64,000 nucleotides of DNA from a virus: positions 41,060 to 105,059 of IMG/VR virus record IMGVR_UViG_3300027797_000016. The stretch is one strand, 5' to 3'. Of this stretch, positions 1-64,000 are shown piece after piece. Every line of letters begins with the position of its first letter. Within the stretch, counting starts at the first letter, position 1. Both the position numbers and the translations under genes were made by a program. The notes beneath the pieces are model-generated. The model was not told the DNA's origin, did no database searches, and saw nothing but the letters and a program-made list of their open reading frames with translations.

Positions 1-136
1 CCCAAGTCATAGGAGAAAAACTAGCATCACCACCAAACGCATAACAAGTCCAGTTAGATAGTTTTGGTTGTGTGATAGTATATGTGTTTGATTTATTGTA
101 ATCAGCAGGAAAAGTATATTCAGTATATTCAGTCAT
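1..136 (-). CDS. Hypothetical early protein, 3' end outside window (MTEYTEYTFPADYNKSNTYTITQPKLSNWTCYAFGGDASFSPMTW...)
   Basis: Translated by hand; ATGA overlap with upstream ORF; paralogous to the C-terminal half of 3256..3534 (QPKQSNYTCYLFGG). Confidence 0.75.
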   Translation of the reverse strand, partial: MTEYTEYTFPADYNKSNTYTITQPKLSNWTCYAFGGDASFSPMTW

Positions 137-288
137 CGTATTCCAATTTTGAGAGTGCCTTTCAGTTCATTATAAAGTCCATTCAATCCCTGTCTCCTAT
201 CATTATCAGTTACATCAAGAATATGATACAATAGTCGTGCCTGTTCTTCGTCCAGTGTGATTTTGTAGTTCTTTTGAATTTCAATCAT
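133..288 (-). CDS. Hypothetical protein, 51 aa (MIEIQKNYKITLDEEQAR...)
   Basis: Translated by hand; ATGA overlaps at both ends. Confidence 0.75.
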   Translation of the reverse strand: MIEIQKNYKITLDEEQARLLYHILDVTDNDRRQGLNGLYNELKGTLKIGIR

Positions 289-521
289 TTTGGGCAGTGG
301 AGAAAATATTTGTATTCAGAAAGCATATTATATTGCCATTGAACTAAATCACAACCTTTGTATTCACTGACAACTGTAAAAGTTCCATGTTTCTCAACTG
401 GTTCTGCAACTGCTTGTGCTTCTGGTTGTTTGAAACTCTCAAGAATAGCAGGCACCATAAAATACAGACAAGCAAGACAAAATCCAGTAAGTAATCCAAG
501 TGCGTATTGTGGGTATCTCAT
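285..521 (-). CDS. Hypothetical protein with N-terminal membrane anchor
   Basis: ORF track; hydrophobic N-terminus; ATGA coupling. Confidence 0.8.
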   Translation of the reverse strand: MRYPQYALGLLTGFCLACLYFMVPAILESFKQPEAQAVAEPVEKHGTFTVVSEYKGCDLVQWQYNMLSEYKYFLHCPK

Positions 522-1267
522 CGTAGTTTCCTCTTGATTTTATTGAGACAATCGTTGAAACCTTCTACAGTACACTCAACATAAGCATTTTGAGACCCAG
601 CGGCAGATTGTTCTTTCGGCAACCATTCTTCAATGGCATCCACAAGTTCCTGAAGTGATGTTTCTTTCTTGGTGAATGTATCATCCCACCAGTCAGCAAT
701 CACATCATAAAGAGTTTGTGGTTTGGTAGATGAAACTACACCTTGCTTGACTGCTTCCCTGAATGCTTCTTTCAATCCATCAGCAACTTGCTCTGGTGTT
801 TGAGGTTTCAAACAATCTAATGGGTCTTTATCTGGATTTTCTTCACACCATTTCTTACTCTCACGAACAGCATCTTTTATTTGTTGTCCTTTCCCATAAG
901 TAAATACCGCCCACCTAAACCAAGCAGCAGGAGAAAGTTCATAATAACCATCACTCAAATATCCACTCAACTTTTCACCAAAACGAAGAGCAACAGATTT
1001 CCATTCATTATCTTCTTGTTCTTCTTGAACTTTTTCCATTACTTCCTTTGCGGTAGAGATTGCGTAAGCAAACTCATATCCTGCTTGGAAACCTTGCCAC
1101 CTTGTATCATCATACTGGGAGTCAGTTTCTAATTCAGGATATTGCCCCCACCAATCTTTGTAGCATTCTTCTACTGGTGATTTTGTTCGTTGCTGTTCTT
1201 CAAGTTTTTGTAGTTTCTCTTGGAGAATAGCAATATCCTCTTTGAGTTGTTGAATAGTTTCAGTCAT
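518..1267 (-). CDS. Hypothetical mosaic early protein, 249 aa
   Basis: ORF track; PQTPEQVADGL module shared with 3256..3534; C-terminus resembles that of 10746..11153. Confidence 0.85.
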   Translation of the reverse strand: MTETIQQLKEDIAILQEKLQKLEEQQRTKSPVEECYKDWWGQYPELETDSQYDDTRWQGFQAGYEFAYAISTAKEVMEKVQEEQEDNEWKSVALRFGEKLSGYLSDGYYELSPAAWFRWAVFTYGKGQQIKDAVRESKKWCEENPDKDPLDCLKPQTPEQVADGLKEAFREAVKQGVVSSTKPQTLYDVIADWWDDTFTKKETSLQELVDAIEEWLPKEQSAAGSQNAYVECTVEGFNDCLNKIKRKLR

Positions 1268-1467
1268 TTCAAGTTCTCCCTTGCTTTGCGAGCAGTATCA
1301 TAAAGTTCCCGAAGTCGTTGCGACCTCTCCTCTCGTTTTTTGACTTGTTCTGGACTATTATGCCACACACTATCAGTTCCGTGTAAAGGGCAATCTGGAT
1401 TGAGGTTTTGAGTGTTTGAAGTTTTGGTTCCTATTTGAATGTAGGAACAGGTGCATTTGGTAGTCAT
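1264..1467 (-). CDS. Hypothetical protein (CxC...CPxH)
   Basis: ORF track; coupled. Confidence 0.8.
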   Translation of the reverse strand: MTTKCTCSYIQIGTKTSNTQNLNPDCPLHGTDSVWHNSPEQVKKREERSQRLRELYDTARKARENLK

Positions 1468-1649
1468 ACATCCTCCATATCAAAACTCATATCATATTTT
1501 GGTAGTGGTTGTCCTGCTACATTATAGCACCAATCACAAAAGTTCATACTCTCTACCATATCAACATCCCATCCACAACACTCCACAGCACTATGAAGTG
1601 TGGAAAGAAACTCTGGTGTGAGAAGTTCTTTGAGTTCTTGTTTCGTCAT
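1464..1649 (-). CDS. Hypothetical protein
   Basis: ORF track; coupled. Confidence 0.8.
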   Translation of the reverse strand: MTKQELKELLTPEFLSTLHSAVECCGWDVDMVESMNFCDWCYNVAGQPLPKYDMSFDMEDV

Positions 1650-1825
1650 CGGTTCATCCAGTCTCTCAAATCAACAATTTCATACCAGTCATACCTATAC
1701 TTTTGTTTTGATATTTCCTCCCATTTTTCTTTTGCTTCCTCTTTGGTTTCGTAGCATTCAATCCAATCATCAGTATAGGCAGAAGGATAATAGTTGTCTC
1801 CAGCAATCAATAGATAAGGTTTCAT
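1646..1825 (-). CDS. Hypothetical protein, 59 aa (MKPYLLIAGDNYYP...)
   Basis: Translated by hand; coupled to the downstream ORF. Confidence 0.75.
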   Translation of the reverse strand: MKPYLLIAGDNYYPSAYTDDWIECYETKEEAKEKWEEISKQKYRYDWYEIVDLRDWMNR

Positions 1826-1828
1826 CGT

Positions 1829-1918
1829 TCAGCAACCACATCGTTGATAGTGAGCAAAATCACTCAAACTGGTGCTACCATATTCTACAACACCATCAAG
1901 TAAGCAAAGGTAGTTCAT
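1829..1918 (-). CDS. Very short, possibly truncated ORF, 29 aa (MNYLCLLDGVVEYGS...)
   Basis: Translated by hand; ATGA-coupled start. Confidence 0.5.
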   Translation of the reverse strand: MNYLCLLDGVVEYGSTSLSDFAHYQRCGC

Positions 1919-2100
1919 TTCAGTTGCTCCAAGCAAATAGAACAGAGACAATCATCAGTTTTAGGAACTCTAAACATAATATGGTTTCCAGAGCAACAAT
2001 CTCTATCACCACATTTTCTACATTCATCACAAACCCACTCCTTTTGATTACGACATTTTACGAAATCTTCAAGAGTGTATTGTTGGAGAATAGAAGTCAT
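1915..2100 (-). CDS. Small Cys-rich putative zinc-binding protein
   Basis: ORF track; CxxCxxC and CxxC motifs. Confidence 0.75.
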   Translation of the reverse strand: MTSILQQYTLEDFVKCRNQKEWVCDECRKCGDRDCCSGNHIMFRVPKTDDCLCSICLEQLK

Positions 2101-2246
2101 TCTAATACATCAGTAAGTTTGTTATACATCCAAGAGATTATGAGTGCCTGTCCCCAAGTAAGAGGAAAGAAAGATACAAGTGCCCAACCCATCAATCCCA
2201 CAAAAATATAAAATCCAATTGTTTCACCAATCTCTTGTTTAGTCAT
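2097..2246 (-). CDS. Small membrane protein (start revised to MTKQEIG)
   Basis: ATGA overlap with GAGG RBS; hydrophobic segment. Confidence 0.75.
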   Translation of the reverse strand: MTKQEIGETIGFYIFVGLMGWALVSFFPLTWGQALIISWMYNKLTDVLE

Positions 2247-2425
2247 TTGAGGTTCCTCATCAATCGTGCGTAAGAATAATTCCAAGTAGAAGGGTCTTCT
2301 GGGTCAAAAGGGTTCTTGTATTCTTTTGGTTCATAAGGTTCTGGTGTATATTGGAAGAATTTAGAAGCAATATAAGAACCAAGACAAGGAAACAGAAAGC
2401 AAAGAAGAGCAGATGTAAGGGTCAT
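2243..2425 (-). CDS. Small protein with N-terminal hydrophobic segment
   Basis: First gene after promoter module. Confidence 0.75.
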   Translation of the reverse strand: MTLTSALLCFLFPCLGSYIASKFFQYTPEPYEPKEYKNPFDPEDPSTWNYSYARLMRNLK

Positions 2426-2505
2426 CAGGGTTGTTTGTGTATGAAACTATTATAAGGCATCAGGGCACCGAGTTCAAGTGCCCTGTGCCGGTTCTTCAAG
2501 TGTCC
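2426..2505 (-). promoter_or_regulatory. PeSL-like early promoter module, copy 1
   Basis: GGACACTTGA...CAGGGCAC-TTGAAC-TCG-GTGCCCTG hairpin; TTGAAC-17-TATAAT. Confidence 0.85.
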
Positions 2506-2693
2506 CCAACAGAGTTGAGAGCAAGACCAATTCTACTAATTTTATTTTCTAAACTATTGTAATACTGATAAACATAATTATCATCAAGATTATCATTTTT
2601 TGCTTTCCTCACAAGAGCAAGCAAATCGTTAATCTCATAATTACTAAAGGGTTCTACCGTCCATTCACCGATAGATACAACTTTTTTAGTCAT
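2496..2693 (-). CDS. Hypothetical protein (MTKKVVSIGEW); also in frame with an upstream ATG at 2876
   Basis: ATG directly after promoter copy 2; stop supplied by GACACTTGA of copy 1. Confidence 0.75.
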   Translation of the reverse strand: MTKKVVSIGEWTVEPFSNYEINDLLALVRKAKNDNLDDNYVYQYYNSLENKISRIGLALNSVGDT

Positions 2694-2776
2694 CAGGTGT
2701 CTTTGTGTGTATGAATGTATTATAAGGCATCTGGTGCCCCTGTGGAGTGGTGTCTGTGCCAGTTCGTCAAGTGTCC
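2694..2776 (-). promoter_or_regulatory. PeSL-like early promoter module, copy 2
   Basis: GGACACTTGA motif, TATAAT, leader TTCATACAC..CCTGATG; -35 non-consensus. Confidence 0.75.
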
Positions 2777-2868
2777 TCTGCTCTTCAAGGATTATTTCAA
2801 AAATCATTCTGGTGTAGCTTTCTGTTGCTCCCCAGTGTCTTGCTAATCTTATAATGTCTTTATGTTTA

Positions 2869-3117
2869 TTAGTCATCCCCATAAACCTCAAAGATAATTT
2901 TTGCTCCACCCATTACATCCCTTTCCATACTCATACTCAACACCTGTGCCCTACTAGTTTGGAGTTGTTCTGCTACTTGTTGAAAAGATACTTTCAAGTC
3001 ATTAGGGTCATAACATTTTGCGAGTTTTCGTAGTTTTGATTTCTCTACTGGTTTTGGAGGTTCTGGTGGTTTTGGATTATGGATTTCATTATATTTTTCA
3101 ATTAGTGGATTAGTCAT
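2869..3117 (-). CDS. Hypothetical protein
   Basis: ORF track. Confidence 0.8.
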   Translation of the reverse strand: MTNPLIEKYNEIHNPKPPEPPKPVEKSKLRKLAKCYDPNDLKVSFQQVAEQLQTSRAQVLSMSMERDVMGGAKIIFEVYGDD

Positions 3118-3259
3118 TTTCTTTACAATACCTTTGATATTCCCAATGATGAACCATTTCTACAAGGTCTTTGGTAACTAAACAATCTTCATTATCTTTA
3201 ATTTTATCCCAATCAATAGGATTTTTTTCACTCCATTCTTCGTAGGTTAGTTTAGTCAT
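3110..3259 (-). CDS. Hypothetical protein, 49 aa (MTKLTYEEW...)
   Basis: Translated by hand; coupled. Confidence 0.7.
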   Translation of the reverse strand: MTKLTYEEWSEKNPIDWDKIKDNEDCLVTKDLVEMVHHWEYQRYCKEND

Positions 3260-3534
3260 TTGTTCTTCACCCAGTTACAATCTAAAAATACTTTCATAAA
3301 AAACCTCACCCAAGCATTAGGAACTTTACCTTCTTCTGGTGTCCAAGTGATAGAAGAAAATGAGGCATTACCACCAAAAAGGTAGCAGGTATAGTTAGAT
3401 TGTTTTGGTTGGTGAATAAAAAGATAATCGTTGGGAATTGGGAATACACCATCTTCCTTTGCTTGTTTCATAGCACCACGAAGTCCAGCATCTACTTCAT
3501 CTGGTGTTTGTGGCGTTGGTTGATATTCAGTCAT
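3256..3534 (-). CDS. Hypothetical protein (start revised to MTEYQPT)
   Basis: ORF track; paralog of 1..136. Confidence 0.8.
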   Translation of the reverse strand: MTEYQPTPQTPDEVDAGLRGAMKQAKEDGVFPIPNDYLFIHQPKQSNYTCYLFGGNASFSSITWTPEEGKVPNAWVRFFMKVFLDCNWVKNK

Positions 3535-3997
3535 AAGGAATCCATTCAGCAAAACTAAAGATATACGCAAGTCCCCATTCTAATGTATGAGGTGGTAGTT
3601 CGTCAATATGATTAAACGCAAGTCGTCTTGCTTCCAAGATGCGTTCTTTACCTACCGCAAGTAGATTTGCTTTAGAACCTTTGAGAAACTCATTATAATC
3701 TGCCTGATTATTCTGTTTCGCACCAGAGATATACAATCGTCTCATTTCAGTAAAAAGTTCTGCGGTTTCGGGGGCAAATGTAATCACTTCTTCCCCCAAA
3801 GGGATTTCCATAGTTTTCATCGCACTCATTGAAAATTTCATCGCATCTCTGGTTTCTTCTACTGATAAGGCATCCTCATCCTCATCACGAAACTTATGTT
3901 GTATTATACCGTTACTGCACTCAACTAATCTTAAAAGAGCAATCTTGTCCTTCTCAGAGTCAGGTAGTGCTTGAAATCTTGCGTCCCAGTCAATCAT
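3527..3997 (-). CDS. Hypothetical protein (start revised to MIDWDARF)
   Basis: ATGA overlap with the endonuclease stop. Confidence 0.8.
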   Translation of the reverse strand: MIDWDARFQALPDSEKDKIALLRLVECSNGIIQHKFRDEDEDALSVEETRDAMKFSMSAMKTMEIPLGEEVITFAPETAELFTEMRRLYISGAKQNNQADYNEFLKGSKANLLAVGKERILEARRLAFNHIDELPPHTLEWGLAYIFSFAEWIPYD

Positions 3998-4665
3998 TTT
4001 CTTCCAAGTCTCCAACCATCACCGGGACATTCTACCATCCTTTTACAATTTCCGCAACCATCATTCCACCACTTTTTACCTTTTCGTGTCTCACTCATTT
4101 TTCTTCTGGTTTCTTTGGAAAGGATTTTACCTTTTCGTGTCTCACTCATTTTTCTTCTGGTTTCTTCTGAAACAGGTCTGCCTTTAAGACCTTCAATTAT
4201 TTTATCTATATGCTCTTTTGAGAGAGTTTTACCAATTTGTGACTCACTCATTTTTCTTCTGGTTTCTTCCGAATGAATTTTACCATAGTTATGATTTTTT
4301 TCCCCTCTCCTTGCTTCACTCATTTTTTTTCTAGTTTCTTCTGAAGGGGTTCTTTCTCTCATTTTTTTTCTGGTTTCTTCACTAAAAACATAACCAGAAG
4401 CACCATCACCACCATCTGTAAGGTTGTGAAGAATACCAGTTCCCAAATCTTTCCTACCAAACACAGCAATCATATAGATTTCGTGTCTAAATGCTTCTTC
4501 TTCTGTTAAGTTTTGTTTGAGGAATATAATTCTTGATTTATCTTTGGGTGGGTTATTTCGTCTGTTTGTAGAATAAATCCTATCTCCAGTACCTTTACCA
4601 ATATAATAAGGTGTCTTATCTTCACGCAAATATGCGTAAGTGTAAAACCTATTAGGATTTACCAT
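3994..4665 (-). CDS. Free-standing GIY-YIG-type (Seg-like) homing endonuclease with NUMOD3 repeats
   Basis: FYTYAYLR..TPYYIGKG, E and N.TDGG motifs, repeated SEETRRKMSE; ATG downstream of late promoter. Confidence 0.85.
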   Translation of the reverse strand: MVNPNRFYTYAYLREDKTPYYIGKGTGDRIYSTNRRNNPPKDKSRIIFLKQNLTEEEAFRHEIYMIAVFGRKDLGTGILHNLTDGGDGASGYVFSEETRKKMRERTPSEETRKKMSEARRGEKNHNYGKIHSEETRRKMSESQIGKTLSKEHIDKIIEGLKGRPVSEETRRKMSETRKGKILSKETRRKMSETRKGKKWWNDGCGNCKRMVECPGDGWRLGRK

Positions 4666-4695
4666 AGTTCTGCTTCTAAATTGTGTTCGCAATAC

Positions 4696-4703
4696 TATTT
4701 ATA
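4696..4703 (-). promoter_or_regulatory. T4-type late promoter TATAAATA for the GIY-YIG gene
   Basis: Exact consensus, about 30 nt upstream of the ATG. Confidence 0.8.
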
Positions 4704-4704
4704 C

Positions 4705-4727
4705 AAGAAAAGGTGCCCGAAGACACC
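4705..4727 (-). terminator. Intrinsic terminator
   Basis: GGTGTC-TTCG-GGCACC followed by TTTTCTT. Confidence 0.8.
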
Positions 4728-4763
4728 CTTCCCACTCTTATGGATGCGAACACATTAGAGCAC
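4705..4763 (-). ncRNA. Putative antisense small RNA 1 (to the GIY-YIG mRNA leader)
   Basis: ATAAATA at 4767-4773, segment complementary to leader 4671-4691, terminator; homologous module at 43540-43596. Confidence 0.55.
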
Positions 4764-4793
4764 CAGTATTTATCTGTTTAGCACAACTCCACC

Positions 4794-4958
4794 CTATAAC
4801 AAGCAAGAAAGCATGATTTGATGTGCTAATTTGTCCCGCAAAAAATTAATTCTTTCTTCATCATACTGCTGAAAGTTTCCTTTCTTCTCCACTTTCTTAT
4901 AATAATGTAGAGCATTTATAATTATACCATAATCTTCTATTGTAATATCAATTTTCAT
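4794..4958 (-). CDS. Hypothetical protein, 54 aa (MKIDITIEDYG...)
   Basis: Translated by hand. Confidence 0.7.
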   Translation of the reverse strand: MKIDITIEDYGIIINALHYYKKVEKKGNFQQYDEERINFLRDKLAHQIMLSCLL

Positions 4959-5178
4959 AACTCAATTGAATAATCTTTGATATATCTATTGTTGCGAAGA
5001 ATGCCTGTAATCCTACAATATCCCAAGTTTTAATTTTAATGGAGAACGGAACCATTACTAAACCACCAACCAAACGAAAATAACACCCTAACTTTACATC
5101 CACATAAAGAAGAATGAAGTATCCAACCAATAACAGAACACTACCAATAATACGAAGAGATGTTGGTGTTAATTTCAT
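4948..5178 (-). CDS. Small membrane protein
   Basis: ORF track; hydrophobic. Confidence 0.8.
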   Translation of the reverse strand: MKLTPTSLRIIGSVLLLVGYFILLYVDVKLGCYFRLVGGLVMVPFSIKIKTWDIVGLQAFFATIDISKIIQLSYEN

Positions 5179-5363
5179 TACATTCTCATTTTTAATACTT
5201 CTGCCGTTACTTCTTGTTGTTTCATATACAACTTTAGCATACCTTTGAGTGAAATCTGTAGTTCTTCTACATTCTCACAATTATCAATATTTCTTGCTAA
5301 TTTTTCATACTCAAACATCTTTGAGGGATTTGTGAGTATAATATCATCTGGATGTCCCGTCAT
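5178..5363 (-). CDS. Hypothetical protein
   Basis: ORF track. Confidence 0.8.
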   Translation of the reverse strand: MTGHPDDIILTNPSKMFEYEKLARNIDNCENVEELQISLKGMLKLYMKQQEVTAEVLKMRM

Positions 5364-5544
5364 TTTTCTTATAAAATTCTATTTTGAGTTGAGTAATGAG
5401 TAAATCAACTTTATCTTCAATACGAGTAAGTCGTTCCTCAATAGTATCTATACGATACTCATCAAGTGCTTCTTTTTTAACTGAATAAGGGTCAATCGTA
5501 GCCATAGTTCCTTGTAGTGAATTGAGTAGTTGTTCGTCAGTCAT
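5344..5544 (-). CDS. Hypothetical coiled-coil protein
   Basis: ORF track. Confidence 0.75.
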   Translation of the reverse strand: MTDEQLLNSLQGTMATIDPYSVKKEALDEYRIDTIEERLTRIEDKVDLLITQLKIEFYKKNDGTSR

Positions 5545-5743
5545 TTACCACCTCCATAAACTCATCATAAGACAAATCAACAAAATCTTCATAATACAAT
5601 TTATTCACAATTTTATTCACCACTTCTAAATCAAAATATTTTTCTAATTCAGTTCTGGTTTCGCAGGATACTCTTCCGTGTCCGTCGTGAGTTGTTTTTA
5701 GTTTCTCAAAGGAACTCATATCAAAAATATTAGTATCAGTCAT
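5537..5743 (-). CDS. Hypothetical protein
   Basis: ORF track. Confidence 0.75.
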   Translation of the reverse strand: MTDTNIFDMSSFEKLKTTHDGHGRVSCETRTELEKYFDLEVVNKIVNKLYYEDFVDLSYDEFMEVVND

Positions 5744-5930
5744 TTTGTGTCTCCTCTGGTTCTATCCATTCTTTATAGTCATCTGCTTTTACATAAGGAG
5801 CAGTTTCCCAATCACTCCATTCTTTCCAGAGAGGGGGAGCAATACAACCTCTAGGCAACTGATTTTTATACCGATACTGAAAATCTGGACGGCACATCAG
5901 TCCATTATCAACCACTCGGATTTCGATCAT
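5736..5930 (-). CDS. Hypothetical protein
   Basis: ORF track. Confidence 0.75.
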   Translation of the reverse strand: MIEIRVVDNGLMCRPDFQYRYKNQLPRGCIAPPLWKEWSDWETAPYVKADDYKEWIEPEETQND

Positions 5931-6094
5931 TCTTTCTCTCCAAATCTAAAAGGATAAAGTCGTTTCACACCACCAGAAGCATACTTGATTTCATCTTCTA
6001 ATTGACGAATATAAACGAAAATTGAGTATGGAACCTCAAAGTGCTCTAACTCTTTGGTCTCATTATTATAGCACGAAATGTAGGATTTACTCAT
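5927..6094 (-). CDS. Hypothetical protein, 55 aa (MSKSYISCYNNETKE...)
   Basis: Translated by hand; coupled. Confidence 0.7.
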   Translation of the reverse strand: MSKSYISCYNNETKELEHFEVPYSIFVYIRQLEDEIKYASGGVKRLYPFRFGEKE

Positions 6095-6338
6095 CATCTA
6101 ACACTTCATCCCTTTCAATAAGTTCATCATATTCATCAAGTTGAGTTTCGTATTTGATAAATCTCAAGTTATTCAACATCTCAAAAAGTTCAGTTTTCTC
6201 ATCAATTAATTCTTTACGATAATTATCACTAAAAACTAATTTAAGTTTTTCTTCTGGATGATTTAACTCTTGTTTAATATATTCGTATCTTTTAGATAGT
6301 ATGGTCTCACACCTTTCAATCGTTTCTACGAGTTTCAT
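6087..6338 (-). CDS. Hypothetical protein
   Basis: ORF track. Confidence 0.8.
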   Translation of the reverse strand: MKLVETIERCETILSKRYEYIKQELNHPEEKLKLVFSDNYRKELIDEKTELFEMLNNLRFIKYETQLDEYDELIERDEVLDDE

Positions 6339-6565
6339 TTCAGTTCCTCAATAGTCAGTTTCAGTCCGTTTCCATTATCGTCAATTGTTTTGTTGATAAA
6401 GTCCTCATAATCACCAATATCTTCCCAAGCACCAAACTTATAATAGAGTGTCTTCTCAACATAATGCTGATACATTCTTTCAGTCTCTTCAACATCTCCA
6501 TCACACCATTCACTAAAAGTTTCAGGAGTGAGTGTGATTTCTGCTGTGATTTTTACTGGTTTCAT
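6335..6565 (-). CDS. Hypothetical acidic protein
   Basis: ORF track. Confidence 0.8.
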   Translation of the reverse strand: MKPVKITAEITLTPETFSEWCDGDVEETERMYQHYVEKTLYYKFGAWEDIGDYEDFINKTIDDNGNGLKLTIEELK

Positions 6566-6825
6566 AATGCCTCCAAATAATCTGCGATTTCTTTAATACT
6601 TTCCAATTTTGGTTCAGTCTTTCTGGAAAGGTCAATCATTAGTCCGTCATTTTGATTTACAAAGGGTGATGTAGTTGGAGTATTTTCCTTATACCATTCA
6701 TCATTTCTTTTTTCTCTTGTGAAGTTTGTCCAAAGAAGTCTTGTTTTGTATTTTAGATTCAAATAATCTGCGATTTCTTTAATACTTTCCAATTTTGGTT
6801 CAGTCTTTCTGGAAAGGTCAGTCAT
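6562..6825 (-). CDS. Hypothetical protein with duplicated DLSRKTEPKLESIKEIADYL segment
   Basis: ORF track; 61-bp direct repeat. Confidence 0.7.
   Translation of the reverse strand: MTDLSRKTEPKLESIKEIADYLNLKYKTRLLWTNFTREKRNDEWYKENTPTTSPFVNQNDGLMIDLSRKTEPKLESIKEIADYLEAL
6574..6820. repeat. 61-bp exact direct repeat (6574-6634, 6760-6820)
   Basis: Read directly. Confidence 0.95.
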
Positions 6826-7040
6826 TCCAGTTCCTCAATCATATCATAATAACCATCATTTACTATATACCAGAAGTTCACAGCAACTGTTTTCTTATCC
6901 TTACTATAAGACCAATAAGTATTTCTCACAGAATAATAACCAGTATAAGTCTCTAACTTCTCGTAAGGAGTAAAAACCCAATGTTTCCAACTATTACAAG
7001 TCAGTTTCATACGATAAAAGTAGTAAGATAAACTATTCAT
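6822..7040 (-). CDS. Trp/Tyr-rich hypothetical protein, probable paralog of 7243..7488
   Basis: V.FW.I.N...Y.M motif. Confidence 0.75.
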   Translation of the reverse strand: MNSLSYYFYRMKLTCNSWKHWVFTPYEKLETYTGYYSVRNTYWSYSKDKKTVAVNFWYIVNDGYYDMIEELE

Positions 7041-7246
7041 AATGCCTCCAATTCATTAGCAAGGTCATAAAGCACCCGAGCATCAACTACCATATCTTCT
7101 ACACCTTCTTCTTCACAACACTGATAGTATTGAAACTCATTCACAATCTCACGAATAACAGCAGCAAGAGAAAGTTCTTCGTGATGTGTACTGTCCACCC
7201 ACTTATCTTCCCAAGCACGATAAATTCTTTTTGCCCTTTCAGTCAT
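7037..7246 (-). CDS. MTERA-family small protein
   Basis: Start revised; 3' half nearly identical to 8453..8680. Confidence 0.8.
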   Translation of the reverse strand: MTERAKRIYRAWEDKWVDSTHHEELSLAAVIREIVNEFQYYQCCEEEGVEDMVVDARVLYDLANELEAL

Positions 7247-7488
7247 AGTGCCTCCTCCAAATCTTTCGGGCAAATAAACGGAACATAAAATTTAGGATTT
7301 TCTGCCCAAGTATAAGAAAGTGATTTATTATTCATCTTATACCAAGAAGCATTCAAAATCCACCAAAACTGAACCTGTGGATATTCTGAATGAGAAGGAA
7401 AGTATATCCCCTCTACATTACTACAAAATTCTTTTGGTTGTCTTATCAAAGTTTTCCAGTAATCAAAAATGAGTTTAGTTAGTTTCAT
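7243..7488 (-). CDS. Hypothetical protein
   Basis: ORF track. Confidence 0.75.
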   Translation of the reverse strand: MKLTKLIFDYWKTLIRQPKEFCSNVEGIYFPSHSEYPQVQFWWILNASWYKMNNKSLSYTWAENPKFYVPFICPKDLEEAL

Positions 7489-7646
7489 TTCTGGTTCTCC
7501 TGAAGTTCAAGTTCTTCAATCATACTTTCACTCCAAGTAATACCATCAAAATCTTCAGGACATCCCATCCAATTCCTTGCTTCTTCTTCGGTTTCAAAAT
7601 CAAGAAACCCAATATTGGTTTCAACAATTTTTACTGTGTAAGTCAT
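7485..7646 (-). CDS. Hypothetical protein (start revised to MTYTVKIV)
   Basis: First gene after promoter copy 3. Confidence 0.8.
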   Translation of the reverse strand: MTYTVKIVETNIGFLDFETEEEARNWMGCPEDFDGITWSESMIEELELQENQK

Positions 7647-7725
7647 CAGGTCTTTGTGTATGAATGTATTATACGACAAAGGGCACTCGGTTTCAAGTGC
7701 CCTTGTGACGGTTTCTCAAGTGTCC
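7647..7725 (-). promoter_or_regulatory. PeSL-like early promoter module, copy 3
   Basis: GGACACTTGAGAAACCGTCACAA-GGGCAC TTGAAA CCGA GTGCCC; TTGAAA-17-TATAAT. Confidence 0.9.
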
Positions 7726-7916
7726 TCCAGTTCATCAAGTTCATCGGCAATCTCAAGAATATCCTTTGATTTTACCATATAAGTTCCATCTTCCCAACTC
7801 TCATAATCACTTACAATCTCACGAAGAACATTAATAAGAGAAGATATCTCATTCCTTTTTGAGAACTTTGGTTCCCGTAAGAATGTTTCCAAGATTTTTT
7901 GTGCCCTTTTAGTCAT
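7716..7916 (-). CDS. MTERA-family small protein
   Basis: MTKRAQKI...LREIV...DILEIADEL. Confidence 0.8.
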   Translation of the reverse strand: MTKRAQKILETFLREPKFSKRNEISSLINVLREIVSDYESWEDGTYMVKSKDILEIADELDELEDT

Positions 7917-8119
7917 TTCAGTTTCTCCTGAAGTTTTAGATAATCATAAGAAATCTTACATTTCTGTGGTTGTTCCATACATAACACAATACCTTGATTT
8001 TTTCCATCTACCACACCATCATCAAAACCAAAACGAACACCTATAAGAAATACAACAGCAGAGGTTGCGAGAACGGCAATACAAATTATTCCAGATAAAA
8101 CAGCATTATCATCACTCAT
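7913..8119 (-). CDS. Small membrane-anchored protein
   Basis: ORF track. Confidence 0.8.
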   Translation of the reverse strand: MSDDNAVLSGIICIAVLATSAVVFLIGVRFGFDDGVVDGKNQGIVLCMEQPQKCKISYDYLKLQEKLK

Positions 8120-8265
8120 TTCAGTTCCTCCACCCGAACTTTTACAATACCATTAGACAAATCATCTGTATTATTATCTTCATCATAAACAGAGACTTCT
8201 ACATTATCATTAGCAAGATTGAGAACTTCTTTGATATATTCTGTGAGTTGTTTGTTTTTAGTCAT
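8116..8265 (-). CDS. Hypothetical protein, 49 aa (MTKNKQLTEY...)
   Basis: Translated by hand; coupled at both ends. Confidence 0.7.
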   Translation of the reverse strand: MTKNKQLTEYIKEVLNLANDNVEVSVYDEDNNTDDLSNGIVKVRVEELK

Positions 8266-8456
8266 TCCAGTTCCTCCACAGCATTAGCAATTTTGTTGAA
8301 GTCATCAGCAGTCAACCAAGCAAGTCCATAATCATCATACACAAAACTATCAGCAACAGCACGAATAGCAGCAGCAACTCCATCCTTTGGAAAGTTGTAA
8401 GTATCCTCTGCTTCGTATGCTCTCATAATCTTTTTTGCTCGTTCTTGATTAGTCAT
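8262..8456 (-). CDS. MTERA-family small protein
   Basis: ERAKKIM...AAAIRAVA. Confidence 0.8.
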   Translation of the reverse strand: MTNQERAKKIMRAYEAEDTYNFPKDGVAAAIRAVADSFVYDDYGLAWLTADDFNKIANAVEELE

Positions 8457-8680
8457 AATGCCTCCAATTCATTAGCAAGTTCATATAAAACTCTCGCATC
8501 AACTACCATATCTTCTACACCTTCCTCTTCACAACACTGGTAATACTGAAACTCATTCACAATCTCACGAATAGCAGCAGCAAGAGCATCATTATTAAGT
8601 TTTTGAATAATAAAATCTTGTCTTTTATCTGCGAAAGTGAGATAAAATGCTTCCATAATCCTTTGTGCTCGTTCAGTCAT
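8453..8680 (-). CDS. MTERA-family small protein
   Basis: ORF track. Confidence 0.8.
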   Translation of the reverse strand: MTERAQRIMEAFYLTFADKRQDFIIQKLNNDALAAAIREIVNEFQYYQCCEEEGVEDMVVDARVLYELANELEAL

Positions 8681-8886
8681 AATGCCTCCACATTATCAGC
8701 AAGTTCGTTGATATCTTCCATAATTTTATGGACTATTTCCCATTCAGCATACTGCATATAGGAAAGCACTACTTCAATAACAACCTCACGAATAGAAGAT
8801 GCTAATGCTTCTTTCATATCATCTGTTGGTTCTACAATCAATTCTGATTTGAATGTTTCCCAGATTTGGTATGCGGTGTTAGTCAT
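8677..8886 (-). CDS. MTERA-family small protein (start revised to MTNTAYQIW)
   Basis: First gene after promoter copy 4. Confidence 0.8.
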   Translation of the reverse strand: MTNTAYQIWETFKSELIVEPTDDMKEALASSIREVVIEVVLSYMQYAEWEIVHKIMEDINELADNVEAL

Positions 8887-8964
8887 CAGGTTTCTGTGTA
8901 TGAGAGTATTATAAGGCATCTGGTGCCCCTGTGGAGGGCTCTTGTGACGGTTCTTCAAGTGTCC
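8887..8964 (-). promoter_or_regulatory. PeSL-like early promoter module, copy 4
   Basis: GGACACTTGA, TATAAT; about 30 bp identical to copy 2. Confidence 0.8.
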
Positions 8965-9140
8965 TTATGATTAGTCATTCCATTCACATTTTCAATATTT
9001 TCCTTTACAAGTTCAATAAGAATATCTGATGCCCCTTTACATATGAGAGTTTCCCAATGACCAACTACAAGTTCATTATTTACAAGGTTTAGAAGGTCAA
9101 GAGCAAAGGAAATTGCTCTTTCCTGTTGTTCGTCAGTCAT
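8955..9140 (-). CDS. Hypothetical protein
   Basis: Start revised to MTDEQQ; stop lies in the promoter motif. Confidence 0.75.
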   Translation of the reverse strand: MTDEQQERAISFALDLLNLVNNELVVGHWETLICKGASDILIELVKENIENVNGMTNHKDT

Positions 9141-9544
9141 TTCTTCCAATCCTCATATTTAATCTTTTTACATTCAGTCCTATCTTTGAGTGTTAATACA
9201 CCTCCACAACTGCTTATCACTGGATTTTTACTGGTTTTATCAAGAACTTCAATATTTCCATTTGAATATTGAGCGATATATTTTCCACCGTCCCATTCAG
9301 GAAGTTCTAAATCATTGGGATTAGTAATCCATCCAATACCCCACCAATTAAATCCTTCATTATACACAACCATTAAAACACCTCCACTTTTCACTAGAAT
9401 AGAATGAGGATTTTCATTCAACCATTCTTGAATATATGGGTGATTTACAAGTTCTTCTGTGGTATCAAAGTCAAATTCCGAAGGATTGTCACCATCAACA
9501 AATCCAGGAATTCTTTGTCTAAAATGGTTTTTTGGTTTAGTCAT
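9137..9544 (-). CDS. Hypothetical protein
   Basis: ORF track; start revised to MTKPK. Confidence 0.8.
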   Translation of the reverse strand: MTKPKNHFRQRIPGFVDGDNPSEFDFDTTEELVNHPYIQEWLNENPHSILVKSGGVLMVVYNEGFNWWGIGWITNPNDLELPEWDGGKYIAQYSNGNIEVLDKTSKNPVISSCGGVLTLKDRTECKKIKYEDWKK

Positions 9545-9722
9545 TTTTCGTTCCTCCATAATAATGTTGTGCGTTGAGTGTTCTCCACATTACAATCTGC
9601 TCAAAACATTCTCCAAGAGAACGGCAAACAAAACTATCTTCATCTATTCCATCTGGTCCATCCCAGATTGTTGCCGTGTATCCTTTGGTTGGATGTGGGG
9701 TATAAGTGATTTCAATTCTCAT
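9537..9722 (-). CDS. Hypothetical protein
   Basis: ORF track. Confidence 0.8.
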   Translation of the reverse strand: MRIEITYTPHPTKGYTATIWDGPDGIDEDSFVCRSLGECFEQIVMWRTLNAQHYYGGTKND

Positions 9723-9886
9723 TCTTCATCCTCATCATCAGCACGACTTACACCAGAGTGAGTCATTTGGTAATTATAAACACCACGAACATCCCACATC
9801 ATATTTTTTAGTAGTTTTTCTGCTTCCTCATAAGTATCAGCAGCAATTACAACTTCACCAGAATATTTGAAGTGGTAGTCAGTCAT
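9719..9886 (-). CDS. Hypothetical protein (MTDYHFKY)
   Basis: GAGG RBS; start revised. Confidence 0.75.
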   Translation of the reverse strand: MTDYHFKYSGEVVIAADTYEEAEKLLKNMMWDVRGVYNYQMTHSGVSRADDEDEE

Positions 9887-9896
9887 TTCAGTTTCC

Positions 9897-10226
9897 TCAA
9901 AATTTCTCTTCAATTTCTTGTTTTGTTGCTACCTCTACACTAGGATAACTCACATCCTCATAATCACCAAAGTCAAAATCCATAATCAGTTTTGAGGCAA
10001 CATTATCACACAGATAATCCGCAAAAATGTTAGGGTCAAGTTCTCCGTCATCTGTAAGCATATCATCATTCTTATGCTTTTCGGGGTCAAACCTCATATA
10101 AAAAGTTACTTTATAACCTTTTAGATTTTTTAGATTATCTTTGTGTTTTTCTTGTTCCTTATGTTTTTGGATTTGAAGTTCAAGTTCGTCGATTTGGTCT
10201 TCTGTCAGTTGAGAAAGGTCAATCAT
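9897..10226 (-). CDS. Hypothetical acidic protein
   Basis: First gene after promoter copy 5. Confidence 0.8.
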   Translation of the reverse strand: MIDLSQLTEDQIDELELQIQKHKEQEKHKDNLKNLKGYKVTFYMRFDPEKHKNDDMLTDDGELDPNIFADYLCDNVASKLIMDFDFGDYEDVSYPSVEVATKQEIEEKF

Positions 10227-10305
10227 CGGTTTGGTTGCTTATGAGACTATTATAAGGCATCTGGTGGGATTTTGGGAAGTCCTTGTGCCAGCTCATCAGG
10301 TGTCC
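10227..10305 (-). promoter_or_regulatory. PeSL-like early promoter module, copy 5 (degenerate)
   Basis: GGACACCTGA...GGCACAA...CCAGATGCCTTATAAT. Confidence 0.7.
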
Positions 10306-10543
10306 TTGTTTCTTCTATTTTAGTTTCACTCAATCTTCCTATATTATAACCAGAATAAAAACTCGCATATATCCATTTTCTCATCAGGTCTTCACGGGTC
10401 TTTGGGTCTTCAACAGCACAATCTCCATAAAAGTATTCGTTTTTGAAAGAATAGTCAGTATGATTGGAATAAAACCATTCGTTGAAGGAAGTTTCAATAT
10501 TATCAACAAACTTCCAATCTTCTATCGGGTATTTTTTAGTCAT
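10250..10543 (-). CDS. Hypothetical protein; C-terminus is read through the promoter module
   Basis: ORF track. Confidence 0.75.
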   Translation of the reverse strand: MTKKYPIEDWKFVDNIETSFNEWFYSNHTDYSFKNEYFYGDCAVEDPKTREDLMRKWIYASFYSGYNIGRLSETKIEETRTPDELAQGLPKIPPDAL

Positions 10544-10749
10544 AAGTTTTCCCAGTCATAATCAAAAATAATTCTTTTATGTTTTATATCTGTGACGACA
10601 ATTACTTTACCCACACTATAAGGATTACTACTACATTCATCCCAGTGTTTCTTTGCTATTGATTTATCCGTTGTGCGACCAGAGTAATTTGCATCACCCA
10701 TACCATCAGCAGTTGTTCCAGCAAACAAAAGATACCAAGTTTCAGTCAT
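10540..10749 (-). CDS. Hypothetical protein
   Basis: ORF track. Confidence 0.8.
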   Translation of the reverse strand: MTETWYLLFAGTTADGMGDANYSGRTTDKSIAKKHWDECSSNPYSVGKVIVVTDIKHKRIIFDYDWENL

Positions 10750-11153
10750 TCAAACAACCTCTCATTTACTTCACGAATACAAGCATTATAACCAACAGAA
10801 TACTCTGGTAGTCCAACACCTTTTTTATATTCGGGAATATTCTCCCTAATCAAACGCAGCACTCTAATAGTCATATCGTCTATATCAACTCTCTCATCAA
10901 GGTTAGGTTTTAGCAATTCCCAGAGTTTATCATAAAAACTTTCAGGTTCTATGATGCGTTGATACTTCACACCCATAATGGTTGCGGTATCTCCTTCTAT
11001 GAGAACTGTTGAGATGTCTATTTCTTTAGTCATTTGTGATTTTAGATAAGGGCAATAGTCAGGTTCAAAACAAGCACTTTGAAAACTGGCACTTGTTTCT
11101 ACATCATCAGGAGCATAACACCAACCGCAGTCCAAGTATTTACAGGAATTCAT
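10746..11153 (-). CDS. Hypothetical protein with Cys-rich N-terminal module (MNSCKYLDCGWC)
   Basis: ATGA-coupled start at 11153; internal ATG at 11033. Confidence 0.75.
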   Translation of the reverse strand: MNSCKYLDCGWCYAPDDVETSASFQSACFEPDYCPYLKSQMTKEIDISTVLIEGDTATIMGVKYQRIIEPESFYDKLWELLKPNLDERVDIDDMTIRVLRLIRENIPEYKKGVGLPEYSVGYNACIREVNERLFE

Positions 11154-11335
11154 AGTTTTACGGGTTGTTGTAGGTCTTGTGTCCAAAGTTGTTTATATGT
11201 AATCCACCTTTCTACACCAGTTTCCTGTTGTGCCGTCCAGTGATTCCCATACTCATCAACCGCATCCAAATAATGAATACCTGTCTTGGGGCAGATTACT
11301 CTGGATACTTGTGTGAATTTTAGTCGTTCAGTCAT
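11150..11335 (-). CDS. Hypothetical protein
   Basis: ORF track. Confidence 0.8.
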   Translation of the reverse strand: MTERLKFTQVSRVICPKTGIHYLDAVDEYGNHWTAQQETGVERWITYKQLWTQDLQQPVKL

Positions 11336-11601
11336 AATTTTTCAAGTTCCATAATAACAGATTGAAGGTCTCTAACACCTATAACCCAGTCATCCTCTAC
11401 ATCATCTTCAATCTCATATACATTCTTGAATTGATTGATGAGTTCTTTGAGTAATTCGGCAACAGATTTATTATATTGAGAACATTCATATGCAATACCG
11501 TAAATATAAGTATCTCTTCCGGTTTCTGGATGATTATAATTCTCTGGATGGTTCGGGTTGTGAAGATAAATCGCACCCGTTAGTTTTTCAGTTTCAATCA
11601 T
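11332..11601 (-). CDS. Hypothetical protein; C-terminus resembles the MTERA family
   Basis: ORF track. Confidence 0.8.
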   Translation of the reverse strand: MIETEKLTGAIYLHNPNHPENYNHPETGRDTYIYGIAYECSQYNKSVAELLKELINQFKNVYEIEDDVEDDWVIGVRDLQSVIMELEKL

Positions 11602-11610
11602 TTTAGTTCC

Positions 11611-11778
11611 TCAAATATAAGTATTACAAAAACTACGATGTCCTTTTACCCATTCAACTGCCTTTTCAATATTCCCATCACACATATAAAGACCTTTCAA
11701 ACACTCCAAATACCCAGCACCAGTTTTTTCACGAACTTCTGGAACTAACTTTTTATAATATTGTATTTTTTCAGTCAT
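11611..11778 (-). CDS. 55-aa protein resembling the EF-Ts N-terminal (UBA-like) domain
   Basis: [55 protein letters not shown]; matches the EF-Ts pattern [20 protein letters not shown]...GD.EKA.EWL; ATGA-coupled. Confidence 0.75.
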
Positions 11779-12032
11779 TCCCCCCACCCCTCAAAGTATT
11801 CCGCAAAAAATGCAAATCCTAACCCGAATTTATATTGTTGCATATTTACACTAAAAAGAGAAGAACCGAAGAAAGAAAGCAAGATGTTAAACCCCCCAGA
11901 AGAATGAACTATACCACCAGGAGTATCATAATACACCCAAAGAAATGAACGATTTTTGAGAATACCAAACTGCCAAGTGTGGGAGGTTTCACCATTATCC
12001 CAAACTTTTTTATCGTGCTGGAAGAGTTTCAT
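11775..12032 (-). CDS. Hypothetical beta-rich protein (family with 13531 and 13996)
   Basis: Start revised to MKLFQH after promoter copy 6. Confidence 0.8.
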
Positions 12033-12110
12033 CAGGTCTTTGTGTATGAGGTCATTATACGACAAGGGCACTCGGTTTCAAGTGCCCTTGTTCCAGTTTC
12101 TCAAGTGTCC
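12033..12110 (-). promoter_or_regulatory. PeSL-like early promoter module, copy 6
   Basis: Near-identical to copy 3; TTGAAA-16-TATAAT. Confidence 0.85.
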
Positions 12111-12129
12111 TCAGTTTCTACCAAATACC

Positions 12130-13053
12130 TTATACAACACTATTAATCCAGTTACGATCTGGTTGTAAACTCTCTTGATTTCTCAGCATAGTGCCCTTAA
12201 ATCCATCCATCACCCAAACACTTCTACCATCATCCCAAGCATTTTGTAATCCAGCAACATTAGACCACAAAGGCCAAGCATGATCGGTATCAAGTATTTG
12301 TGGTCCTTTAAATCCAGATAGTTTTGTTGGACCAGATGGAGCAATCCAATCAGCATCAATATTAGTTAACCAATCTTGTGTCCTACCCTTTGATGGTTTC
12401 ATTCCAGTAGCATAAGATGCTCCAACTGGTTTATCAGTATAACCTTTCACCCACTCAATCACTTTACCCTGAAACCATTTTACAGATTCACGATTTAACT
12501 CATTACCAACTTCATATATCACATTATCATACTTTTCAAGTCGTGATGTAACCTCTTTTACATGAGCACGTTGATACTTATTCCACGGACCTCTACTATG
12601 AACTTGTGAAGGATCTTTTGGTCCATTTTTTATACCATTAAAGGGATGTAACCTCCAAGAATCACCACCCTTTGGAAAATATGGAACAATAGCACCCTCA
12701 AACAAACAAACACCCACAGTAATACCAAGTTCATCTGCTGCTTTGACTGCTCTCTCCAGAGCATCATAGTATCCACGATTTAACCTCCCACTTTTATCTT
12801 TTCTCCACGGCACATCATCAATCTTCACAACTCCTGGTGTATTACTTCCCCAAGGAGAAGCAGCAAAGTTTGCTCCTCCTGTCTCTATAGTCCACAGACG
12901 AGTAAAGTTTCCAGTAATCTTATTCATACCAATAAGTTCACCATTTATAGCCTGAACCGTATTCCAAGTATGATTACCTGCCAATTGTTCTTTCTTTCCG
13001 TCAATATAAAAGTTATTACGTTTAATTGTAATCCCAGTTATATTGTCTTCCAT
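12130..13053 (-). CDS. Putative clan GH-A (GH5/DUF4038-like) TIM-barrel glycoside hydrolase
   Basis: AVKAADELGITVGVCLF and NVIYEVGNE motifs; late-promoter-like ATAAATA at about 13078-13084. Confidence 0.6.
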   Translation of the reverse strand: MEDNITGITIKRNNFYIDGKKEQLAGNHTWNTVQAINGELIGMNKITGNFTRLWTIETGGANFAASPWGSNTPGVVKIDDVPWRKDKSGRLNRGYYDALERAVKAADELGITVGVCLFEGAIVPYFPKGGDSWRLHPFNGIKNGPKDPSQVHSRGPWNKYQRAHVKEVTSRLEKYDNVIYEVGNELNRESVKWFQGKVIEWVKGYTDKPVGASYATGMKPSKGRTQDWLTNIDADWIAPSGPTKLSGFKGPQILDTDHAWPLWSNVAGLQNAWDDGRSVWVMDGFKGTMLRNQESLQPDRNWINSVV

Positions 13054-13107
13054 TTTATTCCCATTACTGATATCTTGTATTTATTTGATCATCAGTATCC
13101 TCATCAA

Positions 13108-13392
13108 TCATTGAGGTGTCTCTGTTACTGGGGGTGGAGGGGTTAATGGTGGTAGTATAACAGGTTCTGGTGCTGGTAGTTGTAGTGGTTGTGGTTGTGG
13201 TTGTGGTTGTGCTTCTACAACTGGTTTTTGTGTTTTTACTTCTTCCAGTTGTTTCTCAAGTTGAATAATCTTCTCCTCAAGTATTGGTGAAGGAATATTT
13301 GTAGAACCTTCAGCAAGTTTATAACCAGCAACACTCACACCAAAGATACTTGAGAGTGCTGCAACAATAGAAACAGTCTTAGTGAAACTCAT
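13108..13392 (-). CDS. Membrane-anchored Pro/Gln-rich protein
   Basis: ORF track. Confidence 0.8.
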   Translation of the reverse strand: MSFTKTVSIVAALSSIFGVSVAGYKLAEGSTNIPSPILEEKIIQLEKQLEEVKTQKPVVEAQPQPQPQPLQLPAPEPVILPPLTPPPPVTETPQ

Positions 13393-13394
13393 AA

Positions 13395-13538
13395 TCAGTC
13401 AGCAAGTCCTACGATGGGTTTAATGTTCATAAAGTCGTTATACAGCAACCTGGCGAATATAATGTGGGGTTTCTGTCTAGTTTCAATTGCTGAACTGGTT
13501 GCGACTGCCCACAGTATATTCAGTTCTTTTTCAGTCAT
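13395..13538 (-). CDS. Hypothetical protein, 47 aa (MTEKELNILW...)
   Basis: Translated by hand. Confidence 0.65.
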   Translation of the reverse strand: MTEKELNILWAVATSSAIETRQKPHIIFARLLYNDFMNIKPIVGLAD

Positions 13539-13809
13539 CATAATTGCACTTATTATCCTCAATATTATTCAAATAATCCCATTTCCAAGTTCTTGATGCG
13601 AGACTCACATCAAATCCTATGCGATGGACCCAAAATAGAAGTCCAAAGAGACCATTAGAACCTACATTAATTTGCAGATAAGGCCATCCTGCATAATCGT
13701 TAATGGAAAATGAGACCTGAAGTAAACTCCAATTTCTTATATTGAGAATTTGTACATAGAAATCCGTTCCAAAATCTTTTCTAACATTAAATTGAATTAG
13801 TTTTTTCAT
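13531..13809 (-). CDS. Hypothetical beta-rich protein (family)
   Basis: DFG.(D/E).Y..IL.I...LLQ motif shared with 13996. Confidence 0.8.
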   Translation of the reverse strand: MKKLIQFNVRKDFGTDFYVQILNIRNWSLLQVSFSINDYAGWPYLQINVGSNGLFGLLFWVHRIGFDVSLASRTWKWDYLNNIEDNKCNYDD

Positions 13810-14003
13810 TCTTGGAGTTCCTGTGCGAGTTGTATCATATCATCACGGTCTAAAACTTGCAAATCATTTTGTGCTGTATAAGACCTTACAGTTTCTGCAG
13901 CAACTTGTAGAATTGCAGAAACCAGTTTCTCTTCAGTATCAGCACCTTGATTGTTTCTACAGTCCCAGATTGCATTCATAAAATCCCGTGCTCTTTCAGT
14001 CAT
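13806..14003 (-). CDS. MTERA-family small protein
   Basis: MTERARDFM... Confidence 0.8.
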   Translation of the reverse strand: MTERARDFMNAIWDCRNNQGADTEEKLVSAILQVAAETVRSYTAQNDLQVLDRDDMIQLAQELQE

Positions 14004-14259
14004 TTGCAATTCCCTCCCGATAAGAATTTAAGTTTCTACAGAACCAAGAAAGAACATCAACAGAAACACCATACCTCCAGATTGTAAGGTCAAATCCAAA
14101 TAAGGAAGAGTGTCCAACATTTACAAGCAAACCAGAACTTCCTGCATATTCATTAAGGTCAATATTAAACTGAAGCAGACATAATCGTTTGATTTGTAGA
14201 ATATTCAGGTAATACTCTTTGCCAAAATCATCAACAAACAGATAATCAATTAGTTTCAT
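13996..14259 (-). CDS. Hypothetical beta-rich protein (family)
   Basis: Start revised to MKLIDY. Confidence 0.8.
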   Translation of the reverse strand: MKLIDYLFVDDFGKEYYLNILQIKRLCLLQFNIDLNEYAGSSGLLVNVGHSSLFGFDLTIWRYGVSVDVLSWFCRNLNSYREGIAND

Positions 14260-14434
14260 TGTTTTCATCCTCAAAGTCAAAGTATTCGTGAATTTGTTCC
14301 ATTACACACATTTCAATATGGTCACAGATAGACTCTTCAGTCGGGTTCTCAATATGCTTATGAGCACGACGATAACCCCGACACACACCCTCCTCGATTG
14401 CTCGTTCCAGTATAACAAGTGTTTTTACTTTCAT
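14246..14434 (-). CDS. Hypothetical protein
   Basis: ORF track. Confidence 0.8.
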   Translation of the reverse strand: MKVKTLVILERAIEEGVCRGYRRAHKHIENPTEESICDHIEMCVMEQIHEYFDFEDENNETN

Positions 14435-15036
14435 TTGCTCAACTCCTTAATACCTTTTTGCAAGTATCCATAATCTCTTGTTTCAGTAATGTTTTTCACT
14501 TCTCCACAAACATTACACTTACCTTCCCAGACCGATGATACTCTGTCGTGGTATTCTCCATATTTACTTCCACAATCAAAACAAACTACATCAGCATTCT
14601 TAAGGGTATCAACAGTCACCTCATTTTCAGCACACATTGCAGAAATTTCTTCCTCTGTATATTGCTCTGCAGAAGGATTAAGTGCGCGGGAGAGTTTTGC
14701 TTTTAGGTCACGAACTTCTGCTTCTAACTTACAGACCTCATCACGATAATCCTCAACCAATTTTAGATCATACTCTTCAGCAATCTTACGCATCTCTTCT
14801 TCACTACGCATATCATTAAAGGTGACAGCACAAGCACCTTTCATAATACCCATTTCAGTATGTCCAATCGCACGTGCAAAGTTACTGAAGAGAGTAAAGA
14901 GTTGAGTTGAGTTCAGGTCTTGAGCAGGAACCTCAAAGGTATAATGCTCCTCTGGAAGTGTCTCATCATCATAGATACCACCAGTGTGGTCCCAAGTGGA
15001 ATCAAATTTGAGAGTGATTTTTGCTTCGTAGGTCAT
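14431..15036 (-). CDS. Hypothetical protein with C-terminal zinc ribbon (CxxC...CxxC)
   Basis: Start revised to MTYEAK after promoter copy 7. Confidence 0.85.
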   Translation of the reverse strand: MTYEAKITLKFDSTWDHTGGIYDDETLPEEHYTFEVPAQDLNSTQLFTLFSNFARAIGHTEMGIMKGACAVTFNDMRSEEEMRKIAEEYDLKLVEDYRDEVCKLEAEVRDLKAKLSRALNPSAEQYTEEEISAMCAENEVTVDTLKNADVVCFDCGSKYGEYHDRVSSVWEGKCNVCGEVKNITETRDYGYLQKGIKELSK

Positions 15037-15115
15037 TGCTTTGGATTTGTATGTACATACTATAAGACCCTCAACTGCGAAAGTCAAGGGTCAGTGGACG
15101 GTTTGTAAAGTGTCT
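15037..15115 (-). promoter_or_regulatory. PeSL-like early promoter module, copy 7
   Basis: GACACTTTACAAACCGTC; hairpin GACCCTTGACT/AGTTGAGGGTC; TTGACT-17-TATAGT. Confidence 0.8.
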
Positions 15116-15299
15116 ATGAAATCAAAACTTCTTTACATATTCGTTTACATACTTGTTGATTTTCATCACACTCAATTAGACACTGATAGTAATCGTTAAT
15201 CAAATCATTATGTTCGTTAGATTTTTCAGTTATTCCTCCAAGATTTTGAGTAGTATCGTTCCAACCTGCAAGTTGATTAAAGGAAATTAAGTTATGCAT
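15114..15299 (-). CDS. Small cyanophage/cyanobacterial-type protein (MHNLIS.NQLA...DYY.CLIEC...C...C)
   Basis: Motif recalled from cyanophages; GAGG RBS. Confidence 0.75.
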   Translation of the reverse strand: MHNLISFNQLAGWNDTTQNLGGITEKSNEHNDLINDYYQCLIECDENQQVCKRICKEVLIS

Positions 15300-15410
15300 A
15301 ATAGCCTCTACGCACAAGTAACATTATAATAAAGAGTTTTTATGTTGTTGTATTCTCACCTTACTATTTTAACATCATAAGTTCTTTTTGTGTTGATTTC
15401 TTAACATATC

Positions 15411-15719
15411 TCAATCTCTTCTCATTTCATCGTCATTACGAAAGAAATCTGCAATATCATCAACACTATTAAATTTAGTGCGATGGTTTCTGGGATCAGG
15501 ATCACCCAGGTCAAGAGCATTTAGAAATCCATCAAGACTTTCTTCAGTCATTTCTGGATTTGCTGCTTTTCTACGTGCTTGTCTTAATATTGATCCAGCA
15601 CTTCTGTTAGATTTACTTAATTTTTCTGCCCATATTACATCACTTAAACTTACTTCTTCTTGATTTGCAATACGATCACATATCTCCTGAAGACGAACAC
15701 GGTAAGCAGTTGATAACAT
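15411..15719 (-). CDS. Conserved cyanomyovirus-type hypothetical protein (MLSTAYR)
   Basis: ORF track; late promoter at about 15743. Confidence 0.85.
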   Translation of the reverse strand: MLSTAYRVRLQEICDRIANQEEVSLSDVIWAEKLSKSNRSAGSILRQARRKAANPEMTEESLDGFLNALDLGDPDPRNHRTKFNSVDDIADFFRNDDEMRRD

Positions 15720-15745
15720 AATGGTATTATCCAGATATGGTGTAT

Positions 15746-15919
15746 TTATTGTTCTTTTAACATTTTAAAATACATCTTATAATACTTCTGTTTCATTTTT
15801 TGTATATATTCATACTCTTCTGGTTCATCATAACAACTCAAAAGGTATGAAATTCCCTCCAATTCACTAATCAATCGTGCTATTGTCGTTGGATGCTTTG
15901 GATCTACGTTCCATTTCAT
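15746..15919 (-). CDS. Hypothetical protein (MKWNVDPKHP)
   Basis: Start revised. Confidence 0.7.
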   Translation of the reverse strand: MKWNVDPKHPTTIARLISELEGISYLLSCYDEPEEYEYIQKMKQKYYKMYFKMLKEQ

Positions 15920-16133
15920 CTTGTATTTCTTTTGCAAGTTTATATGATCTTTGCTCAATATTCCATCTAACAATAGGATTTCGTGGGTCATTTAGTATTA
16001 TCCATTTTGTTTTCTCATAATGAAGACGCAAAAGATGACTTGAGTAGGATACAAGACCAGCAACGTTCTCATCAGTTGCAATGAGATATGCGATACAGAA
16101 AAATATGAGAAGATAAAGGTATACTGAATTCAT
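15867..16133 (-). CDS. Hypothetical membrane-anchored protein
   Basis: ORF track. Confidence 0.75.
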   Translation of the reverse strand: MNSVYLYLLIFFCIAYLIATDENVAGLVSYSSHLLRLHYEKTKWIILNDPRNPIVRWNIEQRSYKLAKEIQDEMERRSKASNDNSTID

Positions 16134-16155
16134 TATAAGAATAATTACATCTTAC

Positions 16156-16353
16156 TTATTTAATCATTCTCCAGTTCTTATCCTCGTTGTTTTCGTTCAT
16201 CCAAAACTCATATCGTCCAGAGATACTTTCCAGTTTCATCATTCCATCTTTACGGTCGGTGACTCTGCAAGAATGTAGTCGGTCCATATCATATACAAAG
16301 ATATCCTTCGCATTAGAATTTTTTGGGCTGACATAAACGAATTCAGTTTTCAT
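16156..16353 (-). CDS. Hypothetical protein
   Basis: ORF track. Confidence 0.8.
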   Translation of the reverse strand: MKTEFVYVSPKNSNAKDIFVYDMDRLHSCRVTDRKDGMMKLESISGRYEFWMNENNEDKNWRMIK

Positions 16354-16408
16354 AATGTTTTTAAGTGGTTAAAAGTAGTCTCAAACCTAACAAAGGTATT
16401 ATACAGGT

Positions 16409-16828
16409 TTATTGAGTATCCGTCAAGTATTGTTGGTACAGGATGCGTTCATTCCATCTCGCAGCAATTTCGTGGGGTTGTTCCCAGTACTCCAAGTTCT
16501 CCATACATTCACCTTTGTAGTATCTTTTAGATGCTTTGAGTTTTAGTTCTCCTTTACAAAATTGCAGGACATGATATAATTCATGAATCAATGTTTTTGT
16601 ATAAGTTTCCTTATCCAAGTGAGTATCCAGTTCAATAAGAAACTCACGAGGATTGTAATGTCTTCCAGCAACATCACAATATCCATATGCCTGCTCTTTT
16701 TTCATACCACGATGAAGAACCTCAATCTCCAGTTTGTGCCTTGGAAGATGCTTGGATACAAACCAACTCACCACATCTTCACAGAGTGTCTTGGAGTAAC
16801 CATACCCTTCTGTGTAAAGCGTTAGCAT
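16409..16828 (-). CDS. Putative zinc metallopeptidase (HExxH)
   Basis: LIHELYHVLQ ... PHEIAA. Confidence 0.75.
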   Translation of the reverse strand: MLTLYTEGYGYSKTLCEDVVSWFVSKHLPRHKLEIEVLHRGMKKEQAYGYCDVAGRHYNPREFLIELDTHLDKETYTKTLIHELYHVLQFCKGELKLKASKRYYKGECMENLEYWEQPHEIAARWNERILYQQYLTDTQ

Positions 16829-16930
16829 TTAGAATGAGGTGATAATGGTGTAAGTCACACGAGTTCCCCATTGCATAAAGGTGAGGAATGAGACGACAAA
16901 AATCAGTCTATCAAGGTTAGAAAGGGACAT
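16829..16930 (-). CDS. Small hydrophobic protein, 33 aa
   Basis: Translated by hand; follows promoter copy 8. Confidence 0.6.
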   Translation of the reverse strand: MSLSNLDRLIFVVSFLTFMQWGTRVTYTIITSF

Positions 16931-17010
16931 TAGGTCTCTTGGGTTACTCACCTACTATAAAGCACCTTGCAGACGATCCTGAAGGTGCTTGTGACGGTTT
17001 TAGAAGTGGA
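16931..17010 (-). promoter_or_regulatory. PeSL-like early promoter module, copy 8
   Basis: CACTTCTAAAACCGTCACAA; AAGCACCTT/AAGGTGCTT hairpin; TATAGT. Confidence 0.7.
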
Positions 17011-17018
17011 TAAGGTAT

Positions 17019-17351
17019 TTAACTTAAGACAGATGCATTGACAATAATATTACCTTCTCTTTGTTTCTCTTTGACTGAACTTCCATTCACAGTAAAGACA
17101 TTATAATAATATCTACCACTATCAAGAGAAGCAGTTATAGTACTTGCCATTGAGATTCTAATTGTACTGGTACTTGTTGTAATTCCAGTCGTAAATGGAT
17201 AAGTTGTTGTGTCTCCTGCATACTTTGCAAGAAATGCAGATGCTGTGTATGATGAAATACCAACAAGAGATTGGTCTGGGTTTTTAAGAATAAAATCTCT
17301 TGTAAAATCTTCACCTTGTTGTATTGTGAAGTTCTCTGCGATGACTGACAT
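17019..17351 (-). CDS. Small virion structural protein (BppU-N-like beta sandwich)
   Basis: I.QG.DF...GRYYY.V pattern. Confidence 0.7.
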   Translation of the reverse strand: MSVIAENFTIQQGEDFTRDFILKNPDQSLVGISSYTASAFLAKYAGDTTTYPFTTGITTSTSTIRISMASTITASLDSGRYYYNVFTVNGSSVKEKQREGNIIVNASVLS

Positions 17352-17354
17352 TTT

Positions 17355-18683
17355 TTATCTTGTTAATGCTTGGAGTTGTTGATTGGGAAGTCTTTTTGGG
17401 TAGTATTTTAAGTATTTGCAATGACAATTAATTCTAGAATTGCTGGCTATTTCGGTGAGACCTATAATTAACATACTAACATTAATTTTATCTGGAACTA
17501 CACCTAAATTATCAGTACCCATCAAAATACCATTTCTGGCAGCAGCAAAATTATTCTCTTTAAATGCAAAGGAAACTTTTGATCCTGTTGCTGCCAACCC
17601 AAAATCAATTCCAACTTGATCGTTATATGCACCTCCAGGTCGAACTCCATTTCTTACAAGAAAATATCCCCCACCAAATCTGGTAGTTATAAAATATTGA
17701 ATTGTATAAAATGAATCTCCAACTGCAGTACCTGCAACACCAAATCCTGGATATCCTTCTGGTGCATTGACATTAAACGGGAAATCAGTATGTTCCAATA
17801 AAATAGTTCCTTCAGTTCCATTATACCAACTAAAATTATTTTGTGTTATTATTGCAGTATCTTTATCTCGGGTTCTTGTTGATCCTATTGTGGGTATGTA
17901 GGAGGTTGGGAATGCTCCTGCTTCCAGTTGAGCACCCCAGATGTAGATACCTGATGTTCCGTCTCCAGTATATTGTGTTGTAGAACCATTATATATTATA
18001 ATGGATGGGTTATTGGTTGTATTTACTGTACCCTTTGTTGCAGTTAAAATGCATCTATACCATCCGTTTGGATATGCTATTGTTGTTGCTGATATTGCAG
18101 TATAATCTGCACTTGTAAGACCAGTAGATACAATTGCACCATTAGATAAATTAAAAATTACTTGTGCAGCGGCATTTAAAAAATTAGAAAGAGATAATGA
18201 AACATAACCTCTTTCTGCTGCTTTTGCAAATACACTCAAAGTTACAGTTTCATTACTTGCAGTTCTTCCAACATAAGCAAAATGTTCTACATTAGATGCA
18301 GTATTTTCTACTAATTTCTCTGCACTATTAGTTCCATCAGGTGCAGTCGTTGCTGATGTATTTGTTGTAATACCTATATTTGATTTAGTCCAAGCAGCAT
18401 TATCAAACTGCTCACTATAAGTCAACAAATTAGTCCTACTCTCCTCCACCAACAAACCCAAACTCTCACCAGTCACCGGGTTGTGGTCAAAACGTGCCTC
18501 ATTGACTCCGGATAACTTAATCAACCCATCAGCACCCGTATAAGACCCACCAGATGCTCTTGTGAAGGTGATTCTTGAGTCTAGTGCCTTCACCCGTGCA
18601 AAGTTTAGATCCAGAGTTGGTCTAACCTCTGGATAGTCTAAATCAGTTGTATCAGCAGAAAGCAGAAAGGTATCAATACTCAT
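17355..18683 (-). CDS. Spike/fibre receptor-binding-like protein A
   Basis: ITFTRAS..RFDH.P.TGE.LGLLVEESRTN; PTSYIPT; lectin/LamG-like C-terminus. Confidence 0.8.
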   Translation of the reverse strand: MSIDTFLLSADTTDLDYPEVRPTLDLNFARVKALDSRITFTRASGGSYTGADGLIKLSGVNEARFDHNPVTGESLGLLVEESRTNLLTYSEQFDNAAWTKSNIGITTNTSATTAPDGTNSAEKLVENTASNVEHFAYVGRTASNETVTLSVFAKAAERGYVSLSLSNFLNAAAQVIFNLSNGAIVSTGLTSADYTAISATTIAYPNGWYRCILTATKGTVNTTNNPSIIIYNGSTTQYTGDGTSGIYIWGAQLEAGAFPTSYIPTIGSTRTRDKDTAIITQNNFSWYNGTEGTILLEHTDFPFNVNAPEGYPGFGVAGTAVGDSFYTIQYFITTRFGGGYFLVRNGVRPGGAYNDQVGIDFGLAATGSKVSFAFKENNFAAARNGILMGTDNLGVVPDKINVSMLIIGLTEIASNSRINCHCKYLKYYPKRLPNQQLQALTR

Positions 18684-18689
18684 TGTTTA

Positions 18690-19112
18690 TCAGGTAGTGG
18701 TTATTCCATATCTCCAAGTCCCAGCTGGAGTTCTAATATAAAGTCTGTTATTTGTGGTATCATAAATCAACGGAACAGTTCCAATTGGTACTGCAGGTTC
18801 TGCACCAGTAGGAGGACCTACAGTAGGAGCACCAGCACAAGTTGGAATACATAAGAACCCATTTGTTGCGGTGGTTGCTAATGAACTTCCAGCACCAATG
18901 ACTACATTACCACTATTTGGTTGTAGTGTAAGGTTAGTATAATTATTTGTTGTTCCAGTTGTAGGAAAACCAACAATGGTTGTAGTTGATGCAATACCAA
19001 CGGGTGACTGAATATTTCTTACAGTAATACCAGAAGAGTTCTGGAATGCAAGTTCACCAAGCATTCCATTGGTAGGAATTTGATTAGAATTTGAGCCTAT
19101 AAGACTTGCCAT
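18690..19112 (-). CDS. Short fibre-associated virion protein
   Basis: NQIPTNGMLG N-terminus; IYDTTNNRLYI. Confidence 0.75.
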   Translation of the reverse strand: MASLIGSNSNQIPTNGMLGELAFQNSSGITVRNIQSPVGIASTTTIVGFPTTGTTNNYTNLTLQPNSGNVVIGAGSSLATTATNGFLCIPTCAGAPTVGPPTGAEPAVPIGTVPLIYDTTNNRLYIRTPAGTWRYGITTT

Positions 19113-19136
19113 ATGACTTATACTTTATTTTACTAT

Positions 19137-19487
19137 TTAGAAGAAGGTTCTCTGTGGATTTTGTGGAGTTACTACATAATCTTCTAACTCATTAGGAAGT
19201 GGAATTTCTGGTTTGTTACCATAAACCGTTCTGTAGTTATAATGATATCCTTCTATTTGAGTTGGTGGAGTAATGACTTCTCCAACTTCACTATAAACAC
19301 CATCACCATTAAAAAGAATACCAACCTCATCAATTGCAAAAGTTTCAGTTTGAGTTGTGATTTCTAATGAGTCTAGTGGTTCATTAGTTTCTGGGTTATA
19401 TGAAGTATGAGTGTGCTCTGGGATTGTGGAGAACACTTGGAGTGCTTCTTCTTTGGAAGCGAACTTAAGGAAATAATCTGTTATCAT
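19137..19487 (-). CDS. Probable spike/fibre partner protein
   Basis: YFLKF..E.EA...HYNYR...P..P.R.F. Confidence 0.7.
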   Translation of the reverse strand: MITDYFLKFASKEEALQVFSTIPEHTHTSYNPETNEPLDSLEITTQTETFAIDEVGILFNGDGVYSEVGEVITPPTQIEGYHYNYRTVYGNKPEIPLPNELEDYVVTPQNPQRTFF

Positions 19488-19503
19488 GATGTTTTTGTTT
19501 TAT

Positions 19504-20835
19504 TTATGATGTGAGGGTTTGGAGTTGGGAGTTAGAAAGACGGACTGGGTAGTATGAGAGTCTGGAGATGGTTCCATTTAGGTATCTATTAGTATCACTT
19601 TCACGACCAACAACTAATATATTAAATCCACTTTGACTTATATTACCTGTAGCATCCAAAGAAATATTTCCTCCATTTAAACATTGTGAGAAGTAATTTA
19701 CATCCTCATAATTAAATATCGATTTACCATTTCCTGATGTATAAGTATTTGATATAAATTCAACTGCATATGTAAAATCTGTTAAAAATGCAAAACTTCG
19801 CATGGTTGATATATACACTCCGGATTCTTGCCCTCCTATTCTTGAGGACATTCTACGACTAATATTAGAACTATCAAATATACTAACTAAATACATATCT
19901 AAAATACTACTTGGGTGAATTTTGTTATTAAAATTCACTAAGAAACTCCCCTCATCCTGTCTATACCAACTACTAAAGTTCTTACCAGTTATTGATGCAT
20001 TATCTGCTGCTCGGGTTCTTGTTGATCCTACTGTGGGTATGTAGGAGGTTGGGAAGGATGCTTGTTCTATTTGGGCGCCCCAGACGTAGATGCCACTGGT
20101 GCCGTCTCCTGTGTAAACAGTATTTATACTCGTTGTATTTAAAGTTACATTAAAATTAACTGCAGTTCCACTACCTGCGGTTGAAGGAATTCCCGTTAAA
20201 ATACATCTATACCACCCGTTTGGATATTGTTGAATATTTGTTGTAATTACCGATCCATTTCCTTCTGCTAAAGTACTAACTACACTTCCAGTATCACTAT
20301 CAAACCAAGCAGATGCTCTATTTCCTGCTGCACCTGCTGCAATTATTTGAAATCTTATTCTATATCTTTCTGCAGATTTTATGAAAATAGAAGCAGTATA
20401 TGTTGCAGATGTTGATCCGGATACATCTAAATTTATAAAATGATCTGTGCTTGGACTTGTATCTTCATATAGTTTTTCGCAATCATTAGTTCCATTTGGA
20501 GATAAAGTTGCTGCAACATTTGCTGATACAGAAGTCCGGACTTTACTCCAAGCAGCATTATCAAACTGCTCACTATAAGTCAACAAATTAGTCCTACTCT
20601 CCTCCACCAACAAACCCAAACTCTCACCAGTCACCGGGTTGTGGTCAAAACGTGCTTCATTTACTCCAGATAACTTAATCAACCCATCAGCACCCACATA
20701 AGACCCACCACTAGATCTTGTAAAGGTAATACGGGGGTCTAGTGTTTTACTATTTGCAAAATCAAGGTCAAGTGTAGGTAGCACAATAGGGTAATCAAGT
20801 TCTGCACTGGTATTAAAAACTTGTTTGACTGACAT
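19504..20835 (-). CDS. Spike/fibre receptor-binding-like protein B
   Basis: Paralog of A and C. Confidence 0.8.
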   Translation of the reverse strand: MSVKQVFNTSAELDYPIVLPTLDLDFANSKTLDPRITFTRSSGGSYVGADGLIKLSGVNEARFDHNPVTGESLGLLVEESRTNLLTYSEQFDNAAWSKVRTSVSANVAATLSPNGTNDCEKLYEDTSPSTDHFINLDVSGSTSATYTASIFIKSAERYRIRFQIIAAGAAGNRASAWFDSDTGSVVSTLAEGNGSVITTNIQQYPNGWYRCILTGIPSTAGSGTAVNFNVTLNTTSINTVYTGDGTSGIYVWGAQIEQASFPTSYIPTVGSTRTRAADNASITGKNFSSWYRQDEGSFLVNFNNKIHPSSILDMYLVSIFDSSNISRRMSSRIGGQESGVYISTMRSFAFLTDFTYAVEFISNTYTSGNGKSIFNYEDVNYFSQCLNGGNISLDATGNISQSGFNILVVGRESDTNRYLNGTISRLSYYPVRLSNSQLQTLTS

Positions 20836-20854
20836 ATTATTAGTTTATTTTTAT

Positions 20855-22456
20855 TTAGACTGTGATTCCACTTCTTATAACCTTTAATGTATTATTACGA
20901 TATGTAGGTGAGAATAATAACCGTGCATTTGCTCCGCTAATATCAGCACCAAAAGAACCTAAAACCTCACTATTTGCAAGACTTGCATATTCTATATAAT
21001 CACAAGCAGTCGCAGCAGAACCAACACTTTGTAAAATCATAATATCAGTACTTTGATAGTTTCTCACTACACTTGTGGCAGGAAAACTAAATCCAGACCC
21101 TAATGCACCCAATGTTGCACTTAATGTATTTCCAGTCACATAACCACTTCCGGGAGATACAATCACAACAGATGCAACTCCACCAGATTTAGTCATTGTA
21201 TTACCAACACCAGCAAAGGTAGTTGTTCCAATACCAGTGACTTGAGACCCTGCCTGATTATAAAAGAGTCTTAATGCAGTAGTACCAACACCAACTGCAA
21301 AGTAAATATTACCCGCAGTCACTGCAAACCCAGTAAATCCAGAGTTTGGAATACTAGATGCAAATGAGACTGCAATTGATGATGCAGTTCCTAGTCCGTG
21401 AACTGCAGTAGTTACAATTAAATTAGATGCACTTGTAAATCCAACTGCATTAAAGGAAAGTCCAATACCAATATTTGCTCTTGCATCATTACCACTACCA
21501 CCAGTAATAGCAACATTCGTATAAGATGCTTCTGTAAATCCAGCACCAGCAGTGATTGTACCAACTGATGTAAGATTCGTAGACATTCCTGATGTAATCA
21601 GTTGTCCGGTGCAAGCAATCGAGACTTGATATCTTGCAGTCTGGAATGTTGCAGTAGGAAGACTATCTAATACTTGATTCGCAGTGGTTGCAGTAGTGGT
21701 AAGAATACCAGAGGTTTGAGAACCTATGACTCCAGTATTAAATGTTGCTGATGTAGTAACTCCAGAAACATTTAGATTAGTTGCAGATGCACTTCCTAAT
21801 ATTGGTGTGACTAATGTAGGACTAGTAGCAAATACAGCAGCACCAGTACCAGTCTCATCAGTAAGTGCTGCTGCTAGATTAGAACTTGATGGTGTTGCAA
21901 GGAAAGTAGCAACGTTAGCAGCAAGACCAGAAATACCTGTAGAAACCGGTAGTCCAGTACAATTTGTAAGAGTACCAGATTGTGGAGTTCCTAATATTGG
22001 TGTGACTAATGTAGGACTAGTAGCAAATACAGCAGCACCAGAACCAACATTATCAGTAAGTGCTGTTAAGAGTTGTAGTGATGTAAAAGACCCCAATGAT
22101 GTTGCGGTATTAACTGATGTGATTGCACCAGTGAGATTAGGTATATTAGTTGTTGAGGTTGCAGTTCCACTGACTGCACCACTAAATGATGTTGCAGTAA
22201 TGATACCTGCAGTTACATTTGCAAGTGTTGTGATACCAGTTACATTTAAGTCAGTAAAGGTATTGGGTGCATTTGCGATTGCAGTTTCGATTGTTGCAGT
22301 TGTGGTTGCATCTAATGAAGCAATGTTTCTTAACTGTCTTCCTGCACTGATGACTTCTGTGTTACCAATACTTACTGATGTGACTGATGTGATACCAGCA
22401 TTTACAATATTTCTACTATCATCGATGATAGTAGAGTTTGAAATTTTAATTGCCAC
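20855..22456 (-). CDS. Tail-fibre-like virion protein
   Basis: AVFATSPTLVTPILG repeats; C-terminal domain shared with 25603..29862. Confidence 0.8.
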   Translation of the reverse strand: MAIKISNSTIIDDSRNIVNAGITSVTSVSIGNTEVISAGRQLRNIASLDATTTATIETAIANAPNTFTDLNVTGITTLANVTAGIITATSFSGAVSGTATSTTNIPNLTGAITSVNTATSLGSFTSLQLLTALTDNVGSGAAVFATSPTLVTPILGTPQSGTLTNCTGLPVSTGISGLAANVATFLATPSSSNLAAALTDETGTGAAVFATSPTLVTPILGSASATNLNVSGVTTSATFNTGVIGSQTSGILTTTATTANQVLDSLPTATFQTARYQVSIACTGQLITSGMSTNLTSVGTITAGAGFTEASYTNVAITGGSGNDARANIGIGLSFNAVGFTSASNLIVTTAVHGLGTASSIAVSFASSIPNSGFTGFAVTAGNIYFAVGVGTTALRLFYNQAGSQVTGIGTTTFAGVGNTMTKSGGVASVVIVSPGSGYVTGNTLSATLGALGSGFSFPATSVVRNYQSTDIMILQSVGSAATACDYIEYASLANSEVLGSFGADISGANARLLFSPTYRNNTLKVIRSGITV

Positions 22457-22483
22457 CGTCTTCGTTTACACTAGGGGTTATTG

Positions 22484-23752
22484 TTATTTAGTTAATGCTT
22501 GGAGTTGAGCGTTGGTAAGTCTTTTTTGGTAGTATGAGAGTCTGGAGATGGTGTACTGTCCAATTGTAGTTCTTTGATCAGTATTTTTTCCAAATTCTAA
22601 TTGATTAAATCCTGGAGAAGTTGCGTATATATTACCACTTCCTGTTCCTATTGTCCCATTTAATGCAGAAATAATTGGAGATGAATTTATATTGTAAGAT
22701 TGAATTACTTTTTGAAAATTATTATTTGTTAAAGAAAATTGTGGATATAAATTTGTTCCTCCAACATTATATTGAGTATGAATACTGTTTGATATAGTTA
22801 GTAATCTAAAGTAATTATTAATCGTTCCAAATGTGGTTGCTGGGTAATTATTAATACTCCATATATTATTAGTAATATTTAATTCAGTTTTAAATTGTGC
22901 AAAAAATGTCCCCTCATCCTGCCGATACCACTCTCTAAAGTTCTTACCAGTTATTGATGCATTATCTGCTGCTCGGGTTCTTGTTGATCCTACTGTGGGT
23001 ATGTAGGAGGTTGCGAATTCTCCGGATTCGACTTGTATTCCCCAAAAATAATTGTCTGCAGACCCGCCCTCAAGGTCAACACGAGCATCAGGTCCAAAAA
23101 CTCCACCATTATAATCAGGTCTTGCAACTAAAGTACAACTAAATCTATACCAATCATTTTGATATCTTTCAGTTCTTATATTTTGAAATTGTCCGCTATT
23201 AGGATTATTTCCATCAAATCTAAAATTATATGTTCCCAACGACCCGCCACCAACTGACTGTTGAAATATTTCTATATTACTAAAGTCTCTATTCAGTCCA
23301 CCAAATCTTCTTTTAGAAAAAAAACTGAGTGCTAGTGTAGAAAGTCCATTAGCATTAAAAACACTTGACGTTAATTCACTTACAGTAATATAATAAACAG
23401 TTCCTAAAACTCCATAAGGATTTAATATTGTATCAGTATTTACTTGTGTATTTAAATTCCCACTCCAACCTGACACAAAGTCTTCACTATAAGTAATCAA
23501 ATTAGTCCTACTCTCCTCCACCAGTAACCCCAAAGATTCACCAGTATAAGGATCGTGGTCGAATCGTGCCTCATTGACTCCGGCAAATTTAATATAACCA
23601 TCAGCACCCACATAAGACCCACCAGATGCTCTAGTGAAGGTTATTCTTGGGTCTAGTGTTTTACTATTTGCAAAATCTAGGTCAAGTGTAGGTCTTACAC
23701 TTGGGAAATTATTAACTGATGACTTATTGGAACCAACTCTAAAAACAGACAT
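22484..23752 (-). CDS. Spike/fibre receptor-binding-like protein C
   Basis: Paralog of A and B. Confidence 0.8.
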   Translation of the reverse strand: MSVFRVGSNKSSVNNFPSVRPTLDLDFANSKTLDPRITFTRASGGSYVGADGYIKFAGVNEARFDHDPYTGESLGLLVEESRTNLITYSEDFVSGWSGNLNTQVNTDTILNPYGVLGTVYYITVSELTSSVFNANGLSTLALSFFSKRRFGGLNRDFSNIEIFQQSVGGGSLGTYNFRFDGNNPNSGQFQNIRTERYQNDWYRFSCTLVARPDYNGGVFGPDARVDLEGGSADNYFWGIQVESGEFATSYIPTVGSTRTRAADNASITGKNFREWYRQDEGTFFAQFKTELNITNNIWSINNYPATTFGTINNYFRLLTISNSIHTQYNVGGTNLYPQFSLTNNNFQKVIQSYNINSSPIISALNGTIGTGSGNIYATSPGFNQLEFGKNTDQRTTIGQYTISRLSYYQKRLTNAQLQALTK

Positions 23753-25563
23753 TACTTAATATTCTCCTTCAGGTTATTTATCTCTTTCTGTTGCTTCTTC
23801 ACGACCTCAATCAGTAATCCAATCAAACCATTATAATTCACAGTCTTACTATCAGTACCATTTACAAGTTCTGGAAGAACTTTCTCCACTTCTTGAGCAA
23901 TCACACCCATAGAACTTCTACCACTTTCTTTCCAATCAAAGGATACTCCATTAATCTGTAGAACCTTATCTATTGGATTTATAATTGGTTTAATGTTCTC
24001 TTTGAGGTTAATGTCCGATGCAGAGTTAAAATCAGTAGATGTGGTAACACCAGAGACTAATACATCTCCAATGACGTGAAGTTTACTTGTTGGATTTGTG
24101 GTTCCAATACCAAGATTACCAGAGACATAAGCACCACCAGTGACCTGAAGTCTTTGTAATGATGTTCCTGTTGATGTTGCAGCACCAATAAAGACGGGTC
24201 CATTTACAAAGGTAGAAATTCCTGTAATTTGTAAGTCAGTAAATGTATTGGGTGCATTTGAGATTGCACTCTCAATTGTTGCAGTCGTAACACTATCAAG
24301 AGAAGCAATATTTTGTAACTGTCTTCCTGAACTAATGACTTGAGTAGATGCAATATTTAAAGAACCAACTGTACCAATACCACTATAAGAAACATTGGTT
24401 CCTGATAGGTTAGTAATAGTTCCATTAGTACTGTTAAAGGTTGTAATAGTCCCTGCAGTACCAGTTAAATTGGTAATAGTTCCATTAGTACTGTTAAAGG
24501 TTGTAATAGTCCCTGCAGTACCAGTTAGATTGGTAATAGTTCCTGTGGTACTGTTAAGAGTTGTAATCGTACCAATACCAGTAATCCTTCCATTTCTTGC
24601 TGTAAACTCATCAAATACTAAATCATCAGCAACATATAAGTCTCCACCAACATATAAATCTCCACCAGTAGTTGTAATACCACCAGAACTTGCAAGTGTA
24701 CTAATACCAGCAACAGTAATACTACCAAATAAAGTAGTTGGTCCACTTATGTTTGATGGACCAGGAAAGACTGTAAGTGCATCAACAACAGCAGTAGTTA
24801 CAACATCAATACCTTGTAAGAAAGTAGAAACTCCAGATACTCTTAATGAACCAGTACTTGTAAGACCAGATACTACTAGTGAATTTGTTGTTGTAACTCC
24901 AGAAACTACTAATGAACCAGTTGTTGTAACTCCAGTATTATTGATTGTAGTACTTCTTACATTAGTGATTGTAGAAATACCAGTATAGTTTAGATTAGTT
25001 CCAGAGATATTAGTTACAGAACCATTTGTATAAGTTAATGTAGTTCCACTGATTGTTGTTACAGTACTAACACCTAAAGAGTTTATATTTCCTGTTAGAT
25101 TACCAACAAAACCACCAGAAGAAGTAGTAACTCCAGAAACTAATACATTTCCACGAACATCAAGAGTTACTAAAGGATTTGTGGTTCCAATACCAACAAG
25201 ACCAGTATTTGTAGTAGAAACAATCGTTCCACCAGTTCCTACATTTAAAATTCTAACAGTTGCAATACCAGTTATATTTCCGTTTCTTGCTGTAAACTCA
25301 TCAAATACTAAATCATCAGCAACATATAAGTCTCCACCAACATATAAATCACTTACAGTAGTTGTGACCCCAGTAAATGTAGATACACCAGTTACAATTA
25401 ATGTTTGTAGTTTTGTATTTCCAACTACCTCAAACTTTGTACTTGGATTTGCAGTACCAATACCAATATTTGGTAGTGCTGTGGTTGCAATACCAACATT
25501 TTTATTGGCGTCATTAACTCTAACAAATGAAGCAAATTGTGAAAGTTCTCTATTATTAGCCAT
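23752..25563 (-). CDS. Tail fibre with C-terminal intramolecular chaperone (peptidase S74)
   Basis: GIGTTNP repeats; SDINLKENI...GVIAQEVEKVLPELV...VNY. Confidence 0.85.
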   Translation of the reverse strand: MANNRELSQFASFVRVNDANKNVGIATTALPNIGIGTANPSTKFEVVGNTKLQTLIVTGVSTFTGVTTTVSDLYVGGDLYVADDLVFDEFTARNGNITGIATVRILNVGTGGTIVSTTNTGLVGIGTTNPLVTLDVRGNVLVSGVTTSSGGFVGNLTGNINSLGVSTVTTISGTTLTYTNGSVTNISGTNLNYTGISTITNVRSTTINNTGVTTTGSLVVSGVTTTNSLVVSGLTSTGSLRVSGVSTFLQGIDVVTTAVVDALTVFPGPSNISGPTTLFGSITVAGISTLASSGGITTTGGDLYVGGDLYVADDLVFDEFTARNGRITGIGTITTLNSTTGTITNLTGTAGTITTFNSTNGTITNLTGTAGTITTFNSTNGTITNLSGTNVSYSGIGTVGSLNIASTQVISSGRQLQNIASLDSVTTATIESAISNAPNTFTDLQITGISTFVNGPVFIGAATSTGTSLQRLQVTGGAYVSGNLGIGTTNPTSKLHVIGDVLVSGVTTSTDFNSASDINLKENIKPIINPIDKVLQINGVSFDWKESGRSSMGVIAQEVEKVLPELVNGTDSKTVNYNGLIGLLIEVVKKQQKEINNLKENIK

Positions 25564-25602
25564 TTTTCATTTGTTAGATGTTACTTCTTACTATAGTATT
25601 TA

Positions 25603-28600
25603 TCAATTGGTAATTGAGTTGGTAGCAATCTTAATCGTGTTATTTCTATAAGTTGGAGTAAATACTAATCTTGCATTAGAACCTGAAATATCAGCATTAA
25701 AACTACCAAGAATTTCATTATTTGCAATGGTTGCAAACTCAATATAATCACAAGACGTAACAGCACTTCCAACAGATTGTAAAATCATTACGTCACTGAA
25801 TTGATAGTTATTAACTACCACAGATGATATAAAGGTAAATCCAGTACCCACATTTGCACCATCAAAATTAGTTGCGGTTAATCTACTTGTTGCAGTATAA
25901 CCAGAACCCGGAGATACAATTGATACATTAGTTATTGATCCTCCAATACTTGCAACTGGTGCATTGGATGCAAATAAATCATCACCAACATCAGTTCCAG
26001 TCAATGTTCCAATTCCAACACCAGTAGAAATTCCAAGACTATTAGAAGTTCTTGGTATTGCATAATAAATTTGAGTACTTCCAGTTGTAGTCACACCAGG
26101 ACCAGGAAGAATACCTGGGTAACCTAATGATGCAGTTGCTCTTGCAGTTGTTCCAATACCAATATTTGGTGTACTAAATGTAACTACAGCAGATGCAGCA
26201 GTTGTATATCCAATACCTAGGTTTACAAGAGAAATTGTACTCACTCCAAATCCAACAGTTGCAGAAGTACCAACTGGATTAAATGTTGCAATTGGACTTG
26301 CTGCTAAATCAGTTGCAGTATAACCACTTCCAGGATTAGTAACATATACATTTGTGACTAAAATAGTAGAGACTGCTGCACCAACACCTGACCCTGGTGC
26401 TAAAGATGGACTATTAAAAGAAATTGCTGGGATACTTATACTATAACCAATTCCTGGATTTGAAATTCTTATTTGAGTAATTCCAACTCCAACACTACCA
26501 ATTGCAGTGCTTGCAACTCCAACAGGACTTGAGACAGTGACTGTAGGTATTGAGGAATAACCAAACCCTGGATTTGTAATTGTAACATTAGTAAATGTAA
26601 CTCCAAGACCAGCAATAACAGCACCACCAGAACCAGTAAGTCCATTAACTGCAGTCACTGCAATTCCTGGTGCAATATTGTATCCAGAACCAAATCCAAC
26701 TACATTTACGCTACCAATACCCATTGCTACCGTAACACTAGCACCACTTCCCACAGTTGCAAGAATTTGAGGAGTTGGGACCAGTGATGCACCAAATCCA
26801 GCATTATTAACTGTTACATCAGTAACTCCCATTTTAGTGATGGTAACACCAGCACCTGTTCCACCACCACCAGTAATTGTAACAGTAGGAATATTAATGT
26901 ACCCAGAACCACTATTTGTAATTGTAAAATCTTCAAGAGCTCCACCGGCACCAATTCCACCGAATGCTCCTGTTGCACTGTTAATACCAATACTCGGCAT
27001 ACTAAAGATAACATTGGGTGAACCACCAAATCCACTTCCAAAATTGATAATAATATCAGTAGAGGTTACTCCAAGTCCTACAGTTGCTGCAAATCCAGTA
27101 ACTGTAGGTGTGAGTGCTAATGTTGGTGAAGAAGTATATCCAGTACCAGCATTTACTACAGTAACTGTACTAACCCCTAGTGTAGAAAGAATTGTTGCAG
27201 TATTAATTCCAACATTGGGAGTACTAACTGTAAGTAAAGGAGGTCTTGTATATCCAATTCCTGTTGTAATATTAAATTGTGATGATATACCTAGACTGTT
27301 TACTATCGCAGTAGCAGTATTAATACCAACTTGAGGTGCAGAGAATGTAAGAATTGGGAAATTGCCAGAAGTATATCCAGTTCCAGTAATTGGAAATTCT
27401 ATATTAGTTACAAATACATTTGATACTGATAAGGATGCTCCTACTAATGCAAATCCACTTACAGAAATAGTAGGAATTGGATTATATGCTGAACCACTAC
27501 TTGTAATCGTAATTGTAGAAACTCCAAATCCAACAATACCTGATGCGCTACTACCAACACCAACTGGACTATTAAATGCTACTGTTGGAACTGTTGTGTG
27601 AATTCCTGGAGTATTAATAGTAACGTCGGTTACTATTACAGTACTGACTATTGCAGTTGCAGTGCTTCCAATACCAGATACACCAGAAATCGCAGGACTA
27701 TTAGTAGGATTTGCAATAGTAATGGTTGGAATTGCAGTATAACCAGAACCTTGATTTGTAATAGTTAATGCAGTAACTTTTGAGTTTTGTGCTGGAGTTG
27801 CTGGAATTGCACGATTAAATAAAACAGGAGTATTGGTTGATATTCCAGAGACATTTGATGAAGTATTAAAGGACCCATTTGAAATGGAGTCAATATCAAC
27901 TCTTAATTCTGGAGCAATATTTATATTTGCTCTTGCATCAAGACCAGTTCCAGAACTTGTACTTAACAGAACATTAGTATAACTTCCAGATGCATATCTT
28001 GTTCCACCCTGAAGACTTCCAACTGACAGTGAACTTGAGGATGATGCACCACCAACAAGTTGTCCCGTGCAAGTTACCTGAACATTATACTTTGCACTTC
28101 TAAAAGCAGTAGTATTAAAACTATTCAGTACTTGATTTGCGGTAGTTGCTGTAGTTGTAACAATTCCAGAAGTAAGGTTTACAACAGGACTTGTTCCAAT
28201 AATTACTGTTGTTCCTACAGAAACACTTTCCAATACATTAACAGTTCCCCGAACATCTAAAGTTTGTAATGGATTTGTGGTTCCAATACCAATACGATTT
28301 GTAGCAGCATTTACAGATAAAGTATTACCATTGACCGTTAAATTGCCGCTAACAGTTGCAACTCCAGTAATCAGTGCATTACCAACCACATCCAAAGTTG
28401 CTGTTGGATTTGTAGTTCCAATACCAAGACGATTTTCTCCTGGATTATAAACCAATCCACTATTATCTACTTTTAGTATTGCATTATTTTCAGTCTGTTC
28501 TGTAAATGTTGGATAAAAAAGACTGGATGCTTGTGTAATCGCAACTCCAACAGAGTTTGCAGAACCAACTGTAACTGCACCAGGAGCACCCCAAACAGGA

Positions 28601-29862
28601 GAACCTACTCCACCAGAAAGTAATACCTGACCTGATGTTCCACTATCATTATTTACATATAACTTACCAGAAAGTGCAATATCTCCACGAGTATCTAATG
28701 AGTATTGTGGATTTGTGGTTCCAATACCAACTCTTGCAGTATCAGTAACCACTGTTGCAAATGTTCCAATACCAACTTGCAGTTTTTGTAATGGATTTGT
28801 GGTTCCAATGCCTACTCTGCGAGTATTGGAGTTAACAAATAAGGTATTTACATCTACCTGAAGATTTGATGTGATTGTTGCTGATGTACCTACAAAAAGA
28901 TTTGTAGTAGTCGTAAAACCACTGTTAATTGTATTTGCAGTCAGTACTCCAATAAAACCAGTAGTTGCCGTTATAAAACCAATAGTTGCAGCAGTACCTA
29001 CAAAAAGATTTGTAGTTGTTGTAAAACCACTGTTAATTCTATTTGCACCCAGTACTCCAATAAATCCTGTGGTTGCACTAATAACACCAACAGTAGATAC
29101 TCCACTTACTTTACTATCACCGACTACATCCAAAGTTGATGTTGGATTTGTGGTTCCAATACCAACAGAACCTGAAACTACTTTAAAGAATGTTGTAGTG
29201 TCTGAAATCTCAAAATTACCTACTTTCAGACTTTCAGTAAATGTTCCTGTGGTTGCAGTTAATATTCCAATTGTTGCAATACCACTAATCTTTACATTTC
29301 CTAATACATCCAGTTTAGATGTAGGAAGAGTACTACCAATTCCAACAAAATCATTGGAAGCACTGTATACAAAATCTTGCGATCCTTGTAAAAATCCACT
29401 ACTATTCTTATAAGGAACTGCTCCAATATCTCCAGTTACAGAAACATCAGTAACTGTAATTTGAACGTCTACAGAACTAGAACCAGCACCTACCCAAGAT
29501 GCTGGATTATTTACGGTTACTCCACTTCCAACAAAGTTTAAATCAGTAATCTGATTTACACCACCAACGATTACTCCTGCGTTTCTTATAGTAACGCTAC
29601 CAGGAGTTACAACCCCACCAGCAATCAAACTGGTCTGTTTCGTCCAGTATCTTTCACCGGATCCTGCAGATGCAACTACATATAAATCAGCAATGTCTCC
29701 AGTATAAGGATTTACTCCAACAGAAGATACGCCAATTAGTGGGTCTCCTAAATCAGGTTCTGCCTGATCTAGACCCAAAAATTCATAACGATCTGATGTG
29801 ATACCACTTTGATCTCTTCTTTTTACTCTATTACTTAAAAAGTTTGGATTTGGATTAACCAT
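25603..29862 (-). CDS. Large tail-fibre-like protein, 1419 aa
   Basis: GIGTTNP and ITN.GSGYT repeats. Confidence 0.85.
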   Translation of the reverse strand: MVNPNPNFLSNRVKRRDQSGITSDRYEFLGLDQAEPDLGDPLIGVSSVGVNPYTGDIADLYVVASAGSGERYWTKQTSLIAGGVVTPGSVTIRNAGVIVGGVNQITDLNFVGSGVTVNNPASWVGAGSSSVDVQITVTDVSVTGDIGAVPYKNSSGFLQGSQDFVYSASNDFVGIGSTLPTSKLDVLGNVKISGIATIGILTATTGTFTESLKVGNFEISDTTTFFKVVSGSVGIGTTNPTSTLDVVGDSKVSGVSTVGVISATTGFIGVLGANRINSGFTTTTNLFVGTAATIGFITATTGFIGVLTANTINSGFTTTTNLFVGTSATITSNLQVDVNTLFVNSNTRRVGIGTTNPLQKLQVGIGTFATVVTDTARVGIGTTNPQYSLDTRGDIALSGKLYVNNDSGTSGQVLLSGGVGSPVWGAPGAVTVGSANSVGVAITQASSLFYPTFTEQTENNAILKVDNSGLVYNPGENRLGIGTTNPTATLDVVGNALITGVATVSGNLTVNGNTLSVNAATNRIGIGTTNPLQTLDVRGTVNVLESVSVGTTVIIGTSPVVNLTSGIVTTTATTANQVLNSFNTTAFRSAKYNVQVTCTGQLVGGASSSSSLSVGSLQGGTRYASGSYTNVLLSTSSGTGLDARANINIAPELRVDIDSISNGSFNTSSNVSGISTNTPVLFNRAIPATPAQNSKVTALTITNQGSGYTAIPTITIANPTNSPAISGVSGIGSTATAIVSTVIVTDVTINTPGIHTTVPTVAFNSPVGVGSSASGIVGFGVSTITITSSGSAYNPIPTISVSGFALVGASLSVSNVFVTNIEFPITGTGYTSGNFPILTFSAPQVGINTATAIVNSLGISSQFNITTGIGYTRPPLLTVSTPNVGINTATILSTLGVSTVTVVNAGTGYTSSPTLALTPTVTGFAATVGLGVTSTDIIINFGSGFGGSPNVIFSMPSIGINSATGAFGGIGAGGALEDFTITNSGSGYINIPTVTITGGGGTGAGVTITKMGVTDVTVNNAGFGASLVPTPQILATVGSGASVTVAMGIGSVNVVGFGSGYNIAPGIAVTAVNGLTGSGGAVIAGLGVTFTNVTITNPGFGYSSIPTVTVSSPVGVASTAIGSVGVGITQIRISNPGIGYSISIPAISFNSPSLAPGSGVGAAVSTILVTNVYVTNPGSGYTATDLAASPIATFNPVGTSATVGFGVSTISLVNLGIGYTTAASAVVTFSTPNIGIGTTARATASLGYPGILPGPGVTTTGSTQIYYAIPRTSNSLGISTGVGIGTLTGTDVGDDLFASNAPVASIGGSITNVSIVSPGSGYTATSRLTATNFDGANVGTGFTFISSVVVNNYQFSDVMILQSVGSAVTSCDYIEFATIANNEILGSFNADISGSNARLVFTPTYRNNTIKIATNSITN

Positions 29863-29888
29863 CTTTGTTTAAACTTATATTATATGTA

Positions 29889-30245
29889 TTACTGATTTGA
29901 AGTCTCTAGAATAGAGGTTAAAAATTTAAGATTAGTTGCAGAACTTCCATTAATTGTGATAAAATCATCGGTCTCAAGAACAAGTTTTCCAGGAAGAAGA
30001 TTTACTGTATCATTTCCAGGAATAGCAAAATTTCTAACTATTTCGGTTGTGACTGTACCAAATCCAGAAACATTCCTGTTATGATAAAAACTTATTGATT
30101 GAGTGCCTGCACTTATGTTAGAGCACTGTGCTAACAAGAACACTCCAACAAATCCAACCGGTGCCCTATAAATCTCCTCCGTGGAAATTCCAACTACTTT
30201 TGTTACAGTTCTAAAACTGTTGACTGCTGCTGCTGCGACTGCCAT
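29889..30245 (-). CDS. Small virion structural protein
   Basis: GKLVLETDD...SILET pattern. Confidence 0.75.
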   Translation of the reverse strand: MAVAAAAVNSFRTVTKVVGISTEEIYRAPVGFVGVFLLAQCSNISAGTQSISFYHNRNVSGFGTVTTEIVRNFAIPGNDTVNLLPGKLVLETDDFITINGSSATNLKFLTSILETSNQ

Positions 30246-30260
30246 TTAATTTAAACCTCC

Positions 30261-33200
30261 TTATTCGGCTAGAGCGAGAATGAATGGGGTCATAGTTGTA
30301 AAGAGTGCTTTTGTAAAGTCTCTTCCTGAAATTTGACCCGTTGCTTGATTAATAATAACACCATCACCAATTTTAAAGTTTCCTGCTTGGTCAGTTGAAG
30401 TGTAGACAACTATACCACCATTTTCCTGAATTACTTCATTTTCAGGAATAACTACACCCCCAAGAGCTGGCTTTGCTCTATTTATATCATTTCCAGAACC
30501 CACCCATTCAAATGAGTGAGATGAAGTAATCTGTAAACTTACTCTAGAGAAGTACACAGTAGTTCCAACACTTACTGTATTATTCAGGTTTTGTAATAAA
30601 GAAATTGTGGAAATTCCAGCAGAAGGTAAGGTAGCACTATCAACTTTATAATAAATTGGTTGCATCCTAGATACAGATGCTGTTGCTGTATTAACACCTA
30701 CATTTGGCGATGCAATAGTGATTGTAGGTGGATTTCTATATTGTGTTCCTGAATTTAAAATGTTTATTGCTGTTACTTGCCCACCCACAACAACTGAAGA
30801 TGCTTGAGCAGTAATGCCATTTACTCCCTCTGGAGAACTTATAGTAACTCTTGGAGCAGAAGTGTAACCAGACCCACCATCAGTAACTTCAATAACATCT
30901 ACAAAGGATAATAACTCTCCAAAGTAACAAACTTGTCCGTCATAAGGTCTATAAGTACCTACTCCAGAAACAACAACTGCGTTTGTTTTTTCAAGAGCCT
31001 CTGTATTAATAACACCAGTTGAACGATAAATTGACTTACTCTCTGCATCACCAACTCCATCTGCAACAAGTCCCAAACGACCAAATGATGAGTTGGAGTT
31101 AGTGATATCACATTGTCCACCAGAACCAGTAAAGATTGCAATATCATCGCATATTGTAAAGATGGAAACTAACTGTGAGTATGCACCATTTGTAATAGAA
31201 ACTCCAATGCCACCTTGATTGTATTGGGTATAACTATCCACACTCATCGTACCAGTTACACCAATATCATCTTGATCGCCAGGTTCTGCATCAAATCCAT
31301 CCACTTTCATTCCAATTGAACTTGGAATAAAGTTGGTACAGTTCCTCACATAAGGACCTTGAGTAATATTTCCAACACCTCTGGAATATGCTGGTTTAAC
31401 TATTCCACCAGAAACATAAGTATGAGGAAGAGTAGAGGTGCCAACATTTACGACAAATGTTGTTCCTGCAATTCCAATTACTTCAATAACAGGAAAATTG
31501 TAACCCAAATTTCCACTTGGATAGGTAACTATTCCTGGTCCAGAAGGACAAGTAAATCCTAATCCAATTAGAGTAACCACATCTCCAACTTTAACATATG
31601 CTCCAGTAGCAGTAATTGTAGTAATACCCGAAGTATTATCATATTTTGCTGCAGTAATTCCAATAGAACGATTTACAACAAAACCACCATTTACATAGGT
31701 ATGGGGAATAGTGGATATTCCTGTGTTAATTATAAATGATCCATCATTATTTAATTTATTAACATAAAACTCATATCCATATGCCCCAGAAGGGAATGTT
31801 TGAGTTGAGATCCCACCACCAGAATCGCAAGAAAAATTTAAATCACGAACTTCAATTACATCACCTGGTCTTACAGAAAGACCCGGAACAGTTAATGTTG
31901 TACTTCCAGTTTCATTATCATATGATGCAGTTGATACACCTATAATTGATGTAAAACCAATTCCAAGATTTCCTGGATAGGTGGTCTTAATTCCAGCAGG
32001 ACCAAGAGCAGATAATCCATTATTAATTATAGTTGTAATAATTCCAACGCAAGAATAAATTGCAGATACTACATTTGAACATCCATTAATTGCATTATTA
32101 AATCCAGTATCTGGATCATCTTGCATTGACAAATCTTTTACTTGAGTAAACTCATTTTGGAAATTTGCATATTTTTGTACTGTTCCGCCAGAAACATAAG
32201 TATGAGGAAGAGTTGACTGACCAACAACAACCTCAAAGGTATTCACTCCAACTATGCTCTTAACATTAAAAATGTAACCCAAATTTCCACTTGGATATGT
32301 AACTATTCCTGGTCCAGAAGGACAAGTAAATCCTAATCCAACAACTTTAACTGCATCATTAATTGATAATCCGTGATTGATTGCAGTAATTGCGGTAACT
32401 CCAGTTGTATTATTGTAAACTGCATTGGTAACTGCAGTTTGAATACCTACAGGATTAGAACCCCACGTTACATTATTAATAATTGCTCTTGCAATACCAG
32501 CAGAATACTTTAATGCATCAATTGTTTCTGTTTTTATACCAACAATATTTTGTAATACACCTTCACTTGTATAATATGATTTTCCTGCTCCAACACATTT
32601 AGTATTTCCACCTCTGGTAATATCAAAACAAACTGACTTAAACATATCCTTAATATCATTCTTACGACCTGATATAGAACTAATACCAAGAGTAAGTGGT
32701 GGGTTTCTATATTCGGTACTTGTTAAGTATCCTACTGCCTCACTTGCAATATAATCAAGATTTAATCGAAGCATTCTTGCTCCGTCAAAAAATCTATCAG
32801 TAGATACACCAAGCAATGGTTGTAAGGTAACAACTGCTGATCCATTTGTCATATCTGGACCAATAAAACTTAAGTCAGTTATGTGACAACCATTATTAAC
32901 ATAAAATAAATCACGACTTGGATATTTGGGAGTAATTATACAGTTACGAAGTTCTGTTCCTTCTACAGCAACCCGTGTTGCAAGAACTATTGGGTTTTCT
33001 TCCACATATGCACCCGGAAATACTTTAACCGTATCTCCAGGAAATGCTATCATTGCAGCAGCTTTGATAGTTCTCTTTGTATAATTTTCTGCAAGACCAC
33101 TATTATCATCATTACCAGTTTGTGAGACATATATTGTCTTTCCAACTGGACGATATGACTTAACTTCTACTGCCCCCTTTCCAATTGTTGGAGTTAAATC

Positions 33201-34880
33201 AATACCAATTCCAGCAGTAATTTGAGTTACAATTCCAGAAAGATTTGCACCATCACCATAATAATTAAGTGCAGTTACATCACCAACAACTTCCAATTCT
33301 GTTGAGGGTAAATCTGTTCCAATACCTAAAGAATTTGTTGATGGATTAAAAGTAAATCCACTTGAATTTACAGATAAAGTTGTAATTCCTGATGTAACTG
33401 GAGAAAATACTCCATAAAATACGTCATTATCATTCGTTTCAGTAACTGTAATGTCTACAAAATCGGAAGCACTTGCCCAGACTGATGGTAAAGTAGATCC
33501 TCTAGAAACAAGGACCTGATTGTTAAATCCAGGAGATAATTGTGTTGGGATGAAAAAAGATAGATTAGTAGTTGCACTTCCAACTAATACCCGATGAAAA
33601 GTACTAATCCCAATTGAATTAACTCCAATTGAAGTAATTGTAGTTCCTGGTACTATATCATTTTCTCCTGCAGTTTCTTCAACAAGATAACCAATTAATA
33701 AATTTGATGTATTTACTCCAATTACACTTCTATTTGAACCACTTAAAGTACCAATTCCAGAAGAAGAAAATGTTTGTGGAGTAGTTGCATATAATTGGTT
33801 ACTAAATGCAATATCACCAACTACATCAAGATTTCTTTGTGGTAAATTAGTACCAATTCCAAGTTTTGCTGTAGATGGAATAAAGGATAATTTAGAAGTA
33901 TTTACATTTATAGAGGTACTTCCAATTCCAGTAGCGAATGTTGGAAATAATACATTAGATGTAGAATTTGATGTAATTATTACACTTGTTGAAACGCCAG
34001 ATGTAGATGAAAATCCACTTATATTAATATCATATGTTCCACTTAAAGTAATATCAACAGTAACAATTCCAACTGTTCCTGCACCAGGTCCATTAATTAC
34101 AAACCCATTTCCAAAATCTAGAATTGTTCCTAGACCAACATTTATTCCATCATCACGAACTTCAATTGTAGCACCACCGATTAGAATAAGATCATTTGTA
34201 TCAACAAGTGAAATCATTTCCACTACATCACCAGAAAATGCTGAAGTTAATAATCTTACAGTTGTGCCTATTCCAACATATTCTGTTGTTGGAATTAACT
34301 TAACACCATTTAAATAAACATCAAGTTGATCTTGTTGGTATATGAAATAATAATCAGTTTGACCTTCAGTTGATATAAATGTCTGTTGATTTCTGTATAC
34401 ACCAAAACTTTCCCATTCAACACCAGTTCCAGTGGATTTTAAATATTGTCCTGATGAACCAGAAGCATTATTATTATCACGAAGAGTTCCATCAATACCT
34501 AAAGTATTAAAGGTACTAATTCCAACACTATTAATATTTCCATCAATAAATACATCACCTTTTACATATAATGCAGTTTGTCCTGCAGATACAGTACGAA
34601 CATCTAATAAGTATGCAGGATTTGCAGTGCCAACACCAACCGAACCACCAACTCCAAGAACTGTAAGAACTGTTCCTCCAAGTCCTACATTGAGTTCATC
34701 TGCAAAAGTACCAATACCCGTAAGATAAAAATTAGTTGCTCCAATGCCACCATTAACGTCAAGAGTGTATTTTGGTGCTGTTGTTCCTATACCAACCTTT
34801 CTTGTATCTGCATCAGCAAGAATGAGGTTTGTAGATGCCTCAAAACCGTGACGTACTACGAAGTTTTTTGAGATGGACAT
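30261..34880 (-). CDS. Large virion structural/fibre protein, 1539 aa
   Basis: YVS..G.D.N.G...TIK.A beta-helix entry; TSTDQAGNF.IG. Confidence 0.85.
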   Translation of the reverse strand: MSISKNFVVRHGFEASTNLILADADTRKVGIGTTAPKYTLDVNGGIGATNFYLTGIGTFADELNVGLGGTVLTVLGVGGSVGVGTANPAYLLDVRTVSAGQTALYVKGDVFIDGNINSVGISTFNTLGIDGTLRDNNNASGSSGQYLKSTGTGVEWESFGVYRNQQTFISTEGQTDYYFIYQQDQLDVYLNGVKLIPTTEYVGIGTTVRLLTSAFSGDVVEMISLVDTNDLILIGGATIEVRDDGINVGLGTILDFGNGFVINGPGAGTVGIVTVDITLSGTYDINISGFSSTSGVSTSVIITSNSTSNVLFPTFATGIGSTSINVNTSKLSFIPSTAKLGIGTNLPQRNLDVVGDIAFSNQLYATTPQTFSSSGIGTLSGSNRSVIGVNTSNLLIGYLVEETAGENDIVPGTTITSIGVNSIGISTFHRVLVGSATTNLSFFIPTQLSPGFNNQVLVSRGSTLPSVWASASDFVDITVTETNDNDVFYGVFSPVTSGITTLSVNSSGFTFNPSTNSLGIGTDLPSTELEVVGDVTALNYYGDGANLSGIVTQITAGIGIDLTPTIGKGAVEVKSYRPVGKTIYVSQTGNDDNSGLAENYTKRTIKAAAMIAFPGDTVKVFPGAYVEENPIVLATRVAVEGTELRNCIITPKYPSRDLFYVNNGCHITDLSFIGPDMTNGSAVVTLQPLLGVSTDRFFDGARMLRLNLDYIASEAVGYLTSTEYRNPPLTLGISSISGRKNDIKDMFKSVCFDITRGGNTKCVGAGKSYYTSEGVLQNIVGIKTETIDALKYSAGIARAIINNVTWGSNPVGIQTAVTNAVYNNTTGVTAITAINHGLSINDAVKVVGLGFTCPSGPGIVTYPSGNLGYIFNVKSIVGVNTFEVVVGQSTLPHTYVSGGTVQKYANFQNEFTQVKDLSMQDDPDTGFNNAINGCSNVVSAIYSCVGIITTIINNGLSALGPAGIKTTYPGNLGIGFTSIIGVSTASYDNETGSTTLTVPGLSVRPGDVIEVRDLNFSCDSGGGISTQTFPSGAYGYEFYVNKLNNDGSFIINTGISTIPHTYVNGGFVVNRSIGITAAKYDNTSGITTITATGAYVKVGDVVTLIGLGFTCPSGPGIVTYPSGNLGYNFPVIEVIGIAGTTFVVNVGTSTLPHTYVSGGIVKPAYSRGVGNITQGPYVRNCTNFIPSSIGMKVDGFDAEPGDQDDIGVTGTMSVDSYTQYNQGGIGVSITNGAYSQLVSIFTICDDIAIFTGSGGQCDITNSNSSFGRLGLVADGVGDAESKSIYRSTGVINTEALEKTNAVVVSGVGTYRPYDGQVCYFGELLSFVDVIEVTDGGSGYTSAPRVTISSPEGVNGITAQASSVVVGGQVTAINILNSGTQYRNPPTITIASPNVGVNTATASVSRMQPIYYKVDSATLPSAGISTISLLQNLNNTVSVGTTVYFSRVSLQITSSHSFEWVGSGNDINRAKPALGGVVIPENEVIQENGGIVVYTSTDQAGNFKIGDGVIINQATGQISGRDFTKALFTTMTPFILALAE

Positions 34881-34925
34881 TTGTGCTCCTGGAGTTCACT
34901 ATCCCTCCATTATTGTTTTTATTAT

Positions 34926-36887
34926 TTATACAATTGCTTCAATTTTTGCAAAAGCATTAGTACTACTATTACCACCAAGTTGAGTATTGATCACATTAAC
35001 ACTCCCATCAGTATATCCACTACCTCCTCCACCACCAGACCCATATTCAACCGCCGCATTTCCTCCATAAGCACCAGAACCACCACCACCTTGTTTTCCA
35101 CTACCATCACCACCATTATTGCGATAACCAAGACCTTGCTTATATCCTCTTTGTATTACTGCTGTTTGTGATGTTATAGATCCGGTTTTTGCTGCTCTCC
35201 ATTGCTGCTGTCCAACATCTTGACAGGGAGAGAACCCAATATCTCTATAATATTTCCCAATTGTACAACCAGAAACCTGACCACCAGAAGACCCAGAAGC
35301 AAGTGATCCACTTCCAGTAGGCAGTGCTCCATTATCAACTCTTCTACCTCCAGCACCACTACGTCTTCCCTGACCAAACTCACCACCTACACCAATACCA
35401 CCACCATCACCACCACTATGGGCAGTTCCAGAACCTCCACCACCACCACATACGGCAATTAATCTTGCTTTTTCATAAAGATATGCAGCACCTCCACCAC
35501 CATTAGAACCTCCTGTTGAAGCAGTTGCAGCACCCAATTTAAATACATATTCTGTATTTTGTCTAATCACATATTCAAAGACTGATAGACCACCTTGACC
35601 TCCCCTTGGTCCTCTTGATGCTCCTGCAGATGCTGCTAAAGTAATTCTAACTCTTATATCTTTTTCTGATGGATATATGACCAAAGAACGATCTAAATTG
35701 TTAAGATCTGCAGTAAAAGTTGTAGGATTATTAAAAAGATTTATTGATCCAGAATCAATAAAACCTCCACTGTCATTTATAGACTCAAAGTTTATAATTT
35801 GTCTTGCCAATACAGTACTAAAATTAACAGTATTTGTAAAAATGGGTGAGTTGCAAGCAATAGGATGAGTTAATCTTGCTCTTACTGTATTTGTTGTGGT
35901 TCCTGGAGACCAATCTATAGAGATTGTTGTAGTACCACTAACAGTTATATGTGTAACCGTATTATTTTGAAGTATTGGTTGAGAAGAACTGGGAGTTGCC
36001 TGAATAGTGAAATTTCTACAGAAGTTATAATAGTCTCCAGCAAATAGTCCTTCAATAGCAAATCTTAATCTATATTGTTGAGAACTAATTCTCACAAATT
36101 CTGTAATCATTAATGTAGGTTGAGAGTTGCCACCAGCTCCAATGCGTTCAAATGTTGGAATGCTAGCTGTGTCAACTGGAACACTGAAATTAATTAAATA
36201 GAATCTTGTTGAACCAGAAATAATAGGAACTACACTAGTAATAATATTAGGTAATGATACTGAAAGTGAAGTAGTACCAGAACCAATAACCGTGGTACTA
36301 TCACTTAAGTCATTACCATTCAACTGCCATCGATAAGAAATATTACCTTGTGTTGTATCAGTTAATGCTCCTAAAGTAGTAAAAATTGTAGATCTTGTTG
36401 GTGCTGCAGTTTGATCTGTTGGTTGTGTAACTATGCTTATGAATGGAAAAACTGTAAGAGTTGCTGAATTGGAGTTTAGAACCTCATTAACTGCATTTCC
36501 TGTGGATCTTCCAGTACCTACAGTCACTGCAGATCCTACTGGTTGTGAGTAAGCAGAAGGTACATAATCAACATCAACATAAAATCCTAGTCCATTTTCA
36601 GTAGGACTTTTTGCGTTTGTAATCGTTAATGTAGTTGTTCCAGACCCTGTGATTGTTGCCCCCCGAAAAGTTCCATCAGTAAGTGGTCCAAATCCTTTAG
36701 CATACCATCTATAGGATAAAATTCCAGTATTTGATGCTGGATTTGGTGGGTCTTGTGTAGGAAAGAATGCAGTTGCGATTCCTATAAATGTTGCAGACCC
36801 ACCATCACATACACTTACTGATTGTGGTTGTGTTGTAAAAGATAGAATGGGACCATTAAGATCCAGAGTCGTTTGTTTTCCAATCAT
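34926..36887 (-). CDS. Virion protein with Ig-like repeats and glycine-rich C-terminal domain
   Basis: TTQP...YRW motifs; GGGG runs. Confidence 0.8.
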   Translation of the reverse strand: MIGKQTTLDLNGPILSFTTQPQSVSVCDGGSATFIGIATAFFPTQDPPNPASNTGILSYRWYAKGFGPLTDGTFRGATITGSGTTTLTITNAKSPTENGLGFYVDVDYVPSAYSQPVGSAVTVGTGRSTGNAVNEVLNSNSATLTVFPFISIVTQPTDQTAAPTRSTIFTTLGALTDTTQGNISYRWQLNGNDLSDSTTVIGSGTTSLSVSLPNIITSVVPIISGSTRFYLINFSVPVDTASIPTFERIGAGGNSQPTLMITEFVRISSQQYRLRFAIEGLFAGDYYNFCRNFTIQATPSSSQPILQNNTVTHITVSGTTTISIDWSPGTTTNTVRARLTHPIACNSPIFTNTVNFSTVLARQIINFESINDSGGFIDSGSINLFNNPTTFTADLNNLDRSLVIYPSEKDIRVRITLAASAGASRGPRGGQGGLSVFEYVIRQNTEYVFKLGAATASTGGSNGGGGAAYLYEKARLIAVCGGGGGSGTAHSGGDGGGIGVGGEFGQGRRSGAGGRRVDNGALPTGSGSLASGSSGGQVSGCTIGKYYRDIGFSPCQDVGQQQWRAAKTGSITSQTAVIQRGYKQGLGYRNNGGDGSGKQGGGGSGAYGGNAAVEYGSGGGGGSGYTDGSVNVINTQLGGNSSTNAFAKIEAIV

Positions 36888-36888
36888 T

Positions 36889-39800
36889 TTAGTTTAGAAA
36901 GTTTTGTCCTACAACAACACCATACCAACTAGAACCACCATCAAAGGTCTTATAGGAATAGATATCACTTCTACCTGCAGTTGGTGTTACAATTGGAATA
37001 ACTCCACCACCAGGCCAATTAACAGTAATTGGTGGTCCATCACCAGTTGTAAAGGTATTAATACCAACTCCAAATGCAGCAGTTTGTGTAATTTTAATTG
37101 TAAAGGAACTTACTTCACCTGGAGGATTTGTGATTGTAAAGGAGTTTACCTTATCAGTTGCAGATAATAAGAAGTTCTGTGCTCTTGAGAGATCAACAGT
37201 AACAACATTTGATGCAATAGAAAGTGTTTTTACTGCTTCTCTTGAAGTCTTAATTCTTAAAGTACCCTCAACATCAAGTTTTGTTCTTGGTACTGTGGTT
37301 CCAATACCAACATTAGGACCAACAGTTGTGATTGCAGTTCCACCACTACCAACTACAAGTGTTGCAGTGGTAACGATACCAAGATTAATCGTACCAGTTC
37401 CACCAGAGAAGTTAAAGGAACTTGCAGTAATAATACCAGTGATGATTACATTATTTGCACTTAAGGTATTATTAAATCTTGCAGTATTATTGACCCAAAG
37501 TGAAGTTCCACCAGCGCCAACTGCACCAACCTCAAGTTTAAATCGTGGAACAGAAGTACCAATACCAACATTATTAAGTGCAGTATTATAAATGCCTCCA
37601 GATATTTGAGTCCATCCTGCTGCTGGGACAGTTACTCCAAATAGTCTGGATCCATCACCAACAAAATATGTTGCTGTTAATGTACCAACAATATTTGTAC
37701 CTCCAATAACGTGAAGTTTATATTGATTTGCAGTGGTTCCAATACCAACTCCACCATTTCCATCTATAGAAACTTGAGTTGTTCCAGAACCAACCAGAAG
37801 TTTTGATGTTCCTGGATTATTAGTTGCAATACCAATAGCATCAAAGATGCCAATATTAGCAGTTTTAGAAATACTTACATTACCAAAACGATACCATTCA
37901 TTATCTAAAGTATAAATCCAACCAACATAACCACCCTTCTCTGGGTTGTTAAGGTATACAATGTCTCCTGGGTTTCCTGAAAGTGTTGGTTCAGTGATTC
38001 CTACAGTATACTTTCTTGAGACTATTTCATCACCCTGTAAAAAGAGTGAGTTTGCCTCAAGACCATCAGTAGAAGTTGAGGTTACTTTACCTCTTAAAAC
38101 TACAGGTCCATTAAACTCTGAGATTGCCTTACTATCAGGACCACCCTCTACACGAATTGAGCGACTAAAGTTACCCTCAACTGGACTAATCACATTCAGT
38201 CCAGGAAGACCTCCAATGTCTTCACCAGTCACTGTTTGTATAGGGGTATCAAAGATGTCTTCTTGACCGGTAATAGAACTTAATCTTTTATTACCAGAGT
38301 ATGAAATACCCTTATCATTCATACCAGTGTAGAAGTTAACACCACCATCTTTTTTAGTTGATTGTGCTAATAGTTCTTCTTGTAATGAGATTTGACGGTC
38401 TTGTTTGTCTGGGAATGCAGTTGAGTAGTTACCTGGACCATAACCAACATACTCAAAGGTATGTCCCGACGCTCTCATAATAGAGTGTCTTCTTAATTCA
38501 ATTGGCTCAACACGGATTCTTCTTACAACACTACCAATCGCGTGATTGACTGCACGAGTTCCTAATACACCACGGAACACCTTGATTGGGTTTGTAGGAG
38601 TACTTGGAACATTAGACTTGACTCTTACAATCTCATCATCAATCACCAGATAATCACCAATATTGATATCAAGATTTGATACATTAAGAAGATTAACTTC
38701 ATCAATTAGTGCATCAGGTATCAGTGCAGAAAGTGTAGTAGTAATACCAGCATAAGTTGGAACCATTCTACCATTCAGGTTCTCATTCTCTCTTGTAATC
38801 ACACCTTCATTTGAGGTAAAACCTTCACGATATGCAAGAAGAGTTCCTGTTGCTGCTGGAGCACTTGTAGAAACGCCAATATTCACAATAAAGGAGTTAA
38901 GACTTAAGTTCTCAGTAACAACAAACTGACCAGTATAAAGTGCTTCATTTGCACCAGTAATGCTAATCTTATTATCTACTTTCAGTCCGTGAGCATTGAT
39001 TGTGGTAATCGTTGCAATACCAATTACATTATTATAAGTAAGTGAACTAATACGAATTGCTTCACCAGTTAGATATGTGATTGCATTAGAAGTAAATACT
39101 GGACCAACTGTAGTGGAAATACCCGATACTGCAGAGGCAGATACTGCAGTAAAACTTGTTGCAGAACCTACATTCGTAATACGGTAAAGGTTGTTATAAT
39201 CCTGATAAGAAGTAGAAGTTACGCCAGAAATACTAACAACATCACCAACATTATTATAAATTTGAGTGACTGTAAGAACTGCACCACTAAATCCACCATA
39301 AGAACCAATACCAGTTACAGTCAGTGTATTACCGATTCCATATGCACTACCACCATCCATAATCTTCACATTAGTGATGCTTCCTGAACCATCAACAGTG
39401 ACTTTTGCAGTTGCTTGTTGACCTACAGTAGAAGTTCCAATACCTACAAGACTTGCATTATAATAGTCACCAGGAGTACCAGAACCATAACCTGTACCAG
39501 CATTTGAAATAGAAACTCTTGTAATACGATTGAGTCCGTGATCTAATGAAGTAAAGACATTATGTGAAGTGGATGATACTGAACGAATATCAGTCAGTCC
39601 AATACCAATATCACTATCATTAAATACCTTATTGATAGTTTCTTTTGTTAAACTATTACGAACATCATTCACTACAACTTCACCAATCAGTGAAGAAGAT
39701 GCAAAACACTTGGTTTCTTCAGGGTCTGCTTCTGGATTATCACGATTGATTTGTGGAAAAAGTTCTTTAACTGGTTGTGAGAACTTTTCATTAGTAAATG

Positions 39801-42681
39801 GAGCAACACTTGGAGCATTTGATGCATTAACAAGAGTTAAGTAATAAACACCATCTTGTTCTCCTGCAATATATTTCTGTGCTTCTTCACTTCTGTAGAT
39901 GAAATAAGTATTATTAAATTTCTTTCTTCTAAAATGTGGTAGTGATGTAGATCTATTTGTTGTATCACTTGTAAATGTGCCTGGATTTGTGGTTAATGAG
40001 AAACTAAATTGCTTAGTATTAGCAACTGCAGTCACAGTAAAGGTTCCATTAAATCCAAGATTTGCAGTACCTAAAGTATTATTAGTACTTATAATATTCA
40101 GTATCTCAACTTGAGAACCAATTGTAAGATTATGTGATAGTTCAGTTGTAATAGTTGCTGTGTTAGAACTCCAGATAGCATTTGCAATGAACTTAAAGTT
40201 TCTCTGCTCATTCACATTAGTAATAGATCCAGAACCAAAGTAAGTTTGGATTTCACTATTTGTTGCACCAATTGTTGTGTTACTTTCCTGAATAATAAAT
40301 CCATCACTTGGCGGTCTTGCGGTTGCACCAGAGTCTGATGGGAGAACATAACGAACACGATAGATTGTATCTACTGCATTACGATCATCAGTGAGACGAT
40401 TAAAGAATGTTCTTGGAGTTGCATCACCAAGAACAGAAGATCCAAGACTTACAATCGTTGAGTAAATGGTGTTATTAGATGTTGCAACTTTAATGTACCA
40501 TTGACCTTGAGTATCATCAAACTGAATTGGATGTCCAATGTCTCCAGGATTCTTATCACTAACACGACTTGCAACAGTTAGAGTTCCACCCTTTGCATTA
40601 ATAATGAGTGGTGTTGCACCGATTGCATCATTCTGGGTTTTGGCAATCTTGATTTGATTTGTTCCAATTCCTGACGTAATCGCATAATAAACTGTATTAG
40701 GAGTCATTCCATCAGGAAGTTGACCTGTATCACCAATCACACGAATACTTTCACCATTTGCAAAAGTATGTGCAGTTGTAAGAGTGAGTGTATTGCTTGT
40801 AATGCTATTGACTCCTACACTTCTTCCTACAAAAAACTCTTTCTCACTAGAAGTTTGAGAATCAGGCATTACGATTCTTGCACTATATTCAACGGGAGTT
40901 CCTCCAGATGAAATAAGTACTTTGAGAGTATCATTTTCTCTTGCACCAATACGATATCCTTCGAAAACATTTTCTGGTGGAACATCTGGATTAGTTTGTG
41001 CATAAAGATATAGATGTCCTGTGGATGCAACACCAACAGTTGCATTTACATCAATCGCATTAAACTCAATAGAGGTTTCGGTTTTTGAGAATTCTTTTGG
41101 TGGAATGATGTGTGTAATATATCCTTGGTCATCTTGTGGAAATGCAGTTCTTCTAAATCCCGATGCAACTAGTGCCTTTGCACCAAAGTTTGAGTTGGAG
41201 TTGGTGATAGACATATCTCCACCACTCTCAACCACAAAATGCTCTGCATAACCAATCGCAAATACTGATACGTTTTGAATGAATGCATCATTAGTTGCTT
41301 TAATATGGAAGTTACGATATTCTGGTTTAAAGATTGACCTGGAGTTTGTACTGATAGTCTCATTTCCAGAAACAGTGCTATCTTGATAAACACCAGAATC
41401 ATTATCATAAAGTACAAAAGCATTATCATCTTTTTGCAGTCCAATACCAGTGAATTGAGCAACCACCATCGATTTAAATCCAGTTGCTTTATTACCATCC
41501 GCGAGCAATCCACACATACCAAAGACAGAACGCAGAGTTATGTTAAAGATATATGGTGATGCAGAAGTTACAGTATCTGACTGAAGTGTTAAAGAAGATC
41601 CAGTAACTGAAGGAAGAGCAAGTGATGGTGCATTTTGTACTTGATAGGTAAGTTCTGTATCACTCAACTTTTCAGCAACAACAAATTGTCCATTATATCC
41701 AGGTGCAGTAATTCCTCCGATTCTAAATGGAGTATCAACATCTAAACCAGGAACTGCAGTGGTCGTTGTAACTGTGATGATTTTAGAAGGTACTACACCA
41801 TTTCCAGCACGAATACTTGAGATTCCTGCAGATTCTCCTATGGATCCTACAATACGGAACTCATCAATCTTTGGTTGAATATCAATACCAGAACTTGGAT
41901 AATCAGGTGAAATTTCACGACCTGATGATTGTCCATATGCAAGTCCAACTTTCTCATAATACATCTCAAGATCTGTGCGATCTGTGGAGTATGTTTGGAA
42001 AGGATCAGAAATATTTACATCGTTTACACCATCAGCATACTCAAAACACGCTAACTTATGATGTGAGAAGTTAGGAACAAATGTGTTGCTAGTGTAATCA
42101 ATATAACAGGTTCCATTAGGATCTGCATCAAACATTGAGAACTGCCAGAGATAGCAAGCACCAGTGACCCGGAATATTGCAGAACGTTCAATATTGTTAT
42201 TGGTTGGGTTTGGAACATACAGAGGTCTTATTTTCGTCTTTCTTAAATCAAGACCAACAATAGAAGTTCCTCTTGGAATAATGACCCCACCATTAATACT
42301 ATTCAGTTTGTAAAGTTGATTATTTGGGTCTACTAAATTAAAACTAGTGGTGAGGTCAAATGGTGGAAAGTCATTACTTGTAGATCCATTACGAAGTCTA
42401 TAGTTATTAGAACCATCAGGAATCCATCCTGGACGATTATCTACGATATGATCGCCAGGATATAGAAGAATTGTCGTTTTTGCGAATCTATCGTTATTCA
42501 GTCCTTGCTGATACGAAAATCTCGCAGATTCTATCAAAGAACGTTGAATAGTTTTAAATGGACGAGTTAATGAACTCCCTTGATTTTCAATAGAGTCAGT
42601 TGCATCAAGACTATTGGGATCTACATATATGATATTTCCACGAACAGATTTCAAAAAATTATTTAATCTTGAAAGACCCAT
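36889..42681 (-). CDS. Large virion structural protein, 1930 aa
   Basis: LSRL.NFLK...YVDPN..DATDS N-terminus typical of cyanomyoviruses; late promoter at 42712. Confidence 0.85.
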   Translation of the reverse strand: MGLSRLNNFLKSVRGNIIYVDPNSLDATDSIENQGSSLTRPFKTIQRSLIESARFSYQQGLNNDRFAKTTILLYPGDHIVDNRPGWIPDGSNNYRLRNGSTSNDFPPFDLTTSFNLVDPNNQLYKLNSINGGVIIPRGTSIVGLDLRKTKIRPLYVPNPTNNNIERSAIFRVTGACYLWQFSMFDADPNGTCYIDYTSNTFVPNFSHHKLACFEYADGVNDVNISDPFQTYSTDRTDLEMYYEKVGLAYGQSSGREISPDYPSSGIDIQPKIDEFRIVGSIGESAGISSIRAGNGVVPSKIITVTTTTAVPGLDVDTPFRIGGITAPGYNGQFVVAEKLSDTELTYQVQNAPSLALPSVTGSSLTLQSDTVTSASPYIFNITLRSVFGMCGLLADGNKATGFKSMVVAQFTGIGLQKDDNAFVLYDNDSGVYQDSTVSGNETISTNSRSIFKPEYRNFHIKATNDAFIQNVSVFAIGYAEHFVVESGGDMSITNSNSNFGAKALVASGFRRTAFPQDDQGYITHIIPPKEFSKTETSIEFNAIDVNATVGVASTGHLYLYAQTNPDVPPENVFEGYRIGARENDTLKVLISSGGTPVEYSARIVMPDSQTSSEKEFFVGRSVGVNSITSNTLTLTTAHTFANGESIRVIGDTGQLPDGMTPNTVYYAITSGIGTNQIKIAKTQNDAIGATPLIINAKGGTLTVASRVSDKNPGDIGHPIQFDDTQGQWYIKVATSNNTIYSTIVSLGSSVLGDATPRTFFNRLTDDRNAVDTIYRVRYVLPSDSGATARPPSDGFIIQESNTTIGATNSEIQTYFGSGSITNVNEQRNFKFIANAIWSSNTATITTELSHNLTIGSQVEILNIISTNNTLGTANLGFNGTFTVTAVANTKQFSFSLTTNPGTFTSDTTNRSTSLPHFRRKKFNNTYFIYRSEEAQKYIAGEQDGVYYLTLVNASNAPSVAPFTNEKFSQPVKELFPQINRDNPEADPEETKCFASSSLIGEVVVNDVRNSLTKETINKVFNDSDIGIGLTDIRSVSSTSHNVFTSLDHGLNRITRVSISNAGTGYGSGTPGDYYNASLVGIGTSTVGQQATAKVTVDGSGSITNVKIMDGGSAYGIGNTLTVTGIGSYGGFSGAVLTVTQIYNNVGDVVSISGVTSTSYQDYNNLYRITNVGSATSFTAVSASAVSGISTTVGPVFTSNAITYLTGEAIRISSLTYNNVIGIATITTINAHGLKVDNKISITGANEALYTGQFVVTENLSLNSFIVNIGVSTSAPAATGTLLAYREGFTSNEGVITRENENLNGRMVPTYAGITTTLSALIPDALIDEVNLLNVSNLDINIGDYLVIDDEIVRVKSNVPSTPTNPIKVFRGVLGTRAVNHAIGSVVRRIRVEPIELRRHSIMRASGHTFEYVGYGPGNYSTAFPDKQDRQISLQEELLAQSTKKDGGVNFYTGMNDKGISYSGNKRLSSITGQEDIFDTPIQTVTGEDIGGLPGLNVISPVEGNFSRSIRVEGGPDSKAISEFNGPVVLRGKVTSTSTDGLEANSLFLQGDEIVSRKYTVGITEPTLSGNPGDIVYLNNPEKGGYVGWIYTLDNEWYRFGNVSISKTANIGIFDAIGIATNNPGTSKLLVGSGTTQVSIDGNGGVGIGTTANQYKLHVIGGTNIVGTLTATYFVGDGSRLFGVTVPAAGWTQISGGIYNTALNNVGIGTSVPRFKLEVGAVGAGGTSLWVNNTARFNNTLSANNVIITGIITASSFNFSGGTGTINLGIVTTATLVVGSGGTAITTVGPNVGIGTTVPRTKLDVEGTLRIKTSREAVKTLSIASNVVTVDLSRAQNFLLSATDKVNSFTITNPPGEVSSFTIKITQTAAFGVGINTFTTGDGPPITVNWPGGGVIPIVTPTAGRSDIYSYKTFDGGSSWYGVVVGQNFLN

Positions 42682-42710
42682 TTTTATTACTACTATAAGT
42701 TCCTTATCAT

Positions 42711-43502
42711 TTATTTATCGTCCTTATTTCTTGGTCTTCTTGTTGCTTTCCATCCTTTATAATTATCTTGCTTTCCATTTACGACTTCATATACAAACTT
42801 AGAAAATAAATTATTTTCTTTGCAAAATTTTAAAGCATTAATAGTTTTAAATATTTCACCATCAGGAGAAATAAAAGTATAAACATACTTACATTTTGAA
42901 TCACTTAACTTTTCTTTAGTTTCAATAGTGTGATTTTTATTATAAAAAGGATTTTTTTCTCCCGTTATATCTCTTCCACCATTTTCCCAAAATTTTTTAT
43001 GCGACACACTTATTTTATTTTTATGCTCCTCTTCTTTTTTAATTCCTTTCATTTTTTTGGAAAATTTTTCAATATGTTCTTTTGATTTTGGTGGTTTTGA
43101 TTTACCCTTTAAAGATTTTGATATATTTTCTCTTCTTTCTATACTAAATTTAATTCCTGTTTTTAATTCACTCATTCTTTTTTTACAATTTTCATATAAA
43201 ACTGAGGTATATCTTACTTGAGTTTTATTTTTTGCACTCATACTACAGAATGCCTGATTCATTTTAATAGTTTTATAATGCTTTAATCCATACCTTTTGA
43301 TACAAATCTTTTCCAATAATGCGTGAGCAATATAATGTTCTCTTGCGGCCAAATAGACAATTCTTTTATTATTTCCATATATGCTTTTAGGAAATGTATG
43401 ATGTCCCTCAACATACACTCCTTTCTCCTTTGCTTTCTTTTTAGTGTAATTTCTTTGTTCTGCTTTTCTTATGAGGTTACAATAAACCTTTAGATAATTC
43501 AT
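42711..43502 (-). CDS. Free-standing HNH (Mob-like) homing endonuclease with NUMOD domains
   Basis: EGHHTFPKS...NKRIVYLAAREHYIAHALL; GEKNPFY. Confidence 0.85.
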   Translation of the reverse strand: MNYLKVYCNLIRKAEQRNYTKKKAKEKGVYVEGHHTFPKSIYGNNKRIVYLAAREHYIAHALLEKICIKRYGLKHYKTIKMNQAFCSMSAKNKTQVRYTSVLYENCKKRMSELKTGIKFSIERRENISKSLKGKSKPPKSKEHIEKFSKKMKGIKKEEEHKNKISVSHKKFWENGGRDITGEKNPFYNKNHTIETKEKLSDSKCKYVYTFISPDGEIFKTINALKFCKENNLFSKFVYEVVNGKQDNYKGWKATRRPRNKDDK

Positions 43503-43529
43503 ACTGCTCTTAAAACTGACTAGCAATAT

Positions 43530-43537
43530 TATTTATA
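43530..43537 (-). promoter_or_regulatory. T4-type late promoter TATAAATA for the HNH gene
   Basis: Exact consensus. Confidence 0.8.
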
Positions 43538-43539
43538 CT

Positions 43540-43566
43540 AAAAAGGAGGAGATTTTAGTCTCCTCC
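43540..43566 (-). terminator. Intrinsic terminator
   Basis: GGAGGAGA-CTAAAA-TCTCCTCC-TTTTT. Confidence 0.85.
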
Positions 43567-43596
43567 AACCTCAAAGATGCTAGTCAGTTAAGGCAT
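43540..43596 (-). ncRNA. Putative antisense small RNA 2 (to the HNH mRNA leader)
   Basis: ATAAATA at 43600-43606; complementary to leader 43505-43525; homologous to sRNA 1. Confidence 0.55.
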
Positions 43597-43598
43597 TT

Positions 43599-44231
43599 TT
43601 ATTTATTACTCTTCCACTTATGATCTTTCCATTTTAGTCTTTTTTCTAATTCTTTATCAAAGATTAGCATATATCTATGTTTCCTGGTTCTCTCTCTCCA
43701 CTCGCCTTTAAGACTCCTTGTAGGACCTCTTGAGTGCTTTATATAGGATCCATCAGGTTGTTCAATCCAGAAGTCACTCTTAGGATCGGTCGTCCCAAAA
43801 TACCGGAAATTAGTTGCACGATAAATGACTCCTGTATGGTGATTAGCATCAGCATAGCTAAGAATACAACGAACATTTGCATCTTTACGAAACCTCTTGA
43901 TACAACGACTTACGAACCAGGATGTGATATTATATTCTTCTTTTTGGACATCTGGATGAACACAAAGTCTTGAGAGTTCATAGAGACCTTCCTGTTCATT
44001 TCTTTGTAGTCCAAATGCACCTACGGCAAGCTCTGGAACTGGGAAAGAAGTAAAAACGCAAGCAGCAATAGGGCTGCCAATTCTAAGGACATCTGTGAAA
44101 GATTTTCTATAGAGTGCATAGTTATAGTGACTTTTAAAAGTTTTACTCTCATCCTTAAGATAATGATATGTTAAAAGGAGTGGTTCAAGTTCTTTTTTTG
44201 TCACTCTTTCTATATAGAAGTCACTTTTCAT
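43599..44231 (-). CDS. Mom-like (GNAT-fold) DNA-modification protein
   Basis: HYL...ELSRL...SYAD...H.G.IY.ATNF.Y.G motifs of the Mu Mom family. Confidence 0.75.
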   Translation of the reverse strand: MKSDFYIERVTKKELEPLLLTYHYLKDESKTFKSHYNYALYRKSFTDVLRIGSPIAACVFTSFPVPELAVGAFGLQRNEQEGLYELSRLCVHPDVQKEEYNITSWFVSRCIKRFRKDANVRCILSYADANHHTGVIYRATNFRYFGTTDPKSDFWIEQPDGSYIKHSRGPTRSLKGEWRERTRKHRYMLIFDKELEKRLKWKDHKWKSNK

Positions 44232-44249
44232 AATAATAAGTATTTGTAA

Positions 44250-44783
44250 TTATTTACTAACACGATTATATGATTTTCCATAAAATGGATTATTTTCTCC
44301 AGTAATATCTCTTCCACAATCTTTCCAATATTTTTTGGCAGCTTTTCTCATTTTATTTTTAGTTTCCTCACTATGCGGTTTTCTTTTTCTATTCTTAGAA
44401 GAAAGTTTCATTTTTTCTATTGTTTCTGGTGAATGTTTTTTACCATAAAATGGATTTTTACTGCCAGGTTTTGAAATTTTTTTCTTAGTATCTTCATTAT
44501 GCGAATATCCAGATATTCCATCACCACCGTTAGTCATATTACGAAGAATACCAGTTCTCAAATCTTTTCTACCAAAAATAGAAATCATATAAACTTCGTG
44601 TTTATTTGCCTCTTCTTCTGTAATATTTTTCTTTAAGAAGATAATTTTATTATTGTCTTTTGGTTTTAAGTTTGTTTTATTTTGTCTAATATGACTTTTA
44701 TAAACTCTCCTTCCTCTACCTTTACCAATATAATAGGGAGTTCCGTCTTTACGCAAATATGCGTAAGTGTAATATTCGTTCAT
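44250..44783 (-). CDS. Free-standing GIY-YIG-type homing endonuclease with NUMOD3 repeats
   Basis: YYTYAYLRKDGTPYYIGKG; paralog of 3994..4665; late promoter at about 44807-44814. Confidence 0.85.
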   Translation of the reverse strand: MNEYYTYAYLRKDGTPYYIGKGRGRRVYKSHIRQNKTNLKPKDNNKIIFLKKNITEEEANKHEVYMISIFGRKDLRTGILRNMTNGGDGISGYSHNEDTKKKISKPGSKNPFYGKKHSPETIEKMKLSSKNRKRKPHSEETKNKMRKAAKKYWKDCGRDITGENNPFYGKSYNRVSK

Positions 44784-44883
44784 TGTGTCTTGGTGTTGAC
44801 TATTAATATTTATAACATAAAAGTGGGACTTATACAACTATATCCACCAAGACACAAGTTGCTGCCCATTTTACTTAATTATG

Positions 44884-45042
44884 TTATGATTTGCTGATAA
44901 GGTACTCAACAGTATTTGCTACATCATTCATAGCATCACGAAGATTTTCTCTTTGACCTGATTCCATATCAAAAGTAACGGGATCTGTAAGAGTCCATCT
45001 CCACTGATTCATATCTTTATTGAACCATAGGTTAATTATCAT
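44884..45042 (-). CDS. Hypothetical protein, 52 aa (MIINLWFNKDMNQWRWTL...)
   Basis: Translated by hand. Confidence 0.75.
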   Translation of the reverse strand: MIINLWFNKDMNQWRWTLTDPVTFDMESGQRENLRDAMNDVANTVEYLISKS

Positions 45043-45194
45043 TATGATTTTTTATATTTTTCTAATTTGATCCAATTTAGGAGTGCATTTAGTTCTCCTC
45101 GTTTTGATTCAGTCATATCTTGACCTTTACTGAAGAGATAGAAATCAATTGCTTCAATAGTGAGATTACGATCTTTTTGTGAAATTAGAGACAT
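45042..45194 (-). CDS. Hypothetical protein, 50 aa (MSLISQKDR...)
   Basis: Translated by hand. Confidence 0.7.
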   Translation of the reverse strand: MSLISQKDRNLTIEAIDFYLFSKGQDMTESKRGELNALLNWIKLEKYKKS

Positions 45195-45216
45195 ATTAAA
45201 GTTTTTAAGAAACTTA

Positions 45217-45288
45217 AGCCCCCGATCTGATTTGAACAGACGGCCGACGGTTTACAAAACCGTTGCTCTACCACTGAGCTACAAGGGC
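45217..45288 (-). tRNA. trnT: tRNA-Thr(UGU), no encoded CCA
   Basis: GCCCTTGTAGCTCAGTGGTAGAGCA-ACGGT-TTTGTAA-ACCGT...GTTCAAATC...GGGGGCT cloverleaf. Confidence 0.95.
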
Positions 45289-45297
45289 AACAAAAGA

Positions 45298-45326
45298 ATT
45301 ATAGATTATTTAGAGCATTTTGTCAA
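45298..45326 (-). promoter_or_regulatory. Sigma70 promoter for tRNA-Thr
   Basis: Perfect TTGACA-17-TATAAT. Confidence 0.9.
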
Positions 45327-45588
45327 GGACTTCAGGATTCTCAAGATCCATTTCGAATAAACAAGGATGTGCCTCCTCATCAATTAAGTAGAATGATTTT
45401 TGATAGAAAAATTCTGGATCATATGTTAGATGCTCATTTGCTTTTTGGATGATCTCTGGATCATCTTGCATAATAATTGGTATTTCATCAAAAGTAAATG
45501 CAATACCATTAATATAATAAGTTAGAATAATAAACTTATCGTCTTCTGTCTCATACCAATTATAAGAAGTTGTGATCTTATATTTCAT
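45310..45588 (-). CDS. Hypothetical acidic protein
   Basis: ORF track; late promoter at about 45600. Confidence 0.8.
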   Translation of the reverse strand: MKYKITTSYNWYETEDDKFIILTYYINGIAFTFDEIPIIMQDDPEIIQKANEHLTYDPEFFYQKSFYLIDEEAHPCLFEMDLENPEVLDKML

Positions 45589-45599
45589 TGGTTTTTTTA

Positions 45600-46328
45600 T
45601 TATTTATTGATCCATTTGCGAATAGAATTATCACTAACACCATATTTTTTACCTACAGCAAGATAAGAACTTTCTTTTACTTCTTGTAATAATTGTTCTT
45701 TAGAAGGTCTTTCAACTTTTCTTTGAGATTTTGAATAACAACTATTACAAAGACCCGTTTTGCAGTTTGTTTTTAATTCAACCTCACACGAAGAACATTT
45801 ATGAATTTTTTTGGTTCGTATTATTTGAATTTTATTTTTTATTGTTTGTGAGTTTTTATTTTTCTTATTTTTACCACGATATGTTGGTGTTTTAGCGTGG
45901 CAGTTGGGACATAATATTTTTAGATTTTCTAACATATTGTTATAATGGTCTCCATCAATATGATCTAATTCTAAAGGTATTGGTTCTCCTAACCATTCAC
46001 TCAACTCACAACATTCGCATCTATGATTCTTTAATCCCTCTATAATTAATCTTTTTCGCAATTTGTTAGAATTGTACTCATAATTCTTAACAAGTATTTC
46101 GCTTAATGGAGTTGTATTAAACTTGTGAGTTTTCCCCTTTAGATGTCCTTGACCTGTAAAATGTGAAGTGTCTATTCCATAAAGTTTTTCAAATTTTTTA
46201 AATACTCTATAGTTTCCACCTCTTGGAGATAATCCAAGTTTTGTAAGTGCTTGTGCTATAGAAAAACTTTCTTCTACTGCTTTTTTAAAGTCTTCTATAG
46301 AATATGAATGTTTCATACTGATAAACAT
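45600..46328 (-). CDS. Free-standing HNH endonuclease with zinc ribbons (start at 46328 or 46316)
   Basis: CECC...LELDHIDGD..NN..ENLKILCPNCH; C-terminal HTH. Confidence 0.9.
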   Translation of the reverse strand: MFISMKHSYSIEDFKKAVEESFSIAQALTKLGLSPRGGNYRVFKKFEKLYGIDTSHFTGQGHLKGKTHKFNTTPLSEILVKNYEYNSNKLRKRLIIEGLKNHRCECCELSEWLGEPIPLELDHIDGDHYNNMLENLKILCPNCHAKTPTYRGKNKKNKNSQTIKNKIQIIRTKKIHKCSSCEVELKTNCKTGLCNSCYSKSQRKVERPSKEQLLQEVKESSYLAVGKKYGVSDNSIRKWINK

Positions 46329-46363
46329 ATTGTATAGTTATTTATATAAGTTTATCAGTTCAA

Positions 46364-46716
46364 TAGGAGCGGGGGGACTTGAACCCCCACGGTCTAAGAC
46401 CAGCGGATTTTACTTACCACTATAGTTTTCACTACCCTTTCGGTTTGTGGTCTGGACTATGCCTTCACCATTTACTAAAAGTAATTAGGTGGGTGATTAT
46501 AGTCTCTACACGTTTTGTATTCTTTCAGATAATTCAAACCCTCTCTGAAACCACATTGGGTAGCGGTTGTCTTTCCAACTGTCATACAACTTCGCTCGGC
46601 GTTGGCATCAGCATTACCCGTTAAGCGTTCACCGAATTTACACCTTACTACTTACTCGTTTCCAAATAAGCGACCCATTTTGAGTCCGATGCGGCTACCA
46701 ATTACGCCACACTCCC
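46364..46716 (-). tRNA. trnL: tRNA-Leu(UAA) split by a group I intron (exons 46716-46683 and 46412-46364)
   Basis: GGGAGTGTGGCGTAATTGGTAGCCGCATCGGACT | TAAAATCCGCTGGTCTTAGACCGTGGGGGTTCAAGTCCCCCCGCTCCTA; long variable arm. Confidence 0.9.
46413..46682 (-). mobile_element. Group I intron, 270 nt, no ORF
   Basis: P1 GACU^CA/UGGGUC with U.G; P AAUUCGGUGAA; Q AACGCCGAGC; R GUAGAGACUA; S AGGCAUAGUCC; P2 and P9 GAAA loops; terminal G. Confidence 0.9.
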
Positions 46717-46725
46717 GATAAGACA

Positions 46726-46754
46726 ATCATAAGACCTCTGCCTCAGATTGTCAA
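46726..46754 (-). promoter_or_regulatory. Sigma70 promoter for tRNA-Leu
   Basis: TTGACA-17-TATGAT. Confidence 0.85.
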
Positions 46755-46759
46755 GTGTA

Positions 46760-46966
46760 TCATCCCAAATAAGTTGCGGGATGATACTTCAAGTACTCAC
46801 GAAAAGTCAACTTCATTTCCTTTCCACTCATCCCACAGTTTTTTGCTGCTGCAGGAAGGTTCATTTTAGAATAAAATAATGCTTCATTTGATTCCTTTAC
46901 ATTTTCTGGTGTTGTTTTCACTGGTTCATCTTTCAGTGACTTAAGATTAATGCGATAAGGATTCAT
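46760..46966 (-). CDS. Conserved cyanomyovirus-type hypothetical protein
   Basis: VKTTPENV.E.NEALF...MNLP.AA..CGM. Confidence 0.8.
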   Translation of the reverse strand: MNPYRINLKSLKDEPVKTTPENVKESNEALFYSKMNLPAAAKNCGMSGKEMKLTFREYLKYHPATYLG

Positions 46967-47021
46967 AAGAAGGTATTGTGTGTAAAATTTTACCGGAGAT
47001 TTTTACCCCCAAAAATGGAAC

Positions 47022-47204
47022 TTAAAGTGGATTTGCATATGAGAGAGTGTTCTCATCAACAGTAGCACGAACGAAGTCTAGCACATTCATAAATTCTTGA
47101 ACAGTCTCACAGAATACTTGCTTCTCATTACCATCACTGGAATAGAGGTACACAGTACGCTTGAGAGGGTCAACCACACATCGGGTCAGGAACTCGTCTT
47201 GCAT
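47022..47204 (-). CDS. Conserved cyanomyovirus-type hypothetical protein
   Basis: ORF track; own promoter. Confidence 0.8.
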   Translation of the reverse strand: MQDEFLTRCVVDPLKRTVYLYSSDGNEKQVFCETVQEFMNVLDFVRATVDENTLSYANPL

Positions 47205-47229
47205 TCGGTTTGTTTTTGATTACCTTGTT

Positions 47230-47258
47230 ATCATAGCAGGTCCTTGGTCGGTTGTCAA
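47230..47258 (-). promoter_or_regulatory. Sigma70 promoter
   Basis: TTGACA-17-TATGAT. Confidence 0.85.
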
Positions 47259-47332
47259 GAGGTGTGAGATCAGCAAACCTTATGACTCTATTGAGACAAC
47301 AATTATAGTACTGACATCCATTTTAATTTTTT

Positions 47333-48001
47333 CTATAATGATAACCAAAGACTTGGATGAGGCATAGACTGATGATGTAAATTATATTCTGGTTTTAAGC
47401 ACAGTTTTACATCACCAGCAATTACATACCTATTCTTTAGATTTTCCTTTTTTAATGTTGAATGCATAAGATTACTAGGAAATATAATTGCTGTTCCTTC
47501 AGTAGGAGTAATTGTATAATTTCCACAATTATACTTGTTAAACTTTTTGATTAGATTATACTTATTACTTGGTTCAAAAATATTTCCAGAAACCTCATTT
47601 ACATTATTTAAATTATGAACACAGAACTTATCTGAAGTATCGTCAGAAGACAGATAATAACAAAAAGAAATATCTGATCCATTGTGTATATGAGGTTTGA
47701 GTTGAGGAATATCTTTATTGTGATATCCAACCCAAGATTTTACAAAGTTAATATTCAGTTTTTCATAATCTATTTCTAATAAATCAAGATAATTACATAT
47801 ACATTTTTTTAATGATTGGAAAAGACTGGTATAATTTTTATTCAAATGCAACGAACACCTTCCGGAATTTTCTGGTGTTTCATTTTCATATCCATTAAAC
47901 CACAAAGATTTTAATTCTTCAAAATATTGATTCTTAAATTCTTCATGCATTTCTATAGTATCTTGAGCAACTAATATAGGAAAAACCTCATGAACCTTCA
48001 T
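47333..48001 (-). CDS. 2OG-Fe(II) oxygenase (TIGR02466-like)
   Basis: PHIH...ISFCYYL...P.EG..IIFPS.L.H...R. Confidence 0.8.
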   Translation of the reverse strand: MKVHEVFPILVAQDTIEMHEEFKNQYFEELKSLWFNGYENETPENSGRCSLHLNKNYTSLFQSLKKCICNYLDLLEIDYEKLNINFVKSWVGYHNKDIPQLKPHIHNGSDISFCYYLSSDDTSDKFCVHNLNNVNEVSGNIFEPSNKYNLIKKFNKYNCGNYTITPTEGTAIIFPSNLMHSTLKKENLKNRYVIAGDVKLCLKPEYNLHHQSMPHPSLWLSL

Positions 48002-48002
48002 A

Positions 48003-48842
48003 TTATGTGTTTATATTATACTCACTATTATCTCCTGGATAGTCATTTGGTGTCAAGCCTTGATACTCGGCAATTAAATCTTCACCATCAGTTCTTGTTC
48101 CATAAACATGGTAAAAACAATCAATTGGCATTCCACCTTTTGCTTGTAGATAAATTTTCTTTTCATCCCATCTTTTTATAATTACATCCTGATGAGCACC
48201 AATAGGAGTTAAATTAATTGTAATTGATTGAATATCAACTAAATCTTTCCAATACAACGGCAATTCAATTTCAGTTTTATTTTTAACTCTTCCACGAACA
48301 TAAACATCATTACTAGGACCTTCTGGACAAGTATGTCTTAGTCTCCAACCTTCTTTTGTTGGGTGAGGAATATCAAAGTTTTTCTTTGCTGATAACACAT
48401 GAGCGCCTCCATTTGAAGTTACCCTTCCCCCCGCCGAAATATTTCCTTCTACTTCTAATCCTCCCTTTGCTATTTCCTGGGGTCCTTCAACTAAAAGAGC
48501 GACATACTCTGGAAATCCTTCAATTTTTACCGTACCTTGAACCAATAGAGTTCTGGCTTTGGATTCTGCGCTACCCTCCTCTCGTCCATCAATAACTACA
48601 TCCCCCAGTACATAAAGAGATTTCTCCGGACTTTCGCAATCCACATTTGCAGTTTTTGCAATCATCAAAGTTCCTAGTCTCTCTGGGAAAGCACCAGATC
48701 TTCCTATTTGTGCTGGACCCTCAATAAATGCAGAACCTCTTATTTTTTTATTCTCACCAACACCCAATCCAAGTGCAATGGGTTGTCCTGCACCAATCAT
48801 TACTTGTCCACCGAAAGCCGCATCATCTAATAAAAATGACAT
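48003..48842 (-). CDS. Baseplate/fibre-associated protein with C-terminal chaperone-like domain
   Basis: KNFDIPHPTKEGWRLRH.C.EGP...LP.YW..LV. Confidence 0.7.
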   Translation of the reverse strand: MSFLLDDAAFGGQVMIGAGQPIALGLGVGENKKIRGSAFIEGPAQIGRSGAFPERLGTLMIAKTANVDCESPEKSLYVLGDVVIDGREEGSAESKARTLLVQGTVKIEGFPEYVALLVEGPQEIAKGGLEVEGNISAGGRVTSNGGAHVLSAKKNFDIPHPTKEGWRLRHTCPEGPSNDVYVRGRVKNKTEIELPLYWKDLVDIQSITINLTPIGAHQDVIIKRWDEKKIYLQAKGGMPIDCFYHVYGTRTDGEDLIAEYQGLTPNDYPGDNSEYNINT

Positions 48843-48854
48843 AATTTTTCTCCT

Positions 48855-49472
48855 TTACTTTGGTTGTTGTTTTCTTTGGAAGGATTGACCACCGACTTTT
48901 GAATCTACATTTGCACATCCATCACTTACTCCACGAATAATTGATGAATAAATTGTCATACAACTATTTGCAACGATTTCTGCTTTACCAGGACTTGCAA
49001 TTTTATACATTAACTTTGCATTAATAAGAACCTTATTATCAGCATCAAGTTTTATGTTTTCATTTGCTTCCAATCTAATATTACCTTTAGTTCCACCTTC
49101 TCCTATTGCAATAAGTTCTATATCAGTACCTTGCAATCTTATCTTACCATTGGATGCAATAATGTCAATATTTCCATTAACCGCATTAATGAATAGAGTA
49201 TCTTCTGCTTCTACTCTATCTTCTCCCGATTGAATTGCAATTCTTCCTGGAGCAGTAATTTGAGTGGATCCTGTTCTTACACCATCCTTATCCAAAACAA
49301 TAGAGTGCCTTCCATCTGATGCTTGAAGTAATATATCCGAAGTAACTGCCCCATCAGCAGAAACGTGTCCAAAAGAAATTGAACCGTGATCATTTCCTTG
49401 GCGGATTGCTGTATAATTCTTTTTAGCAGTAGGTGTATTTCTATTCTTATTTCTATTCTGAGGGGTTGCCAT
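48855..49472 (-). CDS. Probable gp5 C-terminal beta-helix-like hub protein
   Basis: Repetitive I.A.NG.I.I pattern; position after gp5. Confidence 0.55.
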   Translation of the reverse strand: MATPQNRNKNRNTPTAKKNYTAIRQGNDHGSISFGHVSADGAVTSDILLQASDGRHSIVLDKDGVRTGSTQITAPGRIAIQSGEDRVEAEDTLFINAVNGNIDIIASNGKIRLQGTDIELIAIGEGGTKGNIRLEANENIKLDADNKVLINAKLMYKIASPGKAEIVANSCMTIYSSIIRGVSDGCANVDSKVGGQSFQRKQQPK

Positions 49473-49483
49473 ATGATTAATTA

Positions 49484-52222
49484 TTAAGGTGTGAACATTT
49501 CGATTGTTGGATATTCTGTAAATCCAAATCCAGGATCAATAACAGCAACTTTAATCACTCTTCCAAAAGATCCAAAAACTGGTTCAAGAACAGCACCATT
49601 ACTTGGAGTAATTCTAATTTTATCAGTAACATTATAATTGATTCCTGGATTTGTCACAATAACACTTTTTAATCTTAAAGCTACTGGATAAGTTGGATCT
49701 TTAACTGGTTCTTGAACAAAAGGAACTGAAGGTGGGAAATAATCTCCAGCACCAATAATACTACGACTACTTAACGTTGACCGAACTGTTCCTGGAATAT
49801 TTAGTAGAGGGTCATTACTTGTTATATCAGTACCTTGTCTTAAGATAGCAGATGGTAGAGTAGTAACTTGCGCAATAATACTTTCTCTTAAAGTATCATA
49901 TACTTGAATTGGTTCTCCTACAGTTTCATAATAACCAGCATAACGAATACCATTATCATAATAAACAGCACCATAATAAGCCCTTCCATTTACATATCCA
50001 GTTTGTTTTAATCCAACAAGATCAGTGACTTGTAAAAGTTTTGATCCATCTATTACAATTGGATCTCTTACAACTTCAAATTGTGGTATAAATGTTGCAT
50101 TAATTCCTGTTGGTGTAGGAGTTCCTGGTGGAGTTCCTGGTGGAGTTCCTGGTGGGGTTCCTGGTGGAGTTCCCGGTGGAGTTCCCGGTGGGGTTCCCGG
50201 TGGAGTTCCCGGTGGAGTTCCCGGTGGAGTTCCCGGTGGAGTTCCTGGTGGAGTTCCTGGTGGAGTTCCTGGTGGGGTTCCCGGTGGGGTTCCTGGTGGG
50301 GTTCCCGGTGGAGTTCCCGGTGGAGTTCCCGGTGGAGTTCCTGGTGGAGTTCCTGGTGGAGTTCCTGGTGGGGTTCCTGGTGGAGTTCCCGGTGGAGTTC
50401 CTGGTGGAGTTCCTGGTGGAGTTCCCGGTGGAGTTCCCGGTGGGGTTCCTGGTGGAGTTCCTGGTGGAGTTCCTGGTGGGGTTCCCGGTGGGGTTCCCGG
50501 TGGGGTTCCTGGTGGGGTTCCCGGTGGAGTTCCCGGTGGAGTTCCTGGTGGAGTTCCTGGTGGAGTTCCTGGTGGAGTTCCTGGTGGAGTTCCTGGTGGG
50601 GTTCCCGGTGGGGTTCCTGGTGGAGTTCCTGGTGGAGTTCCTGGTGGAGTTCCTGGTGGAGTTCCTGGTGGAGTTCCTGGTGGAGTTCCTGGTGGAGTTG
50701 GTGTAGGAGTACCAGGAGTTGGAGGTGTTGGAGGTGTTGGTGTAGGAGTACCAGGAGTTGGAGGTGTTGGAGGTGTTGGAGTTGGAGTTAGTGAAGTTGG
50801 TGTAGGATAACCCAGACCAGGATCTATTACTTCTATTTGCGTTACAAGTCCTCGTATTTCTTTTTCTGGTCTTGGTGGAATTGGTAGTTTTGGTGTATCT
50901 ATATCCACAGAGAACGCAAGGATTCTCATATCATTAAAATCATTTCTAGTTATGTTTGCATCAGCAAATATAACATTAGATTTTTCGCCGGGAGTTTGCT
51001 TTAACTTATTAGGACCATCTTCATGTAACTTTGTGAAGTCATGTTTTCCTTTTTCTAGGGTTCCTACTTGGATTCCACCCCCTCCACTGCCACGTGGCCG
51101 GCCGACTCTGTTTCCATCAATATCTCTATCCACAAAGGCTCCCCCTTCCCCCTTTACTGTGCCACCATCTGATGATGCTACTACTCTATAGTCAACATTT
51201 GGTTTTACCATTCTACGCTCAACCATACTTCTCCTTAGACCACCAGGTCCGCCCTTACGATCTTCTCTTATGCTAAATTCATGTCGTGGGCCGGGGTTTT
51301 TTCTAGGATTCTGCTCTGTAAATGTAAATCTATAACCCGTTCCAATATCTCCTGCACCTGTTACCCTCCAAGTTACCTCTAAAAGATCTCCGGGTTTATA
51401 ACCTTTTATTCTTGCAAGAGTCTCTGGAGAAACTTTTAGTCTATATGTGAGACTATATGTTGTTCTGCCTCCGAATGGTGTTGGACGAGGACTTGAAGGT
51501 GTAAATACGCCTGCCTCAAACGGACCTTGACGACCTGTACCTTGACCAAGACCTTTACCAGGACCTGAAGATGCCTTACCATCAAATAGTACGGATGGTA
51601 ATGTGGACGCACTGAAGTAAGATTTTGGATCCCAAGGGCCCATATCTTCTCCATCTAGACCCCAATTTCTCCCATAACCAACTTCATTTTCGGGGCAAAG
51701 TTTTTCTGGCGGCGCATCTCGTTTTTCTTTTTCTTGCTTAACAGGAGGATCGTCAAGAATAGCTCTGAGTACAGCACCACTTCCAATTGATGCATTATCT
51801 CTTGCAGAAACGAGTGGTGGATACTGATATCCATTGCCACGACGAACAATATCTACAGCCATAATAGCACCATCTGTACCTATGACTGCATTAGCCGCAG
51901 CACCAATTCCACCTCCACCAAAAATTTGAATGGTTGGAGGTTTACATAGTGTATTTGAACTAGTAATTCCTACGCATGGGTCACCTTTTTTTGTTAACTC
52001 TTTTGTTCCTGACTTTTCAATTAAGTCTCTAACCTGCTTAATATTCAAATATTTAAGTACTTGCTTTCCACTTCTAAAGATAAAAATAGTTCCTGGGTTT
52101 TTCTTGTCATATTCTTTTGCCTCACAGAATGTTACATTCCTAACCAATCCCAAAATAGGATCAATATAAGCAAATCTAAAATCATCTTCTATTGCTTCAC
52201 CAAATAAAATTAATTTTGACAT
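49484..52222 (-). CDS. Baseplate-associated structural protein with Pro-Pro-Gly-Thr repeat linker
   Basis: [10 protein letters not shown]...G.GY modules; PPGT x48. Confidence 0.8.
50121..50696. repeat. 48 tandem 12-bp units gttccYggtggR
   Basis: Counted directly. Confidence 0.95.
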
Positions 52223-52231
52223 ATCTAAGTT

Positions 52232-54046
52232 TTATTTTTCCTGTGTAAAACGGTTATCAAGTAAAGATTGTGGGAAGAATTGACCTGTCCCATACTCTTG
52301 TACTGGAGGACGTAAATTTGGTGTATCTTTTGATGGCTTTCCAAAATCAATTGTCGGTTCACGAAACACTGAAATACGAGGGAGACCTGCTGCTGCATCG
52401 GAAGCTGCCAAAGCAACCTCTGCAGGTCTTGGTAATTGTGCTTCTTCCGCAGCTCCAGCACCTTCTTGTAAGGTATAAAAATCTGATATAGGGCAATTTG
52501 GTTTTAAATCACACCCAAAAATATCCATAGAAATATTTTCAAAAGAAAATGCTGATACAATAGTTGCAGTAATATCAGGTATATCTATATCACCAAGTTT
52601 CTCAACGAAAGAACCCAATAAATTTTGAATCTGATCAACATCTAATATTTCATCCCCTCTATCCTCAAGAGTTTCCTCTTTTGGACCTTGATTAAAAAGT
52701 TGTTCTGCAGCCTCGATTTGACCCAATTGAACATCACTTAAAAAATTACCAATAGATCTAGTTATTTTTATAACAGTTCCATTCACAATTCCTTTATTTT
52801 TTTCAATTATAGATCCTGTTAGATCTTCAACAAAACAAATTGGCACGAAAGGTGTGGTGCCTCCTTCTGGAAATGGTTTTTCTTTGGTTGGAGGATTTGT
52901 AGGACCTTGTGATGGTTGTGATTGTGGTGTATCTTCATTATCACCCAATAGCAAATTTTTTAAAGTACCTTCTATTTGTTTAGGCAAATTTTCTGTAATC
53001 TTAATGAAAAGACATTTAATTTCTTCAGTAATTTCTATTTTAATATCAAAAAATTGAAATCTTTGATTTGGATACATTATATCGGCTAAAGGACTAAGTG
53101 CGTTATTGATTTTCTTTGTAATGAATTCTAAAATTTTATTAAAGACAATCTTCATATATTTTGCAATTTTAGGTACAAATTTTTTAACTAATTTTTCTAT
53201 TTGTTGAGCATCAGTACCAAGATCAGTCCCGATTGCTCCAATTTGAGAGACTGCATCGACATAAGATGTTGCCGATTGCAAAATCTTTTCAATTTCTTTA
53301 GTTAAAGTATCAATATCAGTTTGCATTGCTTTCATTGCAGAACCAGGAAGATCACAAGGACTTAACATTACAGTCTTTTTAAGATATAAATCTAGTCTTT
53401 TTGTATCAGCATTACTCTGCAAATGAACTGCATCAACATTTTCTATAGTTGCTCCTGGTACTGCAACTTCTAAATCTAAATCTTGAAGTTGTTCAGAAGT
53501 AGGAACTGGTGTTGATAATGATGTTGGTTTCTTAATTACAAGTCCTTCGTCAGGTGCTTTAATATTTGGATCCTTACTTCCAATAGTAGATTCGGCATAC
53601 CCACTTGTCGCAAGACTTCCTGGTGTTGTATTAGTTACCCTACTATCACCAATTTTTGTCGCAAGAGAAGTTTGTGCATTATTACCAAGCACCCCCATAA
53701 TCACAGGAACTTGTTGATCCTGACCATCTAGGAAGAAACCAAACACCATATTTCCTTGTCGGAGATTTGCTGTTCCACCCGACTTTGCTTGACCACCACC
53801 ACCAGTCACAGGATACATTACCTGTGCCCAAGGAAGTTCCTCTGATTTTATTTCATTTTCTCCTTGATCGTGAAGACCTATAATACGAACCTTATATCTT
53901 CTACCCCATCCAGGAACTTCATCCGCACTTTCAAACTTTCCTGGCAGTATATTGTCTCTCCAAGTGGAGTCATCGGCAATTTGTCCAATCCACCAGTTAA
54001 AACTTGCACCAAGAAAACCTGAATTAAATAAAGATCCTTCACTCAT
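52232..54046 (-). CDS. gp5: Baseplate hub protein, T4 gp5-like N-terminal OB fold (no lysozyme domain visible)
   Basis: WWIGQI...RYKVRIIG.H...LPWA...G..VFGFFLDG...Q.PVIMG. Confidence 0.8.
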   Translation of the reverse strand: MSEGSLFNSGFLGASFNWWIGQIADDSTWRDNILPGKFESADEVPGWGRRYKVRIIGLHDQGENEIKSEELPWAQVMYPVTGGGGQAKSGGTANLRQGNMVFGFFLDGQDQQVPVIMGVLGNNAQTSLATKIGDSRVTNTTPGSLATSGYAESTIGSKDPNIKAPDEGLVIKKPTSLSTPVPTSEQLQDLDLEVAVPGATIENVDAVHLQSNADTKRLDLYLKKTVMLSPCDLPGSAMKAMQTDIDTLTKEIEKILQSATSYVDAVSQIGAIGTDLGTDAQQIEKLVKKFVPKIAKYMKIVFNKILEFITKKINNALSPLADIMYPNQRFQFFDIKIEITEEIKCLFIKITENLPKQIEGTLKNLLLGDNEDTPQSQPSQGPTNPPTKEKPFPEGGTTPFVPICFVEDLTGSIIEKNKGIVNGTVIKITRSIGNFLSDVQLGQIEAAEQLFNQGPKEETLEDRGDEILDVDQIQNLLGSFVEKLGDIDIPDITATIVSAFSFENISMDIFGCDLKPNCPISDFYTLQEGAGAAEEAQLPRPAEVALAASDAAAGLPRISVFREPTIDFGKPSKDTPNLRPPVQEYGTGQFFPQSLLDNRFTQEK

Positions 54047-54081
54047 TATTTTTTATACTTTCCATATTAATAATAATCTAT

Positions 54082-55470
54082 TTATAATGGTTTTGGAGAC
54101 CCCATTCTTCCTGTGGAGTCTCTACATAAAGTTAATTTGGTATAACCACCAGAACGTAAACTGATATAATGACATAACTTTGCAATTACATAAAACCCTC
54201 CAAATTGTTTGTCCATAATTTTTGTATCTTTTGTAGAAGTTTCTGGGGCATCAACAAAAATATAATCGCCTGCGTGTAAACTAAAATCTCCTGTGATTGT
54301 AATTTCAACTTTTGTTGAGAAGAATTGATTATATCTCATTACAGATTGATTGAGAATATTTTTGGGATCAAAGTTTTTTGTTGTAGAATTATCAATTTGT
54401 TGTTGAGTATTTCCGTCTGGTAATGTTCCCGTATCAATTAGCATATATTGAGTTCTTGAGTAGTCTTGATTAGCACCCTCTTGATTAAATTCTTTGTTAT
54501 ATTTTGGTAGGTTTTTTCCTGCTTTTTGAAGTTTACTTTCTGCACCTTTTCCCCCTCCCAAAACATTTGGTGTTATAACTTCATAGTAACAATTAAAAGG
54601 ATCAAACATAATTGTTCTTGTTGAATATGTTCCAATTTGAAGTTTTGATTGGACACTTCCACTAGGAGTCACAACATTATATTCTAATATTTTTCCTCCA
54701 TATTCGGGAGGAACACTTGAACCTCTTCCATCAGGAGTTTCATTATAAACTAAACTCTTATACTTTTTTGGACCACCACCAGGTTCATTTTTTGAAAGTA
54801 ACCCCTCCACAGATTTAAATTTATATCCATCAGAAGTTTCATAAAAAAAGAAACCTGCAGTATTACCTAAAGCATTTGAACCATTAGGGCCTGAAATTTG
54901 AGGTACTGCTTTTCTTGCAAGTTGTAAAATAGTAGCAAATGGTCTCATATTGTTTCCAATATGATTTAAATTGTTAGATGTTTGCTCAATATCTAATTTT
55001 TTCTTTTCATCAACTTTTAATGTGTCTTCTAATATTGTTTTAATGCTATCTGATATTCTTCCCTTCAATCTATAATTTACTGTGGTTTTGTAATTCATAA
55101 TTGATTCTTTAGATCCAAGAGTTACAGAGACTAAAGATTTTCTGTTTTCTTTTGCTACTGGTGTTATTGCATCAGTATATAAGGTAACTTTTATTTCTTC
55201 ATCATTTGGATCTGTAAGTATTAAATCAACCTTTTCAGTTCCAACCATTTGCAAAGCATCTACCGCATTTTTAAACTCACCACCTTTTTGTACTGTACCC
55301 GTATCCCCAAAAAGAATATCAACTTTTAGAGTTGGGCTTAAAAGATCTTCAAAGTAATACAAATCAGTAATCAAAACTCCAATGTCGGATTTTGTTGCTC
55401 CATCATTAGAATGCACCAGACATTTTTTAATATCAAACTCTTTAGCTTGTGCTGCTGTGATTGCGGACAT
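54082..55470 (-). CDS. Probable baseplate hub (gp27-like)
   Basis: YFED.LSP, GFFFYET.DGY.FKS, GDFSL.AGD, G.Y.I..L.H motifs; adjacent to gp5. Confidence 0.6.
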   Translation of the reverse strand: MSAITAAQAKEFDIKKCLVHSNDGATKSDIGVLITDLYYFEDLLSPTLKVDILFGDTGTVQKGGEFKNAVDALQMVGTEKVDLILTDPNDEEIKVTLYTDAITPVAKENRKSLVSVTLGSKESIMNYKTTVNYRLKGRISDSIKTILEDTLKVDEKKKLDIEQTSNNLNHIGNNMRPFATILQLARKAVPQISGPNGSNALGNTAGFFFYETSDGYKFKSVEGLLSKNEPGGGPKKYKSLVYNETPDGRGSSVPPEYGGKILEYNVVTPSGSVQSKLQIGTYSTRTIMFDPFNCYYEVITPNVLGGGKGAESKLQKAGKNLPKYNKEFNQEGANQDYSRTQYMLIDTGTLPDGNTQQQIDNSTTKNFDPKNILNQSVMRYNQFFSTKVEITITGDFSLHAGDYIFVDAPETSTKDTKIMDKQFGGFYVIAKLCHYISLRSGGYTKLTLCRDSTGRMGSPKPL

Positions 55471-55495
55471 TTTTTAAATCTTTTCTTACTACTAT

Positions 55496-58400
55496 TTACC
55501 TTTGTTCAAGACCATCTTGAGAAGGATCTTCATCTCCACCTCCTCCACCACCATAACTAGAAGATCCAATTTCGATAACTGGACCAGGAATCATTATAAC
55601 TTCTGGTGCAGGAACAGGAAAATCATAATCTTCTGGATTTTCGGTGAATCCATCTTCAGTATATTGACTTAAGATGGATATTAAACTATCAGCAGCATTT
55701 CTTCTTTGACTTACTGTTTCTACTTTATTAATAATATCATAAAACTGTCTTCCAAATCCAGTTTTAGGTAAAACAGAGTCTGCATCAATAACATATTCTC
55801 CTGGGTGAGTTAGTGCATAGTCAGTTTTATTTACAGGACCACCTTCTTCATATGCTACGTGAACGTGATCACCATGACTACCAGACTCTGGAGTTCCCGG
55901 TTTTCCATAAAGAAGTTCTACAGGTTTAACATTATTTTTTGTGTTAAATTCTTTAACTTTTGCTAAAATTTTCACTTGATCTTCTGGCCAATATCCACCA
56001 ATATCAACCGCACGATTTACATTATGCCAGGACCGATAAGATCTTGTAAAAGATCCCCCAAAATCAGGATGTTCAGTTACCTTACTAAAATCTGGTCCAG
56101 ATTTTAAAGATTGATACATATATCTTCCAAGATCACCCGCAATTTTAGTTCCTTGTACACTCCTTCCATATTTTCCACCAGTTCCCGAATCAATTTGATT
56201 TTCTTTTCCCTTCATATTAGCAGAAGATTCTTCCTTTGAAATGGAAACAGATTGTGGAACTGCAAGAGCACGATTTCCTGCTGTATTAAAATAATGATTT
56301 TTATATTTAGAAACATTTACATTTTGTGAAGGATCATTAAAAGCAGCACCTGTTCTAAATCCAGTTGAGGCAACTAATTTTTTGATTGATGCATCATCAA
56401 GACCTTCACTTTTTAATGCAGTCATTAACTCTGATGGTTTTTGTGCAAGTGTGATTGCATCTTTAGATTGATTAATTTGAGAATCGGATAACTTTTGATT
56501 AATTCTACCATCAGTTATTGGAGAAAATTGTCCTCTTCCATTAATAACATCAGATATACTACCACTTTTAGCATTAAAAGTACCAGCACCAACCTTACCA
56601 GATTGTATTAATCCGGCACGATTTAAAATGGATCTTGCAACAAGAGCCATTCCAGTTTTTCCTTCTCCCCCTGCTTCAGCATAAACCATTCTTACAAACA
56701 AATCCATTTCACCTGCAGATATAGAAGCATCTTGAATTCCTTCCGATCCTGCACCAGGTTCAGCGCCAGCACCAGCATCTTTAACTAGTCCTGGACCAGC
56801 ACCAGATTTAAGCATAAATTGTTCTTTTAAAGATTGTAATATTTGATTTACCGGATCAATCATACTTTTTCTTATAGAATCTCTAGCCCAACTAAAAATA
56901 TCAACAAATCCAAGTTCATCTGCTAAAGATTTTTTTGTTCCTGGAACTAAAGTTCTTCTCAATATATTAATAAATAAACTGTTTGTTGCTGCTGCAAGTG
57001 AATTGTAATCACCCTCTGATGAACCATTACCCATAATTATTTTAATGGGCATCTGTAAAAATGGTTTTAAAAATTCACCAGAAGATACTACATTATATGA
57101 ACTAGTTAAGTATTCGTATGAGTTTATGTATTGAGGATCTTCTGGATTTAGAAAAAATGTTTCTATATTAGAACTTTTTGTTGGTTCTTTTGTATCGGGA
57201 TCCACATAATTCATCTGCCCACCAATACTTGCTCCTGGGTTTAATGGAGACATTGGAATTTCAAATGTTCTTGATATTGCTTTTTTACCTCCAGATCTAG
57301 TAATTACACCACCAATTGCTTCTTGACCTTCTCTGGTAACTGCACCACCAGAAGCATACCCCATTGCCTTTGTTGCACCACTGCCATACAAACTTCCAAA
57401 AGAACCCTTTTCTTTTGCAAGAGTTCCTAAACTTAAAGTATTCACTACCTCTCTAATTTGTTCTCTTATTCTTGCATCAAGTTTTCCAAGATTTTCTCTT
57501 TGTTTTTTAATTCCACTAGCATCACCAGTTAAAGACATTATACCAAGATTAACCAACTCTCCCAAATATCTAAACGGAGCACCAATAATATCCAGTAATG
57601 TTCCAACTCCAGTTGAAACAAAATTAAAATATCTAAGCCCAGGAAGAGCAGCATTGTAAGCAACAAGTTTGAGTGCTCTTGTGATTGGGTTTTGATCTGA
57701 GTTTGCCTCCTTTAATTGGTATGCAACATCATTTTCAAGTTTTTTAGTAAATTTTCTTTGCTGAAATGATAGTTCTCCTAAAAGTGAAGATGCAAGTCCA
57801 ACAAGTAAAACAACACCAGAAGCCTTTGCAGCACCACCAATAACACGACCTGCAGCTTGAATAGATGCTCTAAATCCTTGTCTTTTTTTTATTTCTCCTG
57901 CAACTGTTTCTCCAATTTCTCCAATAGCATCCTGACTAGAATCTGCTTGTGCCTTTAACGAAATTAAGTCTGAGAATAACATCCCAGCAATCACCATAGT
58001 GTTTATAACTTTGTTGGTCATTCCCAACATTTTTTCATAATTTTTAACACCAGAATCACCACCAAGAATTTTTGCTTGTTGTTTTCCAAAATCAATAATT
58101 CCATATACTTTGTCTATAAAAGTTACCATTGCATTTAAAATTGTTCCTGCAAATTCAACTGCAAAGTTACCAACTTTAAGAGTGGTGATTAATAATCCTT
58201 TTAGTTGTGGTAGATACGGTAATAGTTTAAGAGCTAGTGATCCAAATAAGACGGTGAATAAAAAATTCTTTACACTATCAAGAAATCCAAGACGTGGAGT
58301 AGAGAATCCTTTTATCTTACTTCCTCTATCTTTATATTTTTCAAGAGATTCTTCAGTTTCTTCTCTACGAAGACTTTCTGTTAGTTTTATTTTTTTCTTA

Positions 58401-58507
58401 AATGCAACTTCCTTAAATTTATTTTTTTTACCTACAAGTTTTTCTACCTGAATAACTTGTTTTTTAATTATGAAAGCAGTAGGATCTTTTAGTTTAATAT
58501 ATGCCAT
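55496..58507 (-). CDS. Tape-measure-like virion protein with SleB/Hydrolase_2 and putative Zn-peptidase domains
   Basis: RMVYAEAGGE...VARSILNR; SWH...AVDI...HGDHVHV. Confidence 0.75.
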   Translation of the reverse strand: MAYIKLKDPTAFIIKKQVIQVEKLVGKKNKFKEVAFKKKIKLTESLRREETEESLEKYKDRGSKIKGFSTPRLGFLDSVKNFLFTVLFGSLALKLLPYLPQLKGLLITTLKVGNFAVEFAGTILNAMVTFIDKVYGIIDFGKQQAKILGGDSGVKNYEKMLGMTNKVINTMVIAGMLFSDLISLKAQADSSQDAIGEIGETVAGEIKKRQGFRASIQAAGRVIGGAAKASGVVLLVGLASSLLGELSFQQRKFTKKLENDVAYQLKEANSDQNPITRALKLVAYNAALPGLRYFNFVSTGVGTLLDIIGAPFRYLGELVNLGIMSLTGDASGIKKQRENLGKLDARIREQIREVVNTLSLGTLAKEKGSFGSLYGSGATKAMGYASGGAVTREGQEAIGGVITRSGGKKAISRTFEIPMSPLNPGASIGGQMNYVDPDTKEPTKSSNIETFFLNPEDPQYINSYEYLTSSYNVVSSGEFLKPFLQMPIKIIMGNGSSEGDYNSLAAATNSLFINILRRTLVPGTKKSLADELGFVDIFSWARDSIRKSMIDPVNQILQSLKEQFMLKSGAGPGLVKDAGAGAEPGAGSEGIQDASISAGEMDLFVRMVYAEAGGEGKTGMALVARSILNRAGLIQSGKVGAGTFNAKSGSISDVINGRGQFSPITDGRINQKLSDSQINQSKDAITLAQKPSELMTALKSEGLDDASIKKLVASTGFRTGAAFNDPSQNVNVSKYKNHYFNTAGNRALAVPQSVSISKEESSANMKGKENQIDSGTGGKYGRSVQGTKIAGDLGRYMYQSLKSGPDFSKVTEHPDFGGSFTRSYRSWHNVNRAVDIGGYWPEDQVKILAKVKEFNTKNNVKPVELLYGKPGTPESGSHGDHVHVAYEEGGPVNKTDYALTHPGEYVIDADSVLPKTGFGRQFYDIINKVETVSQRRNAADSLISILSQYTEDGFTENPEDYDFPVPAPEVIMIPGPVIEIGSSSYGGGGGGDEDPSQDGLEQR

Positions 58508-58511
58508 TTTT

Positions 58512-61457
58512 CTATGCTCTCAACTCCAACATATCTAGTTCCCAGTTAGATCCAGAACTACCACCAGATGATCCACCATAAGACTTGGATTCAATATAAG
58601 TTGGTGGTCCCTGAATTATTATAGGATCAGAGTTCTCAACAATCATTTCAGGTCTTTGTTGGTCTATTTTTCTTCCGGTATATTTACTCAAATGTTGCAT
58701 CAGTTGAGAAGATTTTTCAGATCTTTGTTTTTTATTTTCAATTCCATTAATCATACTAAAGAAAGAAGTTCCGCCAAACAAATCAACAGAATCCTTATCA
58801 ATTACATATTCTCCTTCGTGCAGTTGTCTTATACCACCAGATAAAGTAGAACCACCAGTCATACGAGATCCAGTAAAAGGAGATTCTTTACTGTATTTTG
58901 ACAGTGGATTAAATCTAGACAACACTGCAGATTTATCTCTTCCAGTGTCTCCTGGTTTTGTTGACGTTTCCCAGTGAAGGTGAGGAGCAGTAGATCTTCC
59001 AGTGTTTCCAAGTTCTCCAAGTACAGTTCCTTTTTTTACCTTTTGTCCTTTTCTTACAAATGCAGGTTTATTCATGTGTGCATAAAAATGTGCTATACCA
59101 GAAGAATCTATCCAATTAACATAATTTCCATAACCACTCTGTTGTCCAACAGATTCAATAGTACCGTCTGTAAAAGCTTTTAAATGTTCTCCTGTGTTTC
59201 CAGATATATCTACTCCCATATGCATACCTGGAGATAATGCAAGTGATCGGTTTCCCATACCTGAAGTAACGATATGTCCTCCGGCAGGTTGATTTGCTGA
59301 TGGTGCTAAAGAAATGGGTTCAATTTTAGTAAAAGTTCCCTGTTCACCTTTTTCAAGTGCTGCAAGAATTCTTGCAGATTGTTTCCAACGATCACCTTCT
59401 ACTCCCCACCCAATGTATTTGTATGAGTCAGATTTTAATTGATCTTCAGTTCTATTTGGATCCATAAACTCATCAAGTAATCCATATTGTCTAAGTTCTT
59501 CTTTAATCCATCTAACTTGTTCAGCATTACTTGCAGTTTCTAATGGTTTACCTAAGAATTTCTCTCCATTAACAATTCTTGAACGGTTCCAACTAATAAG
59601 ACCTTTATTAGTTCCAGCACCATCATTTAAAACCCAAGGAGTTCTTTGTCCTTTCCATGCCGATTCTGCTTGAACATTTCCAGCAAGAATTGCCGCAGCA
59701 AGCATAGGAAATCCTTCTGCCATGAACAATCTTGCTCCACCAACTGCATCAGTGGCATCTCCACCACTAGAACTTTCACCATCTTTTTTAGTTGTATCTG
59801 CACCTTCACTTGGTTTTGGTATAAGTCCAACTTGAATTTTTAGTAAATTTATAATACCACCAAGGGGCATACGCATAGACTTCATTAGAAATCCTGATAT
59901 TTCTCTATTAAATTGTTTAATATTAGTCAAAGAAGAAAACTTTTGATATGCTCCAGGGTTTGTTTCATATAATCCCAGTAACATAAAACTACTTAATGAA
60001 CTAGATGCTCTATCATAATCATCTTTTGTGACTAAATCTCCCAATAATGTTTTAGCCGTAAGAGCAAATACTGAACCCAAATCAGGAATACCACTAATAG
60101 TATCATAAGAACTAACCATATAACCATAACGATCCATTTTAGATTTATCGTCTCTAGAACTAGGAAAAACTTCAGCAAAACGTTCTTCACCACCAATAGA
60201 AGCACCTGGTTTTGTAGATTTTTTTTTAATATCTTCACCTCTAGGAATATCAACTTCCTCTACTTCTGTTCTTGAAATATTAACAGGTCCACCAGCAGCA
60301 TATTTTCTAACAGATATTACTTTTCCTCCACCACTATATCCCATATCTTTAACAGCTTTCTTACCATATAAACTTCCAAAAGATCCAGGAGTTGATAATT
60401 TTTTAGCAGTATCATTTTGACCGAAGAAAGTAAAAACGGGTGCAAAAACTCCAGCAAATCTTCTTATATTTTCCCTTACTCTTGCATCAAATTTACCAAG
60501 ATTTTTAGCCTGCTTTTCTAATCCATCTTTCATATTAAACATTTTCATAAATCCAGCACGTATCAACTCAATACCATATCTAAAAGGAGCACCAAGAATA
60601 TCAAAAATAGTTCCAACTCCCTCTAGAATACCAAGAGGAACCTGAAAAAATTTGGATATTGGCCCAAAACCGATTAATCCTTTTGCCCATTTTGTTAACT
60701 GAAATACACCCTCACCAGCAGCAGAGAAAAGTAATCCAGCACCGATGATAATTCCAGCAGATGCTAGAGGACCTAGTGCTGCTTTTCCTGCTGCATTAGT
60801 TGCTGCATTTGATGCAGCACTTGCAACCTCACTTGATATATTACCTTTAATAGCATCAGCACTCTTATTAAATATTGATGGAGCACTTCCCATACTTGCA
60901 AATGGACTAAAATCACTGAATAACATTGCAGCAATGAAAAGTTGATTCATTACTTTGGTGCTTTCACTAGTTGCATTATCTAAAGCTGAGATTGCTTTTT
61001 CACCACCAATTTTTCCTACAATTGTTCTTGCGTGATCATATGCTTTATATCCATAGTCAACAAAAGTAATTAAACCATCTAATATTTTTCCACCTATATC
61101 AAGAATAAAATTTCCAACTTTTAAGGCAGTAGTTGCAAATTGTATGAGTTGTGGAAGATATTTTAATAATCTTAAAGCAATAAACCCAAGCAAAACATTA
61201 ACTATAAAAGTTTTGAGACTATCCAAAAATCCCAATCTCTTACCCACTACATTCTTAATACCTCTTCCTAAAGAACGTAGAGGTCTTTCTAATACTTTTT
61301 CATAATCAATAAATCGTTCTCTTTCCGCATTTGACCGATTTAAAGTAATTCTTTTTTTATGAACATTAAGAGTGGATTTAAGTAGTTTCTCCTTACTAAT
61401 AAACTGCTTCTTAATAGATTGTAAGGTTCCTGTTAAAGGAGAAATTATTTTTGCCAT
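58512..61457 (-). CDS. Tape-measure-like virion protein with phage tail lysozyme and M23 peptidase domains
   Basis: AAAILAGNVQAES; HMGVDI...YAHM...GNTGRSTAPHLHWE. Confidence 0.8.
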   Translation of the reverse strand: MAKIISPLTGTLQSIKKQFISKEKLLKSTLNVHKKRITLNRSNAERERFIDYEKVLERPLRSLGRGIKNVVGKRLGFLDSLKTFIVNVLLGFIALRLLKYLPQLIQFATTALKVGNFILDIGGKILDGLITFVDYGYKAYDHARTIVGKIGGEKAISALDNATSESTKVMNQLFIAAMLFSDFSPFASMGSAPSIFNKSADAIKGNISSEVASAASNAATNAAGKAALGPLASAGIIIGAGLLFSAAGEGVFQLTKWAKGLIGFGPISKFFQVPLGILEGVGTIFDILGAPFRYGIELIRAGFMKMFNMKDGLEKQAKNLGKFDARVRENIRRFAGVFAPVFTFFGQNDTAKKLSTPGSFGSLYGKKAVKDMGYSGGGKVISVRKYAAGGPVNISRTEVEEVDIPRGEDIKKKSTKPGASIGGEERFAEVFPSSRDDKSKMDRYGYMVSSYDTISGIPDLGSVFALTAKTLLGDLVTKDDYDRASSSLSSFMLLGLYETNPGAYQKFSSLTNIKQFNREISGFLMKSMRMPLGGIINLLKIQVGLIPKPSEGADTTKKDGESSSGGDATDAVGGARLFMAEGFPMLAAAILAGNVQAESAWKGQRTPWVLNDGAGTNKGLISWNRSRIVNGEKFLGKPLETASNAEQVRWIKEELRQYGLLDEFMDPNRTEDQLKSDSYKYIGWGVEGDRWKQSARILAALEKGEQGTFTKIEPISLAPSANQPAGGHIVTSGMGNRSLALSPGMHMGVDISGNTGEHLKAFTDGTIESVGQQSGYGNYVNWIDSSGIAHFYAHMNKPAFVRKGQKVKKGTVLGELGNTGRSTAPHLHWETSTKPGDTGRDKSAVLSRFNPLSKYSKESPFTGSRMTGGSTLSGGIRQLHEGEYVIDKDSVDLFGGTSFFSMINGIENKKQRSEKSSQLMQHLSKYTGRKIDQQRPEMIVENSDPIIIQGPPTYIESKSYGGSSGGSSGSNWELDMLELRA

Positions 61458-64000
61458 TATTTAATATTATACTGCTTTGCAGTTTTACTATTATCTTTAC
61501 CTCCAGGAATATTTGGTAGTTTTGTTCCTTTAGATCCTCCACCAGATCCTCTTCCGCCACCCATTCCACCACCCGCAGGATTATATACTTTTGGTGCTGG
61601 TTTTGGTGTTGGAGTTATTGGTTTTCCTTTTACAGGAGTTGTTGCAAGTCTTGCTTTTTTTGCTTTAGATGCAGCATTATAATCTTTATAGTACTTACCA
61701 TCAGATGAAGAATAATACCTACCAATAGATGAAGCACCCGCTTGTTTTGTTTTTATTGATGCTGCTTTGTCTTGTTGGTTTAGTTTTTCTATTTGATCTC
61801 CACCACCAAACATTCGAGTAAATCCTCTACCAATACCACCAAATATACCACCTCTTTTATCAAAGTCTTCTTTTTTAGATGCTCTTTCTGCCTCTCCCCT
61901 TACACCCAGACCATACTGTCCACTTCTTTTTGCATAACTCAATTTATCTAATCCTTGTTGTGATGCTAGTGAAGTCATTCTAGATTTTTTGGCTGCCTTC
62001 GCATCATTTTCATTCGCATAGGTTTTTTGATCAGAAGAAGAATAATATTTTCCTTTTGATGTAGCATAATCTGTTCTTGCTTTCATTCTGGGACCACCAA
62101 ATAATCCACCAGGTTGGAACATTCCACCGGACTCGTCACCACGATCCCCTAATCCACTCAACCCTCTTCTTTCAGATTCCTTTTGGAATAAATTTAGTCT
62201 TTCATTCGGGCCTGCTGCAAATTTAGTAGAACTAGATAACGACTGTTCTAATTTTAATTCGTCTTCAATTTTTTTCTTTAATTCTGTATCGGAAAGATTA
62301 CCTATTCCTATTCCCATTTTATTATACAAACTTCCTGTAGCATCCCCTAGTTGTGGAGCAAATATTTGTGCTAATGTGGTTAAAATAGTTCCGGCTAATC
62401 CACCACGACCTCCACGAATACGACCACCAGGTACATTCATATTTGTTTTTATTTGTTGTATTGGTGGTTTTACATTCGTAGAAAGTCCCGCCCCAGGAGA
62501 TCTCACCATTGAACTATTAGAAGTTGGTTTATAATTAACATTAACATTAGTTTTTACATTTGGAGAAGTATTTACTTTTGCTCCAGTTGGTGGTTTATAT
62601 AATCCTTTGTCAACTGCTCTTTTTTTAAATTTTTCATATGCATTTTTATGCTCTTTATTATTTGGATCATAAGAAATTTCTTTAAGATTTGATCCTCTAT
62701 TATAATTTGCAGCTGCCCGATAAATTTCTTCATCACCAACAAAACCACCACCATATGCGTGAATTCTTTTCTGAACAATCTTTGGTTTATTAGTTCCACC
62801 ACCAGAAGCATTCATTGCCTCAAGATTACTCACACCAAACTTTTGTACTGCTCCACGAGACATCACAAACTCACCATCAGTAAGCATCGCAGGAACTTTA
62901 TCAATACCTTTTGGTCCAGATACGACTCCAGGAACACTATTCAGTAGTCCAGCAAATCCACCAGATCCAAAAAGTTGCGCAAAGATACCTAACTTAGAAT
63001 CAACTTGACCACCAGAGGCAGCAAGCATCGTCTTAAAATCAATAAGACCCCCACCAAATGCTTCTGCGGTTGGTAAAGATGCTGGTTCTGGTACTGATAC
63101 TTGTGGAGCATCTCCTCCACCCATCATTTTACTTGCTACTAATGCTGTACCACCAGCAACCGCAGCACCAGTTAATAGTCTTGCTGCAAGACCTTTAAGT
63201 CCACCTCCACCACCAAGACCCGACATCAAGGCTCCTGCCTTTTTAAACTTAAGAGCAGACGCTATAGCACCTATAAGTTTTAATGTTATACCACCAAGAG
63301 CACCAACTGCTCTTAAACCAATACCAGCAAGATTTCTTACAACTCTACCAAATCCTGTACCAAAAAGTATATAACCCGCAACAAGAGCTGGCCACCAATC
63401 TTTCAGAAACCTAGCAATAGATCTTATTTTACTTTGATTTTCCTTTTTAGAAAACCAATCTATTAGATTTAATATTGCCTTTCCTAAAAATAAAGTAACA
63501 AAAAATTGTATAATTGAATCAAGAATATTTTTTACAGGTGCAATAACTGATTGGGCAACATTTTTAACTGATGCAAAACTATTTTCTAATCCAAGTTCTA
63601 TTTTATTTCTTTTGGCGTTTTCTTGATTTTTTCTTTCTTGATTTGCTTCTGCAGTAACCTGCGAATTTTGTTGAGTGAGAAGTTGAGTAATTTTTGCAAG
63701 AGATTTTGAAATATCTTGCAGTGTAGCAATATCCGCTGGAGCAGCAATTAACTGCTGTTGTGGTTGTGGTTGAATAGAAGGTCCAGGAGGTCCAGGAGGT
63801 CCTACTAATCCAGGAGGTCCAGGAGGTCCAGGAGGTCCAGGAGGTCCTACTAATCCAGGAGCAGAAATTAACTGCTGTTGTGGTTGTGGTTGAATAGAAG
63901 GTCCAGGAGGTCCTACTAATCCAGGAGCAGAAATTAACTGCTGTTGTGGTTGTGGTTGAATAGAAGGTCCAGGAGGTCCAGGAGGTCCTACTAATCCAGG
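61457..64000 (-). CDS. Tape-measure-like virion protein; 5' end outside window (frame is open upstream of 63229)
   Basis: Hand translation continues ...[14 protein letters not shown]...; [14 protein letters not shown]; collagen-like repeats. Confidence 0.8.
63741..64000. repeat. Nested collagen-like GPP and [11 protein letters not shown] repeats
   Basis: aggtccagg 9-mers within three longer units. Confidence 0.9.

Follow-up and report, generated by a model that had tools for sequence, protein, structure and literature searches.

The locus raises the question of what separates U33 from U34 in a phage tRNA-Leu(UAA) gene, and whether the two halves of the gene belong together or, as an earlier note on this DNA had proposed, were assembled from different tRNA genes. 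The window, as the whole 64,000-nucleotide stretch of DNA analysed is called here, makes up the last (3′) 64 kb of an IMG/VR virus record of 105 kb, whose completeness is estimated at 42%. Large ORFs in the vicinity match PHROGs of the T4-type baseplate, tail and tail fibres, the best DNA matches of the window are to Synechococcus myoviruses (e.g. S-SM2, Bellamy), and judged by these matches the host genome is an uncultured T4-like cyanophage. The features of the locus, all on the minus strand, are as follows.

46683-46716, minus strand: tRNA-Leu(UAA) exon 1, 34 nt, with the acceptor 5′ strand, D arm, anticodon-stem 5′ strand, C32 and U33
46413-46682, minus strand: group I intron, 270 nt, ORF-less, with P1-P9 including the P3/P7 pseudoknot and a P6 extension of ~70 nt
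46672-46686, minus strand: P1, exon G30-A31-C32-U33 and intron C+1 against the guide GGGUC (46676-46672)
46413, minus strand: omega G (terminal G, 3′ splice site), the final intron base, directly 5′ of exon 2
46364-46412, minus strand: tRNA-Leu(UAA) exon 2, with the anticodon UAA, anticodon-stem 3′ strand, long variable arm, T arm, acceptor 3′ strand and A73
45600-46328, minus strand: free-standing HNH endonuclease gene, 242 aa, beginning 35 nt past the end of exon 2, in the same orientation
45217-45288, minus strand: tRNA-Thr(UGU), the downstream neighbour, called by ARAGORN and the Rfam tRNA model

The split tRNA-Leu was missed by ARAGORN and by the Rfam tRNA model, both of which call only the neighbouring tRNA-Thr(UGU); because tRNA finders miss such a gene, the tRNA sets of this phage and of many other uncultured phages are under-counted. 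In a permissive scan of 1.1 kb, the Rfam model Intron_gpI (RF00028) matched 46431-46692 on the minus strand with 30 bits (E=1.7e-5), short of the Rfam gathering score of 50 bits. According to Williams 2020 (bioRxiv 10.1101/2020.01.27.920355), none of the 12 seeds of this model is bacterial, tRNA introns were accepted from 18-20 bits, and IC3 is the label of all four classical classes of intron in bacterial tRNAs; the core blocks of the window intron resemble the Williams seeds, an indirect pointer to that subgroup. The intron has the P1 U.G wobble, the terminal G and the P3-P8 core helices with P3/P7 pseudoknot expected of group I. Joined in silico, the exons are called by ARAGORN as an 83-nt tRNA-Leu(taa). 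The group I intron in a phage tRNA-Leu(UAA) gene, recognized by the earlier note from the letters alone, is confirmed and lies on the minus strand. A second Intron_gpI match (window 38000-38208, minus strand, 13.9 bits) lies inside an uninterrupted ORF of 1930 aa and was taken as a chance match. When the phage record was searched by pattern, the intron core turned up nowhere else.

Exon 1 ends in ...AUCGGACU (GGACU), its final base being U33; the intron begins with CAAAAUGGGUCGC and ends with GGUAAG; exon 2 starts with UAAAAUCCGC and ends with the discriminator A, the CCA not being encoded. The conserved U.G pair of the Rfam model aligns to U46683.G46675, the wobble at the splice site in P1, which was seen in all ten related introns inserted at 33/34, and G46413 is read directly before UAA. 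The position of the splice site is unambiguous because unlike bases flank each junction (U|C for the 5′ site, G|U for the 3′ site), such that a shifted cut would give another product; moreover, the matches of exon 1 and exon 2 in uninterrupted homologues abut exactly at the proposed junction. A 5′ cut after CAAAAU was ruled out, as the intron would then have to end in U, and so was a cut at 34/35, for which exon 1 would have to end in UU, but it ends in U33 followed by C, and exon 2 opens with U34. The insertion is at 33/34 and the entire anticodon consequently lies in exon 2; in this, as in the U.G splice site after U33 and the terminal G before UAA, the earlier note was right. The three irregular stem positions that it listed for the joined tRNA (G1.U72, U6.G67 and U27xC43) are all there, the last leaving an anticodon stem of just four pairs. 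The guide region and exon 2 show no visible P10 pairing.

The fold was examined in an alignment of ten introns inserted at 33/34, four of them in Leu(UAA) hosts and six in CAU hosts. RNAalifold recovered P2, P3, P4, P5, P6, P8 and the P9 domain, and was misled at one point by the ability of exon GGACU to pair with the P7 3′ strand AGUCC; this pairing was replaced by hand-written P1 and P7, which were then tested. With P1 and the P3/P7 pseudoknot written in, 96.9% of the cells of 52 pairs are paired, with changes on both sides (compensatory) in 26 pairs; none of 500 shuffles scored as high, and sliding the partners by 1-3 columns reduced pairing to 33-46%. Compensatory changes occur in P2, P3, P4, P5, P6 and P8, while P7, the outer P9 stem and most of P1 barely vary and are therefore uninformative either way. 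The group I fold is thus supported by covariation across ten related introns. The end of exon 1 (GGACU, window 46683-46687) is nearly the same as the P7 5′ strand AGACU (46501-46505) and can also pair with the P7 3′ strand AGUCC (46454-46458), and the GGACU/AGUCC pairing is a possible competing fold in the precursor.

The intron 3′ end GAAARCUAUAGUGGUAAG was found by a pattern scan in at least 119 viral IMG/VR contigs, and the junction pattern (intron 3′ end plus UAAAAUCC) in 13 viral contigs. An architecture that recurs so widely, and whose helices covary, is far beyond chance. The intron is a member of a large and unannotated family of such introns in viral tRNA genes. The rule by which host tRNAs were reconstructed asked for complementary acceptor strands, an anticodon stem of 5 bp with a loop of 7 nt, U33 and a U before the cut; it was adopted because ARAGORN, given every candidate cut, was too permissive to decide between them. 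The resulting counts describe a biased sample, as the viral loci were collected by one conserved 3′-end pattern: among the matches listed, the commonest setting is 34/35 in tRNA-Leu(UAA) (~63 of the 106 reconstructed loci), with 13 loci, window included, at 33/34 in tRNA-Leu(UAA), 9 at 33/34 in tRNA(CAU), 10 at 34/35 in tRNA(UCA) and 5 at 34/35 in tRNA(UCU). Also among the matches listed, UAU, UGA, UGU and GUU tRNAs host a few family introns and crAss-like helicase genes host a handful. All of the 33/34 introns carry the guide GGGUC against exon (G)GACU, and the 34/35 Leu introns carry UUGAGU against ACUU.

The nearest relative among the matches listed, L011, is 92% identical to the window in the intron, 82% in exon 1, 63% in exon 2 and ~40% in the flanks. 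The differences between the two introns are in loops or are compensatory, one such pair falling in the P6 extension (CAGA/UCUG vs CGGA/UCCG), an extension of ~70 nt that is otherwise found only in L011. Since a 92%-identical copy resides in a different tRNA-Leu gene, the intron is mobile. In a maximum likelihood tree of the intron core (168 columns, without P1 and without the 3′ end fixed by the pattern; many deep forks are weak), the window intron groups with those of L011 and L007 (100/88), and the next relative is the CAU-hosted L072, all three relatives being at 33/34. A clade with support of 90/94 holds most of the 33/34 Leu introns, along with 33/34 CAU introns and three 34/35 introns (L053, L036, L129). 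Monophyly of the 33/34 Leu introns is rejected by the AU test (p=0.013), as is that of all 33/34 introns taken together, though less strongly (p=0.026). Insertion sites and host tRNAs have switched repeatedly in the family.

Such switching invites the explanation that a classical 34/35 tRNA-Leu intron changed its guide and slid one base upstream within the same gene, and the nesting of L053, L036 and L129 in a mostly 33/34 clade indicates that site switches do happen. For the window intron this is very unlikely: among the matches listed, L011, L007 and then L072 are all 33/34 introns, the guides GGGUC and UUGAGU differ in kind, and the close cyanophage relatives of the exons are intronless rather than carriers of a 34/35 intron.

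Several other loci of the family deserve mention in their own right. Group I introns lie in crAss-like DnaB-type helicase genes (L001:1501-1580, L002:1501-1553, L024, L104), with GIY-YIG endonuclease genes annotated in L001 and L002; because the 3′ core and end of the helicase introns are near-identical to those of the tRNA introns, the family crosses between tRNA and protein-coding hosts. Some split viral UAA tRNAs (L007:4757-5218, L127, L026, L084, L036, L118, L050) have a short variable loop of ~5 nt and a class I shape, unlike bacterial tRNA-Leu, and in L007 the apparent start of a second, class II-type tRNA-Leu follows directly after the split UAA tRNA. The ten viral loci with a tRNA(UCA) split at 34/35 (L029, L056, L057, L058, L066, L101, L106, L108, L125, L131) have a long variable arm and, where the acceptor stem is well placed, a discriminator G; they may be UGA-reading tRNAs (suppressor or Sec-like) that tRNA finders overlook. 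A cultured jumbo phage, Agrobacterium phage Atu_ph07 (MF403008.1, near 112.9-113.3 kb; L141:454-815), has an unannotated tRNA-Leu(UAA) split at 34/35 by a family intron; a 'hypothetical protein' CDS is annotated over the 3′ part of this tRNA gene.

It is very unlikely that the locus of the window is dead, with an intron that has ceased to splice and a tRNA-Leu reduced to a pseudogene that the phage still carries. The Rfam score below the gathering cut-off, the weakened anticodon stem and the lack of a visible P10 would fit such decay, and the record, being a fragment, leaves room for another tRNA-Leu gene elsewhere in the phage. Against it, the window intron matches every column that is identical in all ten aligned introns and all of its helices pair; its differences from L011 fall in loops or are compensatory; the tRNA stems match those of functional-looking intronless relatives; and its score with the same Rfam model exceeds the level from which tRNA introns were taken by Williams (2020).

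The origin of the exons was addressed by searching each exon separately. The best match of exon 1 is to Synechococcus phage DSL-LC03 (40684-40717, 91% identical), and the best match of exon 2 is to the directly abutting 40718-40768 of the same phage (84% identical). In DSL-LC03, S-SSM4 (exon 1 at 6709-6742, exon 2 at 6743-6790), S-SSM6b and P-RSM1, both exons match adjoining coordinates of uninterrupted cyanophage tRNA-Leu(UAA) genes. The exons are native to cyanophage tRNA-Leu(UAA) and are not chimeric. Because the intron is 92% identical to that of L011 and the exons are nearer to intronless cyanophage genes, intron and exons have separate histories, a sign of a mobile intron and not of a divide between exon 1 and exon 2. 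The imperfect stems had suggested otherwise to the earlier note, which named intronless relatives with the same mismatches as the observation that would refute its idea, and that observation was made: G1.U72 and a 27x43 mismatch are present in all three intronless genes read, the latter as UxC in DSL-LC03 and S-SSM4 and as CxU in P-RSM1. Since the imperfect fit is found without any intron, it is a trait of the cyanophage tRNA lineage. Position 6:67 is C-G in DSL-LC03 and S-SSM4, U.G in the window and U-A in P-RSM1, which reads as an ordinary compensatory series.

The other ground for a chimera was the start of the intron, CAAAAU, understood as the mimic of a CAA 3′ exon. The starts of related 33/34 introns vary (CAAAAU, CAAAUG, CUUAAG, CAUUAA, CAAUGC, UUUUAA, ACAAGU, CGAAUG or a long hairpin), and one CAU-hosted 33/34 intron starts with UAAAAU. 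Base +1 is C or U in most of the 33/34 relatives, where it is able to pair with a G of the guide region. By this comparison CAAAAU is a variable, A-rich P1 loop and not the relic of an exon. A Leu(CAA) host is absent from the 106 split tRNAs reconstructed among the matches listed. That exon 1 and the intron derive from a Leu(CAA)-type gene and were joined by recombination to a UAA exon 2 of unrelated origin, exon swapping having changed the anticodon, is accordingly scarcely credible: the unspliced 5′ side does read CU-CAA-AA, the stems are irregular at the three positions named, and exon 1 is more like that of L011 (the nearest intron-bearing gene) than exon 2 is, but both exons are nearer to the same uninterrupted cyanophage genes than to L011, intronless relatives share the irregularities at 1:72 and 27:43, the intron start is not conserved, and the supposed donor has no counterpart among those reconstructed hosts. 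Stem 'defects' and anticodon look-alikes at intron borders should be compared with intronless relatives before exon shuffling is claimed.

Very probably, then, the window contains an intact, ORF-less, mobile group I intron between U33 and U34 of the phage's own tRNA-Leu(UAA), with native exons. By its conserved parts the intron is predicted to be self-splicing. The precursor would fold so that G30-A31-C32-U33 of the anticodon-stem 5′ strand pairs with the guide GGGUC to form P1; free guanosine would attack after the U33.G wobble pair, the released exon 1 would attack after the terminal G46413, and ...GGACU would be joined to UAAAAUCC... to give a normal 83-nt tRNA-Leu(UAA). The intron itself would be a selfish mobile element, one of a large family that occupies anticodon loops in the tRNA genes of viruses and bacteria and repeatedly changes host tRNA and site, the window copy having presumably entered a resident cyanophage tRNA-Leu(UAA). 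The HNH gene downstream probably encodes the nuclease that drives the spread of the locus.

The product of the HNH gene matches PHROG 10822 HNH endonuclease (E=1.2e-55), with a sub-threshold match to Pfam HNH_3, and members of the family, some of them annotated as hegA, occur widely in phages. In dozens of viral loci a homologue lies next to or within a tRNA gene split by an intron. By tblastn against the collected loci, homologues of 47-54% identity were located ~60 nt downstream of a tRNA-Leu split at 34/35 (L099, L060, L107, L114), others within long introns (L062, L067, L124, L027, L043, L077), and a copy of 78% identity beside the split tRNA of L050. The order tRNA-Leu(UAA), HNH gene, tRNA-Thr(UGU) is common to the window and DSL-LC03, where the gene after the intronless tRNA-Leu is shorter and has an HNH core of 57% identity. 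The spacer from the tRNA 3′ end to the HNH start (window 46330-46363; GAAC.GATAAACTTATATAA) is common to the window and L050, which share it along with the 78%-identical HNH gene though their tRNAs and intron sites differ (34/35 in L050). The HNH cassette appears to travel with a leader of its own and to insert directly behind tRNA genes.

Collaborative homing is the arrangement in which an ORF-less intron is served by a neighbouring free-standing endonuclease, as in the psbA intron/F-CphI pair of cyanophages and the nrdA intron/MobE pair of Aeromonas phage Aeh1. The locus of the window resembles these pairs in that an intron without an ORF lies in a gene that directly adjoins a free-standing HNH gene, homologues of which are inside related introns elsewhere; it differs in that the putative target is a tRNA gene and in that the related HNH core also follows an intronless tRNA-Leu. 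The HNH gene is probably a homing endonuclease linked to the tRNA/intron locus, the link being one of recurrent neighbourhood, given that a similar core follows the intronless gene of DSL-LC03. On the same recurrent neighbourhood, collaborative homing by the intron and HNH pair is plausible. A broader reading may be offered tentatively, as a possibility with somewhat more against it than for it: that phage tRNA genes harbour a large store of group I introns, nearly all of it unannotated, that these introns and one HNH family make up two-part homing elements that retarget anticodon-loop sites and tRNA species by a change of a 5-nt guide, and that the window intron together with its HNH gene acts as a weapon on co-infecting relatives whose tRNA-Leu loci lack the intron. 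If this two-part reading were true, the HNH gene would be sometimes within the intron and sometimes free-standing beside the tRNA.

Among known systems, phage introns are the first comparison. A 2014 review (PMC3984707) placed all phage group I introns then known in protein-coding genes, despite the many tRNA genes of phages, and a search of later literature found no description of group I introns in phage tRNA genes; one short pattern sufficed here to retrieve at least 119 viral contigs with introns of the family. Bacterial tRNA genes are the second comparison. In Williams 2020 (bioRxiv 10.1101/2020.01.27.920355), a survey of bacterial and archaeal genomes only, settings are named by position in the anticodon loop, and 17 new ones are added to the classical Leu.3Ug (34/35), fMet.2Ug (33/34), Arg.5Ug and Ile2.5Ug. 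The classical cyanobacterial and plastid Leu.3Ug intron has the same host isoacceptor as the window intron, a similarly compact overall fold and a near-identical 3′ end. However, it is inserted one base later (U34|A35), a site other than that of the window intron, with the guide UUGAGU against ACUU, and most Leu.3Ug-type introns fall outside the clade of the window intron in the core tree. The cyanobacterial fMet.2Ug introns, in tRNA(CAU) after U33, share the 33/34 insertion point, and viral tRNA(CAU) introns at 33/34 have the same GGGUC guide and are intermixed with 33/34 Leu(UAA) introns in the core tree; the earlier note's description of 33/34 as the site of the tRNA-fMet type agrees with both. 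The host in the window differs, being a class II tRNA-Leu(UAA) and not a class I tRNA(CAU).

The closest setting is the bacterial Leu.2Ug, which is represented in the seed alignment of Williams 2020 (bioRxiv 10.1101/2020.01.27.920355) by Eba21.Leu.2Ug with a P1 of GGACUC...GGGUCC. The window intron likewise has a tRNA-Leu host, insertion after loop position 2 (U33), U at -1, a terminal G and the P1 design GGACU/C ... GGGUC(C). Chromosomal tRNA-Leu(UAA) genes split at 33/34 were also found in the tRNA clusters of two gammaproteobacterial MAGs (L138, L139), one labelled Thiotrichales; the other four of the six pattern matches in genome contigs were chance matches without a tRNA. The 33/34 tRNA-Leu setting is already listed for bacteria by Williams 2020, and as a kind of element the window intron is not new. 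In comparison with Leu.2Ug, the window copy resides in a T4-like cyanophage, carries a P6 extension of ~70 nt and is followed by a free-standing HNH gene.
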